Source: a virus. Taken from it: a stretch of DNA of 13,012 nt. The notes under the pieces were generated by a model. It was not told where the DNA came from. It saw only the letters and a list, made by a program, of their open reading frames with translations, and ran no database searches. Position numbers and translations under genes: made by a program. Location: the UHGV virus genome UHGV-0116252. The stretch is one strand, 5' to 3'. How positions within the stretch are numbered: the first letter of the stretch is position 1; each line of letters begins with the position of its first letter. Positions 1 through 13,012 of this stretch are shown one piece after another.

Positions 1-49
1 ATTTTTTGAAAAATGCAAGTATCACGTCGACATCTTCGGCGAAAATTAT

Positions 50-802
50 CTATCTTGTCACTTTTCTCAATTGCGATTCAGCATACGCTTCTTCCTGCCA
101 GCACTTTGTAACCAGTTTATTAATAACGTCTGCATATCCTTTGTACCACTGATAATCCGTCAGGTCCGGTACCAGTTTCTGGACATGATGCCGCGCCAGT
201 GTGGTTGGTAAACGGCTAAACCGGTTTCCATTGCAACGCCCACAAATCTTATAAACAGGCGTGCCATGAAGCCGGGTCCTTTTTTCATCCAGGACAATAC
301 CTTTACCCTTACACCCTCTGCACGCTGTGCTGACTTCTCCCTTACCATGGCAATGCTGACATAGTTCCTTCACCCACTCTTCCTTGATAACAGATTCCCC
401 GCTTCTGGAGTGTTTCACCACTTCGCGCAATACATTATGAAATCCAGTACCAGCACAATGCTCACAGCGAGCCTTACTTGCCGCAGACCTGGAATAATCA
501 GCAAAGGCAAAATTCACAAGGTAAGGAATGATCTGTAGCCGGGTTTCTTCACTCAATTTATTCAATGTCGGGTTATCCAGTGCCATCGCGTAATTGAGCA
601 GACCTTCAATCGCAAACTGAGGATCCTGAACACCAACTTTTGCCAGGAATAAGGCAAACCCAAGCGGTGCTTTCGACTGCACCATCCCCTGCGCAGCCAT
701 CACATCCGTAATCGTTAAACCACCTGAGCCTGTCGCCGGTGCGTCATCGCTCAATTTTGGAGATTTTGGGGAGTAATATTTTGGTAAGGCTTCAAGGTTC
801 AT
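50..802 (-). CDS. Lambdoid late-gene antitermination protein Q
   Basis: Minus-strand ORF whose product carries clustered CxxC motifs (CEHCAGTG, CQHCHGKG, CRGCKGKG, CGRCNG) as in Q-family antiterminators, and it is the last gene of the early operon. Start placed at ATG 802 (MNLEALPK, GGAG 7 nt upstream); the track's GTG at 844 would overlap the upstream gene by 29 nt. Confidence 0.7.
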   Translation of the reverse strand: MNLEALPKYYSPKSPKLSDDAPATGSGGLTITDVMAAQGMVQSKAPLGFALFLAKVGVQDPQFAIEGLLNYAMALDNPTLNKLSEETRLQIIPYLVNFAFADYSRSAASKARCEHCAGTGFHNVLREVVKHSRSGESVIKEEWVKELCQHCHGKGEVSTACRGCKGKGIVLDEKRTRLHGTPVYKICGRCNGNRFSRLPTTLARHHVQKLVPDLTDYQWYKGYADVINKLVTKCWQEEAYAESQLRKVTR

Positions 803-815
803 GCTCGTTCTCCAC

Positions 816-1811
816 TTACGCCAGTACGCCAATTGCCAGCGCACGATCGATAAAACGAAATATCAGCTCCAGCTGGGAGCCATACTTCTCTTCAAATGCC
901 ACGGTATCCGCATGCAGCTCGTCGTGATGCTTTCTGCACAAAGGCAACACAAAGAGGTCATGCGCTTTTGTACCCATTCCACCCTGACCGTGGCCTATCA
1001 GGTGGTGGGGATCATCAGCAGGCTTTCCACAACATGCACACGGCTGTGTCTTAACCCAGCGCGTGTACTTTTCATTAACCCAGCGGCGACGTTTTGGGCG
1101 TAACATAAAAGACTCCGGCGACTCCGGATCCACTTTCAGCGCCAGCACCTTTTTTGCCTTATCCTGGATGATGCTGGTGGCAGGAACCGAAGGCACAAGG
1201 TCACTTTCCCGGGTGACAGACGGCACAACAGGCTTCGGTAATCTCAGTGCCTTACGGGCTGCACTTTCCGGTAAGGCATCCGCCAGGTCATTACGAATCA
1301 GCCACCAGCACAGTTCCGGCATTGTCACAACGTGACTGTCATCAAAACCGAGATCCCGACGCACAACAGACAACACCCAGCGGGCACAGTTATCCGTTGC
1401 CATTGATTCCAGCCGTTCCGTGAACTGATCGCGCAGCTGGTTATCGCAGTGCCAGCACAGACGGATTGCGCCCGGAGCGTGTCGCATTGTGGTCATGTTC
1501 TCGCTGTGCCAGTCGGAATGAGGCCACTGGCAGCCTTTTTCACGAAGTAACCAGCTTTCAAGACATTCCACGCCACCAGCACGACGGATCACTGCCTCAT
1601 TGCGGAACACGGCCCGAACGGCAGGATCATCCGCCAGCGGTTGTGATGCCGCCGGAACGGCACCACTGGCGAAAGATGAATAACGTTCCGGCTCAGGCTC
1701 CAGCAGGACACGCCCCTGCATAAACAGGGGCATCAGCTCTGAACCTGGTCTGAACAATACGATCCCCATACGCGGGGCAATTTCAGGGGTCAGTAGTGCT
1801 CTCACGGTCAC
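816..1811 (-). CDS. DUF968-like phage protein with C-terminal HNH-like Cys/His motif
   Basis: 331-codon ORF, GTG start at 1811 immediately after the KilA-N stop. C-terminus CACCGKP...HHLIGHGQGG...LCRKHHDELH resembles an HNH/zinc-binding motif. Lies between the nin-type genes and Q, as DUF968 genes do in lambdoid prophages. Family assignment is from memory. Confidence 0.55.
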   Translation of the reverse strand: MTVRALLTPEIAPRMGIVLFRPGSELMPLFMQGRVLLEPEPERYSSFASGAVPAASQPLADDPAVRAVFRNEAVIRRAGGVECLESWLLREKGCQWPHSDWHSENMTTMRHAPGAIRLCWHCDNQLRDQFTERLESMATDNCARWVLSVVRRDLGFDDSHVVTMPELCWWLIRNDLADALPESAARKALRLPKPVVPSVTRESDLVPSVPATSIIQDKAKKVLALKVDPESPESFMLRPKRRRWVNEKYTRWVKTQPCACCGKPADDPHHLIGHGQGGMGTKAHDLFVLPLCRKHHDELHADTVAFEEKYGSQLELIFRFIDRALAIGVLA

Positions 1812-1812
1812 C

Positions 1813-2622
1813 TCAATGAACGGTATCGAGCAGCTTTAACAGCTCAGGGAATCGGGATTCGAAGAAATGCGGCTGCGTCTCGCGCGGATTTGCGGGACTG
1901 GTGATGTTCTTGCCGAACATGCAGCCTTTCGCTGTCAGCGACCAGAATTTTTTGATGTTGTTAATCGCGGTACGGCTGTATCGTTCGCGTTGTTCAACGA
2001 TCCCCAGCTTCACCATCTGGTGATATGCCTGATTAGCCGTCAGGCGGATACCATACTGCTTCAGCAGTGCACTCAGCGACAGCGTGGGGCGACTTGAGCC
2101 ATCAGGCGCGTCAGCAGGAGCATCAATGGCATAGCGCGGTGCCAGATTCGGTAAGCCAACAGCCTCCTGAAGCTTCTGACAGGCTCCAAGCACTGATGAG
2201 TTAGACAGATTTAATTCCCGGCGCATAAAGTCCAGCAGAATCACTCCAGCCTGCATCTTGTCAGCAGCCTGTCCGGATAATTTTTCCGGTGCGCTGGTTA
2301 CCATGTCGAAAGTACGGATCACCTTCAGATGGAATGACGGGCTGATCCACATTGCATAGGCATACACCAGTTCCTTGCAGACATAAGTTCCCCGTTCATT
2401 TCCCCCATGAATCACACTCACCGGGTCAACACCCAAATTCTGGGTGTTGGTTAATTCATGAACAAGTTCAACAGTTTGTTGGCTGGAAAGAAACTTTCCT
2501 GGCTCCTTGGTTCTGGCATTTGCACCAGATGCTACTGCTGCGCGATGCAGATCGTTCAGGCTGTAACGCCCATAAGCATCACGACGAACTTCAATACCAT
2601 CAATGACCATCAGATTATTCAT
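1813..2622 (-). CDS. KilA-N domain protein
   Basis: 269-codon ORF with ATG at 2622 and GAGGAG 9 nt upstream. N-terminus (IDGIEVRRDAYGRYSLNDLHRAA) matches the KilA-N DNA-binding domain pattern; C-terminal half not recognised. Confidence 0.6.
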   Translation of the reverse strand: MNNLMVIDGIEVRRDAYGRYSLNDLHRAAVASGANARTKEPGKFLSSQQTVELVHELTNTQNLGVDPVSVIHGGNERGTYVCKELVYAYAMWISPSFHLKVIRTFDMVTSAPEKLSGQAADKMQAGVILLDFMRRELNLSNSSVLGACQKLQEAVGLPNLAPRYAIDAPADAPDGSSRPTLSLSALLKQYGIRLTANQAYHQMVKLGIVEQRERYSRTAINNIKKFWSLTAKGCMFGKNITSPANPRETQPHFFESRFPELLKLLDTVH

Positions 2623-2641
2623 ACTTCGTTTCTCCTCTTAA

Positions 2642-3031
2642 TCAGGCGGCTGCACCCGCCGTTTTCTCGTACTTACTGATAGTGATCTCGACCTTCCCTT
2701 CCGGGATAACCGGTCCCCACTCCACCAGCATTCTTTTCACCTGACTGTCGTCTTCCCACACCCCCGCGTGGGTCAGGGCGTCAAACAGCGCCTTGTTATA
2801 GTTGTCCAGATCGCGGATCCGGTTATCCGGAGGAAACAACACGATCTCCACTGAAGCAGGTGCCGACGTTGGTTTCGGCAGACGACGTAACTGCTCAACT
2901 ATTGCTGCGCACGCCGCACTCTGGAATTTTCGCCCCGCCGCGCTTATCAGGCTCTTACCAGCAAACGCCCCTTTGTTGGGGTGTCGCCAGTACGTGTTCA
3001 CGCTGGGCGGGAAAGGCAGAATCAGCTTCAT
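2642..3031 (-). CDS. rusA: Holliday junction resolvase RusA
   Basis: 129 aa; LPFPPSVNTYWRH and IRDLDNYNKALFDALTHAGVWEDDSQV align with E. coli RusA ([40 protein letters not shown]). ATGA start/stop overlap with the upstream gene. Confidence 0.85.
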   Translation of the reverse strand: MKLILPFPPSVNTYWRHPNKGAFAGKSLISAAGRKFQSAACAAIVEQLRRLPKPTSAPASVEIVLFPPDNRIRDLDNYNKALFDALTHAGVWEDDSQVKRMLVEWGPVIPEGKVEITISKYEKTAGAAA

Positions 3032-3354
3032 ACTTTCAGACCCCTCTCATGTAACCAGTGGGCTGCACGCAGCCTGGCGTTTTCCTCACCGGCAAGCAGT
3101 GAGCGGATAATCCCGACCGCCTCGCTGTCGTCGTCCTTCACCGCGGTATGAAGCGTTATCCCCCGGGCCACGCCACGCTTTATCGTGATGACGCCTTTTT
3201 TCTCCAGTGCGCGAAGATGTTCCACCGCTGCATTCACTGAACGGTATCCCAGCATGGTTGCCACCTCCTGATTGGTTGGCGGGAAGCCACGTTCTTTCTG
3301 GTAAGAAATCAGCATATCCAGCACCTGCTGCTGGCATTGAGTTAACGTCGTCAT
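3028..3354 (-). CDS. LexA N-terminal DNA-binding domain homolog lacking the S24 peptidase domain
   Basis: 108 aa; residues 6-70 (QQQVLDMLISYQKERGFPPTNQEVATMLGYRSVNAAVEHLRALEKKGVITI) closely parallel the LexA winged-helix domain (RQQEVFDLIRDH...[36 protein letters not shown]). No Ser/Lys autocleavage module follows. ATGA overlap with the Dam gene. Confidence 0.65.
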   Translation of the reverse strand: MTTLTQCQQQVLDMLISYQKERGFPPTNQEVATMLGYRSVNAAVEHLRALEKKGVITIKRGVARGITLHTAVKDDDSEAVGIIRSLLAGEENARLRAAHWLHERGLKV

Positions 3355-4004
3355 GCCGCCATCTCCCTGACCAGTTTTTCCGCCTGCTGACGAACCTGCT
3401 CCAGAAACGCCTCACCACATGCCTCAAGTTCATCGCGCCCGATGTAGCTGATTGCCGGTCCCTTCCAGGTCTTGTCGAAAACAGCAATAGCACCAGCGAA
3501 GAAAGCGCCTGTCAGCACCTGCTTCTCGTCCTTCGGGATAAACCAGGCAGGCAGTTCAAAACCAATACGCCCGCGAATAAAAGCAATATGATCTGCATCT
3601 TCCGGCCACCACACTTCGCTGGTGGCAGCTTTGATCAGGAAAACATAGCGCCCGCCCTTATCACGCATGGCACTGGCATGCTTCATGATGTAACGCATGC
3701 CGGTGATGTATTGCCCTTCATGCTGACTGGCGCGGCTGTACGGGGGATTACCAAAGGCAGCACCTTTAAGCTCCGCAAGACGTTCAGACCAGTCATGCGC
3801 CAGCGCGTTGTCTTCCGCAGTGTAATAAGCGGCACATTTGGCGTTATCACCATCAGTGAACAGATCCAGAACAAACGGGCCAAACAGGGTGTTAATTCCC
3901 CAGAAAATGTTGTCCGGCGTGCGCCACTGATCGCCCACTTCCTTCAGTTCATGGGCTGGTTTGTTCCGCAGTTCCACCAGCGCCTGGCAATATTTATTAC
4001 TCAT
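3351..4004 (-). CDS. Phage-type DNA N6-adenine methyltransferase (Dam family)
   Basis: NPPY catalytic motif (AFGNPPYSR) plus an upstream WRTP...DLFTDG block typical of phage Dam methyltransferases. Start set at ATG 4004 (MSNKYCQ), which overlaps the upstream stop as TAATG, rather than the track start at 4037. Confidence 0.75.
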   Translation of the reverse strand: MSNKYCQALVELRNKPAHELKEVGDQWRTPDNIFWGINTLFGPFVLDLFTDGDNAKCAAYYTAEDNALAHDWSERLAELKGAAFGNPPYSRASQHEGQYITGMRYIMKHASAMRDKGGRYVFLIKAATSEVWWPEDADHIAFIRGRIGFELPAWFIPKDEKQVLTGAFFAGAIAVFDKTWKGPAISYIGRDELEACGEAFLEQVRQQAEKLVREMAA

Positions 4005-4492
4005 TAAGCCCCCACGTAATTCCCTGACAGATACCACTCTTCACCCGATGCAGCGCGCTTGCTGCTTTTCCGTAAGCACCGCTCACGACGCGCCAGAAAA
4101 TTGTTTCGTTCTGGCTGGGAGTGGCTTTCACGGAATGCCGCCATCCACACCGTTGCAGCACGACGGTATAGGCCCCTGGACTCCAGTTCTTCAGCCTGGC
4201 GGGTCAGGCACAAAATCACCCGTGGATCGTTAGTGCCGACATAGAAATTGCGCACAGGTCTGGTTTCACGAACTGGTTGTGGTTCCGGCTCCTGCGCTCT
4301 CTCAGTCAGGCGCGGGAAATGTCTGCGTGTATCCCCTTCACAACGGTGAGCCACACGCCCACTCTGACGTAACTTGCTTGCTGACTGCAGAACGCGCTGC
4401 CGTGAGTAACCTGCAAAAGCATCCGCAATGTCTCCGGAAGTACACCCCGGATGGGCTTCAATGAATTTCTGAACTTCATTCAAAAGACTCAT
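4004..4492 (-). CDS. PerC-like transcriptional regulator (tentative)
   Basis: C-terminal segment AEELESRGLYRRAATVWMAAF...ERNNFLARRERCL matches the PerC-family signature as I recall it (LESKGLWRRAA..W). Start placed at ATG 4492 (GGGGG about 5 nt upstream); the track starts at GTG 4498. Confidence 0.45.
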   Translation of the reverse strand: MSLLNEVQKFIEAHPGCTSGDIADAFAGYSRQRVLQSASKLRQSGRVAHRCEGDTRRHFPRLTERAQEPEPQPVRETRPVRNFYVGTNDPRVILCLTRQAEELESRGLYRRAATVWMAAFRESHSQPERNNFLARRERCLRKSSKRAASGEEWYLSGNYVGA

Positions 4493-4494
4493 GA

Positions 4495-5436
4495 TCACCC
4501 CCTGAATCCTGCCGGGATCTGGCTGTAGTCCACGTTGTCGTAACTGGATTTGAAATACGGGTCTTCGCGTTTTTCTGTGTATGTGCTGATGGACGGCGAT
4601 AAGCGCAGGGAAAGCTCATCCCATTTTTCCCGCAGCTTCGACGGGCTGAGCACGTTACGGCACCAGAACGGATCGCGGCTGACGCGGCTGTACATCTCGC
4701 AGATTTGTTTGTGAGTACGACCATCCTGCACACACATCAGGCGAATTTCGTTTGCCCAGGCTGTCCAGTTCGGTTCTTTGGGACGAACCACCTCGCCGTC
4801 ACATTCGGCGGCCTGCTCGTACAGGGCGATGATTTTTTTCCAGAGCCACTGTGCGCAGGTCAAATCATCCTGCGTCCCCCACTGGCGCTTTTTAGGGCTG
4901 AATACAACCGCATCAGGATGGCGAGTTAAAAAATACTGTTCAGCCGTCTGCGTGTCCGGTTGCGAAGCATCCGGACGAGAAGGTTTTTTATCTGACGGAT
5001 CATGTTTTGATTTTACTGACGGATCCCCGCCAGATTCTGACGGGTGAAAACCCGCTTTTTTGCCAGATTTCGACGCATCAAATTTTGACGGGTCAGATTT
5101 TGATGCGTCAGATTTTGACGGGTCAGAATCTGACAGTTGAGAAAATGCCGCTGCCTGAAGCTTCGCAACGTTAAGCTGATAAACATTCGACGCATTGCGG
5201 TTACCCTGGCGACGCGCCTTACGCGTTAACCAGCCTTCTGCTTCCAGCCGTGCGATAGCCGTTCTGACGGTACTCATCCCCGCGCCAATCTGGCGGGCAA
5301 TGGTTTCAATTGATGGCCAGCACACACCTTCGTCATTACTGAAATCAGCCAGGCGGGCCATAATTGCCACGCTGGATAATTTCATGCCTGACGCAGCGCA
5401 ACCATCCCATACATAGCCGGTTAATTTAGTGCTCAT
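4495..5436 (-). CDS. Replication initiator: N-terminal HTH, repeat-encoded linker, DnaT-like C-terminus
   Basis: 313 aa; N-terminal HTH-like segment (SIETIARQIGAGMSTVRTAIARLEAEGW); central low-complexity linker (DPSKSDASKSDPSKFDASKS) encoded by tandem 15-bp DNA repeats; C-terminal end SQIPAGFRG resembles the E. coli DnaT C-terminus (recalled as SQIPPGFRG). ATG 5436 with GAGG 6 nt upstream. Confidence 0.7.
   Translation of the reverse strand: MSTKLTGYVWDGCAASGMKLSSVAIMARLADFSNDEGVCWPSIETIARQIGAGMSTVRTAIARLEAEGWLTRKARRQGNRNASNVYQLNVAKLQAAAFSQLSDSDPSKSDASKSDPSKFDASKSGKKAGFHPSESGGDPSVKSKHDPSDKKPSRPDASQPDTQTAEQYFLTRHPDAVVFSPKKRQWGTQDDLTCAQWLWKKIIALYEQAAECDGEVVRPKEPNWTAWANEIRLMCVQDGRTHKQICEMYSRVSRDPFWCRNVLSPSKLREKWDELSLRLSPSISTYTEKREDPYFKSSYDNVDYSQIPAGFRG
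4990..5138. repeat. Iteron-like direct repeats inside the replication gene (candidate origin)
   Basis: Five tandem 15-bp units at 5064, 5079, 5094, 5109 and 5124 (cagatttcgacgcat, caaattttgacgggt, cagattttgatgcgt, cagattttgacgggt, cagaatctgacagtt), plus degenerate copies at 5031-5045, 5011-5025 and 4990-5003. Lambda ori also lies inside the initiator gene. Confidence 0.6.
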
Positions 5437-5445
5437 GACCGACCT

Positions 5446-5784
5446 CTATTTCCCTGAATTTACGACGAAACTGTTCGAGCGGGCTGAAGCACTCATGCTC
5501 ATAGCCTTCGCGGAGGTAGATAACTCGTTGTGTTTCCGGCTCCCAACGAATGACTCTGACGGGCACTCCGTAGTGATCTTTGAACCAGCGGTTAACTTGT
5601 CGCAAAGGACTGTCTCCTTCTGCCGGTTGAAATCACCCACAGCCCACTCAGCAAAGCTGTGGGTTACAATTTCCCTGTCACCTGGTACATTAACTGCATA
5701 GCAATACTCCACCTTCGCTTTTCCACCCGGTACAGGAAGCGCAATCAGTTGCGAGCGACGGTAGTGTGTTGTTAAACTGTTCAT
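5446..5784 (-). CDS. Hypothetical protein, possibly frameshifted
   Basis: ATG 5784 overlaps the upstream stop (ATGA). The first ~55 codons look protein-like; the C-terminal half is Ser-rich and low complexity, while the -1 frame over 5426..5605 gives a more protein-like sequence ([58 protein letters not shown]). Confidence 0.35.
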
Positions 5785-6344
5785 GCGTTAGTTTCTCCAC
5801 AGTCACGACACGCCACGGCGCCCGGAGCTGCACACTCGCGGGCGTCATTACTTTCTGAAATGCAAAAGATTTTGTAGACCAGTGCTGCATGCTCCTGCAG
5901 CTTCGAAATTGAGAGATACAGCTCGTCGTTAATTGCTGTCTTCTCATGCGGTTCCACCACACCGTCTTCGATTGCCGAACGAATCTGTCTGGAATAACTG
6001 CCAATCTGTTCAATGACTTCCAGCAGGCGCTGGTTAATATCGGCGTTGTCCACATCCTCGACGTCAGGAAGAGACACAAAGACGCCATTTGCAGACTGCG
6101 CCACAGCATCAGCAATGAAGTGAGTGCCACCAGCACGTTGTAAAATCATTGCCCATCCCAGCGGGAAAATCTGATCGCCATCGGCACGAAGGCGGTTAAA
6201 TAATGCGTTTTCTGTTACATCCAGCCAGTCAGCTGCTTCAGCGTAACCACCCGGCAACGCCGCGATAGTTTTTCTGACAGCTTTCACGTACCACTCAGGC
6301 TGTTTTTCTACTTTCCAGTGATGCTTACCCACGGTTAGCCTCAT
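5781..6344 (-). CDS. CII-like / YdaT-family early regulator (tentative)
   Basis: 187-aa ORF directly downstream of the YdaS-like cro gene; the segment [25 protein letters not shown] resembles the HTH region of phage CII-like (CP76/YdaT) proteins as I recall them. Position matches cII in lambdoid maps. Confidence 0.45.
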
Positions 6345-6375
6345 CGTTCTGTGGTTAAAAATTGAAGGTGTTCTG

Positions 6376-6576
6376 TTAATCTTTCGGATAGATATCCGGT
6401 CTTAAGTCAGATTTCGTAATTGCACCTGACGTGCATTGCTCAAGTTTTTTAGCCAGCACAAAACTGGCTTTTTTATAACCATTGAAAACCAGCCGTAAGT
6501 AGCCTGGTGTTGAGCCAACTTTTCCGGCCAACTCACCCTGCTGTTCTTTGGTTAAAGAGTCCCAATACGCTTTCAT
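6376..6576 (-). CDS. Cro-like repressor (YdaS/DUF1019-type HTH)
   Basis: 66-aa product MKAYWDSLTKEQQGELAGKVGSTPGYLRLVFNGYKKA...ITKSDLRPDIYPKD; the C-terminal LRPDI motif resembles YdaS-type Cro. ATG 6576 with GGAGGT 9 nt upstream. Divergent from the CI gene. The track ORF 6376..6879 is an artefactual upstream extension. Confidence 0.7.
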   Translation of the reverse strand: MKAYWDSLTKEQQGELAGKVGSTPGYLRLVFNGYKKASFVLAKKLEQCTSGAITKSDLRPDIYPKD

Positions 6577-6666
6577 ACAATATGTACCTCCGGTATACAT
6601 ATTACATGATTGAGATGAACCTTCAAGATACTTGTACCTTAACGGTACAAGGGTTTTAATTTCGTT
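6577..6666. promoter_or_regulatory. Divergent immunity-region promoters and operators (pR/pRM-like)
   Basis: Perfect palindrome CTTGTACC-ttaac-GGTACAAG at 6631..6651; imperfect palindrome ATATGTA-N9-TACATAT at 6580..6602. Candidate pR on the minus strand: -35 TTGAAG (6626..6621), 16-bp spacer, -10 TAATAT (6604..6599). Candidate pRM on the plus strand: -35 TTGTAC (6632..6637), -10 TTTAAT (6655..6660), with no SD before the CI ATG at 6667. Confidence 0.6.
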
Positions 6667-7341
6667 ATGAAAACAATCCATGACATCCGGCGGTCTAACG
6701 CCAGAAAACTGAGAGATGGTGTTGGCGGGAATTCTTCCTTTGCCACCATGATTGATCGCGAGCCAACCCAGACCAGCAGGTTTATGGGAGATGGTGCAAC
6801 TAAAAATATCGGTGACAGCATGGCACGGCACATCGAAAAATGTTTCGACCTGCCTGTCGGATGGCTTGATCAAGAACACCAGACAACGAACATCACAAAA
6901 AAACCTGACGTTTCAATCACTAACAAACAAATAACGTTAGTCCCTGTCATATCATGGGTACAGGCCGGAGCATGGAAAGAAGTTGGCTATTCTGAGGTTG
7001 ATTTGAGCACAGCAGAAACTTATCCCTGCCCTGTACCCTGTGGCGAAATGACTTATATCTTGCGGGTGATTGGTGATTCAATGATTGATGAGTACCGCCC
7101 GGGAGACATGATTTTTGTTGATCCTGAAGTCCCTGCCTGCCACGGTGACGACGTTATTGCATTGATGCACGATACAGGCGAAACCACCTTCAAGCGGTTG
7201 ATAGAAGATGGAACACAGCGTTATCTCAAAGCATTAAACCCAAACTGGCCTGAGCCTTACATTAAGATTAACGGTAATTGCTCTATAATTGGTACAGTGA
7301 TTTTCTCAGGAAAACCAAGAAGATACATAATAAAGGCCTAA
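6667..7341 (+). CDS. CI-type prophage repressor (HTH plus S24 LexA-like peptidase domain)
   Basis: 224 aa; N-terminal HTH region ending in VGWL, linker, then C-terminal S24 autocleavage domain with Ser motif VIGDSM and Lys motif TFKRL. Divergent from cro. Confidence 0.85.
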   Translation: MKTIHDIRRSNARKLRDGVGGNSSFATMIDREPTQTSRFMGDGATKNIGDSMARHIEKCFDLPVGWLDQEHQTTNITKKPDVSITNKQITLVPVISWVQAGAWKEVGYSEVDLSTAETYPCPVPCGEMTYILRVIGDSMIDEYRPGDMIFVDPEVPACHGDDVIALMHDTGETTFKRLIEDGTQRYLKALNPNWPEPYIKINGNCSIIGTVIFSGKPRRYIIKA

Positions 7342-7352
7342 TCAATATTTAT

Positions 7353-7376
7353 AACCTGCTTCGGCAGGTTTTTTTA
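7353..7376 (+). terminator. Rho-independent terminator after the repressor gene
   Basis: Stem aacctgc (7353..7359), loop ttcg, stem gcaggtt (7364..7370), followed by a run of T to 7375. Begins 12 nt after the CI stop. Confidence 0.65.
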
Positions 7377-7379
7377 TAC

Positions 7380-7412
7380 TTGACAATGTACCTTTGGGAT
7401 ACATAATGTATC
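7380..7412 (+). promoter_or_regulatory. pL-like sigma70 promoter with overlapping operator palindrome
   Basis: -35 TTGACA (7380..7385), 16-bp spacer, -10 CATAAT (7402..7407). Perfect palindrome GATACAT-a-ATGTATC (7398..7412) overlaps the -10, and an ATGTACC half-site (7386..7392) matches the OR half-sites. Confidence 0.55.
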
Positions 7413-7797
7413 TAAAAGAAACACAGCACAGGCAAGATTAAACAAAATTTGGTTGTAACACGGCGTATGGCACATGCGTCGTTAGCGGTCTGGGGACGTT
7501 AAAGGGGACAATCCACTCCTTGCTCGGGCAAACAAACCAGGTAGCCGGAATGTGCAAGCCACAGCCAGGTATGAGCGATTGATTCACCATCAAGGCGATA
7601 CGGTGTGACCACCAGGGAAGAGTCCTGGCTACAACACGAGAGCGCACTTCATCGACTCAACTTTGAGCTTTGTCGTTAAATTTTGAAATGGCGGAGTGCG
7701 CTCCCGGTTGTGGTGAACAGGTGTTTAACGGGAACTCCCTGCCCGTTACCCGGTTCGATTCCGGGCGCCCATCATCAATTTGCTGTGTTTAGTCTTT

Positions 7798-7826
7798 GCC
7801 CAGTCCGCACGATGGGCCATTTTTTC
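7798..7826 (+). terminator. Candidate weak intrinsic terminator within the ORF-poor region
   Basis: GCCCA (7798..7802) pairs with TGGGC (7813..7817) around a 10-nt loop, followed by cattttttc with six T at 7820..7825. Short stem, so weak. Confidence 0.3.
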
Positions 7827-7918
7827 ACACAGCCAGGTTTTATCGCTGTGCCTGAGTCCCCAACAGGAGAGGCCAAACCCGCAGCGTGACACCAGGGAAA
7901 GACCGGAGGAAGTACCAC

Positions 7919-7986
7919 GCCTGACCAGCGTTGACCATGAGCCTGACCAGCTCAAAACAGGAAAGACCAGCCCGGGCCTGACCAGC
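7919..7986 (+). repeat. Three exact copies of the 11-mer GCCTGACCAGC in non-coding DNA
   Basis: Exact copies at 7919..7929, 7941..7951 and 7976..7986, interspersed with related GAAAGACCAG (7961..7970) and TTGACCATGAG (7931..7941). Confidence 0.8.
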
Positions 7987-8126
7987 CCTGTACGGTCGTA
8001 ATGGAAACATAACGACGCCGGAAACGTAACCGGCACCCTTTAGATGGCAAAAGACCCGCACAAGGCGGGCCAGTTACCCCGAACGGCGACCAAACCATTC
8101 GGATTTATCACAAGTGACCAAACTTG

Positions 8127-8142
8127 TGATGAGGAAAGACCA
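8127..8142 (+). repeat. Copy 1 of conserved 16-nt motif TGATGAGGAAAGACCA, followed by ACG not ATG
   Basis: Same motif as at 8527 and 11699, including the GAGGA Shine-Dalgarno core; preceded by the hairpin TCACAAGT-gaccaa-ACTTGTGA (8108..8129). The position corresponding to the start codon reads ACG (8143..8145). Confidence 0.7.
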
Positions 8143-8191
8143 ACGACAGAGCCGCTGATCGGTTCTGAGTATACCCCACTAAGGAGTCGCT

Positions 8192-8512
8192 ATGGAAGCG
8201 CGCACAATCCCAGTAACACTCTTTATTCATTATGCAACTTCAACTTTCAGCCATGAAAAGCTGTTTATTGCGACGGTTGATATGTCAAAAAATTTTCCAG
8301 ACAGGTACATCCTTCTGGAAAGCCGCGAAATTGAAATTACCGTCAACCAGCCCCAGCCAATCGACATCATCGGTTTACAGGTTGAGCAGCTGCGTGAGCA
8401 AAAACAGAAAACAGCCGCCGACGCCCAACAGCGTATTGCTGCTATCGATGACAAAATCCAGCAGTTACTTTGCATCGAATACACGCCAGATACCGATGAA
8501 ATCCCCTACTAA
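8192..8512 (+). CDS. Hypothetical protein (106 aa) with predicted C-terminal coiled coil
   Basis: ATG 8192 preceded by AAGGAG (8181..8186) with 5-nt spacing; first convincing ORF downstream of the pL-like promoter. No family recognised. Confidence 0.6.
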   Translation: MEARTIPVTLFIHYATSTFSHEKLFIATVDMSKNFPDRYILLESREIEITVNQPQPIDIIGLQVEQLREQKQKTAADAQQRIAAIDDKIQQLLCIEYTPDTDEIPY

Positions 8513-8526
8513 AGACCACTGACCTG

Positions 8527-8542
8527 TAATGAGGAAAGACCA
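8527..8542 (+). repeat. Copy 2 of conserved motif TAATGAGGAAAGACCA directly before the ATG at 8543
   Basis: Identical 15/16 to copy 1; supplies the Shine-Dalgarno for the 737-aa gene. Confidence 0.7.
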
Positions 8543-10756
8543 ATGACCATTTTTAACGGCTTGTTAGAAGCGAAAAAAGGCGCGCTCAAAAACGGCGCGA
8601 TCCCGGCGCTGGCCATCGCCATCGACGCCCCTAACAAAAAAGTTGCCGAGAACATCATCATCGGCAAATTGTGGGAAGCCTACCCTGACCACGGCGACAA
8701 CTATTTCAAACCTAAAATCTGGGAAGATGCCCCGGGCCAACCGCGCCCAGGCGTTGGTGAGTTTGATGAGACGTTCGCCACAGAACACAGTTTTGATGGC
8801 GAAAAATGGGTAGTTAACACCCCCGTTGTAGATAGCGGTTCAGCAGATATCGCACAGGTTAACGACCTGATGAAACTGCCGGCTCGTGAACGATTCGCCG
8901 CCGTTCTGCTGTTCAGCCACGACGCCAACGAAGTCGACAGTGAATTGCTTGCGCAGACGCGTGAATACCTAGAGATGCTCGACAACAGTGATACTGACAG
9001 TGAGGATGAGGTTGACGCATTTAACCGCATCGTTCTTGATGCCATGGTGGCGTGTAAGCCCATCGAGTACATGCATATTGCTGGATTGAATAATCTGGTA
9101 CATGCAATTTTGGCAAGTTGCGATACCCAGGAACAAAACCCGACCAGTTGGACTATCTCCAAATTTATAAAAAAATGGGTAGAGAATCCCGGTAAACGCG
9201 ATGAAATGCTGCCGGAGGTAAAACTAGAAACAGCATCCGCACGTCCTTACCAACAGACTCACGCCACACTGGAACGTGAAATTGCCTGCGCCCTGTTACC
9301 CGTTGGCCCGGAAAAAATCACCCCCAGCGTCCTGAAAGCGGCAGACGAAATAATCAGCCAGGACCGGGAGGATTTTAAACGCTGGTCAATGGCCTTGCGC
9401 ACAACGGATCAGATCCTTGCCTATGACCGCGCATCAGTATTCGGTGTTATTCAGCGCGCCCCCGCAAAAGACACGTACCACTTCCCGCAATCCCTGCGCA
9501 GTCACATCGACAACTGGCTGCAAGCTAACGGGCAGCGTGATGCAAATGCTGTTGAAGAGAAGCCAAAGGAAGCAGCACCAAAGGATGATGTAAAAGTCAC
9601 CAACCACGGCGGCGGGCGATTCTCAATTGATGGAATGATGTCAGAAACACCCTCAAATCAGGGCGAAAAAAGCGAAGCAGCAAATGCTGGAGAACGTAGT
9701 TTGCAGCAGTTGCGTGAGCGGTTTGTCACGCCTCGCCATGTGTATGACGTACCTGAAAATAACGCCGTCTCACAGAGGGAACCTGCAGCTATTACCCCGG
9801 CAGAAGAGACTCCTCCACAAGAAAAACTTAGCGAGCAGGTAAAGGATCTGGTGCAGAACGTTGACGCGCTGGTTGAGCGGATCCATACCGAAGAGCACAA
9901 GCGGCAGAATGCAATCTCAGCTATCGAAACGGAGTTAAAGGACTCCGACGACACAGATAACCTGGCATTGTGGAAGAACGTATTCAAAACCGATGAGCGC
10001 TTCACCAGTGCTTTCTCTCAGAACGGCGGCGGCACATCCATCAACGGCACTTATATAGCGATGAAAGCGACTCGCGAATTTGGGCCGTTTGGTATTGGCT
10101 GGGGTGTAGAGGTGGTGGAAGAGCGTTTTGATAAAGGCGCACCGATAGTTCGCAAAAAACAGGTTGGTGAAAAAATAGAATGGGATCTGATTCAAGACGG
10201 TGTTGGCGGGTACCTATGTGAAATGCACCACACCATGAAAGTTAGAGTCTGGTACATATTGAATGGAGTGCGCGGTGAGTCCGAGGCTTACGGATGCACA
10301 CCTTATATCTACGACACTAAATACGGACCAACAAGCGACGGCGAAGCACCGAAGAAATCCTGGACGGATGCTGTTAAGAAAGCGCTATCCCCTCTCGGAT
10401 TCAGCGCCGATATTTTCATGGGCCTGTACGACAATCCGGAATACCGCCAGAGGAATAAAGCTGAGTTTGATATCAAGAATGCCAGCGAGAATGCGGAAGA
10501 TGCTACCCGTCTGCGTAAGGAACTGGATGAGAAGCTTATCAACGTTGCCAATACGCTGGCCTCCGCGGTAACCACTAACGAAGTAAACAAGGTATTTGGC
10601 CTCATCGCCCGCGAAGTGGATGTACACCGAAAAGCAGCAGAAGCCAAAGGCGATAAAGAATATTCATCGTATCTGGGATCGCGCCTGCGCCGTATCACCG
10701 ACATCAAAACTGAACGCCTCGCCGCCCTCACCGCTGCACAGGAGCAAACCGCATGA
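8543..10756 (+). CDS. Rad52/Sak-type single-strand annealing protein with an unrecognised ~490-aa N-terminal region
   Basis: Uninterrupted 737-codon ORF. C-terminal ~250 aa carries Rad52-fold blocks: GGGTSINGTYIAMKATREFGPFGIGWG (compare human RAD52 [27 protein letters not shown]), KVRVWYILNGVRGESEAYG, and KKSWTDAVKKALSPLGFSADIFMG (compare [21 protein letters not shown]). N-terminal 490 aa has no motif I recognise and includes an acidic stretch DNSDTDSEDEVD. Confidence 0.7.
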   Translation: MTIFNGLLEAKKGALKNGAIPALAIAIDAPNKKVAENIIIGKLWEAYPDHGDNYFKPKIWEDAPGQPRPGVGEFDETFATEHSFDGEKWVVNTPVVDSGSADIAQVNDLMKLPARERFAAVLLFSHDANEVDSELLAQTREYLEMLDNSDTDSEDEVDAFNRIVLDAMVACKPIEYMHIAGLNNLVHAILASCDTQEQNPTSWTISKFIKKWVENPGKRDEMLPEVKLETASARPYQQTHATLEREIACALLPVGPEKITPSVLKAADEIISQDREDFKRWSMALRTTDQILAYDRASVFGVIQRAPAKDTYHFPQSLRSHIDNWLQANGQRDANAVEEKPKEAAPKDDVKVTNHGGGRFSIDGMMSETPSNQGEKSEAANAGERSLQQLRERFVTPRHVYDVPENNAVSQREPAAITPAEETPPQEKLSEQVKDLVQNVDALVERIHTEEHKRQNAISAIETELKDSDDTDNLALWKNVFKTDERFTSAFSQNGGGTSINGTYIAMKATREFGPFGIGWGVEVVEERFDKGAPIVRKKQVGEKIEWDLIQDGVGGYLCEMHHTMKVRVWYILNGVRGESEAYGCTPYIYDTKYGPTSDGEAPKKSWTDAVKKALSPLGFSADIFMGLYDNPEYRQRNKAEFDIKNASENAEDATRLRKELDEKLINVANTLASAVTTNEVNKVFGLIAREVDVHRKAAEAKGDKEYSSYLGSRLRRITDIKTERLAALTAAQEQTA

Positions 10757-11322
10757 GCACCGCTATCGCTATTGCAAAAGAATATGCCAGCCTGATTGAC
10801 CTGCTGGAAACCTCCGACGAACTGACGCCAGAGATGATCGCCGACACGCTTGAAGGTATGGAAGGAGAACTGGGAGACAAACTGGACGCCATGATGGTCA
10901 TCTGCCGCAATTTACAGGGCAATGCCAATACCTGCGCTGAAGAAATGTCTCGCCTGGCTACCCGTAAGACGTCCTTTGAAGGCAAGGAAAAAGCAATCCG
11001 AAAGCATATGCTCGCCTGCCTGCAAGCTGCTGGCCTGGATAAACTGAAAACCGCAAAAAACACATTTACTGATGCACAGGGGGCTATCCGGGTAATTATC
11101 GATAGCAAAGATAAGATCCCGGATGAGTATGAAGGCGTGTCACTTGTTGATGTAGAAACGGTTATTACACCAAACAAGCGAGCCATTAAAGAAGTGATTG
11201 AATCTGCGGAGGCGGTTGCCGTCGAAATACTGGCGCGTGGAGAAACACCACCAGCCGAGTTATTAAACCCGGTACCAGGCGCACATCTGGAACGCGGCGA
11301 ACGTTCACTGAGGGTACGCTAA
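10753..11322 (+). CDS. Siphovirus Gp157-like protein (recombination-module accessory), tentative
   Basis: 189 aa, start overlaps the annealase stop (ATGA). Coiled-coil-like N-terminus, then IPDEY and PGAHLERG motifs that I recall as typical of the Gp157 family, which commonly sits next to Sak/Erf-type annealases. Confidence 0.55.
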   Translation: MSTAIAIAKEYASLIDLLETSDELTPEMIADTLEGMEGELGDKLDAMMVICRNLQGNANTCAEEMSRLATRKTSFEGKEKAIRKHMLACLQAAGLDKLKTAKNTFTDAQGAIRVIIDSKDKIPDEYEGVSLVDVETVITPNKRAIKEVIESAEAVAVEILARGETPPAELLNPVPGAHLERGERSLRVR

Positions 11323-11504
11323 TGCTTAAACTCACATTAAAGCGTGGTGACGCGGTTCACCTGGTACTTGCCGATGGAACCAACGGCATTATTGAAGCAC
11401 GGAGCCGCTGCGAACTTGGGCTACACCTGCCAGAAAACATTAAGGTCACGCGGGAGAAATCGGCATTCCCCCCACCAGAACTGATTACGCCTAATCAGAA
11501 ATAA
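11322..11504 (+). CDS. Small CsrA-like protein (tentative)
   Basis: 60 aa, TAATG coupling to the upstream gene, GAGGG about 8 nt upstream. Ungapped alignment to E. coli CsrA (61 aa) conserves M1, L2, L4, T5, G9, G33, P37, V42, R44 and E45 at identical positions (ours LGLHLPENIKVTRE; CsrA IGVNAPKEVSVHRE). Confidence 0.4.
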   Translation: MLKLTLKRGDAVHLVLADGTNGIIEARSRCELGLHLPENIKVTREKSAFPPPELITPNQK

Positions 11505-11553
11505 AAACTCACCATCGCTAGCATTGCGATTCACCAGTAACCGGAGGATCACA

Positions 11554-11778
11554 ATGCTGCGATGGCAACCGGGAGCAACTCTGCTCTCCGCATTTGATAT
11601 CAAAATTGGCCGACTGTCGGCCAGCGTCAGGAAACAGGCTGTGACCGAGTCTGATATTGCCCGTGCCTGCAAGGCGGCAGATGACGCAATAAGCTACATA
11701 ATGAGGAAAGACCATGAGAAGCGATCACGACATAATCACCAGAGAAGAAATGGTCGAGCTGACGGGAAGCCCACTTAA
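11554..11778 (+). CDS. Hypothetical small protein (weak call)
   Basis: ATG 11554 with GGAGG 6 nt upstream. The N-terminal ~50 codons look protein-like; the 3' end overlaps the xis-like gene in another frame. Confidence 0.3.
   Translation: MLRWQPGATLLSAFDIKIGRLSASVRKQAVTESDIARACKAADDAISYIMRKDHEKRSRHNHQRRNGRADGKPT
11699..11713 (+). repeat. Copy 3 of conserved motif TAATGAGGAAAGACC directly before the ATG at 11714
   Basis: Same motif as at 8127 and 8527; supplies the Shine-Dalgarno for the excisionase-like gene. Confidence 0.7.
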
Positions 11779-11977
11779 ATCAAAGCAATGTGAGGCTCTT
11801 CGCCGGGCTGGAATTTTCTTCATGGAAAGGGCTGACGGGCACCCAAAAACAACCTGGGGCCATTTCATGAACCCAATAAAATTTCGCAATTTACAGGAGG
11901 TGACGACGCGAAAAGATGATGAACCTGATTTTGGAGCAATATTTAATGGCCGGAAAGAGAAAGAACCCAGCAGATAA
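11714..11977 (+). CDS. Excisionase-like small DNA-binding protein (DUF4224-like)
   Basis: 87 aa directly upstream of and overlapping the integrase gene; the segment ITREEMVELTGSPLKSKQCEALRRAGIFF resembles DUF4224 proteins that precede phage integrases. Confidence 0.55.
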   Translation: MRSDHDIITREEMVELTGSPLKSKQCEALRRAGIFFMERADGHPKTTWGHFMNPIKFRNLQEVTTRKDDEPDFGAIFNGRKEKEPSR

Positions 11978-12962
11978 CTGGATGCCGCCTCGTGTTTACC
12001 AGGGCAAAGCGGCCTACGAATTCAGGAATAAAGATAACAAAGCGATACGCCTGTGCGCATTGGATGCGCCACGATCAGCCGTATGGCTGGCATATGAAAA
12101 AGCGGTCGGTGACGAAAAAGAAAGAAATACTTTTCAGGCGCTCGCGGAACAATTCATGACCTCCCCTGATTTTATGGATTTGGCAGTCGAAACCAGGAAA
12201 GACTACACAAAATATTCCGGAAAAGTTCTGCCTGTCTTCGGGAAGATCGACCCGGATAAAATCAAACCTGAACATATTCGGCGCTATATGGATCAACGCG
12301 GTTTATCAAGCCGAACTCAGGCAAACAGGGAAAAAAGCTTTATGTCCAGGGTATTCCGTTGGGGTTATGAACGAGGTTATGTCCAGAGGAATCCTTGTCA
12401 GGGAGTTAAGCAGTTTAAAGAGACAGCACGCGAACGTTATATTACGGATGAAGAATATCAGGCCGTTTATGAAGTATCTCCTGATGTTGTTCGCGTGGCA
12501 ATGGAGATTGCCTACTTATGCGTGGCCAGACAGAGTGATGTACTTTCATTGCAGAAAGACCAGCTGTTCGATTCCGGGATCTACATTCGTCAGGGAAAAA
12601 CCGGCGTTAAGCAAATCAAAGCCTGGTCGCCTCGTCTGCAGAAAGCGATAGCTCTGGCTCGTTCTCTGCCATTAAAACCGGGAATCAGTAGCCTGTTTGT
12701 GATTCATCAAACTACCGGAGGCAAGTACACCCGTGATGGTTTTAACTCTCGTTGGCGTGATGTCAAAGCGGCAGCACAGGAAAAATATCCTCATCTGCAA
12801 ATAGACTTCACATTTCATGATCTGAAAGCAAAAGGTATCTCTGATCTGGAAGGCAGCCTGGAAGAGAAGCAAGCAATTTCCGGGCATAAGAACCCACGAC
12901 AGACAGCAGCATATGACCGAAAAGTTAAAGTAGTGCCCGTAGTTGGTGGCCAGAGAAAATGA
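11916..12962 (+). CDS. int: Tyrosine recombinase (lambda-family phage integrase)
   Basis: C-terminal catalytic region aligns with lambda Int: ARQSDV (Arg I), FTFHDLKAK (His, with Lys where lambda has Arg311), ISGHKNPRQTAAYDRK (His and Tyr nucleophile). Start is ambiguous: ATG at 11916, 11946 or 11982. Confidence 0.9.
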   Translation: MMNLILEQYLMAGKRKNPADNWMPPRVYQGKAAYEFRNKDNKAIRLCALDAPRSAVWLAYEKAVGDEKERNTFQALAEQFMTSPDFMDLAVETRKDYTKYSGKVLPVFGKIDPDKIKPEHIRRYMDQRGLSSRTQANREKSFMSRVFRWGYERGYVQRNPCQGVKQFKETARERYITDEEYQAVYEVSPDVVRVAMEIAYLCVARQSDVLSLQKDQLFDSGIYIRQGKTGVKQIKAWSPRLQKAIALARSLPLKPGISSLFVIHQTTGGKYTRDGFNSRWRDVKAAAQEKYPHLQIDFTFHDLKAKGISDLEGSLEEKQAISGHKNPRQTAAYDRKVKVVPVVGGQRK

Positions 12963-12967
12963 ATGAT

Positions 12968-13008
12968 GATGCGTCCAGAGAAAAATCATCTTCGGACGCA
13001 TCTTCGGA
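12968..13008. other. Inverted and direct repeats just past the integrase stop (possible attachment-site arm)
   Basis: GATGCGTCC (12968..12976) pairs with GGACGCATC (12994..13002); direct repeat CATCTTCGGA at 12987..12996 and 12999..13008. Window ends at 13012. Confidence 0.3.
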
Positions 13009-13012
13009 AATG

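What the first reader, a model, noticed from the sequence alone, without database searches (positions are those of the whole stretch)
4990..5138. Iteron array embedded in the replication initiator gene (candidate prophage origin)
Five tandem 15-bp repeats plus three or more degenerate upstream copies lie inside the initiator ORF, where they encode a flexible Ser/Asp/Lys-rich linker. This is the lambda arrangement, where ori sits inside gene O. An A/T-rich stretch lies nearby (around 4830..4850 and 4925..4990).
Basis: partly seen in the sequence, partly recalled or inferred. Interest (0 to 1): 0.55.

Follow-up and report, generated by a model that had tools for sequence, protein, structure and literature searches.

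The report
Replication origin inside prophage initiator gene
The repeats are almost certainly the initiator-binding sites of this E. coli/Shigella prophage's replication origin, laid out as in phage lambda but with a different DNA-binding domain. The same repeats were published for E. coli K-12 as binding sites of the host regulator SrsR, without being recognised as an origin.

Summary
Window 5029-5134 holds six copies of a 13-bp palindrome (GTCAGAWTCTGAC): five in tandem at a 15-bp period and one set apart. Two A/T-rich 24-bp repeats follow at 4978-5025, each starting with GATC. All of this lies in the predicted disordered linker (residues 102-162) of a 313-aa initiator gene (4495-5436, minus strand).

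The DNA, not only the peptide, is under selection.
- Synonymous codons are fixed across 83 diverged relatives.
- Some relatives carry copies in another reading frame.
- The array was found only in this initiator family (120/120 viral contigs).
- It stays with the N-terminal domain while the C-terminal domain is swapped.

A 2022 gSELEX and footprinting study found that four of these repeats form the strongest site in the K-12 genome for the LysR regulator SrsR. In K-12 the initiator's N-terminal domain is deleted, so the array looks intergenic there.

Origin function and initiator binding are inferred, not shown. I file it as a new member of a known kind, of moderate interest.

The parts
4495..5436 (-). 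Replication initiator gene, 313 aa (homologue of the intact form of K-12 CPS-53 yfdO)
   Evidence: ORF. PHROG 391 'replication initiation O-like', E 9e-135. 98-99% DNA identity to the replication genes of phages SfIV and SfII.
5143..5436 (-). N-terminal winged helix-turn-helix domain (residues 1-98), the presumed iteron binder
   Evidence: Pfam HTH_36, E 4e-11, with no Phage_rep_O hit. The AlphaFold model shows helices plus a beta-hairpin wing. Foldseek hits are dimeric ArsR/MarR-type winged-helix regulators.
5122..5134 (.). Iteron 1, GTCAGAATCTGAC, a perfect 13-bp palindrome
   Evidence: It is the fourth SrsR box footprinted in K-12, where it reads TCAGAgTcTGa.
5107..5119 (.). Iteron 2, GTCAGATTTTGAC
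   Evidence: Identical to a footprinted SrsR box in K-12.
5092..5104 (.). Iteron 3, GTCAGATTTTGAT
5077..5089 (.). Iteron 4, ATCAAATTTTGAC
5062..5074 (.). Iteron 5, GCCAGATTTCGAC, degenerate (2 mismatches in the core)
   Evidence: In register at the 15-bp period.
5042..5061 (.). 20-bp spacer with a T6/A6 run and a small hairpin
   Evidence: The hairpin is not conserved in relatives.
5029..5041 (.). Iteron 6, GCCAGATTCTGAC, the copy nearest the A/T-rich block
   Evidence: The best conserved copy among relatives, consensus CAGAATCTGG.
5002..5025 (-). A/T-rich 24-bp repeat A, GATCCGTCAGTAAAATCAAAACAT, starting with a GATC (5022-5025) and a half-iteron CCGTCAG
4978..5001 (-). A/T-rich 24-bp repeat B, GATCCGTCAGATAAAAAACCTTCT, with GATC at 4998-5001. 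Together with repeat A it is the candidate DNA-unwinding element.
   Evidence: GC 0.30, the lowest in the gene. Among relatives two GATC lie 24 bp apart in 69 of 81 neighbouring GATC pairs; 72 of 80 genes have two or three GATC in this block. The Asp codon is GAT in 141/142 cases here, against GAC in 215/246 in the iterons.
4597..4947 (-). C-terminal domain (residues 164-280), homologous to the C-terminal domains of lambda O and phi80 gp15
   Evidence: BLASTP E 1e-24 to lambda O and 4e-25 to phi80 gp15. Confident helical AlphaFold model.
4498..4524 (-). C-terminal tail SQIPAGFRG, 8/9 identical to the C-terminus of E. coli DnaT
   Evidence: A GFR-type tail is present in 53/83 relatives across all C-terminal domain classes.

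Best explanation
The region is the prophage's origin of replication, built into the part of the initiator gene that codes for the linker between its two domains.

Proposed mechanism:
1. Early rightward transcription (leftward in window coordinates) makes the initiator.
2. Dimers of its N-terminal winged-helix domain bind the six 13-bp palindromes. Five abut at a 15-bp period and one lies 33 bp further on.
3. The resulting protein-DNA complex destabilises the adjacent A/T-rich block, which consists of two 24-bp repeats that each begin with GATC and a half-site.
4. The lambda-O-like C-terminal domain then brings in the host helicase.

Shown here:
- The anatomy.
- Selection on the nucleotides themselves.
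- Strict linkage in cis to the N-terminal domain.
- Equivalence of position with the annotated origins of lambda, phi80 and P22.

Inferred, not shown:
- Binding by the N-terminal domain.
- Unwinding at 4978-5025.
- Origin activity.
- The route of helicase loading. No P-, DnaC- or DnaB-like gene is present, and the DnaT-like tail may substitute.
For: Clustering. All five sites with at most 1 mismatch lie in 5030-5133, against 0.94 matches expected by chance.

Conservation. Eighty loci from over 30 enterobacterial genera carry the motif, 2-11 copies each, at gene nucleotides ~297-450.

Codon choice. I examined 353 Ser-x-Ser sites in 83 unique genes.
- The first Ser is TCA in 89% of sites, against 11% of Ser codons in the N-terminal domain.
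- The second Ser is TCT in 79%, against 8.5%.
- Lys is AAA 177 times and AAG never.
- Glu is GAA 104 times and GAG 3 times.

Synonymous identity. At identical amino acids, codons are identical in 82-91% of cases in the 26 codons nearest the origin, against 38-44% in the N-terminal domain. This is for gene pairs with 60-90% N-terminal domain identity.

Frame independence. Copies in another reading frame occur in L005 and L082: GTTTTCACCCGTCAGAATCTGAC is read as VFTRQNLT rather than GFHPSxS. Amino acids also change while the palindrome is kept, for example PPESG = CCAGAATCTGG.

Linkage. All 120 viral contigs with a tandem pair of the motif encode the N-terminal domain. In 115 of them the array starts 297-372 nt after the gene start.

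Module behaviour. The same N-terminal domain, iterons and A/T-rich block are joined to at least three different C-terminal domains: lambda-O-like, Phg_2220_C and SfV-like.

Covariation.
- Distant HTH_36 initiators carry different palindromic repeats at the same place.
- The bases flanking the core change symmetrically, G..C to T..A, in divergent N-terminal domain clades.

Position. Lambda's iterons lie at gene nucleotides 349-433, phi80's at 365-441 and P22's origin at 353-497. Here they lie at 303-407, with the A/T-rich block at 412-459.

No other candidate initiator. SfIV and SfII are isolated, viable phages. They carry this module at 98-99% identity, and the SfIV paper describes no other initiator.
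Against: - There is no experimental evidence of origin activity or of initiator binding for this family.
- The only protein shown to bind these repeats is the host LysR regulator SrsR, in K-12.
- A 15-bp period is not a whole number of helical turns, unlike the classical spacing of iterons.
- No helicase-loader partner is encoded and there are no DnaA boxes nearby, so the loading step has no identified route.
- Tandem repeats can be kept uniform within a gene by slippage. This does not explain their conservation between genera.
Confidence: 0.75

Rival explanations
1. The repeats are operator sites ('SrsR boxes') of the host LysR-type regulator SrsR (YgfI). On this view they control transcription of the yfdONMLK and yfdPQ genes, and that is why they are conserved.
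For: PMC9181523 reports the following.
- The strongest gSELEX-chip peak in the K-12 genome lies here: intensity 1206, against 150-288 for the other nine peaks.
- Gel shifts show several complexes.
- A 66-bp DNase I footprint covers TCAaATTTTGa, TCAGATTTTGa, TCAGATTTTGa and TCAGAgTcTGa.
- Overexpressing SrsR raises yfdO and yfdK mRNA.

The K-12 sequence is identical to the window across the array except for one base.
Against: - In intact elements the array lies inside the initiator reading frame, not in a promoter. It looks intergenic in K-12 only because the N-terminal domain was deleted.
- The array always travels with the HTH_36 domain.
- It is conserved in prophages of Proteus, Providencia, Pantoea, Rahnella, Klebsiella pneumoniae and others. 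The SrsR search returned no named orthologue of 60% identity or more from those genera. That absence rests on a word-based search and on the minority of hits that carry a name.
- The footprint needed 10-40 uM SrsR.
- This reading is not exclusive: SrsR could bind on top of an origin function.
Confidence: 0.12
2. The repeats bind the initiator, but for autoregulation, copy control or titration. The site where replication actually starts lies elsewhere in the prophage.
For: In many plasmids iterons serve both initiation and control. A few relatives have extra motif copies about 440-520 nt upstream of the gene.
Against: - An A/T-rich block with conserved nucleotides directly adjoins the array.
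- The layout matches three mapped lambdoid origins.
- The window has no other cluster of the motif.
Confidence: 0.08
3. The repeats are purely a low-complexity coding expansion that makes a flexible Ser/Asp/Lys linker. The DNA sequence itself has no function.
For: The region is predicted to be disordered. Copy number varies in 5-residue steps among close relatives.
Against: - Synonymous positions are fixed across genera.
- Copies occur in another reading frame.
- Each unit is a palindrome.
- The peptide varies while the DNA is kept.
- The array is absent from unrelated genes.
Confidence: 0.03
4. The constraint on the nucleotides comes from an overlapping gene or from a structured RNA.
For: The strand folds far better than shuffled versions (z = -6.0). 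Short ORFs in other frames exist in the window.
Against: - No alternative frame is consistently open in 80 relatives. The best is open in 33/80 and the others in 0-1/80.
- There is no Rfam match.
- Strong folding follows automatically from tandem palindromes.
- Copy number varies from 2 to 11.
Confidence: 0.02

Closest known systems
ori-lambda inside gene O (also phi80 ori in gene 15 and P22 ori in gene 18)
   Same: - The iterons have dyad symmetry and central A-tracts, and lie in the linker-coding middle of the initiator gene.
- An A/T-rich region follows them in the direction of transcription.
- The N-terminal domain and iterons form one specificity module that is swapped against C-terminal domains.
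- The C-terminal domain is homologous (E 1e-24 and 4e-25).

   Different: - The N-terminal domain is Pfam HTH_36, not Phage_rep_O.
- The iterons are 13-bp palindromes abutting at a 15-bp period. Lambda's are annotated as 18 bp at spacings of 20-24 bp.
- The A/T-rich block is itself two 24-bp repeats, each starting with GATC.
- No P, gp14 or gp12 partner gene is present.
- The C-terminus ends in a DnaT-like tail instead of the lambda-type ...TDWIYG... tail.
SrsR (YgfI) box cluster in the yfdO/yfdP 'spacer' of E. coli K-12 CPS-53 (PMC9181523)
   Same: It is the same DNA. Iterons 4, 3, 2 and 1 are the four footprinted boxes.
   Different: That study treats them as promoter elements of a host regulon and does not mention iterons, palindromes or an origin. 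In this window they lie inside an intact initiator gene whose N-terminal domain K-12 has lost.
Iteron origins of theta plasmids (pPS10/RepA, R6K/pi, RK2/TrfA, P1 oriR)
   Same: - Repeated binding sites for a winged-helix initiator lie next to an A/T-rich unwinding element.
- GATC sites sit in the A/T-rich part, as in P1 oriR and oriC (from my own knowledge, not tested here).
   Different: - Plasmid iterons are typically direct repeats of 17-22 bp, spaced in helical phase and bound by monomers. Those here are palindromes at 15 bp.
- There are no DnaA boxes.
- The origin lies inside the initiator gene.

Membership tests
Lambdoid origin embedded in the initiator gene (ori-lambda type) | Several repeated sites with internal dyad symmetry in the linker-coding middle of the initiator gene | tested here: met
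   Six 13-bp palindromes at 5029-5134, codons 101-136 of a 313-codon gene. The linker is predicted to be disordered.
Lambdoid origin embedded in the initiator gene (ori-lambda type) | An A/T-rich region directly after the iterons in the direction of initiator transcription | tested here: met
   4978-5025, GC 0.30, the lowest in the gene. Conserved in 80/83 relatives.
Lambdoid origin embedded in the initiator gene (ori-lambda type) | Iteron sequence goes with the type of the initiator's N-terminal domain | tested here: met
   120/120 linkage. Other HTH_36 classes carry other palindromes. The flanking bases covary with the N-terminal domain clade, though this rests on few independent clades.
Lambdoid origin embedded in the initiator gene (ori-lambda type) | The initiator's N-terminal domain binds the iterons, and the fragment supports initiator-dependent replication | not testable with these tools
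   Needs gel shift or footprinting and a plasmid replication assay.
Lambda O protein family | N-terminal domain is Pfam Phage_rep_O (PF04492) | tested here: not met
   There is no hit at E <= 0.01, and HTH_36 is found instead. Lambda O, phi80 gp15 and P22 gp18 all match PF04492.
Lambda O protein family | C-terminal domain homologous to the P-binding domain of lambda O | tested here: met
   BLASTP E 1e-24 to lambda O and 4e-25 to phi80 gp15.
Lambda O protein family | A partner helicase-loader or helicase gene (P, gp14, gp12) immediately downstream | tested here: not met
   The downstream genes are PerC-like, Dam, a LexA-type DNA-binding protein, RusA and KilA-N. Nothing resembling a helicase or loader lies between int and Q. 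Of relatives with the GFR tail, 52/53 lack a P- or DnaC-like neighbour.
SrsR (YgfI) operator cluster | 11-bp box TCAGATTTTGC in several copies, footprinted by SrsR | tested here: met
   The window's sites at 5078-5133 match the four K-12 boxes, with one base different.
SrsR (YgfI) operator cluster | Located in a promoter or intergenic region upstream of the regulated genes | tested here: not met
   Here the sites lie inside an intact 313-codon ORF. They look intergenic only in the truncated K-12 copy.
SrsR (YgfI) operator cluster | The regulator is present wherever the sites are conserved | tested here: inconclusive
   Named SrsR orthologues of 60% identity or more came from Escherichia, Citrobacter, Kosakonia, Yersinia, Hafnia, Sodalis and a few others. 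None came from Proteus, Providencia, Pantoea or Rahnella, which do carry the array.
Theta-plasmid iteron origins | Direct repeats of about 17-22 bp spaced in helical phase, with DnaA boxes nearby | tested here: not met
   The units are palindromes at a 15-bp period. There is no DnaA box within the gene; the single relaxed match at 7821 is at chance level.

The most novel reading that the evidence does not exclude
This could be a distinct and very common class of origin that works with an initiator alone.
- The initiator would load the host helicase without any phage loader, through a C-terminal peptide that mimics the end of the host primosomal protein DnaT.
- The origin's unwinding element would be governed by two phased GATC sites, with a phage Dam methylase gene often next door.
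- The host regulator SrsR would bind the iterons in competition with the initiator. That would give the host, or the prophage, a switch on prophage replication tied to stationary phase.
Probability: 0.2. Interest if true: 0.65.

Novelty: new member of a known kind. Interest (0 to 1): 0.42.

Why it matters
- The module is present in 1961 of 5426 complete E. coli genomes and in prophages of more than 30 enterobacterial genera. It is annotated only as 'helix-turn-helix domain-containing protein', so a very common prophage origin has gone unmarked.
- The strongest in-vitro target of the K-12 regulator SrsR would be reinterpreted as the orphaned origin of a decayed prophage. That changes how the SrsR 'box' and its regulon should be read.
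- These phages lack any helicase loader. They offer a tractable case for asking how an O-type initiator recruits DnaB without P.

Tried and rejected
- **GC skew.** It follows the direction of transcription and switches at the cI/cro divergence, so it says nothing about the origin.
- **Rfam on the whole window.** No match.
- **Promoter and terminator scan.** Counts are at chance level. The hairpin with a T-run at 5041-5054 is not conserved in relatives.
- **DnaA boxes.** None near the array.
- **GATC density.** 51 found against 50 expected, so there is no enrichment. Only the evolutionary conservation of the two sites is notable.
- **Sequence search of solved structures and Foldseek.** Only generic winged-helix regulators were found, and nothing for the C-terminal domain.
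- **Overlapping-ORF explanation.** Rejected.
- **Plasmid search for an autonomous replicon.** Most hits are prophages in large replicons.
  - OR902851.1 looks like an excised e14 circle. It is a 15.2-kb circle carrying an icd fragment, mcrA and hin; the e14 identification is from my own knowledge.
  - NZ_CP148542.1 (16 kb, cI to the lysis genes) may be a lambda-dv-like circle, but it belongs to a different subfamily and was not verified.
- **Literature searches.** I searched for an origin or iterons in SfII, SfIV or CPS-53, and for 'initiator-solo'. Nothing turned up apart from the SrsR paper.
- **DnaT papers.** They assign no specific function to DnaT's last residues.

Full report
**Context**

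The window is the early region of a lambdoid prophage of the SfII/SfIV/CPS-53 type. It shows 98-99% DNA identity to Shigella phages SfIV and SfII and to several E. coli phages. Reading leftward on the minus strand from the cI-like repressor (6667-7341, plus strand), the genes are:
- a cro/YdaS-like gene and a cII-like gene (5781-6344);
- a small ORF (5446-5784);
- the initiator (4495-5436);
- a PerC/YfdN-like gene, Dam methylase, a LexA-type DNA-binding protein, RusA, KilA-N, DUF968/HNH and Q.

The other arm carries an exonuclease, a Gp157-like gene and integrase. No helicase, primase or helicase-loader gene is present anywhere between int and Q.

**The observation**

Tandem Repeats Finder finds a 15-bp period at 5064-5127, and a 30-bp super-period. 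The repeat finder places five copies in register at 5064-5138, plus further copies towards 4990.

Read on the coding strand, the unit is a 13-bp palindrome, GTCAGAWTCTGAC.
- Perfect or near-perfect copies lie at 5122-5134, 5107-5119, 5092-5104 and 5077-5089.
- A degenerate copy lies at 5062-5074.
- After a 20-bp spacer, another good copy lies at 5029-5041.

The 11-bp core with at most one mismatch occurs only here in the 13 kb. That gives 10 strand-matches against 0.94 expected, and no shuffle out of 200 reached it.

Two 24-bp A/T-rich repeats follow at 5002-5025 and 4978-5001. Each starts with GATC plus the half-site CCGTCAG. This is the lowest-GC stretch of the gene, at 0.30, and is in the lowest 0.9% of the window.

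**The protein**

- Residues 1-98 form a winged helix-turn-helix domain: Pfam HTH_36, AlphaFold model and Foldseek hits to dimeric ArsR/MarR-type regulators.
- Residues 102-162, which are exactly the iterons plus the A/T-rich block, have pLDDT below 50.
- Residues 164-280 form a confident helical domain homologous to the C-terminal domains of lambda O (E 1e-24) and phi80 gp15 (E 4e-25).
- The N-terminal domain is not Phage_rep_O, whereas lambda O, phi80 gp15 and P22 gp18 all are.

**Is the DNA or the peptide selected?**

I collected 80 loci from more than 30 enterobacterial genera with an N-terminal domain profile, and 11 phage loci.

Nearly all carry 2-11 copies of the motif at the same place in the gene, and rarely anywhere else in the 4.3-kb loci.

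In 83 unique genes there are 353 Ser-x-Ser sites in the linker.
- The first Ser uses TCA in 89% of sites and the second uses TCT in 79%. In the N-terminal domains of the same genes these codons make up 11% and 8.5% of Ser codons.
- Lys is AAA 177 times and AAG never.

For gene pairs at 60-90% N-terminal domain identity, codons at identical amino acids are identical in only 38-44% of cases in the N-terminal domain. In the 26 codons that cover the last iteron and the A/T-rich repeats the figure is 82-91%.

Asp is GAC in 215/246 cases in front of iteron cores but GAT in 141/142 cases at the head of the A/T-rich repeats. This preserves GATC, and neighbouring GATC sites lie 24 bp apart in 69 of 81 pairs.

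In L005 and L082 the same 23-nt DNA element occurs twice, 32 nt apart, in two different reading frames: GFHPSDS and VFTRQNLT. Elsewhere the peptide changes (PPESG) while the palindrome is kept or even improved (CCAGAATCTGG).

No alternative frame is conserved as open, and there is no Rfam match. The nucleotide sequence is therefore under its own selection.

**Who binds it?**

- A scan of viral contigs for two adjacent motif copies returned 120 contigs. All encode the N-terminal domain, and 115 have the array 297-372 nt after its start codon.
- The N-terminal domain, iterons and A/T-rich block are found fused to at least three unrelated C-terminal domains: lambda-O-like, Phg_2220_C and SfV-like. 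The downstream genes also vary.
- More distant HTH_36 initiators have different palindromic repeats at the same position: GGGGCAGGAGCTGCCC, GTGCAGGAGATTCAC and TATGCCATCnGATGGCA.
- In divergent N-terminal domain clades the bases flanking the core change symmetrically from G..C to T..A. This is suggestive but rests on few independent clades.

This is the behaviour of a module made of an origin-binding domain and its own sites. It is the pattern known for lambda, phi80 and P22, whose annotated iterons or origin lie at gene nucleotides 349-433, 365-441 and 353-497. Here the figure is 303-459. Background on ori-lambda comes from PMC7466680. Relatives with a lambda-type C-terminal domain (L060, L073) even keep the lambda-like SSxNSxESSD segment directly after the A/T-rich repeats.

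**An experimental twist**

A search for yfdO led to PMC9181523.
- Genomic SELEX with the K-12 LysR-type regulator SrsR (YgfI) gave its strongest peak in the genome in the 'yfdO/yfdP spacer': 1206, against 150-288 for the others.
- A 66-bp DNase I footprint covered four 11-bp boxes. These are iterons 4, 3, 2 and 1 of this window.
- The paper does not mention iterons or an origin.

Alignment shows that K-12 CPS-53 is nearly identical to the window (a few single-base differences) from about 4900 to 5207 and then breaks off. K-12 has lost the winged-helix domain, and the annotated yfdO is only the C-terminal 122 residues. That is why the array looks intergenic there.

Named SrsR orthologues came from a patchy set of genera and not from several that carry the array. 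SrsR shows no sequence similarity to the N-terminal domain. I therefore treat SrsR binding as real but secondary. It may be a host overlay on a phage origin, or an effect of many adjacent sites seen at high protein concentration. As the primary function I give it 0.12.

**Verdict**

This is most likely the prophage's origin, with confidence 0.75. It is a new member of the kind 'origin inside the initiator gene', with a different binding domain and its own iteron geometry.

It is extremely common: 1961 of 5426 complete E. coli genomes carry it, and it is not annotated as an origin.

Still unexplained:
- how the helicase is loaded without a loader;
- the DnaT-like tail;
- the conserved GATC pair;
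- the role of SrsR.

Noticed in passing
window 4498-4524 (minus strand): The initiator ends in SQIPAGFRG, 8/9 identical to the last nine residues of E. coli DnaT, SQIPPGFRG. A GFR-type tail occurs in 53/83 relatives whatever their C-terminal domain. Of those, 52/53 have no P- or DnaC-like gene downstream, whereas 6/30 without the tail do. This may be a mimic of a host primosome peptide.
   Followed up: partly
window 50-12962 (whole int-to-Q region): No helicase, primase or helicase-loader gene is present. The 737-aa ORF at 8543-10756 is an exonuclease (PHROG 2489).
   Followed up: yes
window 4998-5001 and 5022-5025; Dam gene 3351-4037 (minus strand): Two GATC sites 24 bp apart head the A/T-rich repeats. 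They are conserved through codon choice (GAT in 141/142 cases). A Dam-family methylase gene lies within about 1.3 kb downstream in 38/87 loci. GATC is not enriched in the window overall.
   Followed up: partly
L008-L011 about 1800-1850; L177 about 10970-11010: Initiators with different iterons share a repeat after the iterons, GAACCAGTCA or GAACCGTCA (2-4 copies at 12-17 bp spacing). It resembles the window's GATCCGTCAG. It could be a common unwinding or host-factor element, or a conserved peptide (FEPVxEP).
   Followed up: partly
L218 (E. coli K-12 CPS-53) 4247-4605: K-12 keeps the iterons, the A/T-rich block and the C-terminal domain but has lost the winged-helix domain. It is an orphan origin annotated as intergenic, and it is the top SrsR gSELEX target.
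   Followed up: yes
L005 gene nt 435-487; L082 gene nt 417-470: The iteron with its flank, GTTTTCACCCGTCAGAWTCTGAC, is duplicated 32 nt apart, so the second copy is read in another frame.
   Followed up: yes
L216 (NZ_CP148542.1, 15,977 bp circular) and L215 (OR902851.1, 15,193 bp circular): Two small circular 'plasmids' carry members of the family. L216 runs from cI and cro through the initiator and a DnaC-like gene to Q and the lysis genes, and may be a lambda-dv-like circle. L215 looks like an excised e14 element with a fragmented initiator.
   Followed up: partly
proteins P0016 and P0020 (alignment A2): Natural E. coli variants of the initiator have lost most or all of the tandem iterons, and P0020 has also lost the end of the N-terminal domain. 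They are probably dead origins in decaying prophages. Close relatives differ in length by multiples of 5 residues.
   Followed up: no
L060, L073, L084 linker ends; L212 (lambda) 760-790: Relatives with a lambda-type C-terminal domain carry SSQNSDESSD directly after the A/T-rich repeats. In L060 the DNA, TCGTCGCAGAATTCTGACGAATCC, is close to lambda's TCGTCAGAGAATTCTGGCGAATCC, which lies to the right of lambda's A/T-rich region.
   Followed up: partly
window 5064-5127: The array also has a 30-bp super-period, with alternating CCG and GCR spacers (DPSKS/DASKS) and 88% matches. Thirty bp is close to three helical turns, so alternate sites face the same side of the helix.
   Followed up: no

Follow-up and report, generated by a model that had tools for sequence, protein, structure and literature searches.

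The gene at positions 4495–5436 of the 13,012-nt stretch of viral DNA analysed here (the window) encodes an origin-binding initiator of the lambda O family that carries a swapped C-terminal tail. We classify it in this way because an HTH_36 N-terminus, internal iterons and a lambda O C-terminal domain are combined in it, and because its homology to the host restart protein DnaT is confined to the tail. The most probable role of this tail is to link the initiator to a loader of the DnaC type, in this case host DnaC, a reading that we favour with some reserve and whose partner is deduced from the gene neighbourhood.

Domain organization of the initiator

The open reading frame is located on the minus strand, starts with ATG and ends with a stop codon at 4495–4497. 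Its product of 313 aa matches PHROG 391 ('replication initiation O-like') over the full length (E 9e-135), and a BLASTP comparison of the whole protein with lambda O gives an E value of 1e-24. Residues 23–70 (5227–5370, minus strand) contain a winged helix-turn-helix of the Pfam family HTH_36 (PF13730, E 4.3e-11), with weaker matches to GntR, DnaD_N and RP-C. This N-terminal winged helix is presumed to be the iteron-binding domain. The C-terminal helical domain (residues about 172–280; 4597–4923, minus strand) is of the lambda O type: it shows a profile match to lambda O residues 151–281, the P-interacting domain (127.5 bits, E 2e-41), with 40% identity across residues 173–277 and a 10-residue insertion relative to lambda O. 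A homologue search with the C-terminal region returned mostly fragments at 48% identity or more, and the kinship with lambda O was seen only by an exhaustive representative search.

The part of the gene that codes for the linker (residues about 98–150) harbors iterons with a period of 15 bp, located at 4987–5143, with the repeat unit TCTGACSCRTCAAAA on the gene strand. A repeat search resolved them into two families, D1 and D2, spaced at 15 nt, and an A-rich stretch follows directly downstream of the array on the gene strand. The iteron consensus has eight matches, all within 5035–5128, where 1.37 would be expected by chance for the whole window; none of 200 shuffled sequences reached eight. 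Iterons are placed inside the initiator gene in the same layout in the records of lambda, P22 and phi80, and we regard the array as a candidate origin. The sequence-only reading had taken the gene for an initiator, and its assignment as an origin-binding initiator is borne out by HTH_36, PHROG 391, the lambda O C-terminal domain and the internal iterons.

A C-terminal tail of the DnaT type

The tail comprises residues 292–313 (4498–4563, minus strand), with the core nonapeptide SQIPAGFRG at 4498–4524; the C-terminus of the protein reads ...SSYDNVDYSQIPAGFRG. The translated DnaT of E. coli K-12 (NC_000913.3 b4362) ends with SQIPPGFRG, so that eight of the last nine residues are identical. Close relatives of the initiator end with ...VNHISEPDTEIPPGFRG or ...DVNAISEPDNTIPEGFRG and match DnaT over about 17 residues. 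The motif is kept in nearly all of 120 retrieved DnaT orthologues, with I-P-x-G-F-R-G near-invariant at the extreme C-terminus, and can be summarized as (D)VNxIS-PD-x-x-IP-x-GFRG-COOH, the version in the initiator being ...NVDYSQIPAGFRG. PHROG 22793 matches residues 280–313 alone (E 7e-8). When the phage C-terminal region is compared with the DnaT alignment by hhalign, the probability is 93.9% (E 1.6e-7), with only the 21 terminal columns aligned. On this alignment evidence the tail is homologous to that of DnaT, and the match is beyond chance. The likeness of SQIPAGFRG to the end of DnaT that the sequence-only reading pointed out therefore stands, as the 8/9 identity and the hhalign result confirm. 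The wider alignment to DnaT that had been proposed along with it is significant over some 17–21 terminal residues and shows no homology over the rest of the C-terminal region.

Outside the tail, BLASTP aligns nothing between the two proteins; the terminal stretch is the sole significant segment (E 0.009). The three-helix ssDNA-binding domain of DnaT (PF17948) is absent from the initiator, as are the N-terminal oligomerization domain and the acidic PriB-binding linker, the N-terminus being HTH_36 instead. In both proteins the tail sits at the extreme C-terminus behind a flexible linker, but DnaT is a restart factor and the initiator an origin-specific phage protein. Automated labels such as 'primosomal protein (I)' on phage genes of this kind are based on the tail only and, judging from the alignments, overstate the kinship with DnaT. 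The tail is predicted to be disordered (block-mean pLDDT 46–55), as would be expected of a docking peptide.

We also compared the tail with the beta-clamp-binding motif (QL[SD]LF or QLxLxL) and rejected this assignment: the Q is not conserved (TEIPPGFRG, KTIPTGFRG, SAIPPGFRG), and Pro or Gly takes the place of Leu at position 4. Searching the literature for the motif or for YdaU brought up nothing relevant.

Since the tail is common to the initiator and DnaT, the phage protein might mimic DnaT in the restart primosome, engaging PriA and/or PriB and loading the helicase via the PriA-PriB-DnaT pathway. The acidic residues and I-P-x-G-F of the tail also loosely resemble DDDIPF, the C-terminal tip of SSB bound by PriA, a resemblance that we keep as a lead only, the Phe of the tail not being C-terminal. 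The Rep protein of phage SPN1S goes further: it includes the C-terminal domain of DnaT in full, and in cryo-EM structures this domain is docked on PriA (PMC13377028). However, in that work PriB binds the acidic linker of DnaT and PriA the three-helix domain, with no role given to the tail (PMC13377028). The initiator has neither of these two parts, so that the DnaT-like primosome route suggested by the sequence-only reading finds no support. Mimicry of this kind would also leave unexplained why the tail associates with DnaC-like genes and avoids P-like and DnaB-like ones (see below), and we consider it quite unlikely.

The tail as a mobile module

Enterobacterial phages combine the tail with no fewer than four unrelated pre-tail domains and six kinds of N-terminal domain. 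The DUF1376 protein YdaU of Rac ends with VNTVSLPDSAIPPGFRG, and the tail is likewise present in Gifsy-1 O, gp16 of the Stx phage POCJ13, Tritos Rep and BUCT711 Rep. In P0110 the tail of the initiator is joined to a different domain. SPN1S Rep has the complete DnaT C-terminal domain plus tail, with 63% identity over DnaT residues 86–179 (E 3e-41), which suggests that the C-terminal half of DnaT moves among the replication modules of phages, as DnaC does. To judge from these combinations, the tail is a recombining cassette among phage initiators.

Absence of a loader gene

The window covers the whole early region, from Q (50–844) to the integrase (11916–12962); Rfam and tRNA scans of it were empty. 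Upstream of the initiator in the same operon (5446–6344, minus strand) lie a gene for a DUF4222 protein (5446–5784) and a YmfL/CII-like regulator (5781–6344; NCBIfam YmfL E 1.3e-49, Pfam Phage_CP76, PHROG 1170). The position of P in lambda is occupied by a PerC/YfdN-family gene (4004–4498, minus strand, 164 aa) whose start overlaps the stop codon of the initiator. The rest of the early-right operon (50–4037, minus strand) encodes, according to Pfam, a Dam methylase, a protein consisting only of a LexA DNA-binding domain, RusA, a KilA-N protein, a DUF968/HNH protein and antiterminator Q.

Pfam and PHROG scans detected no member of the DnaC/IstB, lambda P or DnaB families among the open reading frames of the window. 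When E. coli DnaC, three phage DnaC-like proteins, lambda P and P22 gp12 were used in tblastn queries against it, the best hit was an out-of-frame fragment of 52 aa (E 0.01). The earlier statement that the early operon has no DnaC-like, lambda-P-like or DnaB-like gene is thus upheld by all three approaches. A loader just outside the window, which would have spoken against that reading, was not found either: there were no matches to loader genes in 80 near-identical viral loci with 4-kb flanks (a 97–99% identical set from an alignment search with the C-terminal domain, unsuited to a within-family contingency table), nor at E ≤ 0.1 in the complete 41.5-kb genome of Shigella phage SfII, a related viable phage whose initiator is 98.7% identical. 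A P-type loader gene is missing from the window, the sister loci and SfII, and the initiator ends with IPAGFRG, not with NTDWxYGV. Since neither a helicase nor a loader is encoded by the phage, recruitment of host DnaB has to do without a phage-borne loader. Genes that are 97–99% identical to the initiator gene are present in SfII and SfIV. Among 5,426 complete E. coli genomes, about 1,576 have such a gene at full length and 2,723 give any match, or about 30–50%.

It is conceivable that a phage loader is present but not recognized, either the PerC/YfdN-like protein or the upstream DUF4222 protein, and that the tail is incidental. The PerC-like gene overlaps the stop codon of the initiator exactly as P overlaps O in lambda, it is the next gene in all sister loci examined, and phage genes are reported to have taken the place of non-homologous loaders. 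However, its product belongs to a family of regulators (Pfam PerC E 7.8e-9; NCBIfam ANR_neg_reg; PHROG 1324 'transcriptional activator', E 8e-79) with a winged helix-turn-helix N-terminus, and no helicase-binding feature was detected in it. By these profiles it is no recognizable loader. In other loader-less tailed modules, moreover, the next gene codes for a DUF977/Ren-like protein, a DUF1064 nuclease or Dam, and since the Ren-like gene also follows DnaC-like genes, the next gene appears to be merely the next gene. Given the varied next genes and the regulator family, we judged a PerC-like or DUF977/Ren-like hidden loader unlikely, and the idea of an unrecognized phage loader as a whole seems highly improbable.

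Tail type and loader type

We scanned IMG/VR for loci with a DNA pattern for PDxxIPxGFRG followed by a stop codon (the DYSQIPAGFRG variant of the initiator itself lies outside this pattern) and at least 900 nt of downstream sequence. A DnaC-like gene lies directly downstream in 65 of the resulting 109 tailed loci, and the other 44 lack a loader; P-like or DnaB-like genes occur in none of the 109. These loci, which fall into 29 clusters at 90% identity, are not independent and include many near-identical prophages. The start of the DnaC-like gene is located between -7 and +6 nt from the stop codon of the tailed initiator, with one case at +237. In the cluster with at least 90% identity that shares the architecture of the window (HTH_36 plus lambda-O C-terminal domain), a DnaC-like gene comes next in 16 of 24 loci and is absent in eight.

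The controls show different C-termini. All 78 initiators upstream of lambda-P-like genes end with TNTDWIYGV(D/E)L, and of 73 initiators that precede P22-gp12-like helicases, not one has the tail. The initiators phi80 gp15 (...NTDWAYGVIR) and Edwardsiella Edno5 O (...NTDWIYGVQL) are both followed by a P-like gene. In E. coli, the dnaT-dnaC pair matches the tailed initiator–DnaC-like pairs in gene order and spacing, and the phage DnaC-like proteins are 48–50% identical to E. coli DnaC. The perfect contingency table overstates the evidence, because the loci are not independent and initiator and loader are inherited together.

With its tail present and its loader absent, yet DnaC-like genes in 16/24 loci of the same architecture, the initiator module looks like the loader-less form of a DnaC-coupled class typified by YdaU, Gifsy-1 O and POCJ13 gp16. 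The sequence-only reading had the tail recruit the host helicase in place of a loader. The first half of this, that the phage brings no loader, is correct; however, because 65/109 tailed initiators directly precede a DnaC-like gene, the tail, as far as gene order tells, is not a substitute for one.

Which protein does the tail contact? It may bind host DnaB directly, or another shared component of the replisome, for instance DnaG or SSB, with the loader merely accompanying DnaB. All tailed initiators come from Enterobacterales phages, which must use host DnaB, the tail is far more conserved than the DnaC-like proteins, and it is present with or without a phage-encoded loader. On the other hand, the tail is never seen in P-type modules, which likewise rely on host DnaB, and the adjacency of tailed initiator and dnaC-like gene, mirrored by dnaT-dnaC, suggests a functional pair. 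Overall this alternative appears rather unlikely, even though DnaB alone as the partner of the tail fits the data equally well.

Proposed mechanism

We propose that DnaC or the DnaB6-DnaC6 complex docks on the tail, a putative short linear motif. The iteron-bound initiator would bring host DnaB-DnaC to the opened origin through its tail, in parallel to lambda O, which brings P-DnaB. By the same logic, the tail of DnaT would bring DnaB-DnaC to the PriA-PriB preprimosome. Since the prophage has no loader gene, the loader used here could only be the DnaC of the host.

Several published observations speak against docking of the tail to a loader. A cryo-EM paper from 2026 suggests that DnaB/DnaC is recruited by the N-terminal domain of DnaT and not by its tail (PMC13377028), and the partner of DopC, which combines HTH_36 with a C-terminal domain of DnaT, is P-like (PMC5509034). 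The tail could also act on DNA or in oligomerization, because truncation of DnaT residues 154–179 lowers ssDNA affinity about two-fold and weakens cooperativity: for DnaT 84–153, compared with 84–179 or the full-length protein, the Kd rises from 12.9 to 27.1 µM and the Hill coefficient falls (PMC4132743). In that case the aromatic-plus-arginine GFRG might be an ssDNA-binding or cooperative-filament element at the melted origin without any protein docking. However, the tail occurs on four unrelated domains, which makes a domain-specific role in oligomerization unlikely, and it follows a disordered linker. The near-invariant I-P-x-G-F-R-G and the strict correlation with loader type are typical signs of a peptide bound in a pocket. 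A purely DNA-directed function is therefore, in our view, very unlikely.

Comparison with known systems and significance

How DnaT or the PriA-PriB-DnaT preprimosome recruits DnaB/DnaC is stated as unknown in the literature (PMC13377028; PMC11087952). A second question concerns O-only modules, which, according to Zheng et al. 2025 (PMC12315714), are found in phage LLS and in 34 of 314 Enterobacteriales lambdoid phages, and whose replication is described there as 'not yet understood'. LLS, the only phage of this kind that has been grown experimentally, did not appear among the tblastn matches listed. The comparative pattern links both questions via one peptide of 9–17 residues. As a broader and more speculative idea, which may well prove wrong, the IPxGFRG tail could be what recruits DnaB6-DnaC6, in DnaT as well as in a large group of initiators from enterobacterial phages, dnaT-dnaC could be a domesticated phage initiator-loader module, and the C-terminal tails of lambda-O-family initiators could amount to a 'loader code' in which NTDWxYGV stands for P, IPxGFRG for DnaC and other tails for other hosts. 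If true, this code would explain the replication of O-only lambdoid phages. If the tail hypothesis is wrong, the initiator simply adds to the mosaic homologues of lambda O.

With lambda O and phi80 gp15 the initiator shares a winged-helix origin binder at the N-terminus, iterons within the stretch of its own gene that codes for the linker, a homologous C-terminal helical domain and the operon position after cro and cII. The two differ from it in their C-terminus, ...NTDW(I/A)YGV.., and in the P-type loader gene that comes next, whereas the initiator has the IPxGFRG tail of the DnaT type and no loader gene. The Rac YdaU-YdaV, Gifsy-1 O-DnaC and POCJ13 gp16-gp17 systems have the same C-terminal tail at the same operon position, but their pre-tail domains are different (a DUF1376-associated 'W.EW..YR..GYQGLF' or a 'YP.RAG.NPKK' domain), and each encodes its own DnaC homologue, 48–50% identical to that of the host, which the window does not. 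O-only modules of the LLS type resemble the initiator module in having a single lambda-O-homologue gene and no helicase or loader; a DnaT-type tail is unmentioned in the passages seen of that paper (PMC12315714).

A precedent for chimeras of O and DnaT is DopC from Cellvibrionales and Oceanospirillales (Brezellec et al. 2017, PMC5509034), which likewise combines a lambda O-derived HTH_36 N-terminus with a DnaT-derived C-terminal element. In DopC, however, this element is the DnaT three-helix domain (HHpred match to 2ru8), the gene is chromosomal and lacks iterons, and the partner is the P-like DopE (PMC5509034). The initiator, unlike DopC, has kept the lambda O C-terminal domain and has only the tail in common with DnaT.

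A lambda O-type initiator that ends like DnaT

By sequence comparison, the window protein (4495–5436, minus strand; 313 aa, ATG start, stop codon at 4495–4497) is a homologue of lambda O over its whole length, its C-terminal tail excepted. It matches PHROG 391 'replication initiation O-like' at full length (E 9e-135), and residues 23–70 form an HTH_36 winged helix. The DNA encoding the linker holds an iteron array with a 15-bp period (TCTGACSCRTCAAAA) followed by an A-rich stretch, a layout also seen in the origins annotated for lambda, P22 and phi80; all 8 iteron pattern matches of the window fall within 5035–5128 (chance expectation 1.37). A profile of residues 162–313 aligns with lambda O residues 151–281 (127.5 bits, E 2e-41), and the whole-protein alignment reaches E 1e-24. 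AlphaFold2 predicts a compact helical domain at residues ~189–278 (block-mean pLDDT mostly 87–96) and disorder in the last ~30 residues (46–55). The protein thus shows three of the four defining features of the lambda O family; the missing one is a P partner combined with an NTDW tail: lambda O ends in LDLTNTDWIYGVDL, whereas the window protein carries an IPxGFRG-type tail.

The C-terminus in question reads SSYDNVDYSQIPAGFRG. A sequence-only reading of this DNA had likened it to the ending of DnaT, and correctly so: the window protein shares eight of its last nine residues with the product of the E. coli K-12 dnaT gene. In BLASTP against DnaT the tail is the sole matching segment (E 0.009). 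Relatives at ~55–65% identity end in VNHISEPDTEIPPGFRG or DVNAISEPDNTIPEGFRG, with ~17 residues matching DnaT; when the phage C-terminal region and a DnaT alignment were compared HMM to HMM, the probability was 93.9% (E 1.6e-7) over the last 21 columns only; and nearly all 120 retrieved DnaT orthologues conserve the tail. Together, these results argue that the match is not coincidental. The suggested alignment of residues 180–313 to DnaT fails; DnaT-like sequence is confined to the tail. With no match in either DnaT domain test, the window protein shares the tail alone and is not a DnaT; the automated name 'primosomal protein (I)' given to the initiator gene in SfII, SfIV, mEp460 and others evidently stems from the tail. 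The same reading had interpreted the resemblance as a DnaT-like primosome route, which finds support only in part: a PriA/PriB route would suit the shared tail, but we consider it unlikely for a protein that has neither DnaT domain.

The early region and the absence of a loader

The window comes from a lambdoid prophage of E. coli or Shigella and represents its early region. Over 2.5 kb surrounding the initiator, identity to Shigella phages SfII and SfIV and several induced E. coli phages is 97–99%, and the full-length gene is found in 1,576 of 5,426 complete E. coli genomes. Sister phages of the prophage, SfII and SfIV among them, have been isolated and characterised as phages (PMC3851460). 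The early-right operon occupies the minus strand and runs from a cro-like gene (around 6376–6660) through YmfL/CII-like (5781–6344) and DUF4222 (5446–5784) genes to the initiator, and from there through PerC/YfdN-like (4004–4498), Dam (3351–4037), LexA-domain (3028–3354), RusA (2642–3031), KilA-N (1813–2622) and DUF968/HNH (816–1811) genes to Q (50–844). The PerC/YfdN-like gene, whose start codon overlaps the initiator stop codon, encodes a 164-aa protein that is wHTH-like in its N-terminal half and of the PerC/ANR family in its C-terminal half. The LexA-domain protein of the nin-like region (108 aa, Pfam E 2.9e-19) has the DNA-binding domain only, without an S24 peptidase domain, and could be a non-cleavable LexA mimic.

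On the plus strand, cI (6667–7341) is followed by ~850 bp (7342–8190) before the first leftward ORFs, with just short overlapping ORFs on both strands, zero Rfam matches and zero tRNA; this stretch may encode a regulatory RNA or contain a nut/put-like site. The window yielded no recognisable N-like antiterminator gene. The leftward operon encodes a 737-aa exonuclease-family protein (8543–10756, plus strand; full-length match to PHROG 2489 'exonuclease', score 1299, zero Pfam matches), a Sipho_Gp157 protein (10753–11322, plus strand; PHROG label 'Mu Gam-like') and an integrase. The recombination module at 8543–11322 is unlike lambda Red and P22 Erf.

The element has neither a phage loader nor a phage helicase, as the sequence-only reading had observed. 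Pfam and PHROG scans of the window found no DnaC/IstB, lambda P or DnaB family member, and tblastn with E. coli DnaC, three phage DnaC-like proteins, lambda P and P22 gp12 gave no credible match there. The same queries found no match in 80 near-identical viral contigs with 4-kb flanks or in the complete 41.5-kb SfII genome, so the objection that a loader lies just beyond the window falls. An unrecognised loader, for example the PerC-like gene in the P position, would also account for these results; we regard it as highly improbable.

The tail is a mobile module

An unexpected result was that the tail is a mobile module, attached to mutually unrelated preceding domains. Four types of these were seen. 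The first is the true DnaT three-helix domain, found in Rep of the Uetakevirus SPN1S, a Salmonella phage (NC_016761.1; L006:2748–3563). In this protein the complete DnaT C-terminal domain with the tail (63% identity to DnaT residues 86–179, E 3e-41; Pfam DnaT E 3.9e-18) is joined to an N-terminal domain of unrelated type, and its gene has no loader gene after it; the C-terminal half of DnaT therefore circulates among phage replication modules. The second type, 'W.EW..YR...GYQGLF', occurs in the DUF1376 protein YdaU of Rac, in Gifsy-1 O and in Klebsiella phage BUCT711, and the third, 'YP.RAG.NPKK.AF.AW', in gp16 of Stx phage POCJ13, Rep of phage Tritos and the retrieved protein P0110, whose tail is exactly that of the window protein and whose downstream genes are also the same. 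The fourth is the lambda O C-terminal domain of the window protein itself. An exhaustive search with a profile of this last type returned 9,593 representative proteins; 12 of the 139 newly listed top matches have the GFRG tail, and other members end in different recurrent tails, e.g. DFDNTDWAEGL or HWNS.EAWE.FI.

The window's version of the tail together with its linker (4498–4590; ...REDPYFKSSYDNVDYSQIPAGFRG, ~30 aa) is 76–96% identical in initiators with another C-terminal domain (L007:5001–5753; H149–H153, Stx2c/Stx2a phages), which indicates that the exchanged cassette extends beyond the nonapeptide and includes the linker.

Tail type follows loader type

Rac YdaU is followed by the DnaC homologue YdaV, and Gifsy-1 O and POCJ13 gp16 likewise by DnaC-like genes; no loader accompanies the tailed initiators of SPN1S, BUCT711, Tritos, P0110 and the window. 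We scanned IMG/VR for DNA encoding PDxxIPxGFRG and a stop codon (the PDxxIP variant, the window's DYSQIP variant lying outside the pattern), which gave at least 120 loci, and classified all ORFs of each against reference loaders and helicases. Among the matches listed, the sequence continues for 900 nt or more beyond the initiator in 109 loci, which are phylogenetically non-independent. In 65 of these 109 the start of a DnaC-like gene lies between −7 and +6 nt relative to the initiator stop (one at +237), no loader is present in 44, and a lambda-P-like or DnaB-like gene occurs anywhere in the locus in none, so that among the matches listed the tail accompanies exclusively DnaC-type loaders or no loader. 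As the 65 loci show, the tail does not substitute for a loader. The listed initiators form 29 clusters at 90% identity and combine six N-terminal types with the four pre-tail domains; the largest listed cluster has the window architecture (HTH_36 and lambda O C-terminal domain, 330 aa), and of its 24 loci 16 carry a DnaC-like gene and 8 do not.

As controls, 78 of 78 initiators encoded upstream of lambda-P-like genes have TNTDWIYGV(D/E)L as their C-terminus, and the tail is found in 0 of 73 initiators upstream of P22-gp12-like helicases. Phi80 gp15 and Edwardsiella Edno5 O, which are divergent and each followed by a P-like gene, end in NTDWAYGVIR and NTDWIYGVQL; a Vibrio phage O homologue has still another tail. 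From the tailed loci and these controls, the extreme C-terminus tracks loader type within one C-terminal-domain family.

The tails of this family are few, recurrent and mutually exclusive: NTDW(I/A)YG.., which accompanies P-like loaders in lambda, phi80 and Edno5, DFDNTDWAEGL, HWNS.EAWE.FI, EWNTEEGWRGML, IPxGFRG and DDSEGDPQFRF (drawn from the retrieved proteins P0241–P0379, lambda O at L011:187–1086, phi80 gp15 at L376:1976–2884 and Vibrio phage K66 at L374:2105–3034). A DUF977 gene (PHROG 142 'Ren-like exclusion protein'), also present at L010:3601–4023, occurs in 40 of 94 tailed loci with at least 1,800 nt downstream among the matches listed. There it is the next gene after loader-less initiators in 31 of 38 loci, and in 9 of 56 it comes after the DnaC-like gene; the DnaC-like gene thus behaves as an optional cassette between initiator and ren-like gene.

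A possible role in helicase recruitment

We propose that the tail acts as a docking peptide whose partner is DnaC or the DnaB-DnaC complex, and that through it the origin-bound initiator would recruit host DnaB6-DnaC6 directly; a phage DnaC-like gene, where present, would be a dispensable private copy. An O-type initiator with a mobile tail is highly probable, and the complete proposal, with docking to DnaC-type machinery, somewhat probable. Naming DnaC or DnaB-DnaC as the specific partner, read only from gene neighbourhood, is tentative. The same neighbourhoods would accommodate a tail that binds DnaB directly, or another replisome protein, which seems rather unlikely. Truncation of DnaT residues 154–179 modestly lowers ssDNA binding (PMC4132743), a caveat to docking; a tail role in ssDNA binding or oligomerisation is very unlikely in our view. 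As a further caveat, a 2026 cryo-EM paper favours the N-terminal domain of DnaT as recruiter of DnaB/DnaC (PMC13377028).

The window initiator belongs to a known kind, of which it is a very common mosaic variant, and is therefore ordinary by itself; the interest lies in what the distribution of its tail implies. The tail is a specific, cheaply testable candidate for a DnaB-DnaC recruitment element common to DnaT and a large class of phage initiators. In the searchable literature we found no paper that mentions the motif or gives it a function, which is absence of evidence only. PMC12315714 records O-only replication modules in 34 of 314 Enterobacteriales lambdoid phages and calls their replication 'not yet understood'; the tail distribution suggests a rationale for it.

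Comparison with dnaT-dnaC

In E. coli, dnaT, which encodes the tailed protein, lies 2 nt upstream of dnaC, an arrangement as in the phage modules. The near-abutting order is common to dnaT-dnaC (L001:3239–4518), Rac ydaU-ydaV (L003:3120–4730), Gifsy-1 (L004:2583–4312) and POCJ13 (L005:2583–4325). The phage DnaC-like proteins are 48–50% identical to E. coli DnaC, and all four (DnaC, Rac, Gifsy-1 and POCJ13) share A84, the residue whose mutation in dnaC1331 blocks the PriA/PriB pathway. Shared order and spacing, this level of identity and the invariant A84 suggest that dnaT-dnaC as a whole may have been domesticated from a phage module. PMC5509034 regards DnaC as phage-derived and describes DopC, a chimera of HTH_36 and the DnaT C-terminal domain, as a domesticated lambda O.

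Follow-up and report, generated by a model that had tools for sequence, protein, structure and literature searches.

A phage early-left operon that probably begins with an untranslated mosaic of conserved RNA modules, among them a candidate RprA-like small RNA

Main finding

The stretch of DNA analysed here (13,012 nt of the virus genome UHGV-0116252, called the window in the following) carries at positions 7414-8191 a region that, in our view, is probably the portion of a repressor-controlled pL operon that works at the RNA level and is left untranslated, put together as a mosaic of conserved RNA modules. A preliminary description of this DNA had listed a structured non-coding RNA among several options, and this option is borne out by covarying helices, by conservation above that of the neighbouring genes, by the lack of a conserved ORF and by strand-specific motifs. 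When related loci were compared for compensatory base changes as opposed to gene decay, we found covarying stems and no N-like gene.

According to our model, most pL transcripts would end at 7826 once the repressor is gone, on induction or infection. RNase E would cleave the resulting precursor of about 410 nt at CA↓AUU, perhaps along with tRNA-processing enzymes acting at a tRNA-like element, and cleavage would yield a small RNA of about 48 nt, of the Hfq type, which would mimic processed RprA and act on RprA's host targets. The read-through fraction would carry a structured UTR, the last hairpin of which would mask or unmask the Shine-Dalgarno sequence of orf106, and this switch would determine how strongly the genes further downstream (RecE-like exonuclease, Gp157, excision and integrase) are expressed. 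The start site, the termination efficiency, the processing sites and the Hfq binding of the leader RNA are all predicted from the sequence. If the model is true, a repressor-controlled RprA mimic would, at induction or infection, activate some of the RprA regulon of the host, which would be small RNA mimicry, distinct from the known phage anti-sRNAs.

Promoter, operator and terminators

The outer landmarks of the region are the following:

7353-7376, plus strand: terminator at the end of cI
7380-7407, plus strand: pL-like sigma-70 promoter TTGACA-16-CATAAT (11 of 12 consensus matches)
7387-7403: operator-like palindrome TGTACC-N5-GATACA inside the pL-like promoter
About 7798-7826, plus strand: intrinsic terminator, about 410 nt downstream of pL

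The pL-like promoter had already been placed upstream of the region, and our scan agrees, since it was the single strong sigma-70 match between 7300 and 8600; no second consensus promoter was found before orf106. The transcription start was predicted at about 7414. The operator pattern occurs at 6583, 6633 and 7387 (four matches found vs 0.26 expected), and the two sites between cro and cI are of the same kind as the palindrome at pL. The orientation of transcription follows from the pL promoter with its operator and from the intrinsic terminator downstream of it. Folding energies were modestly better than those of shuffled sequences (z = -2.4 for 7414-7830, z = -2.7 for 7828-8200), and because the minus strand gave a similar value (z = -2.8), folding energy alone does not fix the strand.

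Six hairpins (7693-7704, 7727-7747, 7749-7765, 8017-8034, 8055-8069, 8108-8129) and an 18-nt repeat pair (7603-7621 and 7886-7903) were recovered where the preliminary description had located them. It had also called the region GC-rich; the GC content is indeed above the average of the window, but only mildly so (53.5% vs 50.6%, with 45% in the two flanking genes). The RprA-like small RNA with its terminator, the widespread module of about 180 nt and the link to tRNAs had been passed over in that first reading.

Credible genes begin with orf106 at 8192 (phrog_2479, function unknown), which is followed by a RecE-like exonuclease. The leader is conserved more strongly than these adjacent genes: relative to the L190/BUCT708 type it is 71% identical, while the DNA of orf106 and orf737 is 62% identical and the proteins share 41% (orf106) and 51% (orf737) of their residues. 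No Pfam match was obtained for the orf106 protein. A scan of GTDB species-representative genomes for orf106 gave one locus (Escherichia whittamii), so that viral contigs are the basis for the taxonomic breadth of the leader as a whole.

A small RNA resembling the 3' half of RprA

RprA is an Hfq-dependent small RNA of Enterobacteriaceae, which acts in envelope stress, RpoS, biofilm and conjugation control. The following elements of the window resemble it:

7777/7778, plus strand: predicted RNase E site CA↓AUU
7778-7826, plus strand: RprA-3'-like small RNA (Rfam RprA match, alignment, conserved core)
7780-7796, plus strand: 17-nt core TTGCTGTGTTTAGTCTT
About 7798-7817, plus strand: terminator hairpin, with the U tract at 7820-7825

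The Rfam family RprA (RF00034) was the top match, with 37.4 bits (E 0.011) over 7717-7827; this score and those of relatives (44.5 and 56.2 bits) lie below the gathering threshold of 70 bits. Positions 7778-7826 align to nt 59-106 of K-12 rprA, the last 47 nt of which correspond to the processed form, and these last 47 nt are an active species (PMC9262595). RNase E, together with Hfq, cuts RprA at GA↓AUU (PMC5222698); relative to this published motif, the window reads CA↓AUUU and many relatives GCGA↓AUU. The conserved 3' part of RprA (single-stranded core, terminator hairpin, U tract) is present in the window, and the core agrees with RprA at 16/17 positions in the window and at 17/17 in most relatives. 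Among 81 related loci, the core was exact in 54, carried one mismatch in 16 and two mismatches in one (71/81). The remaining 10/81 are without an RprA-like core, so that the operon can dispense with it. The terminator stems of the relatives exist in at least eight different compensated versions. The alignment, the Rfam match and the conserved core indicate that 7778-7826 is homologous to the final 47 nt at the 3' end of RprA (its active form, processed by RNase E), with a compensated terminator.

The phage RNA and RprA (RF00034) have in common the A↓AUU context of the predicted RNase E site, the 17-nt core, a terminator of the type GCCCA.../...TGGGC and the U tract. In contrast, the RprA 5' stem-loop and the region pairing with rpoS and csgD (about nt 30-62) are not conserved in the window, where module A (see below) and the tRNA-derived element take their place; of the AACGAAUU motif, only AAUU is left. 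Only the 3' half of RprA is clearly homologous in the window, and some relatives also resemble nt 20-58. The K-12 gene lies between ydiK and ydiL behind an RcsB-dependent promoter, whereas the window copy is found on a prophage, about 365 nt downstream of the phage pL with its operator, so that it is under repressor control. It forms part of a long precursor and at the same time provides the operon with its first terminator.

Targets were also sought in the phage's own transcripts. Here, the best duplexes did not surpass those formed by shuffled seeds and no target stood out in the window, and self-targeting was rejected on these grounds. The 5' leader of the window can form a duplex with the core (-15.9 kcal/mol, reached by 3.8% of the shuffles); since this leader variant is also present in core-less phages, masking of the seed by this leader is probably a coincidence. 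In relatives without module A, the minimum free energy (MFE) structure pairs the core with the leader (about -20 kcal/mol, reached by 0.6-6% of the shuffles), and the conservation of the 17-nt core may in part reflect one strand of a closing helix formed with the 5' leader and not a trans-acting seed. Our literature search retrieved no paper with the core sequence or describing a phage RprA-like RNA. The small RNAs svsR and HnrS were considered as possible identities and set aside as different RNAs.

The extension helix and the tRNA-derived element

Upstream of the small RNA, we found a long-range helix followed by a module that resembles a tRNA:

7640-7648 / 7696-7704, plus strand: extension helix GAGCGCACT / AGTGCGCTC, covarying, encloses a variable insert
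7707-7769, plus strand: conserved linker GGTTGTGG, then a degenerate tRNA-derived module
7712-7715 / 7766-7769, plus strand: short closing pairing GGTG / CGCC
7727-7747, plus strand: stem-loop AACGGG-N9-CCCGTT, covarying (AGCTGG/CCAGCT in the relatives L156 and L158)
7749-7765, plus strand: T-arm-like hairpin CCCGG-TTCGATT-CCGGG, covarying (TCCGG/CCGGA in L156 and L158)

The extension helix was recovered in the MFE fold of the window. It reads GAGAGCA/TGCTCTC in the TL-2011b and cdtI-type copies and GGAAAAGGCG/CGCCGTTTCC in L024, and because the relatives keep the helix with an entirely different sequence, we assigned 7693-7704 to this long-range pairing. A local hairpin GGAG-tgcg-CTCC had been described at this place; its sequence is present, but it more likely represents the 3' strand of the extension helix.

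The hairpin at 7749-7765 has the 5-bp stem and the TTCGANT loop of a T-arm. At the matching position, after GTTGTGG, TL-2011b carries a real tRNA-Arg, and in L209 the position of the tRNA module is taken by a tRNA-like gene that has D- and T-arms. When the window was searched with ARAGORN, 0 tRNA or tmRNA genes were detected; a cloverleaf was likewise not found with Rfam, since the tRNA family gave no match at the gathering level and tRNA-Sec scored 19.3 bits vs a threshold of 47. Judged by its hairpins and by its relatives, 7707-7769 is a degenerate tRNA-derived element.

Module A, a structured RNA of about 180 nt

The largest unit of the leader, which we call module A, comprises the following parts:

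7460-7639, plus strand: module A, structured RNA of about 180 nt with covarying helices
7537-7558, plus strand: invariant core CCAGGTAGCCGGAATGTGCAAG
About 7559-7583, plus strand: hypervariable hairpin segment
7585-7591/7597-7605, plus strand: helix
7612-7628, plus strand: hairpin CCAGG-GAAGAGT-CCTGG with a covarying 5-bp stem

In a comparison set of 68 distinct copies, 97% of the cells in the helices were paired vs 31-48% in slid controls, and seven pairs had changed on both sides. There are at least five helices across the 180 nt. For the 5' part, two alternative pairings are predicted, a local hairpin at 7461-7481 and a long-range one, GCACAT/ATGTGC. The length of the hypervariable segment varies between 25 and 31 nt and does not change in multiples of three. 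An Rfam/Infernal covariance search, which the preliminary description had named as a check, gave no family for the window at the gathering level; permissive scans (1 kb and 276 nt) returned RprA and tRNA-Sec below threshold, and module A was unmatched. With a covariance model of module A, we detected one copy in the window (187.7 bits, plus strand only) and none after pR.

Module A was found in more than 120 viral contigs, in 1880/5426 complete E. coli genomes (about 35%) and in 591 plasmids, and among the matches listed it is unannotated in genomes and plasmids. It is left blank by PGAP and Rfam, phage annotators sometimes call ORFs over it, and it is also carried by hundreds of P1-like phage-plasmids. 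Annotation would benefit from a definition of module A, which might also bring to light a new RNA function connected with phage tRNAs. The module is common to lambdoid, P1-like and epsilon15-like phages. In the latter two groups it adjoins real tRNA genes, and in P1-like phages it directly follows a tRNA and precedes ban/dnaB. A tRNA stands directly 5' of the module in SJ46 and L024, and in TL-2011b the tRNA-Arg is located 3' of it. A search with the covariance model for distant versions in leaders of the L157/L209 type found none, and relative to the shorter leaders module A represents an insertion of 240-350 nt. An intron or a mobile element was considered and rejected, since neither group I/II boundaries nor a target-site duplication were seen.

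Module A would most likely be a cis-acting scaffold for folding, stability or processing of the small RNA fused to it. A bolder proposal, which is conceivable but which we regard as unlikely, is that module A, together with the extension helix up to 7704, represents an undescribed autonomous class of structured phage RNAs, which spreads among unrelated temperate phages while joined to tRNAs, tRNA-like elements or small RNAs. Such an RNA would act in cis: it would either alter RNA polymerase, which would then get past the small RNA terminator (a new type of antiterminator RNA), or dock on the tRNA-like elbow for processing or for protection from host nucleases. In this phage it would be coupled to an RprA mimic reprogramming envelope-stress and RpoS-linked regulation at induction.

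It is also unlikely that a single large structured RNA, extending from about 7414 to 7826 or further, acts as a whole, be it as an RNP scaffold, as a tRNA mimic or as a decoy against host defences directed at tRNAs or other RNAs, with the RprA-like stretch serving mainly as a structural strand. Such a function would fit the link of module A with tRNAs and T-arm-like hairpins in several unrelated phages and the pairing of GTTGTGG(T) with a distal ACCACAAC in cdtI-type RNAs (the window has CCCCAAC at 7858-7864), and it would also account for the predicted pairing of the 5' leader with the RprA-like core, which is weaker in the window than in relatives. Moreover, the RNA opens the early operon, a place often taken by anti-defence functions. 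However, the RprA-like part occurs without module A and module A without the RprA-like part, which speaks for separable units; the core-pairing leader variant of the window is shared with core-less phages, and no known Rfam family of such a kind matches.

Is the leader an antitermination element?

The mosaic leader that we favour leaves a question for N-less lambdoid and Rac-like phages, namely how the first terminator is passed when pL is followed by a non-coding RNA with a terminator and only then by recombination and integration genes. If the terminator is efficient, some means of read-through must exist; no antiterminator was found. The preliminary description had mentioned a nut- or put-like element, and this suggestion found no support: there is no boxA, no N gene, no similarity to HK022 put and a single copy of module A. 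Membership of the leader among nut or put sites is not supported.

We consider it rather improbable that module A or the whole leader modifies RNA polymerase in cis in the manner of HK022 put, which suppresses termination through the zinc-binding domain of the beta' subunit, so that the terminator at 7826 and Rho-dependent sites of the long untranslated leader are passed and the early-left genes are reached. The layout is what such processive antitermination would lead one to expect, with neither an N-like gene nor any ORF between pL and the terminator, an intrinsic terminator between pL and all early-left genes, and no second consensus promoter. In lambdoid contexts module A is promoter-proximal, and in cdtI and Ayreon the order is the same (pL, RNA, terminator, genes). 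In addition, N-less lambdoid phages are suspected to rely on put-like RNAs (PMC12315714). As in HK022, a non-coding structured RNA is found just after pL of an N-less lambdoid phage and upstream of a terminator. However, module A measures about 180 nt and has several helices, whereas HK022 put RNA consists of two stem-loops and about 70 nt (PMC9378689), and the window is without a second copy after pR. Most related prophages keep the terminator and lack module A, which also occurs outside leaders; in P1-like phages there is no terminator to overcome. When the leader was compared with the HK022 immunity region, including the put regions, by blastn-short, only chance words of 9-16 nt were obtained, none of them in the pL-nun or cro-cII intervals; a 16-nt word common to the leader of a relative and HK022 falls within HK022 cII, and we took it for a chance match.

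Like the lambda nut site, the leader comes directly after pL. In 7414-8191, no plus-strand match to boxA (CGCTCTTA / TGCTCTTTA) was detected at up to one mismatch. The hairpin CCAGG-GAAGAGT-CCTGG and its counterpart GCCGG-GAAAGA-CCGGC in relatives presumably resemble boxB (5-bp stem, purine-rich GAA.A loop). The stem at 7612-7628 covaries; its loop GAAGAGT has 7 nt (6-7 nt for the hairpins of this type), not the 5 nt of the GNRA-like boxB pentaloop. Unlike a nut site, the leader comes without boxA and without an N gene, and its boxB-like hairpin is also found in P1-like and epsilon15-like phages.

The structured 5' UTR of orf106

Downstream of the terminator, the mosaic continues with the following elements:

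7828-8191, plus strand: structured 5' UTR of orf106 (365 nt, multi-hairpin), ends at the orf106 ribosome-binding site
7828-7850, plus strand: hairpin
7896, 7960 and 8133, plus strand: Shine-Dalgarno-like cassettes GGAAAGACC
7920, 7942 and 7977, plus strand: copies of CCTGACCAGC, spaced 22 and 35 bp
8017-8034 and 8055-8069, plus strand: hairpins
8079-8102, plus strand: hairpin with GACCAAACC in its loop
8107-8130, plus strand: hairpin with the loop GACCAA
8131-8145, plus strand: vestigial gene-start cassette GAGGAAAGACCAACG; relatives have an ATG and a uORF of 39-47 aa overlapping the orf106 start
8148-8166, plus strand: hairpin, the 3' strand of which (CGGTTC, 8160-8165) can alternatively pair with GGAGTCG (8183-8189)
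8181-8186, plus strand: Shine-Dalgarno sequence AAGGAG of orf106

The pairing of 8160-8165 with 8183-8189, which would mask the Shine-Dalgarno sequence, is a prediction. In the stem at 8108-8129, 7/8 pairs have changed on both sides, and three UTR hairpins occur in 23, 17 and 12 distinct compensated versions with conserved loops. Blocks of the UTR are more than 90% identical to those of a phage whose orf106 protein is only 41% identical. The many GACCAG-type units that had been noticed earlier are real: GACCA occurs nine times vs 1.1 expected, with 0 copies on the other strand. Similarly, GGAAAGACC and CTGACCAGC were each observed three times vs 0.01 expected, and both are strand-specific. The cassette GAGGAAAGACCAACG, with an ATG, starts orf737 (8543) and a DUF4224 gene (11714). 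A CsrA sponge was considered and dropped, as GGA is not enriched (16 observed vs 14.7 expected).

Of the protein-binding array suggested before, the part that stands is binding at the RNA level, which is possible; binding at the DNA level does not stand, since the motifs are hairpin loops or Shine-Dalgarno-like cassettes. The repeats CCTGACCAGC and GGAAAGACC are far above chance, the former are spaced 22 and 35 bp, and the invariant core of module A is the joining point of two phage lineages in this window, but a DNA-level array (extra operators, iterons, an origin or a recombination site) is hardly credible, because all copies are on one strand and unlike the operator palindrome, because they lie in hairpin loops or in cassettes that also precede real genes, and because the flanking stems covary, which is explained only by selection on a single-stranded nucleic acid.

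Coding potential

The preliminary description had found no credible ORF in the region, and our data agree with this view. Ten ORFs of at least 40 aa are present, none has a Shine-Dalgarno sequence and none matches a Pfam family; a weak DUF6531 match (19.3 bits, cut-off 24.1) was set aside. The sole PHROG match (phrog_6855, function unknown) concerns a minus-strand ORF and is confined to the conserved RNA core. Decayed genes had been offered as another option, which is not supported: the uORFs that relatives carry here are short and variable, and an N-like gene is missing from them.

A remnant of an early gene, or leader peptides whose translation matters, is a very improbable explanation. It would draw on the short ATG-initiated ORFs that follow the Shine-Dalgarno-like cassette GAGGAAAGACCA in relatives (the uORF overlapping the orf106 start is one of them), on the same cassette in the window, where ACG is found at 8143, on a 48-aa ORF within the leader of some relatives and on the phrog_6855 match. 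However, the uORFs of the relatives differ in length, frame and sequence, no conserved uORF was found across them, and their start codons are missing in the window. Moreover, conservation tracks helices and not codons, and indels do not come in steps of three.

Comparison with other small RNAs

DicF of the prophage Qin is an RNA of the Hfq type that is cut by RNase E from a longer transcript. The likewise Hfq-type 3'ETS-leuZ is released by RNase E from a tRNA precursor (PMC5222698). The RNA of the window would resemble both, in that RNase E is predicted to cut it from a transcript with a tRNA-like element at the start of an operon; unlike them, it copies a core-genome small RNA and its precursor has a large extra structured module. 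Small RNAs have also been described beside the repressor genes of temperate enterobacterial phages, namely svsR/C0293-like RNAs at the 3' end of cI, and P1 C4, P4 CI and isrK (PMC12803456). Svs​R is contained in the 3' end of cI, and in sequence it is unrelated to the RNA of the window. C4 and isrK belong to the pR operon; according to Rfam they are absent from the window, and both were detected by Rfam in phage Ayreon.

Genomic setting of the leader

The window carries a lambdoid/Rac-like immunity region. Its features are listed below with those of the leader, the ORF-poor region (about 7414-8191) that precedes orf106.

Features of the window (coordinates, strand where assigned, description)
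5781-6344, minus strand: CII-like gene
about 6376-6575, minus strand: YdaS-like cro
6583-6599 and 6633-6649: operator-like palindromes of the TGTACC-N5-GGTACA kind, both between cro and cI
6667-7341, plus strand: S24-peptidase repressor
7353-7376: repressor-gene terminator, after the repressor
7380-7407: strong promoter TTGACA-16-CATAAT, following the repressor terminator
7387-7403: operator-like palindrome TGTACC-N5-GATACA within the promoter spacer
7640-7648 with 7696-7704: 9-bp long-range helix
7727-7747 and 7749-7765: stem-loop and T-arm-like hairpin of a degenerate element, 3' of GTTGTGG
8055-8069: hairpin, 12 distinct versions
8079-8102: hairpin, 17 distinct versions, conserved loop GACCAAACC
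8107-8130: hairpin, 23 distinct versions, conserved loop GACCAA
8125-8145, 8527-8545 and 11699-11716: TAATGAGGAAAGACCA(A)TG cassettes
8192-8512: orf106 (phrog_2479, function not assigned)
8543-10756: RecE-like exonuclease of 737 aa (phrog_2489)
downstream of the exonuclease: Gp157, then a 60-aa ORF, then a DUF4224 protein
11916-12962: tyrosine integrase, after the DUF4224 protein

The operator pattern was matched four times, against 0.26 matches expected by chance. Since the palindrome in its spacer is akin to the cro-cI sites, the promoter at 7380-7407 is a repressor-controlled pL. In the pR-side operon of phage Ayreon, a C4 antisense RNA scoring 80.7 bits and an isrK scoring 58.9 bits lie at L126:1397-1585 (minus strand), next to an 'immunity region'/antirepressor gene; neither RNA is present in the window.

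The leader is non-coding, conserved and recombinant

The preliminary description had listed a structured non-coding RNA among its readings, and we found that the leader is indeed a real, conserved, non-coding RNA locus. As it had also indicated, there is no credible ORF: all ORFs of at least 40 aa lack both a Shine-Dalgarno sequence and a Pfam family. The sole PHROG match (phrog_6855, function not assigned) comprises residues 13-39 of a minus-strand ORF, and the matched stretch is the invariant RNA core of module A (7460-7639). Because the match covers this core only, the family was probably built from spurious ORF calls. ORFs that have been, or could be, called across module A or the tRNA beside it look spurious (window 7438-7647, minus strand; L126:3681-3800; L005:3248-3499).

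The named hairpins and both copies of the 18-nt repeat were recovered where they had been placed, and this repeat is real. The second of the two copies, at 7886-7903, is similar to module A's 3' hairpin, which our covariance model of that module detects on its own in relatives. The reported repeat density is above chance and one-stranded, with nine copies of GACCA (1.1 expected; none on the opposite strand) and three copies each of GGAAAGACC and CTGACCAGC (0.01 expected for either). The region had been called GC-rich; its GC content is raised, but only slightly. Folding energy is modestly low (z about -2.4 to -2.8), the strands being alike.

A homologous gap of ~1 kb between repressor and orf106, devoid of PGAP annotation, is present in a common E. 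coli prophage integrated beside tRNA-Leu/tRNA-Cys, and phage BUCT708 has the same gap. Compared with the BUCT708/L190 type, the leader shows 71% identity with long blocks above 90%, whereas the orf106 and exonuclease genes share 62% DNA identity and their proteins 41% and 51%; the leader is thus more strongly constrained than the genes it precedes. Related E. coli prophages (L003:10559-10663, L004:10582-10611) are inserted beside tRNA-Leu and tRNA-Cys, where the glyW-cysT-leuZ operon ends; the 3' trailer of this operon is a known sRNA sponge.

Moreover, the window is of recombinant origin. Positions 7340-7561 share 95-97% identity with the cI-pL region type of cdtI, Ayreon and Stx2c phages, and positions 7538-8200 share 97.6% identity with a Rac-like E. 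coli prophage; this combination occurs in no complete E. coli genome. Because the crossover falls inside the 24-nt invariant core of module A (7538-7561), this core serves as a linker at which phage modules recombine. In E. coli strain 23CRST013, a 32-nt spacer of a type I-E CRISPR array matches window 7904-7935 exactly (as well as L211:413-444), and the adjoining CAT (7936-7938) reads as an ATG PAM on the opposite strand; E. coli has therefore acquired immunity against this non-coding region.

Module A is a widespread structured RNA

The module A core, CCAGGTAGCCGGAATGTGCAAG, was found in at least 120 IMG/VR contigs. The module is present in 1880 of 5426 complete E. coli genomes in up to four copies, unannotated among the matches listed. 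It is also carried by 591 plasmids from Escherichia, Salmonella, Klebsiella and Shigella; the majority of them are non-mobilizable replicons with a length of about 90-100 kb, as expected for P1-like phage-plasmids. Four contexts were distinguished.

Contexts of module A
cdtI-type lambdoid phages: after pL
Rac-like prophages: after pL plus a different leader
P1-like SJ46: directly 3' of tRNA(CAT) and 5' of dnaB/ban
epsilon15-like TL-2011b: 5' of a genuine tRNA-Arg(TCT) and a terminator

In TL-2011b, an annotated CDS overlaps the tRNA-Arg (L005:3242-3318).

We aligned 68 distinct copies. With a six-helix model, 97% of the cells are paired, compared with 31-48% with slid partners, and both sides change in seven pairs; in the 3' hairpin (7612-7628), three pairs covary and four pair types occur. 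Alternative long-range pairings (GCACAT/ATGTGC and TCTGG/CCGGA) are equally compatible with the alignment but invariant. Between the conserved blocks lies a hypervariable hairpin segment of 25, 26, 27, 28, 29 or 31 nt, and these length changes rule out an ORF running across this segment. Our covariance model detects one copy in the window (plus strand, 187.7 bits) and none in HK022. Rfam yielded no family match even at the laxest filters, and our literature search found no paper containing the core sequence. Module A is apparently a structured RNA that had not been described before, and its distribution is very wide.

The RprA-like sRNA

The best Rfam match in the region is RprA, an Hfq-dependent stress sRNA of the host (37.4 bits, E 0.011, gathering threshold 70), and relatives score up to 56.2 bits. 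Window 7778-7826 aligns to nt 59-106 of K-12 rprA, including the core TTGCTGTGT(G/T)TAGTCTT, the terminator GCCCA.../...TGGGC and the U tract. Among 81 loci sharing an orf106 homologue (39-99% protein identity), the 17-mer core is identical to that of K-12 RprA in 54, has one mismatch in 16 and two in one, and is absent from 10. Unlike the core, the terminator stem occurs in at least eight different compensated forms. RNase E cuts RprA with Hfq at GA/AUU, which leaves a stable 3' species of ~50 nt (PMC5222698), and the last 47 nt are enough for part of its regulation (PMC9262595). This cleavage context is kept in the phage copies (GCGA/AUU in many relatives, CA/AUUU in the window). With its flanks, the RprA-like version occurs in 472 of 5426 E. 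coli genomes, unannotated among the matches listed, and no report of a phage-borne RprA-like RNA was found in our literature search. It is a variant of a known sRNA family in a new setting: unlike host RprA, it is phage-borne, pL-controlled and located inside a precursor, and it doubles as the operon's first terminator.

A likely tRNA-derived element and module shuffling

The GGAG/CTCC sequence described as a local hairpin is in place, but it is better read as part of the 9-bp long-range helix because the helix persists in other lineages although its sequence differs there (GAGAGCA/TGCTCTC and GGAAAAGGCG/CGCCGTTTCC). 3' of it lies a conserved GTTGTGG, which leads directly into the tRNA-Arg acceptor stem in TL-2011b; in locus L209 it leads into a tRNA-like gene whose D- and T-arms are canonical and which carries a large insert. 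The latter gene (about 2110-2230, -390 to -270 from orf106) follows GATTGTGG, has an insert of ~60 nt and was not called by ARAGORN. Judged by position-specific homology after GTTGTGG, the window element at 7707-7769 is likely tRNA-derived. Its stem-loop and T-arm-like hairpin both covary in L156/L158. As a tRNA proper it was rejected (none found by ARAGORN; Rfam tRNA-Sec, 19 bits), and the Rfam RprA model aligns both hairpins to RprA stem-loops 1 and 2 instead.

Most relatives lack module A, and their pL transcript is a ~170-nt RNA in which a conserved leader is followed by GAAAGA-loop hairpins, the RprA-like core and the terminator. A block of 240-350 nt, made up of module A, the helix and the tRNA-like part, lies between GCAAC and AATTGCTG of this RNA in BUCT708, in the E. 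coli prophage and in the window. The cdtI-type phages have module A and lack the RprA-like part. Each module is found without the other, and they are therefore separable and shuffled. The leaders of L166 and L156 contain an inserted ORF of ~48 aa (MSKKQMTDLLIKDHGITWEQAYQYL..., about -640 to -490 and -775 from orf106), which both lineages conserve and which might be a genuine small gene.

The structured 5' UTR and possible mechanisms

In the 5' UTR (7828-8191), compensatory change across relatives backs three hairpins (8055-8069, 8079-8102 and 8107-8130). Both sides of the stem 8108-8129 change in 7 of 8 pairs, and the counterpart of hairpin 8017-8034 in relatives is GCCGG-GAAAGA-CCGGC. A predicted pairing with the orf106 Shine-Dalgarno region (8160-8165/8183-8189) uses the 3' strand of the last hairpin (8148-8166); because both share one strand, the predictions suggest a translational switch at orf106. 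GGAAAGACC is the phage's own Shine-Dalgarno cassette, and the cassette TAATGAGGAAAGACCA(A)TG (stop codon, Shine-Dalgarno, start codon) stands at two real gene starts, those of the exonuclease (8543) and of the DUF4224 protein (11714). In the copy at 8131, ACG (8143) takes the place of ATG, and relatives carry at this position a uORF of 39-47 aa overlapping the orf106 start. Further short ORFs that follow cassettes of this kind differ in both length and sequence.

We propose that upon derepression pL would fire and most transcripts would end at 7826. RNase E, and perhaps also tRNA-processing enzymes, would free an Hfq-type RNA of about 48 nt mimicking processed RprA. Read-through transcripts would bear the structured UTR, which may tune orf106 as well as the recombination and integration genes that follow it. 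The search for a second promoter upstream of orf106 found none, so read-through is needed.

The main mechanistic rival is a put-like role for module A, as in the cis-acting antiterminator RNA of HK022. The preliminary description had considered such a nut/put-like element, but no similarity to the HK022 put regions and no boxA were found, and module A occurs in a single copy in the window. Moreover, this role is hard to reconcile with those relatives in which the terminator is present and module A is missing. According to a third reading, the leader might form one large RNA in which the 5' leader and the RprA-like core pair into a closing helix. The predicted pairing of about -20 kcal/mol in relatives, reached by 0.6-6% of shuffles, points in this direction; however, it is weaker in the window (-15.9 kcal/mol, 3.8% of shuffles), and this leader variant is found in phages that lack the RprA-like core, too. 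In L175, L146 and L188, which lack module A and have about 170 nt from pL to the terminator, pairing between the conserved 5' leader GCACTAACCACGCGGCAGTT and the core is predicted; this duplex would close a three-hairpin RNA and mask the core in the primary transcript.

What the first reader, a model, noticed from the sequence alone, without database searches (positions are those of the whole stretch)
7919..7986. Three exact copies of GCCTGACCAGC within 70 bp of non-coding DNA
The copies at 7919, 7941 and 7976 fall in different reading frames of every overlapping ORF, so the repetition is at nucleic-acid level, not a peptide repeat. Related units (GAAAGACCAG, GTGACCAAAC, GCGACCAAACC) continue to 8124. 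Irregular spacing (22 and 35 bp) suggests a protein-binding cluster or RNA motif repeats rather than a tandem satellite.
Basis: seen in the sequence. Interest (0 to 1): 0.45.

Follow-up and report, generated by a model that had tools for sequence, protein, structure and literature searches.

The report
Recurring RNA hairpin at prophage gene starts
The three repeated 11-mers are the loops and closing base pairs of three small RNA hairpins; the same hairpin, paired with a fixed ribosome-binding motif, sits in front of early genes in a widespread family of enterobacterial prophages and probably marks those genes for a shared, still unidentified control of translation.

Summary
GCCTGACCAGC occurs exactly at 7919, 7941 and 7976, all on the + strand, in the roughly 780-nt untranslated leader of a prophage early-left (PL-type) operon.

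Each copy is a short hairpin: a 3-4 bp stem that differs between copies but stays complementary, and a 7-nt loop CUGACCA.

In about 170 related prophage loci from E. coli to Serratia, the same hairpin (loop NUGACCN) recurs. It lies just after a stop codon and places its GACC 25-30 nt upstream of the GACC in an invariant ribosome-binding motif, GAGGAAAGACC(A). This pairing precedes five unrelated early gene families and always follows the direction of transcription. In the window that motif serves the exonuclease gene (8543) and the excisionase gene (11714), and a start-less copy lies at 8129.

The leader also carries two covarying hairpins with GACCAA loops. WGACC occurs 9 times in 271 nt on the + strand (shuffles 0.9) and never on the - strand.

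The 11-mer is not a host-wide REP-like repeat: 1 copy in 200 kb of host DNA against 5 in 20 kb of early prophage DNA.

My best reading is a set of RNA-level operator sites for an unidentified RNA-binding factor that controls early-gene translation. The mechanism is inferred, not shown. The closest analogue is the SAS/ESAS pair of cluster K mycobacteriophages.

The parts
7353..7370 (+). Intrinsic-terminator-like hairpin followed by a T run, after the cI-like repressor gene (6667-7341)
   Evidence: Terminator scan; Peptidase_S24 repressor
7380..7407 (+). PL-like promoter, TTGACA-16-CATAAT (11 of 12). It overlaps an operator-like sequence at 7386-7405 that repeats the one at 6582-6601.
   Evidence: family D7. 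That the whole leader is transcribed from here is inferred.
7447..7650 (+). Structured RNA element with no Rfam family. It also occurs next to tRNA genes in unrelated phages. It ends in the hairpin CCAGG-GAAGAGU-CCUGG, which is preceded by GUGACCA.
7779..7827 (+). Mimic of the 3' half of RprA (UUGCUGUGU.UAGUCUU) followed by an intrinsic terminator. It occupies the position that DicF holds in K-12 Qin.
7886..7906 (+). GUGACAC followed by a hairpin (7892-7906: CC(A)GG / CCGG) with a GAAAGA loop. Contains GGAAAGACC at 7896.
   Evidence: stems of GAAAGA hairpins covary across leaders
7918..7930 (+). Hairpin 1: stem CGC/GCG, loop CUGACCA (11-mer copy 1, 7919-7929)
   Evidence: orthologous hairpin in BUCT709
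7939..7953 (+). Hairpin 2: stem GAGC/GCUC, loop CUGACCA (11-mer copy 2, 7941-7951)
   Evidence: the orthologue in BUCT709 has loop AUGACCA
7960..7968 (+). Linear copy of GGAAAGACC, with no start codon after it
7974..7988 (+). Hairpin 3: stem GGGC/GCCC, loop CUGACCA (11-mer copy 3, 7976-7986). This is the copy that aligns with the hairpin found across the family, GGGC-AUGACCA-GCCC.
8055..8069 (+). Hairpin CCCGC-ACAAG-GCGGG. In relatives it is CCCAC/GUGGG followed by a U-rich tail, that is, terminator-like.
8079..8102 (+). Hairpin (CCGAA/UUCGG plus an inner GG/CC) that displays CGACCAAA in its loop
   Evidence: helix 2: 4 of 7 pairs change on both sides
8107..8130 (+). 9-bp hairpin with an invariant GACCAA hexaloop (8116-8121)
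   Evidence: helix 3: 8 of 9 pairs change on both sides, 91% of cells paired
8129..8145 (+). AUGAGGAAAGACCA followed by ACG. This is an exact copy of the ribosome-binding motif of the exonuclease and excisionase genes but without a start codon. Relatives have AUG at this position.
8147..8167 (+). Hairpin CAGAGCCG-CUGAU-CGGUUCUG, just upstream of the Shine-Dalgarno sequence (8181-8186) of the 106-aa gene (ATG at 8192)
   Evidence: helices 4-5
8529..8545 (+). AUGAGGAAAGACCA-AUG: ribosome-binding motif of the 737-aa RecE/YdfE-like exonuclease gene
11701..11716 (+). AUGAGGAAAGACC-AUG: ribosome-binding motif of the excisionase (DUF4224) gene
11322..11504 (+). 60-aa ORF (phrog_2482), a weak CsrA-like candidate for the trans-acting factor. 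It is present in 59 of 59 loci that extend far enough to contain it.
   Evidence: negative results

Best explanation
**What it is (shown).** Each GCCTGACCAGC is the 7-nt loop CUGACCA plus the two closing G-C pairs of a small hairpin in the RNA transcribed from the + strand. The three hairpins lie in the long untranslated leader of the prophage's early-left operon. That operon runs: PL-like promoter at 7380-7407, 106-aa protein, RecE/YdfE-like exonuclease, Gp157, 60-aa protein, excisionase, integrase.

The hairpin is one half of a two-part element that recurs across this prophage family. The layout is: stop codon of the upstream gene, then 0-9 nt, then a hairpin with loop NUGACCN, then 11-15 nt, then GAGGAAAGACC, then 0-4 nt, then the start codon. 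The loop and the ribosome-binding motif each display WGACC. The two copies lie 25-30 nt apart.

**How it most likely works (inferred).** The WGACC motifs are binding sites on the mRNA for one sequence-specific RNA-binding factor, probably an oligomer.
- At gene starts it would bridge the upstream hairpin and the site between the Shine-Dalgarno sequence and the AUG. That would set the translation of a defined subset of early genes, most simply by repressing it.
- The leader carries 3-12 such sites, 10 including one CGACC in this window. It would act either as the high-affinity entry or autoregulatory operator for the operon, or as a sink that titrates the factor.

The factor is not identified. 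The only candidate with any support is the 60-aa protein encoded in the same operon, which is weakly CsrA-like.

The confidence of 0.5 is for the inferred mechanism. I put the descriptive part (an RNA hairpin that belongs to a family-wide start-associated module) at about 0.9.
For: **Hairpin.**
- Around the exact 11-mer there are 38 distinct contexts (262 occurrences). The third pair is formed in 37 of 38 (C-G 28, A-U 5, G-C 4) and the fourth in 34 of 38. No shuffle out of 2000 reached either value.
- 31 of 64 distinct NTGACCA contexts have a flanking stem of at least 3 bp, against about 4.5% for random 7-nt loops.
- The three window copies have different stems: CGC/GCG, GAGC/GCUC and GGGC/GCCC.

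**Link to gene starts.**
- A search that did not specify the loop sequence found a 7-nt-loop hairpin upstream of 138 of 191 distinct GGAAAGAC gene starts. Loop positions 2-6 (UGACC) were at least 92% conserved.
- The spacing between the two GACC motifs is 25-30 nt in 145 of 229 modules. The hairpin's first loop base lies 4-13 nt after the upstream stop codon.
- Five unrelated gene families carry the module.
- Modules occur on both early operons, always in the sense of transcription, and never in the late region.

**Selection in the leader.**
- The architecture is kept from E. coli to Serratia, where the neighbouring protein is only 43-55% identical.
- On 18 diverse leaders the covariation score is 0.298 against 0.144 for shuffles (0 of 500 as high) and at most 0.096 for slid partners. 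The GACCAA hairpin has compensatory changes in 8 of 9 pairs and an invariant loop.
- WGACC occurs 3-12 times per 684 nt on the + strand. It is absent from the - strand in 83 of 99 leaders.

**Candidate factor.** Pfam CsrA is the top family for 13 of 20 homologues of the 60-aa protein, with a best E-value of 9e-4. A profile-profile comparison with CsrA gives P = 0.0018 over residues 1-46. The predicted strands lie at 2-6, 11-15, 21-25 and 30-34.
Against: - There are no expression, structure-probing or binding data. Transcription of the leader from 7380-7407 rests only on a consensus match and an operator-like repeat.
- The factor is hypothetical.
  - The CsrA likeness of the 60-aa protein is below the Pfam threshold (13-14 bits against 27).
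  - A profile search of PDB sequences and of 1.84 billion proteins gives no link to CsrA.
  - Its more distant relatives lose the CsrA-like arginine.
- Canonical CsrA recognises GGA, and the NUGACCN loop has no GGA.
- The window's own exonuclease and excisionase start regions lack a clear upstream hairpin.
- Co-occurrence of the modules with the operon's proteins is explained by shared synteny and is not independent evidence.
- Four-base-pair stems are weak, so some hairpins may not form in vivo.
Confidence: 0.5

Rival explanations
1. **mRNA punctuation.** The hairpins mark sites where the polycistronic early transcripts are processed. RNase E would cut in the A/U-rich spacer between the hairpin and the ribosome-binding motif. 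The hairpin would then protect the 3' end of the upstream segment. The leader copies would stabilise or process the leader and its small RNAs.
For: The hairpin sits immediately after stop codons and is followed by an A/U-rich spacer such as UUUAACUUAUACC or UAUAAAACC. The leader lies just downstream of an sRNA cassette homologous to the dicF locus. From memory, the dicF product is made by processing.
Against: Stems of 4 bp with 7-nt loops are poor barriers to exonucleases. This reading does not explain why loop positions 2-6 are over 92% conserved while the stems drift. It also does not explain why the same WGACC recurs between the Shine-Dalgarno sequence and the AUG.
Confidence: 0.17
2. **boxB-like antitermination sites.** The hairpins with loops CUGACCA, GACCAA and GAAAGA would be bound by an N-like factor. 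That factor would let RNA polymerase read through the RprA-like terminator and the second terminator-like hairpin into the operon.
For: P22 nutL boxB is GCGC-UGACAAA-GCGC. This has the same stem and a 7-nt loop containing UGAC, as in the commonest form here, GCGC-CUGACCA-GCGC. GAAAGA and GAAGAGU loops recall the lambda boxB loops GAAAA and GAAGA (from memory). One or two terminators lie in the leader.
Against: No leader has a boxA: GCTCTTTA is found in 0 of 101. No arginine-rich N-like ORF was found; the first gene encodes an acidic, folded protein. The loops are 6-7 nt rather than the boxB pentaloop, and the register differs by one base. nut sites lie once per operon near the promoter, whereas these elements lie at gene junctions at a fixed distance from start codons. 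The PL-nun region of HK022 shows no similarity.
Confidence: 0.1
3. **DNA-level junction cassettes or relics.** The hairpin plus ribosome-binding motif would be a conserved linker at which related phages recombine and exchange genes. The leader copies would be debris of lost gene starts, or binding sites for a DNA-binding protein.
For: The module flanks five different gene families in mosaic early regions. The window and its close relative GF131 share the PL side but have different PR sides. Copy number changes by a 15-nt insertion or deletion between direct repeats, giving 2 or 3 copies. Start-less copies of the ribosome-binding motif exist.
Against: Linker homology or a duplex-DNA site would conserve stem and loop equally. 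Here the stems covary and the loops are fixed. The three hairpins are orthologous in BUCT709 at 72% overall identity, and the leader architecture persists to Serratia. That argues for purifying selection, not debris. The strict strand bias follows transcription.
Confidence: 0.1
4. **Molecular mimicry or decoy.** The 7-nt loop C-U-GAC-C-A would imitate a tRNA anticodon loop (U33-type turn, GAC or AAC = valine anticodons) or another host RNA. It would bind or titrate a host enzyme or an RNA-targeting defence nuclease.
For: The geometry is a 4-5 bp stem with a 7-nt loop and an invariant U at loop position 2. The upstream structured element sits next to tRNA genes in other phages. GGAAAGACC is identical to 23S rRNA positions 2056-2064.
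Against: Loop position 6, equivalent to tRNA position 37, is C, whereas tRNAs have a purine there. Sharing of k-mers with the rrn operon is not above shuffles: 24 against 18 +/- 5.5. The fixed distance to start codons is not explained.
Confidence: 0.05

Closest known systems
Start-associated sequences (SAS) and extended SAS (ESAS) of cluster K mycobacteriophages (Pope et al. 2011, PMC3203893; read)
   Same: Both have a conserved motif next to the start codon of a subset of genes. Both have an upstream inverted repeat in front of a subset of those genes. All copies have one orientation, the arrangement is conserved across related phages, and the function is unknown but suspected to be translational.
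   Different: There is no sequence relationship. ESAS are imperfect 17-bp inverted repeats with a 4-13 bp spacer, whereas here the stem is 3-6 bp and the 7-nt loop is conserved. The hosts here are Enterobacterales. An array of the elements in an untranslated leader has not been described for SAS/ESAS.
CsrA/RsmA operators and CsrB/RsmZ sponge RNAs
   Same: Both use a short motif displayed in the loop of a small hairpin plus a second copy overlapping the ribosome-binding site. The spacing would suit a dimer; the 10-63 nt range for CsrA is from memory. Both have a multi-site untranslated RNA. A small protein in the operon is faintly CsrA-like.
   Different: The shared motif here is WGACC, not GGA. 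The CsrA likeness of the 60-aa protein is below threshold and has no support from fold searches. No binding is shown.
boxB hairpins of nut sites in P22 and lambda
   Same: GC-rich 4-5 bp stem. The P22 nutL loop UGACAAA resembles CUGACCA. The location is in early-operon RNA of a lambdoid prophage.
   Different: There is no boxA, no N-like protein, a different loop length and register, many copies, and placement at gene junctions.
   Same: Both are short intergenic palindromic units placed after stop codons, sometimes in clusters.
   Different: The element is not host-wide: 1 copy without a stem in 200 kb of host DNA. It is confined to the early operons of one prophage family, has a single orientation, and has no REP consensus.
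Translational operators of phage T4 (RegA, gp32, gp43) and the thrS operator
   Same: These also use shared or mimicking RNA elements at translation-initiation regions, which let one protein control several early mRNAs. This comparison is from memory.
   Different: There is no sequence relationship and no identified repressor.

Membership tests
REP/BIME-like genome-wide repeat | Hundreds of copies spread through host intergenic regions | tested here: not met
   The 11-mer occurs once in 200 kb of host chromosome, inside cyoC and without a stem. It occurs 5 times in the 20-kb early region of the prophage and 0 times in the 22-kb late region.
Tandem repeat / satellite | Head-to-tail copies with a regular period | tested here: not met
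   Tandem Repeats Finder reports no array in 7400-8250 at a minimum score of 30. The spacings are 22 and 35 nt.
nut site (boxA + boxB) of lambdoid phages | A boxA (CGCUCUUUA-like) a few nucleotides upstream of the hairpin | tested here: not met
   GCTCTTTA is found in 0 of 101 leaders. P22 nutL shows CGCTCTTTAAC for comparison.
nut site (boxA + boxB) of lambdoid phages | A GNRA-like pentaloop on a 5-bp stem, with one site per early operon near the promoter | tested here: not met
   The loops are 7 nt (NUGACCN) or 6 nt (GACCAA, GAAAGA). There are several copies per leader and copies at gene junctions.
nut site (boxA + boxB) of lambdoid phages | An N-like protein with an arginine-rich motif encoded downstream | tested here: not met
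   The first gene encodes an acidic protein predicted as a beta-sheet plus a long helix. No conserved arginine-rich ORF was found.
CsrA/RsmA binding sites | A GGA core, usually in a hairpin loop, with one site overlapping the Shine-Dalgarno sequence | tested here: inconclusive
   GAGGAAAGACC and the GAAAGA hairpins contain GGA. The NUGACCN and GACCAA loops do not.
CsrA/RsmA protein family (the 60-aa ORF at 11322-11504) | A significant match to Pfam PF02599 and the CsrA fold | tested here: inconclusive
SAS/ESAS-type start-associated elements (an analogy, not homology) | A conserved motif within a few nucleotides of the start codons of a subset of genes, in one orientation | tested here: met
   GAGGAAAGACC lies 0-4 nt before the start codon in 229 distinct modules and five gene families, always in the sense of transcription.
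SAS/ESAS-type start-associated elements (an analogy, not homology) | An upstream inverted repeat in front of a subset of the motif copies | tested here: met
   138 of 191 gene-start contexts have a 7-nt-loop hairpin ending 10-25 nt upstream.
tRNA anticodon stem-loop mimic | A 7-nt loop with U at position 33 and a purine at position 37 | tested here: not met
   U at loop position 2 is conserved (128 of 138). The position equivalent to 37 is C in 127 of 138.
Any Rfam family | A covariance-model match at or near the gathering score | tested here: not met
   In 7400-8200 the only matches are RprA (37 bits, gathering score 70) at 7717-7827 and noise. Nothing covers 7880-8190 on the + strand.

The most novel reading that the evidence does not exclude
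A self-contained post-transcriptional regulon carried by a prophage. A small dimeric RNA-binding protein encoded in the early-left operon would have a specificity shifted from GGA to WGACC; the 60-aa CsrA-like ORF is the only candidate. It would bind two sites per gene, a hairpin loop and the spacer between the Shine-Dalgarno sequence and the AUG, in front of the recombination, excision and replication-associated genes. The multi-site PL leader would act as its sponge or autoregulatory operator. This would be a phage-borne counterpart of the Csr/Rsm system.
Probability: 0.12. Interest if true: 0.8.

Novelty: new variant of a known kind. Interest (0 to 1): 0.55.

Why it matters
Temperate phages of enterobacteria are thought to time their early genes mainly through repressors, antiterminators and a few antisense RNAs. 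A fixed two-part RNA signature in front of the exonuclease, excisionase and several replication-region genes would point to an additional, shared layer of translational or mRNA-level control that has not been described. The signature is also multiplied in the leader of the operon that ends in xis and int. It is conserved from Escherichia to Serratia.

The family is very common as prophages: the leader region matched 1,898 of 5,426 complete E. coli genomes, 444 of them over at least 80% of its length. It is almost absent from collections of isolated phages, so the family is essentially unstudied.

The element is short, sharply defined and easy to mutate. The question can therefore be tested directly. 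The hairpin would also serve as bait to find the binding factor.

Tried and rejected
- **Known RNA families and tRNAs.** Nothing covers the repeat region.
- **Peptide repeat or leader peptides.** Mini-ORFs exist but are not conserved. ATG and ACG alternate at the same position and frames differ.
- **rRNA mimicry.** GGAAAGACC equals 23S rRNA 2056-2064, but overall k-mer sharing with the rrn operon is at shuffle level. No accessible complementary rRNA segment was found.
- **A complementary RNA partner (UGGUCA).**
  - The only recurrent sites are the reverse complements of PR-side modules and one coding motif (FKRWS) inside the exonuclease gene.
  - The conserved GGUC of the upstream structured element lies inside a helix.
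  - Inspecting the sequences by eye, the RprA-like sRNA offers only 6-7 nt of complementarity to GAAAGAC.
- **N/nut and put-type antitermination.** No boxA, no arginine-rich protein, and no similarity to the HK022 PL-nun region.
- **The 106-aa first gene as an RNA binder.** The model is confident (pLDDT 86), but there is no informative fold match and the protein is acidic.
- **The 60-aa protein as a CsrA homologue.** It remains a weak lead only.
- **A sigma-70 promoter reading of CTGACC/TTGACC.** Inspecting the sequences by eye, there is no matching -10 hexamer at a suitable distance.
- **Named isolated phages that carry the module.** Only Stenotrophomonas phages BUCT708 and BUCT709 turned up.
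- **Literature searches for the motifs.** Nothing relevant was found.

Full report
**1. Observation**

GCCTGACCAGC occurs exactly three times in the window, at 7919, 7941 and 7976, all on the + strand. There is no other exact copy in 13 kb. Spacings of 22 and 35 nt put the copies in three different reading frames. Tandem Repeats Finder reports no array.

The wider signal is the pentamer WGACC (W = A or U). It occurs nine times on the + strand of 7880-8150. Shuffles give a mean of 0.87 and a maximum of 5 in 5000. It does not occur on the - strand of that region.

**2. Context**

The window is the early region of a lambdoid prophage.
- Homologous E. coli prophages sit next to the tRNA-Leu/Cys/Gly cluster by pgsA-uvrC-uvrY.
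- A cI-like S24 repressor gene (6667-7341) is followed by a terminator (7353-7370).
- Next comes a near-consensus promoter, TTGACA-16-CATAAT (7380-7407). It overlaps an operator-like sequence that repeats one found on the other side of the repressor gene.
- About 780 nt with no annotated or conserved ORF follow.
- The operon then encodes a 106-aa protein (8192), a 737-aa RecE/YdfE-like exonuclease (8543), Gp157, a 60-aa protein (11322), an excisionase (11714) and an integrase.

The repeat therefore lies in the 5' leader of the early-left operon. Transcription from 7380-7407 is inferred, not shown.

The leader matched 1,898 of 5,426 complete E. coli genomes, 444 of them over at least 80% of the query. 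Among isolated phages, only Stenotrophomonas phages BUCT708 and BUCT709 carry it.

**3. What the 11-mer is**

The flanks of the three copies differ but are complementary: C-GC...GC-G, GA-GC...GC-UC and GG-GC...GC-CC. Each copy is therefore a 3-4 bp stem with the 7-nt loop CUGACCA.

I collected about 170 related loci:
- a pattern scan of IMG/VR with the start of the 106-aa gene;
- a scan of genome contigs with the exonuclease;
- contigs encoding Serratia homologues;
- a scan for the module itself.

Results:
- Around the exact 11-mer there are 38 distinct contexts. The next pair outward is formed in 37 of 38 (C-G 28, A-U 5, G-C 4) and the one after in 34 of 38. No shuffle out of 2000 reached either value. 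Pairs further out are at chance level.
- 31 of 64 distinct NTGACCA contexts in the leaders have a stem of at least 3 bp. About 4.5% of random 7-nt loops do.
- The three hairpins are orthologous in BUCT709 at 72% overall identity, with loops CUGACCA, AUGACCA and CUAACCA. They are therefore old, not a recent triplication.
- A sister lineage has two copies through a 15-nt insertion or deletion between direct repeats.

**4. The hairpin belongs to a two-part element at gene starts**

The 14-mer ATGAGGAAAGACCA occurs three times in the window. It precedes the ATG of the exonuclease gene (8529) and of the excisionase gene (11701). In the leader (8129) it is followed by ACG, where relatives have ATG.

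Across the family:
- Whole genome of BUCT709: every GGAAAGACC lies in the PL leader or directly before an early gene on either early operon, apart from two copies inside coding sequence (17608 on the + strand, 5307 on the - strand). The PR-side copies are preceded by GCGC-CUGACCA-GCGC, which contains the finding's 11-mer.
- Close relative GF131: of its five exact 11-mers, three are in the leader and two are canonical modules on the PR side. There are none in the 22-kb late region.
- A search for any 7-nt-loop hairpin, without specifying the loop, upstream of 191 distinct GGAAAGAC gene starts found one in 138. Loop positions 2-6 (UGACC) were at least 92% conserved. The few variants were mostly AGACC.
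- Geometry is tight: stop codon, 0-9 nt, hairpin, 11-15 nt, GAGGAAAGACC, 0-4 nt, start codon. The loop GACC lies 25-30 nt from the GACC of the ribosome-binding motif in 145 of 229 modules.
- Five unrelated gene families carry the module.
- All copies follow the direction of transcription.

**5. The rest of the leader**

Two further hairpins display GACCA in their loops, at 8079-8102 and 8107-8130.

On 18 diverse leaders:
- The four-hairpin structure I specified is 82% paired, against 73% for shuffles (0 of 500 as high).
- The covariation score is 0.298, against 0.144 for shuffles and at most 0.096 when partners are slid by 1-3 columns.
- The GACCAA hairpin has compensatory changes in 8 of 9 pairs and an invariant loop.

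A third hairpin class has a GAAAGA loop closed by G-C on a covarying stem, usually preceded by UGACAG. The window has one at 7892-7906.

Across 99 distinct leaders, counts per leader are:

| Element | Count per leader |
|---|---|
| NUGACCN hairpins | 0-3 |
| GACCAA-type hairpins | usually 1-2 (none in one leader) |
| GAAAGA hairpins | 0-4 |
| Linear GAGGAAAGACC copies | 1-3 |
| WGACC on the + strand | 3-12 |
| WGACC on the - strand | 0 in 83 of 99 leaders |

The arrangement persists in Serratia prophages whose 106-aa protein is only 43-55% identical. That indicates purifying selection on the RNA elements rather than decay of former gene starts.

**6. Is it a generic host repeat?**

No. In 200 kb of host chromosome the 11-mer occurs once, inside cyoC and without a stem. 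GAGGAAAGACC does not occur at all. The only GGAAAGACC is in 23S rRNA.

**7. Mechanism**

Shown:
- The elements are RNA-level, or at least strand-specific and structure-constrained.
- The hairpins have fixed loops.
- They have a fixed positional relation to a conserved ribosome-binding motif.
- They are confined to early operons.

Inferred:
- A conserved loop on a drifting stem is the signature of recognition by a trans-acting partner.
- Two copies of WGACC, one in a loop and one between the Shine-Dalgarno sequence and the AUG, 25-30 nt apart, fit bridging by an oligomeric RNA-binding protein that would occlude or remodel the ribosome-binding site.
- A leader with up to a dozen sites would then be its operator or its sink.

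I looked for the partner and did not find it.
- **RNA partner.** No conserved complementary RNA exists.
- **106-aa protein.** It is acidic and has no informative fold match.
- **60-aa protein.** It aligns without gaps to CsrA over residues 1-46. The E. coli CsrA sequence I recalled was confirmed against the database. Pfam CsrA is the top family for 13 of 20 homologues (best E = 9e-4), and hhalign gives P = 0.0018. Against this, the scores are below threshold, fold searches and profile searches give no support, and more distant relatives lose the CsrA-like arginine. I treat it as a lead only.

**8. Rivals**

- **mRNA processing or stability punctuation.** It fits the position after stop codons and the A/U-rich spacer. 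It does not explain the conserved loop or the weak 4-bp stems.
- **boxB-like antitermination.** P22 nutL boxB, GCGCUGACAAAGCGC, was verified in the P22 genome and looks strikingly similar. However, the leaders have no boxA (0 of 101), no N-like protein, a different loop size and register, and the wrong placement. The HK022 PL-nun region is unrelated.
- **DNA-level linkers or relics.** This is contradicted by covariation, by strand bias and by deep conservation.
- **Mimicry of a tRNA anticodon loop or of rRNA.** It fails on the pyrimidine at the position equivalent to 37. Sharing of k-mers with the rrn operon is at chance level.

**9. Comparison with what is known**

The nearest described thing is the start-associated sequence (SAS) with its extended inverted repeat (ESAS) in cluster K mycobacteriophages. 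Its function is also unknown (PMC3203893). The resemblance is in architecture only: the sequences, dimensions and hosts differ. A leader array has not been reported there.

I found no paper describing the motifs reported here.

**10. Verdict**

The thing itself is a previously undescribed, widely distributed start-associated RNA module of an unstudied prophage family, multiplied in the early-left leader. Its mode of action remains to be shown. I rate it as a new variant of a known kind and moderately interesting.

Noticed in passing
window 7779-7827 (Rfam match 7717-7827): The prophage carries a mimic of the 3' half of the core sRNA RprA. UUGCUGUGU.UAGUCUU is invariant between K-12 rprA and five prophage leaders, including one from Serratia. 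It is followed by an intrinsic terminator whose stem covaries. Rfam RprA scores 37 bits here and 50 bits in BUCT709, below the gathering score of 70.
   Followed up: partly
window 7637-7716 compared with K-12 Qin (L129 4230-4280): The scaffold just upstream of the RprA-like sRNA is homologous to the region just upstream of dicF in the K-12 Qin prophage (...UGUCGUUAAAUUUU...GUGCGCU(C/U)CCGGUUGUGG...). It includes a 12-bp long-range helix, 7637-7648 with 7695-7706. The two prophages appear to share an sRNA slot that holds DicF in one and an RprA mimic in the other.
   Followed up: partly
window 7447-7650; also L004 2440-2600 (SPN1S), L005 2410-2590 (D6), L003 4940-5110: A structured RNA of about 200 nt with several covarying helices and no Rfam family. 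It lies directly after the PL-like promoter here. In unrelated phages it sits beside tRNA genes: before tRNA-Arg in SPN1S and right after tRNA-Met in D6. BLAST also finds it in SJ46 and in Klebsiella and Enterobacter phages. Many of the 515 plasmid matches in E. coli genomes probably carry it as well.
   Followed up: partly
window 7693-7775: A tRNA-like segment with a perfect T-arm (CCCGG-UUCGAUU-CCGGG) followed by CGCCCAUCA. Rfam tRNA-Sec scores only 19 bits and ARAGORN calls nothing. Not all related leaders have it.
   Followed up: no
window 11322-11504: A 60-aa ORF (phrog_2482) with a faint, full-length resemblance to CsrA. Pfam gives E = 0.1 here and 9e-4 for the best homologue. It has an invariant C-terminal LI.PNQK motif of its own. 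It is present in 59 of 59 loci long enough to contain it.
   Followed up: yes
window 9376-9388 compared with 7921-7932: Inside the exonuclease gene, AAACGCUGGUCAA (which encodes the conserved FKRWS) is complementary to leader hairpin 1 plus GUU. In relatives it is complementary to 13-14 nt of the PR-side module UGACCAGCGUUUAA. This is probably coincidence, helped by protein-coding conservation.
   Followed up: partly
window 7896, 7960, 8133, 8533, 11705: GGAAAGACC is identical to 23S rRNA positions 2056-2064, the A2058 region that is the Erm and TLR13 target sequence. Overall similarity of the leader to the rrn operon is not above chance, so this is probably coincidental.
   Followed up: yes
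window 5061-5135 (- strand): A long, near-perfect hairpin made of repeated TGACG/CGTCA-type units lies inside the replication (O-like) gene region. It surfaced only as a spurious Rfam microRNA match. It is possibly the iteron or origin region.
   Followed up: no
window 1-6600 compared with GF131 (L130): The window and its closest E. coli relatives share the PL side at 93-97% identity. Their repressors and PR-side genes differ: cII/CP76, O-like and PerC-like here, against YdaS/YdaT, RepO and DnaB there. As a result the window's PR operon carries none of the hairpin modules.
   Followed up: partly

What the first reader, a model, noticed from the sequence alone, without database searches (positions are those of the whole stretch)
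8127..8545. Conserved 16-nt motif (T[A/G]ATGAGGAAAGACCA) recurring at gene starts, one copy followed by ACG instead of ATG
The motif occurs at 8127..8142, 8527..8542 and 11699..11713. Copies 2 and 3 sit immediately before the start codons of the annealase gene (8543) and the excisionase-like gene (11714) and provide their Shine-Dalgarno. Copy 1 is followed at the equivalent position by ACG (8143), in frame with a short ORF with no recognisable function. This looks like a shared translation-initiation cassette or module-boundary linker of the kind that promotes mosaic exchange, with copy 1 marking a decayed or deleted gene start.
Basis: seen in the sequence. Interest (0 to 1): 0.5.

Follow-up and report, generated by a model that had tools for sequence, protein, structure and literature searches.

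The report
Prophage antisense RNA matching shared ribosome sites
The repeated 16-base motif is a ribosome-binding sequence shared by several unrelated early prophage genes. The copy with no start codon instead lies on the template of an unannotated, structurally conserved small antisense RNA whose exposed stretch is the exact complement of that sequence, so it probably shuts those genes off.

Summary
In detail: TRATGAGGAAAGACCA occurs exactly at 8127, 8527 and 11699, which is far above chance. The conserved core is GAGGAAAGACCA(A).

Copies 2 and 3 are real ribosome-binding sites. In 119 related loci, 363 of 397 non-leader copies of GGAAAGACC are followed within 0-4 nt by a start codon and an ORF. 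These belong to at least five unrelated early-gene families on both operon strands, and the motif often sits at mosaic joints.

Copy 1 is not a decayed gene start. It lies in a ~120-nt element (8046-8167, minus strand) found in 450 of 5,426 complete E. coli genomes and in Raoultella, Citrobacter, Enterobacter, Serratia and Rosenbergiella. The element has:
- an invariant TATAnT box;
- a 5' hairpin;
- a single-stranded UUGGUCUUUCCUC stretch;
- two hairpins with UUGGUC loops;
- a terminator with a U-tract.

Covariation is strong (21 of 29 pairs). G·U pairs favour the minus strand.

Most likely this is an unannotated prophage sRNA that pairs with the shared ribosome-binding sites and represses translation. 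ORF-less motif copies in the pL leader may act as decoys. Expression and repression have not been tested.

The parts
8046..8167 (-). Candidate small RNA gene of about 120 nt, antisense to the early-left (pL) leader. It contains copy 1 of the motif as its template.
   Evidence: Covariance model R1 scores 114.8 bits (E 1.6e-22) here, the only strong hit in the window. The MFE is -55 kcal/mol with z = -6.8. 92.6% of cells are paired against 81.2% in shuffles and 35-51% in slid controls, and 21 of 29 pairs show compensatory change.
8168..8173 (-). Putative -10 box, TATACT on the minus strand.
   Evidence: TATAnT is invariant in 76 aligned homologues while its neighbours vary. It lies just upstream of the covarying 5' hairpin. 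No canonical -35 was found, and the consensus promoter scan reported nothing on this strand. This part is inferred.
8149..8165 (-). 5' hairpin D (GAACCG-AUCAG-CGGCUC).
   Evidence: 5 of 6 pairs change on both sides and 89% of cells are paired. The strand signal is ambiguous here, with 31 G·U against 22 A·C cells.
8131..8143 (-). Single-stranded seed UUGGUCUUUCCUC, the reverse complement of copy 1's core GAGGAAAGACCAA.
   Evidence: It lies between hairpins D and C'. The core GGUCUUUCC is invariant in every homologue, including 10 loci retrieved through the neighbouring protein without reference to the motif. In the single-sequence MFE fold of the window the UUGGUC part pairs instead into an extended 5' hairpin, and RNAalifold predicts a similar non-covarying pairing. 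Covariation supports hairpin D. Predicted duplexes are -32.5 kcal/mol with the 8543 initiation region and -26.7 with the 11714 region. Other starts give -5.6 to -18.8, and shuffled seeds average -10 to -13.
8107..8130 (-). Hairpin C', a 9-bp stem with loop UUGGUC.
   Evidence: 100% of cells are paired and 8 of 9 pairs have compensatory changes. There are 24 G·U cells on the minus strand against 0 A·C (29 against 0 on the plain MAFFT alignment).
8079..8102 (-). Hairpin B', with loop UUUGGUCG.
   Evidence: 6 of 8 pairs change on both sides. There are 81 G·U against 17 A·C cells.
8046..8071 (-). Terminator hairpin A' (GGCCCGC-CUUGU-GCGGGUC) with a U-tract.
   Evidence: Relatives carry CCCAC-UUCG-GUGGG followed by U7 on the minus strand. 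Compensatory G-C to A-U changes occur.
8527..8542 (+). Copy 2: ribosome-binding site of the 737-aa gene (8543-10756).
   Evidence: ATG follows at 8543. The same motif precedes the homologous ~715-745-aa gene in all relatives examined. It is fully complementary to the seed.
11699..11714 (+). Copy 3: ribosome-binding site of the DUF4224 excisionase-like gene (11714-11977).
   Evidence: The motif precedes excisionase genes of two unrelated families in relatives.
7896..7904 (+). ORF-less copy of the core GGAAAGACC in the pL leader, a possible decoy site.
   Evidence: Relatives carry 2-5 leader copies per locus: 302 in total, of which 297 have no ORF, counted on the operon strand; other ORF-less copies on the opposite strand number at most 7.
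7960..7968 (+). Second ORF-less leader copy of the core.
8192..8512 (+). 106-aa gene (phrog_2479, function unknown). Its start region overlaps the RNA's promoter region, and it always lies next to the RNA gene.
   Evidence: All 10 loci found through this protein carry the RNA element about 20 nt upstream on the other strand.

Best explanation
The window is the early-left arm of a mosaic lambdoid prophage. GAGGAAAGACCA(A)-N0-4-AUG is a ribosome-binding cassette shared by several unrelated early genes of one prophage family. In this window those genes are the 737-aa gene and the excisionase-like gene.

Copy 1 is not a gene start. It is the template of the exposed seed (5'-UUGGUCUUUCCUC-3') of a ~120-nt RNA transcribed from the opposite strand (8167 to 8046). 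That RNA has a -10 box, a 5' hairpin, the seed, two hairpins whose UUGGUC loops repeat part of the seed, and an intrinsic terminator.

Shown here: the element exists, its structure covaries, the structure fits the minus strand, it is widespread, and its seed is perfectly complementary to the cassette.

Inferred: the RNA is expressed, probably from the resident prophage. It pairs over the Shine-Dalgarno sequence and start codon of cassette-bearing mRNAs and blocks their translation. This would keep excision, recombination and some rightward-operon genes silent.

Also inferred: the pL leader carries the fully complementary antisense stretch plus 2-5 ORF-less cassette copies. It could therefore titrate or destroy the RNA once pL fires.

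The shared cassette also offers 13-16 bp of identity at gene boundaries, which fits its position at mosaic joints.
For: - Motif: three exact copies, above chance.
- Structure: 92.6% of cells are paired against 81.2±0.5% in shuffles and 35-51% in slid controls. 21 of 29 pairs show compensatory change, and hairpin C' is 100% paired.
- Strand: G·U against A·C cells are 24/0, 81/17 and 8/0 in hairpins C', B' and A'. The count is 29/0 for C' on an alignment not fitted to the structure. The U7 tract follows the terminator stem on the minus strand.
- Promoter: TATAnT is invariant upstream.
- Fold: z = -6.8.
- Distribution: 10 of 10 loci found through the adjacent protein carry the element with an invariant GGUCUUUCC.
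- Regulon-like pattern: 698 extra copies of the 9-mer in 1.19 Mb against about 9 expected. 363 of 397 non-leader copies sit 0-4 nt before a start and an ORF, and the 302 leader copies counted on the operon strand are nearly all ORF-less. The target families are unrelated.
- Whole phage genome: the motif at gene starts is confined to the early region, 28.9-37.0 kb of 43.9 kb.
- Duplex energies: -32.5 and -26.7 kcal/mol against -19 or weaker elsewhere.
- No conserved ORF follows copy 1.
Against: - There is no expression data of any kind, so transcription, RNA ends and Hfq dependence are untested.
- No recognisable -35 exists, and the consensus promoter scan found nothing on the minus strand.
- Hairpin D gives no clear strand signal, 31 G·U against 22 A·C.
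- The window's MFE fold and RNAalifold pair the UUGGUC part of the seed with the 5' region, so the seed may be partly sequestered.
- The core of the seed and of the targets never varies, so there is no seed-target covariation to prove pairing. Peripheral seed variants (CCUA, CCGAAAG, UCGGUC) are only partly mirrored in the targets.
- Most homologues were retrieved with a pattern that required the motif, an ascertainment bias that the 10 protein-anchored loci only partly remove.
- The excisionase module with its motif also occurs in phages that lack the RNA, such as L004.
- The CM alignment is fitted to the proposed structure.
Confidence: 0.55

Rival explanations
1. The RNA acts only in cis. 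The minus-strand RNA is real but works solely on the pL leader it overlaps, for example through RNase III cleavage, attenuation or transcriptional interference with the 106-aa gene. Its match to other ribosome-binding sites would then be a by-product of overlapping one more copy of a common cassette.
For: The RNA is fully complementary to the 120 nt upstream of the 106-aa gene, and its -10 lies about 20 nt from that gene's start. In 26 of 90 homologues copy 1 is followed by an ATG, so it can act as a ribosome-binding site for a short upstream ORF.
Against: A purely cis antisense RNA needs no invariant sequence. Here the stems vary freely with compensation, while the 9-13-nt seed and the UUGGUC loops are invariant from E. 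coli to Serratia. The leader also holds 2-5 further ORF-less complementary copies.
Confidence: 0.2
2. There is no trans-acting factor. The motif is simply an efficient ribosome-binding site and module-boundary linker, spread and kept by recombination between mosaic phages. Copy 1 is a vestigial or upstream-ORF start.
For: Mosaic joints coincide with the motif. Unrelated excisionases follow it. The excisionase module carries the motif into phages without the RNA. Some relatives have an ATG after copy 1.
Against: This view does not explain three things. The first is the covarying hairpins with minus-strand G·U pairs, the invariant TATAnT and the U7 terminator around copy 1. The second is why the 13 nt stay invariant where no ORF follows. 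The third is the nearly 300 ORF-less, strand-specific leader copies.
Confidence: 0.15
3. The motif is the RNA operator of a phage translational repressor protein, analogous to T4 RegA. Under this view the leader copies and copy 1 are protein-titrating sites on the + strand.
For: The motif is strand-specific and sits at fixed spacing from start codons of many genes. Many leader copies are displayed in hairpin loops of the form GCCGG-GAAAGA-CCGGC.
Against: No candidate RNA-binding protein was identified. The adjacent 106-aa protein has no family annotation. The structured element around copy 1 fits the minus strand, not the + strand.
Confidence: 0.08

Closest known systems
P1/P7 c4 antisense RNA acting on the icd-ant mRNA (own knowledge; summarised in PMC12197685)
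   Same: It is a phage-encoded structured RNA whose exposed sequences pair with the ribosome-binding region of phage mRNA to block translation and support immunity or lysogeny.
   Different: c4 is processed from the same transcript as its target, on the same strand, and controls one operon. The RNA here is on the opposite strand with its own -10 and terminator, and its complement occurs at 2-5 unrelated genes on both operons. No Rfam hit of any family except weak chance-level ones was found at E up to 10.
Satellite phage P4 CI RNA with its seqA/seqC target repeats in the leader (own knowledge)
   Same: It is a small immunity RNA with several complementary target repeats in the early leader transcript, comparable to the ORF-less leader copies seen here.
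   Different: P4 CI RNA causes premature transcription termination and is cut out of the leader itself. Here most targets are ribosome-binding sites of coding genes.
P22 sar and lambda OOP antisense RNAs (own knowledge; OOP and aQ are listed in PMC12197685)
   Same: They are short antisense RNAs within early or immunity regions of lambdoid phages, and each ends at an intrinsic terminator.
   Different: They act only on the overlapping gene. They have no repeated trans targets.
Prophage trans-acting sRNAs such as DicF (Qin), and the EHEC anti-sRNAs AsxR and AgvB (PMC4104026)
   Same: They are prophage-encoded, terminator-ended base-pairing RNAs that sit at conserved positions in lambdoid prophages.
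   Different: Those RNAs target host mRNAs or host sRNAs. The candidate targets here are the phage's own early genes, through a shared cassette.
T4 RegA translational repressor regulon (own knowledge)
   Same: One factor recognises a related sequence at the initiation regions of many early phage mRNAs.
   Different: RegA is a protein. Here the complementary partner is an RNA.
Conserved 'boundary' or linker sequences at gene junctions of lambdoid phages, from the modular-evolution idea of Susskind and Botstein and the HK620 analysis of Clark et al. 2001 (own knowledge, not checked here)
   Same: A short identical sequence sits at gene boundaries and is flanked by unrelated modules.
   Different: Here the boundary sequence has a precise complementary RNA gene, and it is repeated without ORFs in the leader.

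Membership tests
Trans-acting base-pairing sRNA with intrinsic terminator | Stable terminator hairpin followed by a U-tract at the 3' end | tested here: met
   Hairpin A' is followed by UCUUUUG in the window and by U7 in most relatives, with compensatory changes in the stem.
Trans-acting base-pairing sRNA with intrinsic terminator | Own promoter | tested here: inconclusive
   TATAnT is invariant just upstream of the 5' hairpin. No -35 was found, and the consensus scan returned no minus-strand hit.
Trans-acting base-pairing sRNA with intrinsic terminator | Conserved single-stranded seed complementary to target initiation regions | tested here: met
   GGUCUUUCC is invariant. It is perfectly complementary to the ribosome-binding sites at 8527 and 11699 and to 363 gene starts in relatives. 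One caveat: the window's MFE fold pairs part of the seed.
Trans-acting base-pairing sRNA with intrinsic terminator | The RNA is expressed and represses its targets | not testable with these tools
   No transcriptome or reporter data were available.
Rfam C4 antisense RNA family (P1 c4 / P4 CI) | Match to the family covariance model | tested here: not met
   Rfam gave no match at gathering score in the window. C4 is absent from the E up to 10 list for 7300-8600.
Rfam IsrK / IsrB | Match at the gathering score | tested here: not met
   Scores were 14.1 and 15.2 bits against gathering scores of 50 and 35, with E of 3.8 and 8.8.
Shine-Dalgarno translation-initiation site (copies 2 and 3) | GAGG/AGGA 5-10 nt upstream of a start codon that opens a conserved ORF | tested here: met
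   The spacing from the core to the start codon is 0-4 nt in 363 cases.
Shine-Dalgarno translation-initiation site (copy 1) | Followed by a start codon and a conserved ORF | tested here: not met
   The following triplet is ACG, ATA or ACA in 64 of 90 homologues. ORFs that start at an ATG are 7, 10 or 47 codons long and unrelated.
Lambdoid module-boundary (linker) sequence | Identical short sequence at gene junctions with unrelated sequence on one side | tested here: met
   Identity drops from 88% to 55%, rises from 50% to 79%, and rises from 50% to 70% across the motif in three comparisons.
Type I toxin-antitoxin (antisense RNA over a toxin ribosome-binding site) | Conserved small hydrophobic toxin ORF opposite the RNA | tested here: not met
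   No conserved ORF lies opposite the RNA.

The most novel reading that the evidence does not exclude
A family of Enterobacterales prophages uses a private ribosome-binding code. One prophage sRNA gates translation of every early gene that carries the GAGGAAAGACCA cassette, on both operons. The pL leader, with its antisense stretch and decoy copies, acts as an RNA sponge that flips the switch on induction. The same RNA would give RNA-based immunity against superinfecting relatives that share the cassette. The cassette would also serve as the recombination joint that lets new modules plug into the regulon.
Probability: 0.3. Interest if true: 0.8.

Novelty: new variant of a known kind. Interest (0 to 1): 0.65.

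Why it matters
If the RNA is expressed, it adds an unannotated sRNA family carried by about 8% of complete E. coli genomes, and by several other enterobacterial genera, to the short list of phage regulatory RNAs.

It would also be an unusual case in which a phage marks a set of unrelated early genes (excisionase, a recombination-type protein, rightward-operon genes) with one ribosome-binding sequence so that a single RNA can silence them together.

This would link two long-standing themes. One is how lysogens keep leaky early transcripts, especially xis, from being translated. The other is why short identical sequences sit at module boundaries in mosaic lambdoid phages.

Both ideas become directly testable with reporter fusions and compensatory seed mutations.

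Tried and rejected
- Rfam, at gathering scores and at E up to 10, found no family for the element. It gave only a sub-threshold RprA-like hit upstream and chance-level IsrK, IsrB and Trp-leader hits.
- ARAGORN found no tRNA, despite a T-arm-like sequence at 7752-7764.
- The + strand as the structured strand was rejected by the G·U against A·C asymmetry.
- The 70-aa ORF 8044-8256 as a real gene was rejected. Its ATG and frame are absent in most relatives, where the region is the terminator A-tract.
- A type I toxin-antitoxin reading was rejected because no conserved small ORF lies opposite the RNA.
- A recent local duplication was rejected because the copies sit at homologous positions across genera.
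- Seed-target covariation was uninformative because the core never varies.
- Pairing of the RprA-like RNA with the motif was considered. It gave only 6 contiguous pairs by eye and was not pursued.
- Full-text searches for the sequence and for the concept found no description.
- Pfam, NCBIfam and PDB searches did not support the 'annealase' label for the 737-aa protein.
- The first viral-contig scan with the bare 15-mer returned mostly chance hits in unrelated contigs.
Full report
**Observation.** The three copies exist exactly as described: TGATGAGGAAAGACCA at 8127-8142 and TAATGAGGAAAGACCA at 8527-8542 and 11699-11714, all on the + strand. With up to three mismatches the window holds 4 matches against 0.17 expected, and no shuffle out of 200 reaches 4. 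ATG follows copy 2 at 8543. The last A of copy 3 begins the ATG at 11714. ACG follows copy 1 at 8143, in frame with the mechanical ORF 8044-8256. Copies 1 and 2 share a longer 26-nt repeat at 88% identity. The 9-mer core GGAAAGACC occurs five times in the window, always on the + strand, with extra copies at 7896 and 7960.

**Context.** The window is the early-left arm of a lambdoid prophage:
- an LexA/UmuD-like cI repressor at 6667-7341;
- a strong promoter-like site at 7380-7407;
- about 800 nt without a credible ORF;
- a 106-aa gene at 8192-8512 (phrog_2479, function unknown);
- a 737-aa gene at 8543-10756 (phrog_2489 'exonuclease', with one segment like the RecE N-terminal region and no Pfam or PDB hit);
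- a Gp157-family gene, a 60-aa ORF, a DUF4224 excisionase-like gene at 11714-11977 and an integrase.

The prophage is mosaic. The cI module (to about 7561) matches cdtI/SfV-type phages. From about 7538 rightwards the sequence matches a different prophage family with a Rac-like immunity region, integrated next to leuZ-cysT-glyW.

**What copy 1 sits in.** Homologues of 8017-8217 are much better conserved than the flanking genes. Aligning them shows three hairpins followed by an invariant GAGGAAAGACCAA. The stems change freely, but with compensation. A pattern scan of viral contigs returned at least 120 loci, giving 90 distinct sequences.

Read on the minus strand, the element consists of an invariant TATAnT, a 5' hairpin and a single-stranded UUGGUCUUUCCUC. 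These are followed by a 9-bp hairpin with loop UUGGUC, a second hairpin with loop UUUGGUC, then GGGGUAA. It ends in a GC-rich hairpin, usually CCCAC-UUCG-GUGGG, followed by U7.

I built a covariance model from 26 representatives. It scores 81-149 bits in all homologous loci and 114.8 bits at window 8046-8167 on the minus strand, the only strong hit in the window. On the model alignment 92.6% of cells form pairs, against 81.2±0.5% in shuffles and 35-51% when partners are slid. 21 of 29 pairs carry compensatory changes, and hairpin C' is 100% paired with 8 of 9 pairs covarying. The window sequence folds to -55 kcal/mol with z = -6.8.

**Which strand.** A G·U pair on one strand is a C·A mismatch on the other, so the two counts tell the strands apart. 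G·U against A·C cells on the minus strand are 24/0 (hairpin C'), 81/17 (B'), 8/0 (terminator) and 31/22 (5' hairpin, uninformative). On the plain MAFFT alignment, which was not fitted to any structure, hairpin C' gives 29/0. The long U-tract also follows the terminator stem on the minus strand. The structured RNA is therefore on the minus strand, antisense to the pL leader.

**Copy 1 is not a decayed start.** In 90 distinct homologues the triplet after the motif is ACG 46, ATG 26, ATA 11 and ACA 7. Where ATG is present the ORFs are 47, 10 or 7 codons long, in different frames and unrelated. ORF 8044-8256 is not conserved either, because its start lies in what is the terminator A-tract in most relatives. 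The 13 nt of the motif are invariant throughout, even though they serve no conserved coding sequence.

**Ascertainment control.** My pattern scan required the motif, so I also retrieved loci through the adjacent 106-aa protein. All 10 loci carry the element about 20 nt upstream of the gene on the other strand, at 57-140 bits. They come from Raoultella (2), Citrobacter, Enterobacter, Serratia (5) and Rosenbergiella. The seed core GGUCUUUCC is invariant and only its edges vary, as ...CCUC...CCUA...CCGAAAG...CCUUGG and UCGGUC....

In complete E. coli genomes the element is present in 450 of 5,426, always chromosomal, and is never annotated. Only two GenBank phage records carry it.

**The motif as a cassette.** In 120 loci (1.19 Mb) the 9-mer occurs 698 times beyond the seed copy, against about 9 expected. 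Outside the leader, 363 of 397 copies are followed within 0-4 nt by a start codon and an ORF of at least 40 aa. Of these, 189 are on the early-left strand and 174 on the opposite, rightward-operon strand.

The genes belong to unrelated families:
- the ~720-aa phrog_2489 protein;
- excisionases of two non-homologous families (phrog_1266/DUF4224 and phrog_629);
- a 94-98-aa protein;
- a 72-74-aa protein (phrog_2465);
- a 167-226-aa protein (phrog_4183).

In a complete isolated phage genome of 43.9 kb, the motif at gene starts is confined to the early region at 28.9-37.0 kb: four ribosome-binding sites, the seed copy and three leader copies. The pL leader carries 2-5 further copies per locus. These total 302, of which 297 are ORF-less, counted on the operon strand, and many sit in hairpin loops. 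The window's own rightward arm lacks the motif, as expected from its foreign immunity module.

**Mosaic joints.** L222 versus L226 is 88% identical in the 60 nt before the motif and 55% after it. L226 versus L217 is 50% before and 79% after. Window copy 2 versus L217 is 50% before and 70% after. The motif itself stays 86-100% identical across these comparisons. The excisionase module also carries its motif into phages without the RNA.

**Mechanism.** The seed is perfectly complementary to copies 2 and 3 over 15-16 nt, covering the Shine-Dalgarno sequence and reaching the start codon. Predicted duplexes are -32.5 and -26.7 kcal/mol, against -5.6 to -18.8 for 15 other start regions in the window and -10 to -13 for shuffled seeds.

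I infer a prophage sRNA that occludes the initiation regions of cassette-bearing early mRNAs. The leader would serve both as a perfect antisense partner and as a multi-site decoy. The UUGGUC loops repeat the 3' half of the pairing and could nucleate contact. All of this is inference.

Several weaknesses remain:
- There is no expression evidence.
- No -35 was found, and the promoter scan is silent on this strand.
- The window's MFE fold and RNAalifold pair the UUGGUC part of the seed with the 5' region.
- The invariant core gives no seed-target covariation.

**Rivals.** The alternatives are a cis-only antisense RNA, a pure ribosome-binding-site/linker with no partner, and a protein operator. 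Each explains part of the data, but none explains all three key features together. Those are the minus-strand covarying structure, the invariant seed without an ORF, and the strand-specific ORF-less leader copies.

**Comparison with known systems.** The closest analogues in logic are P1/P7 c4, P4 CI RNA, P22 sar and lambda OOP. DicF and the EHEC anti-sRNAs are the nearest prophage sRNAs. T4 RegA is the protein analogue of a shared-operator regulon. The element matches no Rfam family. I found no paper that gives the sequence or describes such an RNA in the searchable library. That is not proof of novelty, because subscription-only literature is not covered.

**Verdict.** Copies 2 and 3 are a shared initiation cassette that lies at module boundaries. 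Copy 1 is most likely the seed template of an unannotated antisense sRNA rather than a dead gene start.

Noticed in passing
window 7717-7827 (+): There is an RprA-like element here: Rfam RF00034 at 37.4 bits (gathering score 70), E 0.014. Its 3' part, UUGCUGUGUUUAGUCUUUGCCC, plus the terminator hairpin at 7803-7827 nearly matches the RprA consensus. It sits in the pL leader about 400 nt after the promoter-like site, and parts of it are conserved in L008, L057, L072, L076 and L116.
   Followed up: partly
window 7752-7764 (within 7693-7773): A tRNA T-arm-like sequence, GGTTCGATTCCGG, gives a weak tRNA-Sec hit (19 bits, E 0.81). ARAGORN finds no tRNA. It may be a remnant of an attachment site.
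   Followed up: no
window 7919-7986: GCCTGACCAGC is repeated three times, at 7919, 7941 and 7976, in a GACCA-rich stretch of the leader. GACCA is complementary to the UGGUC of the RNA's loops and seed.
   Followed up: partly
window 11554-11778 (+): This is an unannotated 74-aa ORF (MLRWQPGATLLSAFDIKIGRLSASVRK...) that is conserved at protein level in Raoultella (L217) and Serratia (L226). It overlaps the excisionase start by 65 nt, and copy 3 lies inside its reading frame (..IMRKD..). RefSeq leaves this 210-nt gap empty.
   Followed up: partly
window 8114-8149; E. coli 2020CK-00188, NZ_ABACVG020000001.1 1426407-1426442: A 36-nt match at 97% identity to the hairpin C and copy 1 region lies under a feature annotated as CRISPR. 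It is apparently a spacer against this phage family (H78).
   Followed up: no
window 7447-7629: This stretch is about 82% identical to unannotated DNA of the P1-like phage-plasmid SJ46 and of phage vB_EcoM-Ro157c2YLVW. Part of the 7300-8700 query also matches 518 places on E. coli plasmids.
   Followed up: no
window ~7538-7561: This is a mosaic joint. Homology to cdtI/SfV-type cI modules ends near 7561, and homology to the RNA-bearing prophage family begins near 7538. No N-like gene lies between the pL-like promoter and the leader terminators.
   Followed up: partly
L227 (OM816834.1) 32376-32549: A phage deposited as a Stenotrophomonas phage (BUCT708) has an enterobacterial-type early region that carries the RNA element. 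Its annotators placed a 37-aa hypothetical CDS (32436-32549) across the element, starting at a leader copy of the motif.
   Followed up: partly
L012 5761-5903 and L017 5589-5733 (same group: L048, L103, L177): These relatives carry an insertion of about 20 nt in the RNA's 5' region. The insertion duplicates GATCAGCTTCCATAGCG, the start region of the 106-aa gene, and lowers the model score to about 88 bits.
   Followed up: no
window 8014-8037 and 7963-7989 (-): Two further terminator-like hairpins lie on the minus strand just downstream of the RNA's own terminator. They may be back-up terminators that shield the repressor gene from antisense read-through.
   Followed up: no

Follow-up and report, generated by a model that had tools for sequence, protein, structure and literature searches.

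A gene of 737 codons in a 13,012-nt stretch of viral DNA (UHGV-0116252; the whole stretch is the window hereafter) raises a question about how a phage annealase is built. The first-pass annotation described its product as an oversized Rad52/Sak-type annealase, with the recognisable core near the C-terminus and some 490 preceding residues that resembled nothing familiar. What is this N-terminal region, and what could it do for an annealase?

The gene and its operon

The window comprises the immunity and early region of a lambdoid prophage, and the 737-aa gene lies in the early-left (pL-type) operon, which is laid out as follows.

6667-7341, plus strand: S24 cI-type repressor
7353..7407, plus strand: terminator-like hairpin (7353-7370) after the cI-like gene, from a consensus scan only
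7380-7407, plus strand: strong sigma-70-like promoter, 11/12 consensus matches, from a scan only
8192..8512, plus strand: 106-aa ORF (phrog_2479), upstream of the fused gene and conserved beside it
8543..10756, plus strand: 737-aa CDS, read as RecE/YdfE-type scaffold, disordered linker, Rad52-fold annealase and helical tail; phrog_2489 over its full length
10753..11322, plus strand: Sipho_Gp157-family gene, its start overlapping the stop of the 737-aa gene (ATGA, 10753-10756)

The promoter-like site at 7380-7407, by its sequence a candidate pL driving the operon, is followed by ~780 nt without ORFs, and the plus strand then encodes the 106-aa ORF, the 737-aa gene, the Sipho_Gp157 gene, a 60-aa ORF, an excisionase and an integrase, in this order. 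A Q-like antiterminator, an HNH protein, RusA, a methyltransferase-like gene, an O-like replication initiator and a cII-like gene occupy the minus strand. The 106-aa protein ends in ...DEIPY, resembling the C-terminal tail of SSB, but such an end is not universal, as the ZF40 homolog has no such tail. The same gene order was found in E. coli CFSAN061769 (by a tRNA-Ser gene), phage BUCT708 and Pectobacterium phage ZF40, each with the Gp157 gene 3' of the fused gene. Since a Gp157 gene also lies 3' of stand-alone annealases in two unrelated metagenomic phage contigs, the conserved core of this module is annealase plus Gp157, and the N-terminal region, hereafter the scaffold, looks like an add-on to that pair, here mostly in Enterobacterales. 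Gp157 matched only Sipho_Gp157 in Pfam and had no relative in the PDB, and the PHROG label 'Mu Gam-like end protection' is supported by neither. The operon has no recognisable lambda Gam, and no exonuclease gene was found between the repressor and integrase genes of the window; as the window shows only 13 kb of the prophage, such a gene may lie outside it.

The ORF starts with ATG and runs from 8543 to 10756 on the plus strand with no stop in its translation, and a Shine-Dalgarno-like GAGGAAAG stands 6 nt 5' of the ATG. At ~50% GC the probability of 737 open codons is ~(61/64)^737, about 1e-15, which bears out the first-pass view that the N-terminal part is coding. Residues 1-736 matched positions 1-728 of the 728-position phrog_2489 profile with 1298.9 bits, and this family carries the PHROG label 'exonuclease', while PGAP names the E. 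coli copies 'hypothetical protein' or 'exonuclease family protein'. The Pfam scan, with a model set that apparently did not include PF27430 or PF27432, assigned the whole 737-aa protein to no family, direct sequence searches of PDB sequences with the whole protein and with a profile of the N-terminal region returned nothing meaningful, and PADLOC recognised no defence system in the gene or its three neighbours. Nor did we find a paper on the annealase-scaffold fusion or on the function of YdfE or Gp157. The family is thus already in the databases (phrog_2489; Pfam YdfE_N), without a correct functional description.

It had also been suggested that a frameshift merged two genes. An unknown gene joined by frameshift or assembly error to a normal annealase of ~250 aa would agree with the abundance of stand-alone annealase homologs (mostly 238-284 aa) and with a metagenomic contig, L006, in which the N-terminal 200 aa and the rest are separate ORFs. 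However, megablast found the gene in 462 of 5426 complete E. coli genomes, always on the chromosome, and in 439 of them as a full-length single ORF (95-99% identity). The architecture is also kept in 25 full-length homologs of 31-77% identity, including ZF40 gp07 and the BUCT708 protein, which come from Salmonella, Klebsiella, Pectobacterium phage ZF40 and others; megablast gave no match to the gene in the phage collection, where relatives were sought by tblastn. A search for ATG or GTG starts preceded by a ribosome-binding site was negative around the junction, residues 460-476, so there is no plausible internal start. L006 was rejected as a natural two-gene form and looks like a damaged copy, because its split cuts through the third scaffold module (D3, below), the second ORF starting from query residue 278. 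A second contig, L005, was rejected as a natural split form as well: with its DnaB divided among several ORFs, it looks frameshift-ridden. Because the fused ORF is conserved, we regard a merger as refuted, with practically no probability left to it, and the other first-pass option, a fused accessory region, holds.

The C-terminal annealase domain and its tail

According to the predicted structure, the C-terminal 267 residues form a Rad52-fold single-strand annealing domain followed by a conserved three-helix tail.

9953..10438, plus strand: predicted Rad52-fold annealase core, residues 471-632, including KK 612-613 (nt 10376-10381)
10439..10753, plus strand: C-terminal three-helix tail of the predicted model, residues 633-737, conservation 0.64

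The predicted model has the beta-sheet and long DNA-groove helix of the Rad52 N-terminal-domain fold. A search with residues 465-737 retrieved many stand-alone proteins, mostly 238-284 aa, so that the term oversized was well chosen; two of these stand-alone homologs have a precomputed PF04098 hit. In an alignment of the family (A1, 42 sequences), 36 sequences match Pfam Rad52_Rad22 at E up to 1, the best at 2.5e-6, while residues 465-737 of the window protein score 14.1 bits (E 0.045) against the PF04098 cutoff of 20.3 and so stay below threshold. The annealase family profile aligned with human RAD52 in the PDB over 116 residues (E about 0.7), placing the invariant KKSWTDAVKKAL helix and K612/K613 on the RAD52 helix and K152/R153. 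In human RAD52, K152, R153 and R156 are conserved basic residues of the inner ssDNA-binding groove. Across the 42 sequences of A1, K613 is invariant and K612 nearly so; the position of R156 is a Ser in the window protein and that of R55 is not basic. Because the Pfam score falls short of the cutoff (14.1 against 20.3 bits) and the RAD52 alignment has an E of only ~0.7, the annealase identity rests mainly on the predicted structure; the fold search and the weak Rad52_Rad22 matches throughout the family nevertheless agree with the first-pass assignment to a Rad52/Sak-type annealase domain.

Two details of that assignment need revision. The core it placed at about residues 490-680 is real, but in the predicted structure it spans about 471-632, and 633-737 is a separate tail. 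The supposed Gly-rich junction (NGGGTSINGTY, residues 494-504) is no linker; it is among the most conserved annealase blocks, and the true linker is 331-470. The tail helices lie at residues 168-209, 214-237 and 241-272 of the model, and a fold search with the tail matched helical bundles and nothing else. The tail is conserved as strongly as the core (0.64 vs 0.67) and is a candidate partner-binding domain.

Compared with the Rad52/Rad22 family (human RAD52, yeast Mgm101; PF04098), the modelled domain is alike in fold and key helix, but differs in scoring under the Pfam cutoff, in an extra beta-hairpin insertion (~residues 535-558) that many stand-alone relatives do not have, and in its different three-helix tail. 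It appears structurally nearer to RAD52 and Mgm101 than to phage Sak (lactococcal ul36, staphylococcal 80-alpha; DUF1071), Pfam scans gave no sequence-level DUF1071/Sak match in the window protein, and, unlike Sak, the annealase here is fused to a RecE-type scaffold. By Pfam thresholds the 737-aa protein is a formal member of neither PF04098 nor DUF1071. In the literature, we found no description of a 470-residue N-terminal extension for any characterised Rad52-type annealase.

The N-terminal scaffold and its relatives

An AlphaFold2 model of residues 1-345 (pLDDT 77, pTM 0.39) separates the region into three modules, which a long linker connects to the annealase.

8543..8821, plus strand: D1, residues 1-93, small alpha/beta module; corresponds, judging by close homologs, to Pfam YdfE_N (PF27430); remote homolog of the RecE head (PF06630)
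8870..9208, plus strand: D2, residues 110-222, acidic helical module (pI 4.6) of the predicted model, containing DNSDTDSEDEVD
9260..9532, plus strand: D3, residues 240-330, helical module homologous to central RecE, ~262-370
9533..9952, plus strand: linker, residues 331-470, acidic (pI 4.8), gap-rich and poorly conserved

The acidic stretch seen on first inspection is present at residues 147-158 (nt 8981-9016), and the N-terminal region as a whole has a pI of 4.9. Among the 25 full-length homologs, the mean top-residue frequency is 0.67 in the annealase core and 0.64 in the tail, 0.57 in D1, 0.50 in D3 and 0.38 in D2, and 0.26-0.33 in linkers (0.33 for 331-470, where occupancy is low). D2, the least conserved module, is duplicated in homologs of 804-844 aa (P0006, P0012-P0014), and two rare variants (P0156 and P0236) have no residues 127-351.

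Several profile and sequence comparisons indicate that residues 1-330 consist of three modules with homology to the RecE-type N-terminal region and to YdfE_N. Residues 232-335 matched residues 262-370 of RecE in NCBIfam PRK09709, the RecE equivalog (E 1.9e-12), the match being limited to that segment and, at 46.1 bits against 1269, not reaching the equivalog cutoff. PHROG families of RecE size match residues 230-332, phrog_607 matches the D3 region (E 8.5e-24), phrog_26058 matches residues 3-326, and some RecE-family fragments from Serratia share 44% identity with residues 196-330. For D1, hhalign against the PF06630 head of RecE gave a probability of 91.9% (E 7e-7, 77 columns), but a direct Pfam scan found no PF06630 match in the 737-aa protein, so the head homology is remote only. 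PF27430 is precomputed on every close homolog among the matches listed, including P0001 (97% identity), which is strong though indirect evidence for the 737-aa protein; the database names of PF27430 and PF27432 are YdfE_N and YdfE_C. K-12 ydfE itself, in the Qin prophage, is an annotated pseudogene that overlaps an IS2 element and is 34% identical to D1; we read it as a truncated N-terminal remnant of a CP-933P-type gene.

The closest relative of the whole scaffold is of this CP-933P/YdfE type, namely an 826-aa protein of phage Evi named 'exodeoxyribonuclease encoded by cryptic prophage CP-933P', which is collinear over D1-D2-D3 (residues 14-330, 25% identity, E 4e-18) and ends in a DEDD Rv2179c-like 3'-5' exonuclease (E 7e-69) where the 737-aa protein has its annealase. 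Rac RecE occupies the same genomic slot, between early-left genes and xis-int, and has a homologous head (PF06630, residues 2-178; hhalign 92%) and the central module in common with the 737-aa protein. It ends, however, in a PD-(D/E)XK 5'-3' exonuclease domain (DUF3799, residues 615-850) and is served by a separate annealase, RecT, whereas here the scaffold carries the annealase itself, the Pfam scan found no DUF3799 match, there is no RecT and the neighbour is Gp157. The 737-aa protein is thus not a RecE, having no nuclease domain and scoring far under the equivalog cutoff, but the N-terminal scaffold is common to both. The N-terminal region of RecE is likewise without an assigned function (PMC11611040). 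We hold the identities of the annealase and of the scaffold with high confidence.

The extent of the scaffold family was defined by an exhaustive phmmer search with residues 1-345 against 1.84 billion representatives (E up to 0.001), which returned only 132 proteins, so the family is small. Among the 77 of at least 480 aa, effectors were classed by an A1-derived HMM and by phmmer searches with the RecE and Evi nuclease domains.

Rad52-type annealase: 21/77 long scaffold proteins
PD-(D/E)XK exonuclease: 10/77
DEDD exonuclease: 10/77
No recognised effector: 36/77

Heads occur with different effectors in this set: 19 of the 21 annealase carriers have a D1 head, one has a RecE head (P0317, with PF06630 by Pfam and an annealase domain by the A1-based HMM only) and one is mixed, and Pfam confirmed both DUF3799 (P0270) and DEDD (P0288) with D1, as well as DEDD (P0296) and DUF3799 (P0351) with PF06630. 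By these sequence matches, related prophage proteins bear one scaffold with an annealase, a DEDD exonuclease or a PD-(D/E)XK exonuclease as effector, which shows it to be an independent, portable module. The group without a recognised effector includes a distinct class of ~600-670 aa (phrog_26058) and probably some truncated sequences; at 36/77, it means that describing the scaffold as a carrier of DNA-end effectors may not be the full account. The first-pass impression of an orphan region was thus right in that the module is functionally uncharacterised, and wrong in that it has homologs in RecE-family and CP-933P-type exonucleases and in YdfE_N. It is not a domain normally fused to Sak proteins; its normal carriers are exonucleases.

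Given these relatives, one may ask whether the protein is itself an exonuclease with a catalytic site in the N-terminal region. The names given by PHROG ('exonuclease'), PGAP ('exonuclease family protein') and the ZF40 annotation say so, and the similarity to RecE-family and CP-933P-type exonucleases would agree. Yet no nuclease family was detected by Pfam, NCBIfam or PADLOC, and Pfam, NCBIfam and structure searches confirmed the first-pass observation that the N-terminal part has no Walker A, HNH or nuclease signature. In D1 and D3 the conserved residues are predominantly Ala, Pro, Phe, Trp, Lys, Arg and Thr, with no acidic/His catalytic set, and the pI of 4.9 speaks against direct contact with DNA. 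Annotation transfer by way of the shared non-catalytic scaffold best accounts for the 'exonuclease' names, and we consider a true exonuclease very improbable, although with a model of moderate quality (pLDDT 77, pTM 0.39) the region may hide a cryptic enzymatic site.

Possible roles of the scaffold

As a whole, we favour, with a probability of roughly 60%, a modular recombination protein in which an annealase is mounted on a RecE/YdfE-type scaffold that acts as a tether or adaptor; taken separately, this specific role of the scaffold is a tentative assignment. The annealase domain would form Rad52-like oligomers that coat and anneal ssDNA during phage recombination and replication, with Gp157 as a putative cofactor. 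As the operon has no nuclease of its own, the ssDNA would be supplied by host nucleases. The acidic, non-catalytic scaffold on its flexible linker would deliver its effector, of whatever type, to a shared partner or location, possibly a host nuclease, SSB-associated machinery, or DNA ends held together, the last by analogy with full-length RecE, which enhances linear-linear recombination. P22 Erf with Abc1/Abc2 is an annealase system that relies on a hijacked host nuclease and has no exonuclease of its own. Its likeness to the system described here, also from a temperate enterobacterial phage, would be one of functional analogy only, and P22 has small individual proteins for the accessory functions where the 737-aa protein has an N-terminal fusion.

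On the other hand, the first-pass annotation had listed anti-defence and nuclease inhibition among the possible functions of this region. It might, for instance, be an acidic DNA mimic that blocks RecBCD or a restriction system, the fusion placing protection and annealing at one DNA end. The acidity of the region (D2 with its DNSDTDSEDEVD stretch in particular), the operon without lambda Gam and the early-left location, the usual place of phage anti-host functions, are all in keeping with this. Against it, neither structure nor sequence searches matched the region to a known inhibitor or DNA mimic, exonucleases such as RecE bear this scaffold too, and the adjacent Gp157, with its putative PHROG end-protection label, would be a more obvious candidate. 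Moreover, lambda Gam is usually supplied for RecET dsDNA recombineering in recBCD+ cells, which speaks against the RecE scaffold as an effective RecBCD inhibitor. We therefore think an anti-defence role rather unlikely.

The scaffold could also be evolutionary baggage without a function of its own, a RecE-like remnant that lost its nuclease through recombinational replacement and is kept only for its promoter-proximal start; the strong mosaicism of lambdoid prophages, the shuffling of head and effector types and the poor conservation of D2 and the linkers would agree with this. But D1 and D3 stay conserved (0.57 and 0.50) even though overall homolog identity falls to 31%, and ~1 kb of useless coding DNA would be expected to decay or vanish, while only rare variants lose parts of it; mere baggage is accordingly doubtful.

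Beyond the tether or adaptor that we favour, a bolder and in our view unlikely extension is that the scaffold is a shared docking module through which annealase- and exonuclease-bearing proteins join one recombination complex at a DNA end. If so, the partners may come from different co-resident prophages, or be a host nuclease or SSB-bound machinery; the RecE N-terminus, YdfE-type DEDD exonucleases and the annealase would be interchangeable heads on one 'recombination hub', to which the 106-aa upstream protein with its SSB-tail-like ...IPF/IPY end would also belong.

Recombineering relies on phage annealases, and one of its two classic systems is RecE/RecT. Our results reframe the enigmatic N-terminus of RecE as a portable module, and its occurrence on three effector types offers simple comparative constructs for finding what the scaffold does. 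Hundreds of prophage genes of E. coli, Salmonella and Klebsiella, together with ZF40 gp07, are named 'exonuclease' or 'hypothetical' and yet are predicted to encode annealases. With them, recombineering gains candidate Rad52-type annealases that are native to Enterobacterales and come with Gp157 as a conserved partner.

Upstream of the fused gene

The fused gene, which joins the RecE/YdfE-type scaffold domains D1 to D3 to a Rad52-type annealase core, is preceded in the window by the following features, the second of which has counterparts at other loci compared.

7410-8190: stretch of ~780 nt without a credible ORF, separating the candidate pL promoter (7380-7407) from the first ORF
8192-8512, + strand: 106-aa ORF (phrog_2479), directly upstream of the fused gene
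L001:11650-11970, L004:3633-3956, L005:4581-4907 and L006:3658-3993: homologs of the 106-aa ORF, adjoining the fused gene

In E. coli SSB, the C-terminal tip (...DDDIPF) serves as a docking peptide to which many DNA-repair proteins bind. The C-terminal ends found among the 106-aa ORF and its homologs beside the fused gene (DEIPY, VEIPY, NDVPF, HHIPF and TEIPF) resemble this tip. The SSB-like tail is absent from the homolog in phage ZF40, and the upstream genes at stand-alone annealase loci are unrelated to the 106-aa ORF.

No Rfam family reached its gathering score in the stretch 7410-8190, the RprA-like match at 7717-7827 being sub-threshold (37.4 bits vs 70). The E. coli genomes that match best contain positions 7538-8148 with 99.8% identity, and 1898 genomes match some part of 7400-8200, with 515 of the places lying on plasmids; megablast against PLSDB nevertheless gave no match. 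The stretch at 7410-8190 may encode a leader or antitermination RNA; alternatively, it may be a non-coding mobile element.

Scaffold variants and the probable origin of ydfE

Among homologous protein representatives, D2 (roughly residues 87/110-235) is tandemly duplicated in the longer members P0006, P0012, P0013 and P0014 (804-844 aa); residues 127-351 are entirely missing from P0156 and P0236, in which D1 almost directly meets the linker and annealase. The phrog_26058 class (~600-670 aa; P0266, P0278, P0292, P0324 and P0363) carries D1 to D3 followed by a C-terminal region, which has no Pfam match, is closed by a conserved ...ALTYQQQLTIAAL.GLCANP... motif and may represent a fourth effector type. 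Two further loci concern K-12 ydfE, after which Pfam YdfE_N and YdfE_C are named, and the CP-933P-type proteins.

L003:3875-6355: CP-933P-type protein of phage Evi, 826 aa, intact form ending in a DEDD 3'-5' exonuclease
L009:5079-5999: ydfE of the E. coli K-12 Qin prophage, annotated pseudogene overlapping an IS2 element

No annealase gene adjoins the gene for the 826-aa Evi protein, and K-12 ydfE looks like what truncation has left of the N-terminal part of such a CP-933P-type protein.

Database labels of the annealase and its partner

10753-11322, + strand: Gp157-family partner gene (Pfam Sipho_Gp157)

The PHROG label of the Gp157-family protein is 'Mu Gam-like end protection'; its only Pfam match is Sipho_Gp157, and no PDB relative was found by sequence. 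The PHROG label 'exonuclease' stands on both phrog_2489, the full-length family, and phrog_7838, the stand-alone annealase family, whose 242 positions match residues 471-720 of the fused protein (window 8543-10756). The annotation of phage ZF40 gp07 (NC_019522.1) likewise names an exonuclease. The PHROG label has been carried over into numerous records of phages of Vibrio, Azospirillum and Sulfitobacter, and the proteins so labelled there are Rad52-type annealases.
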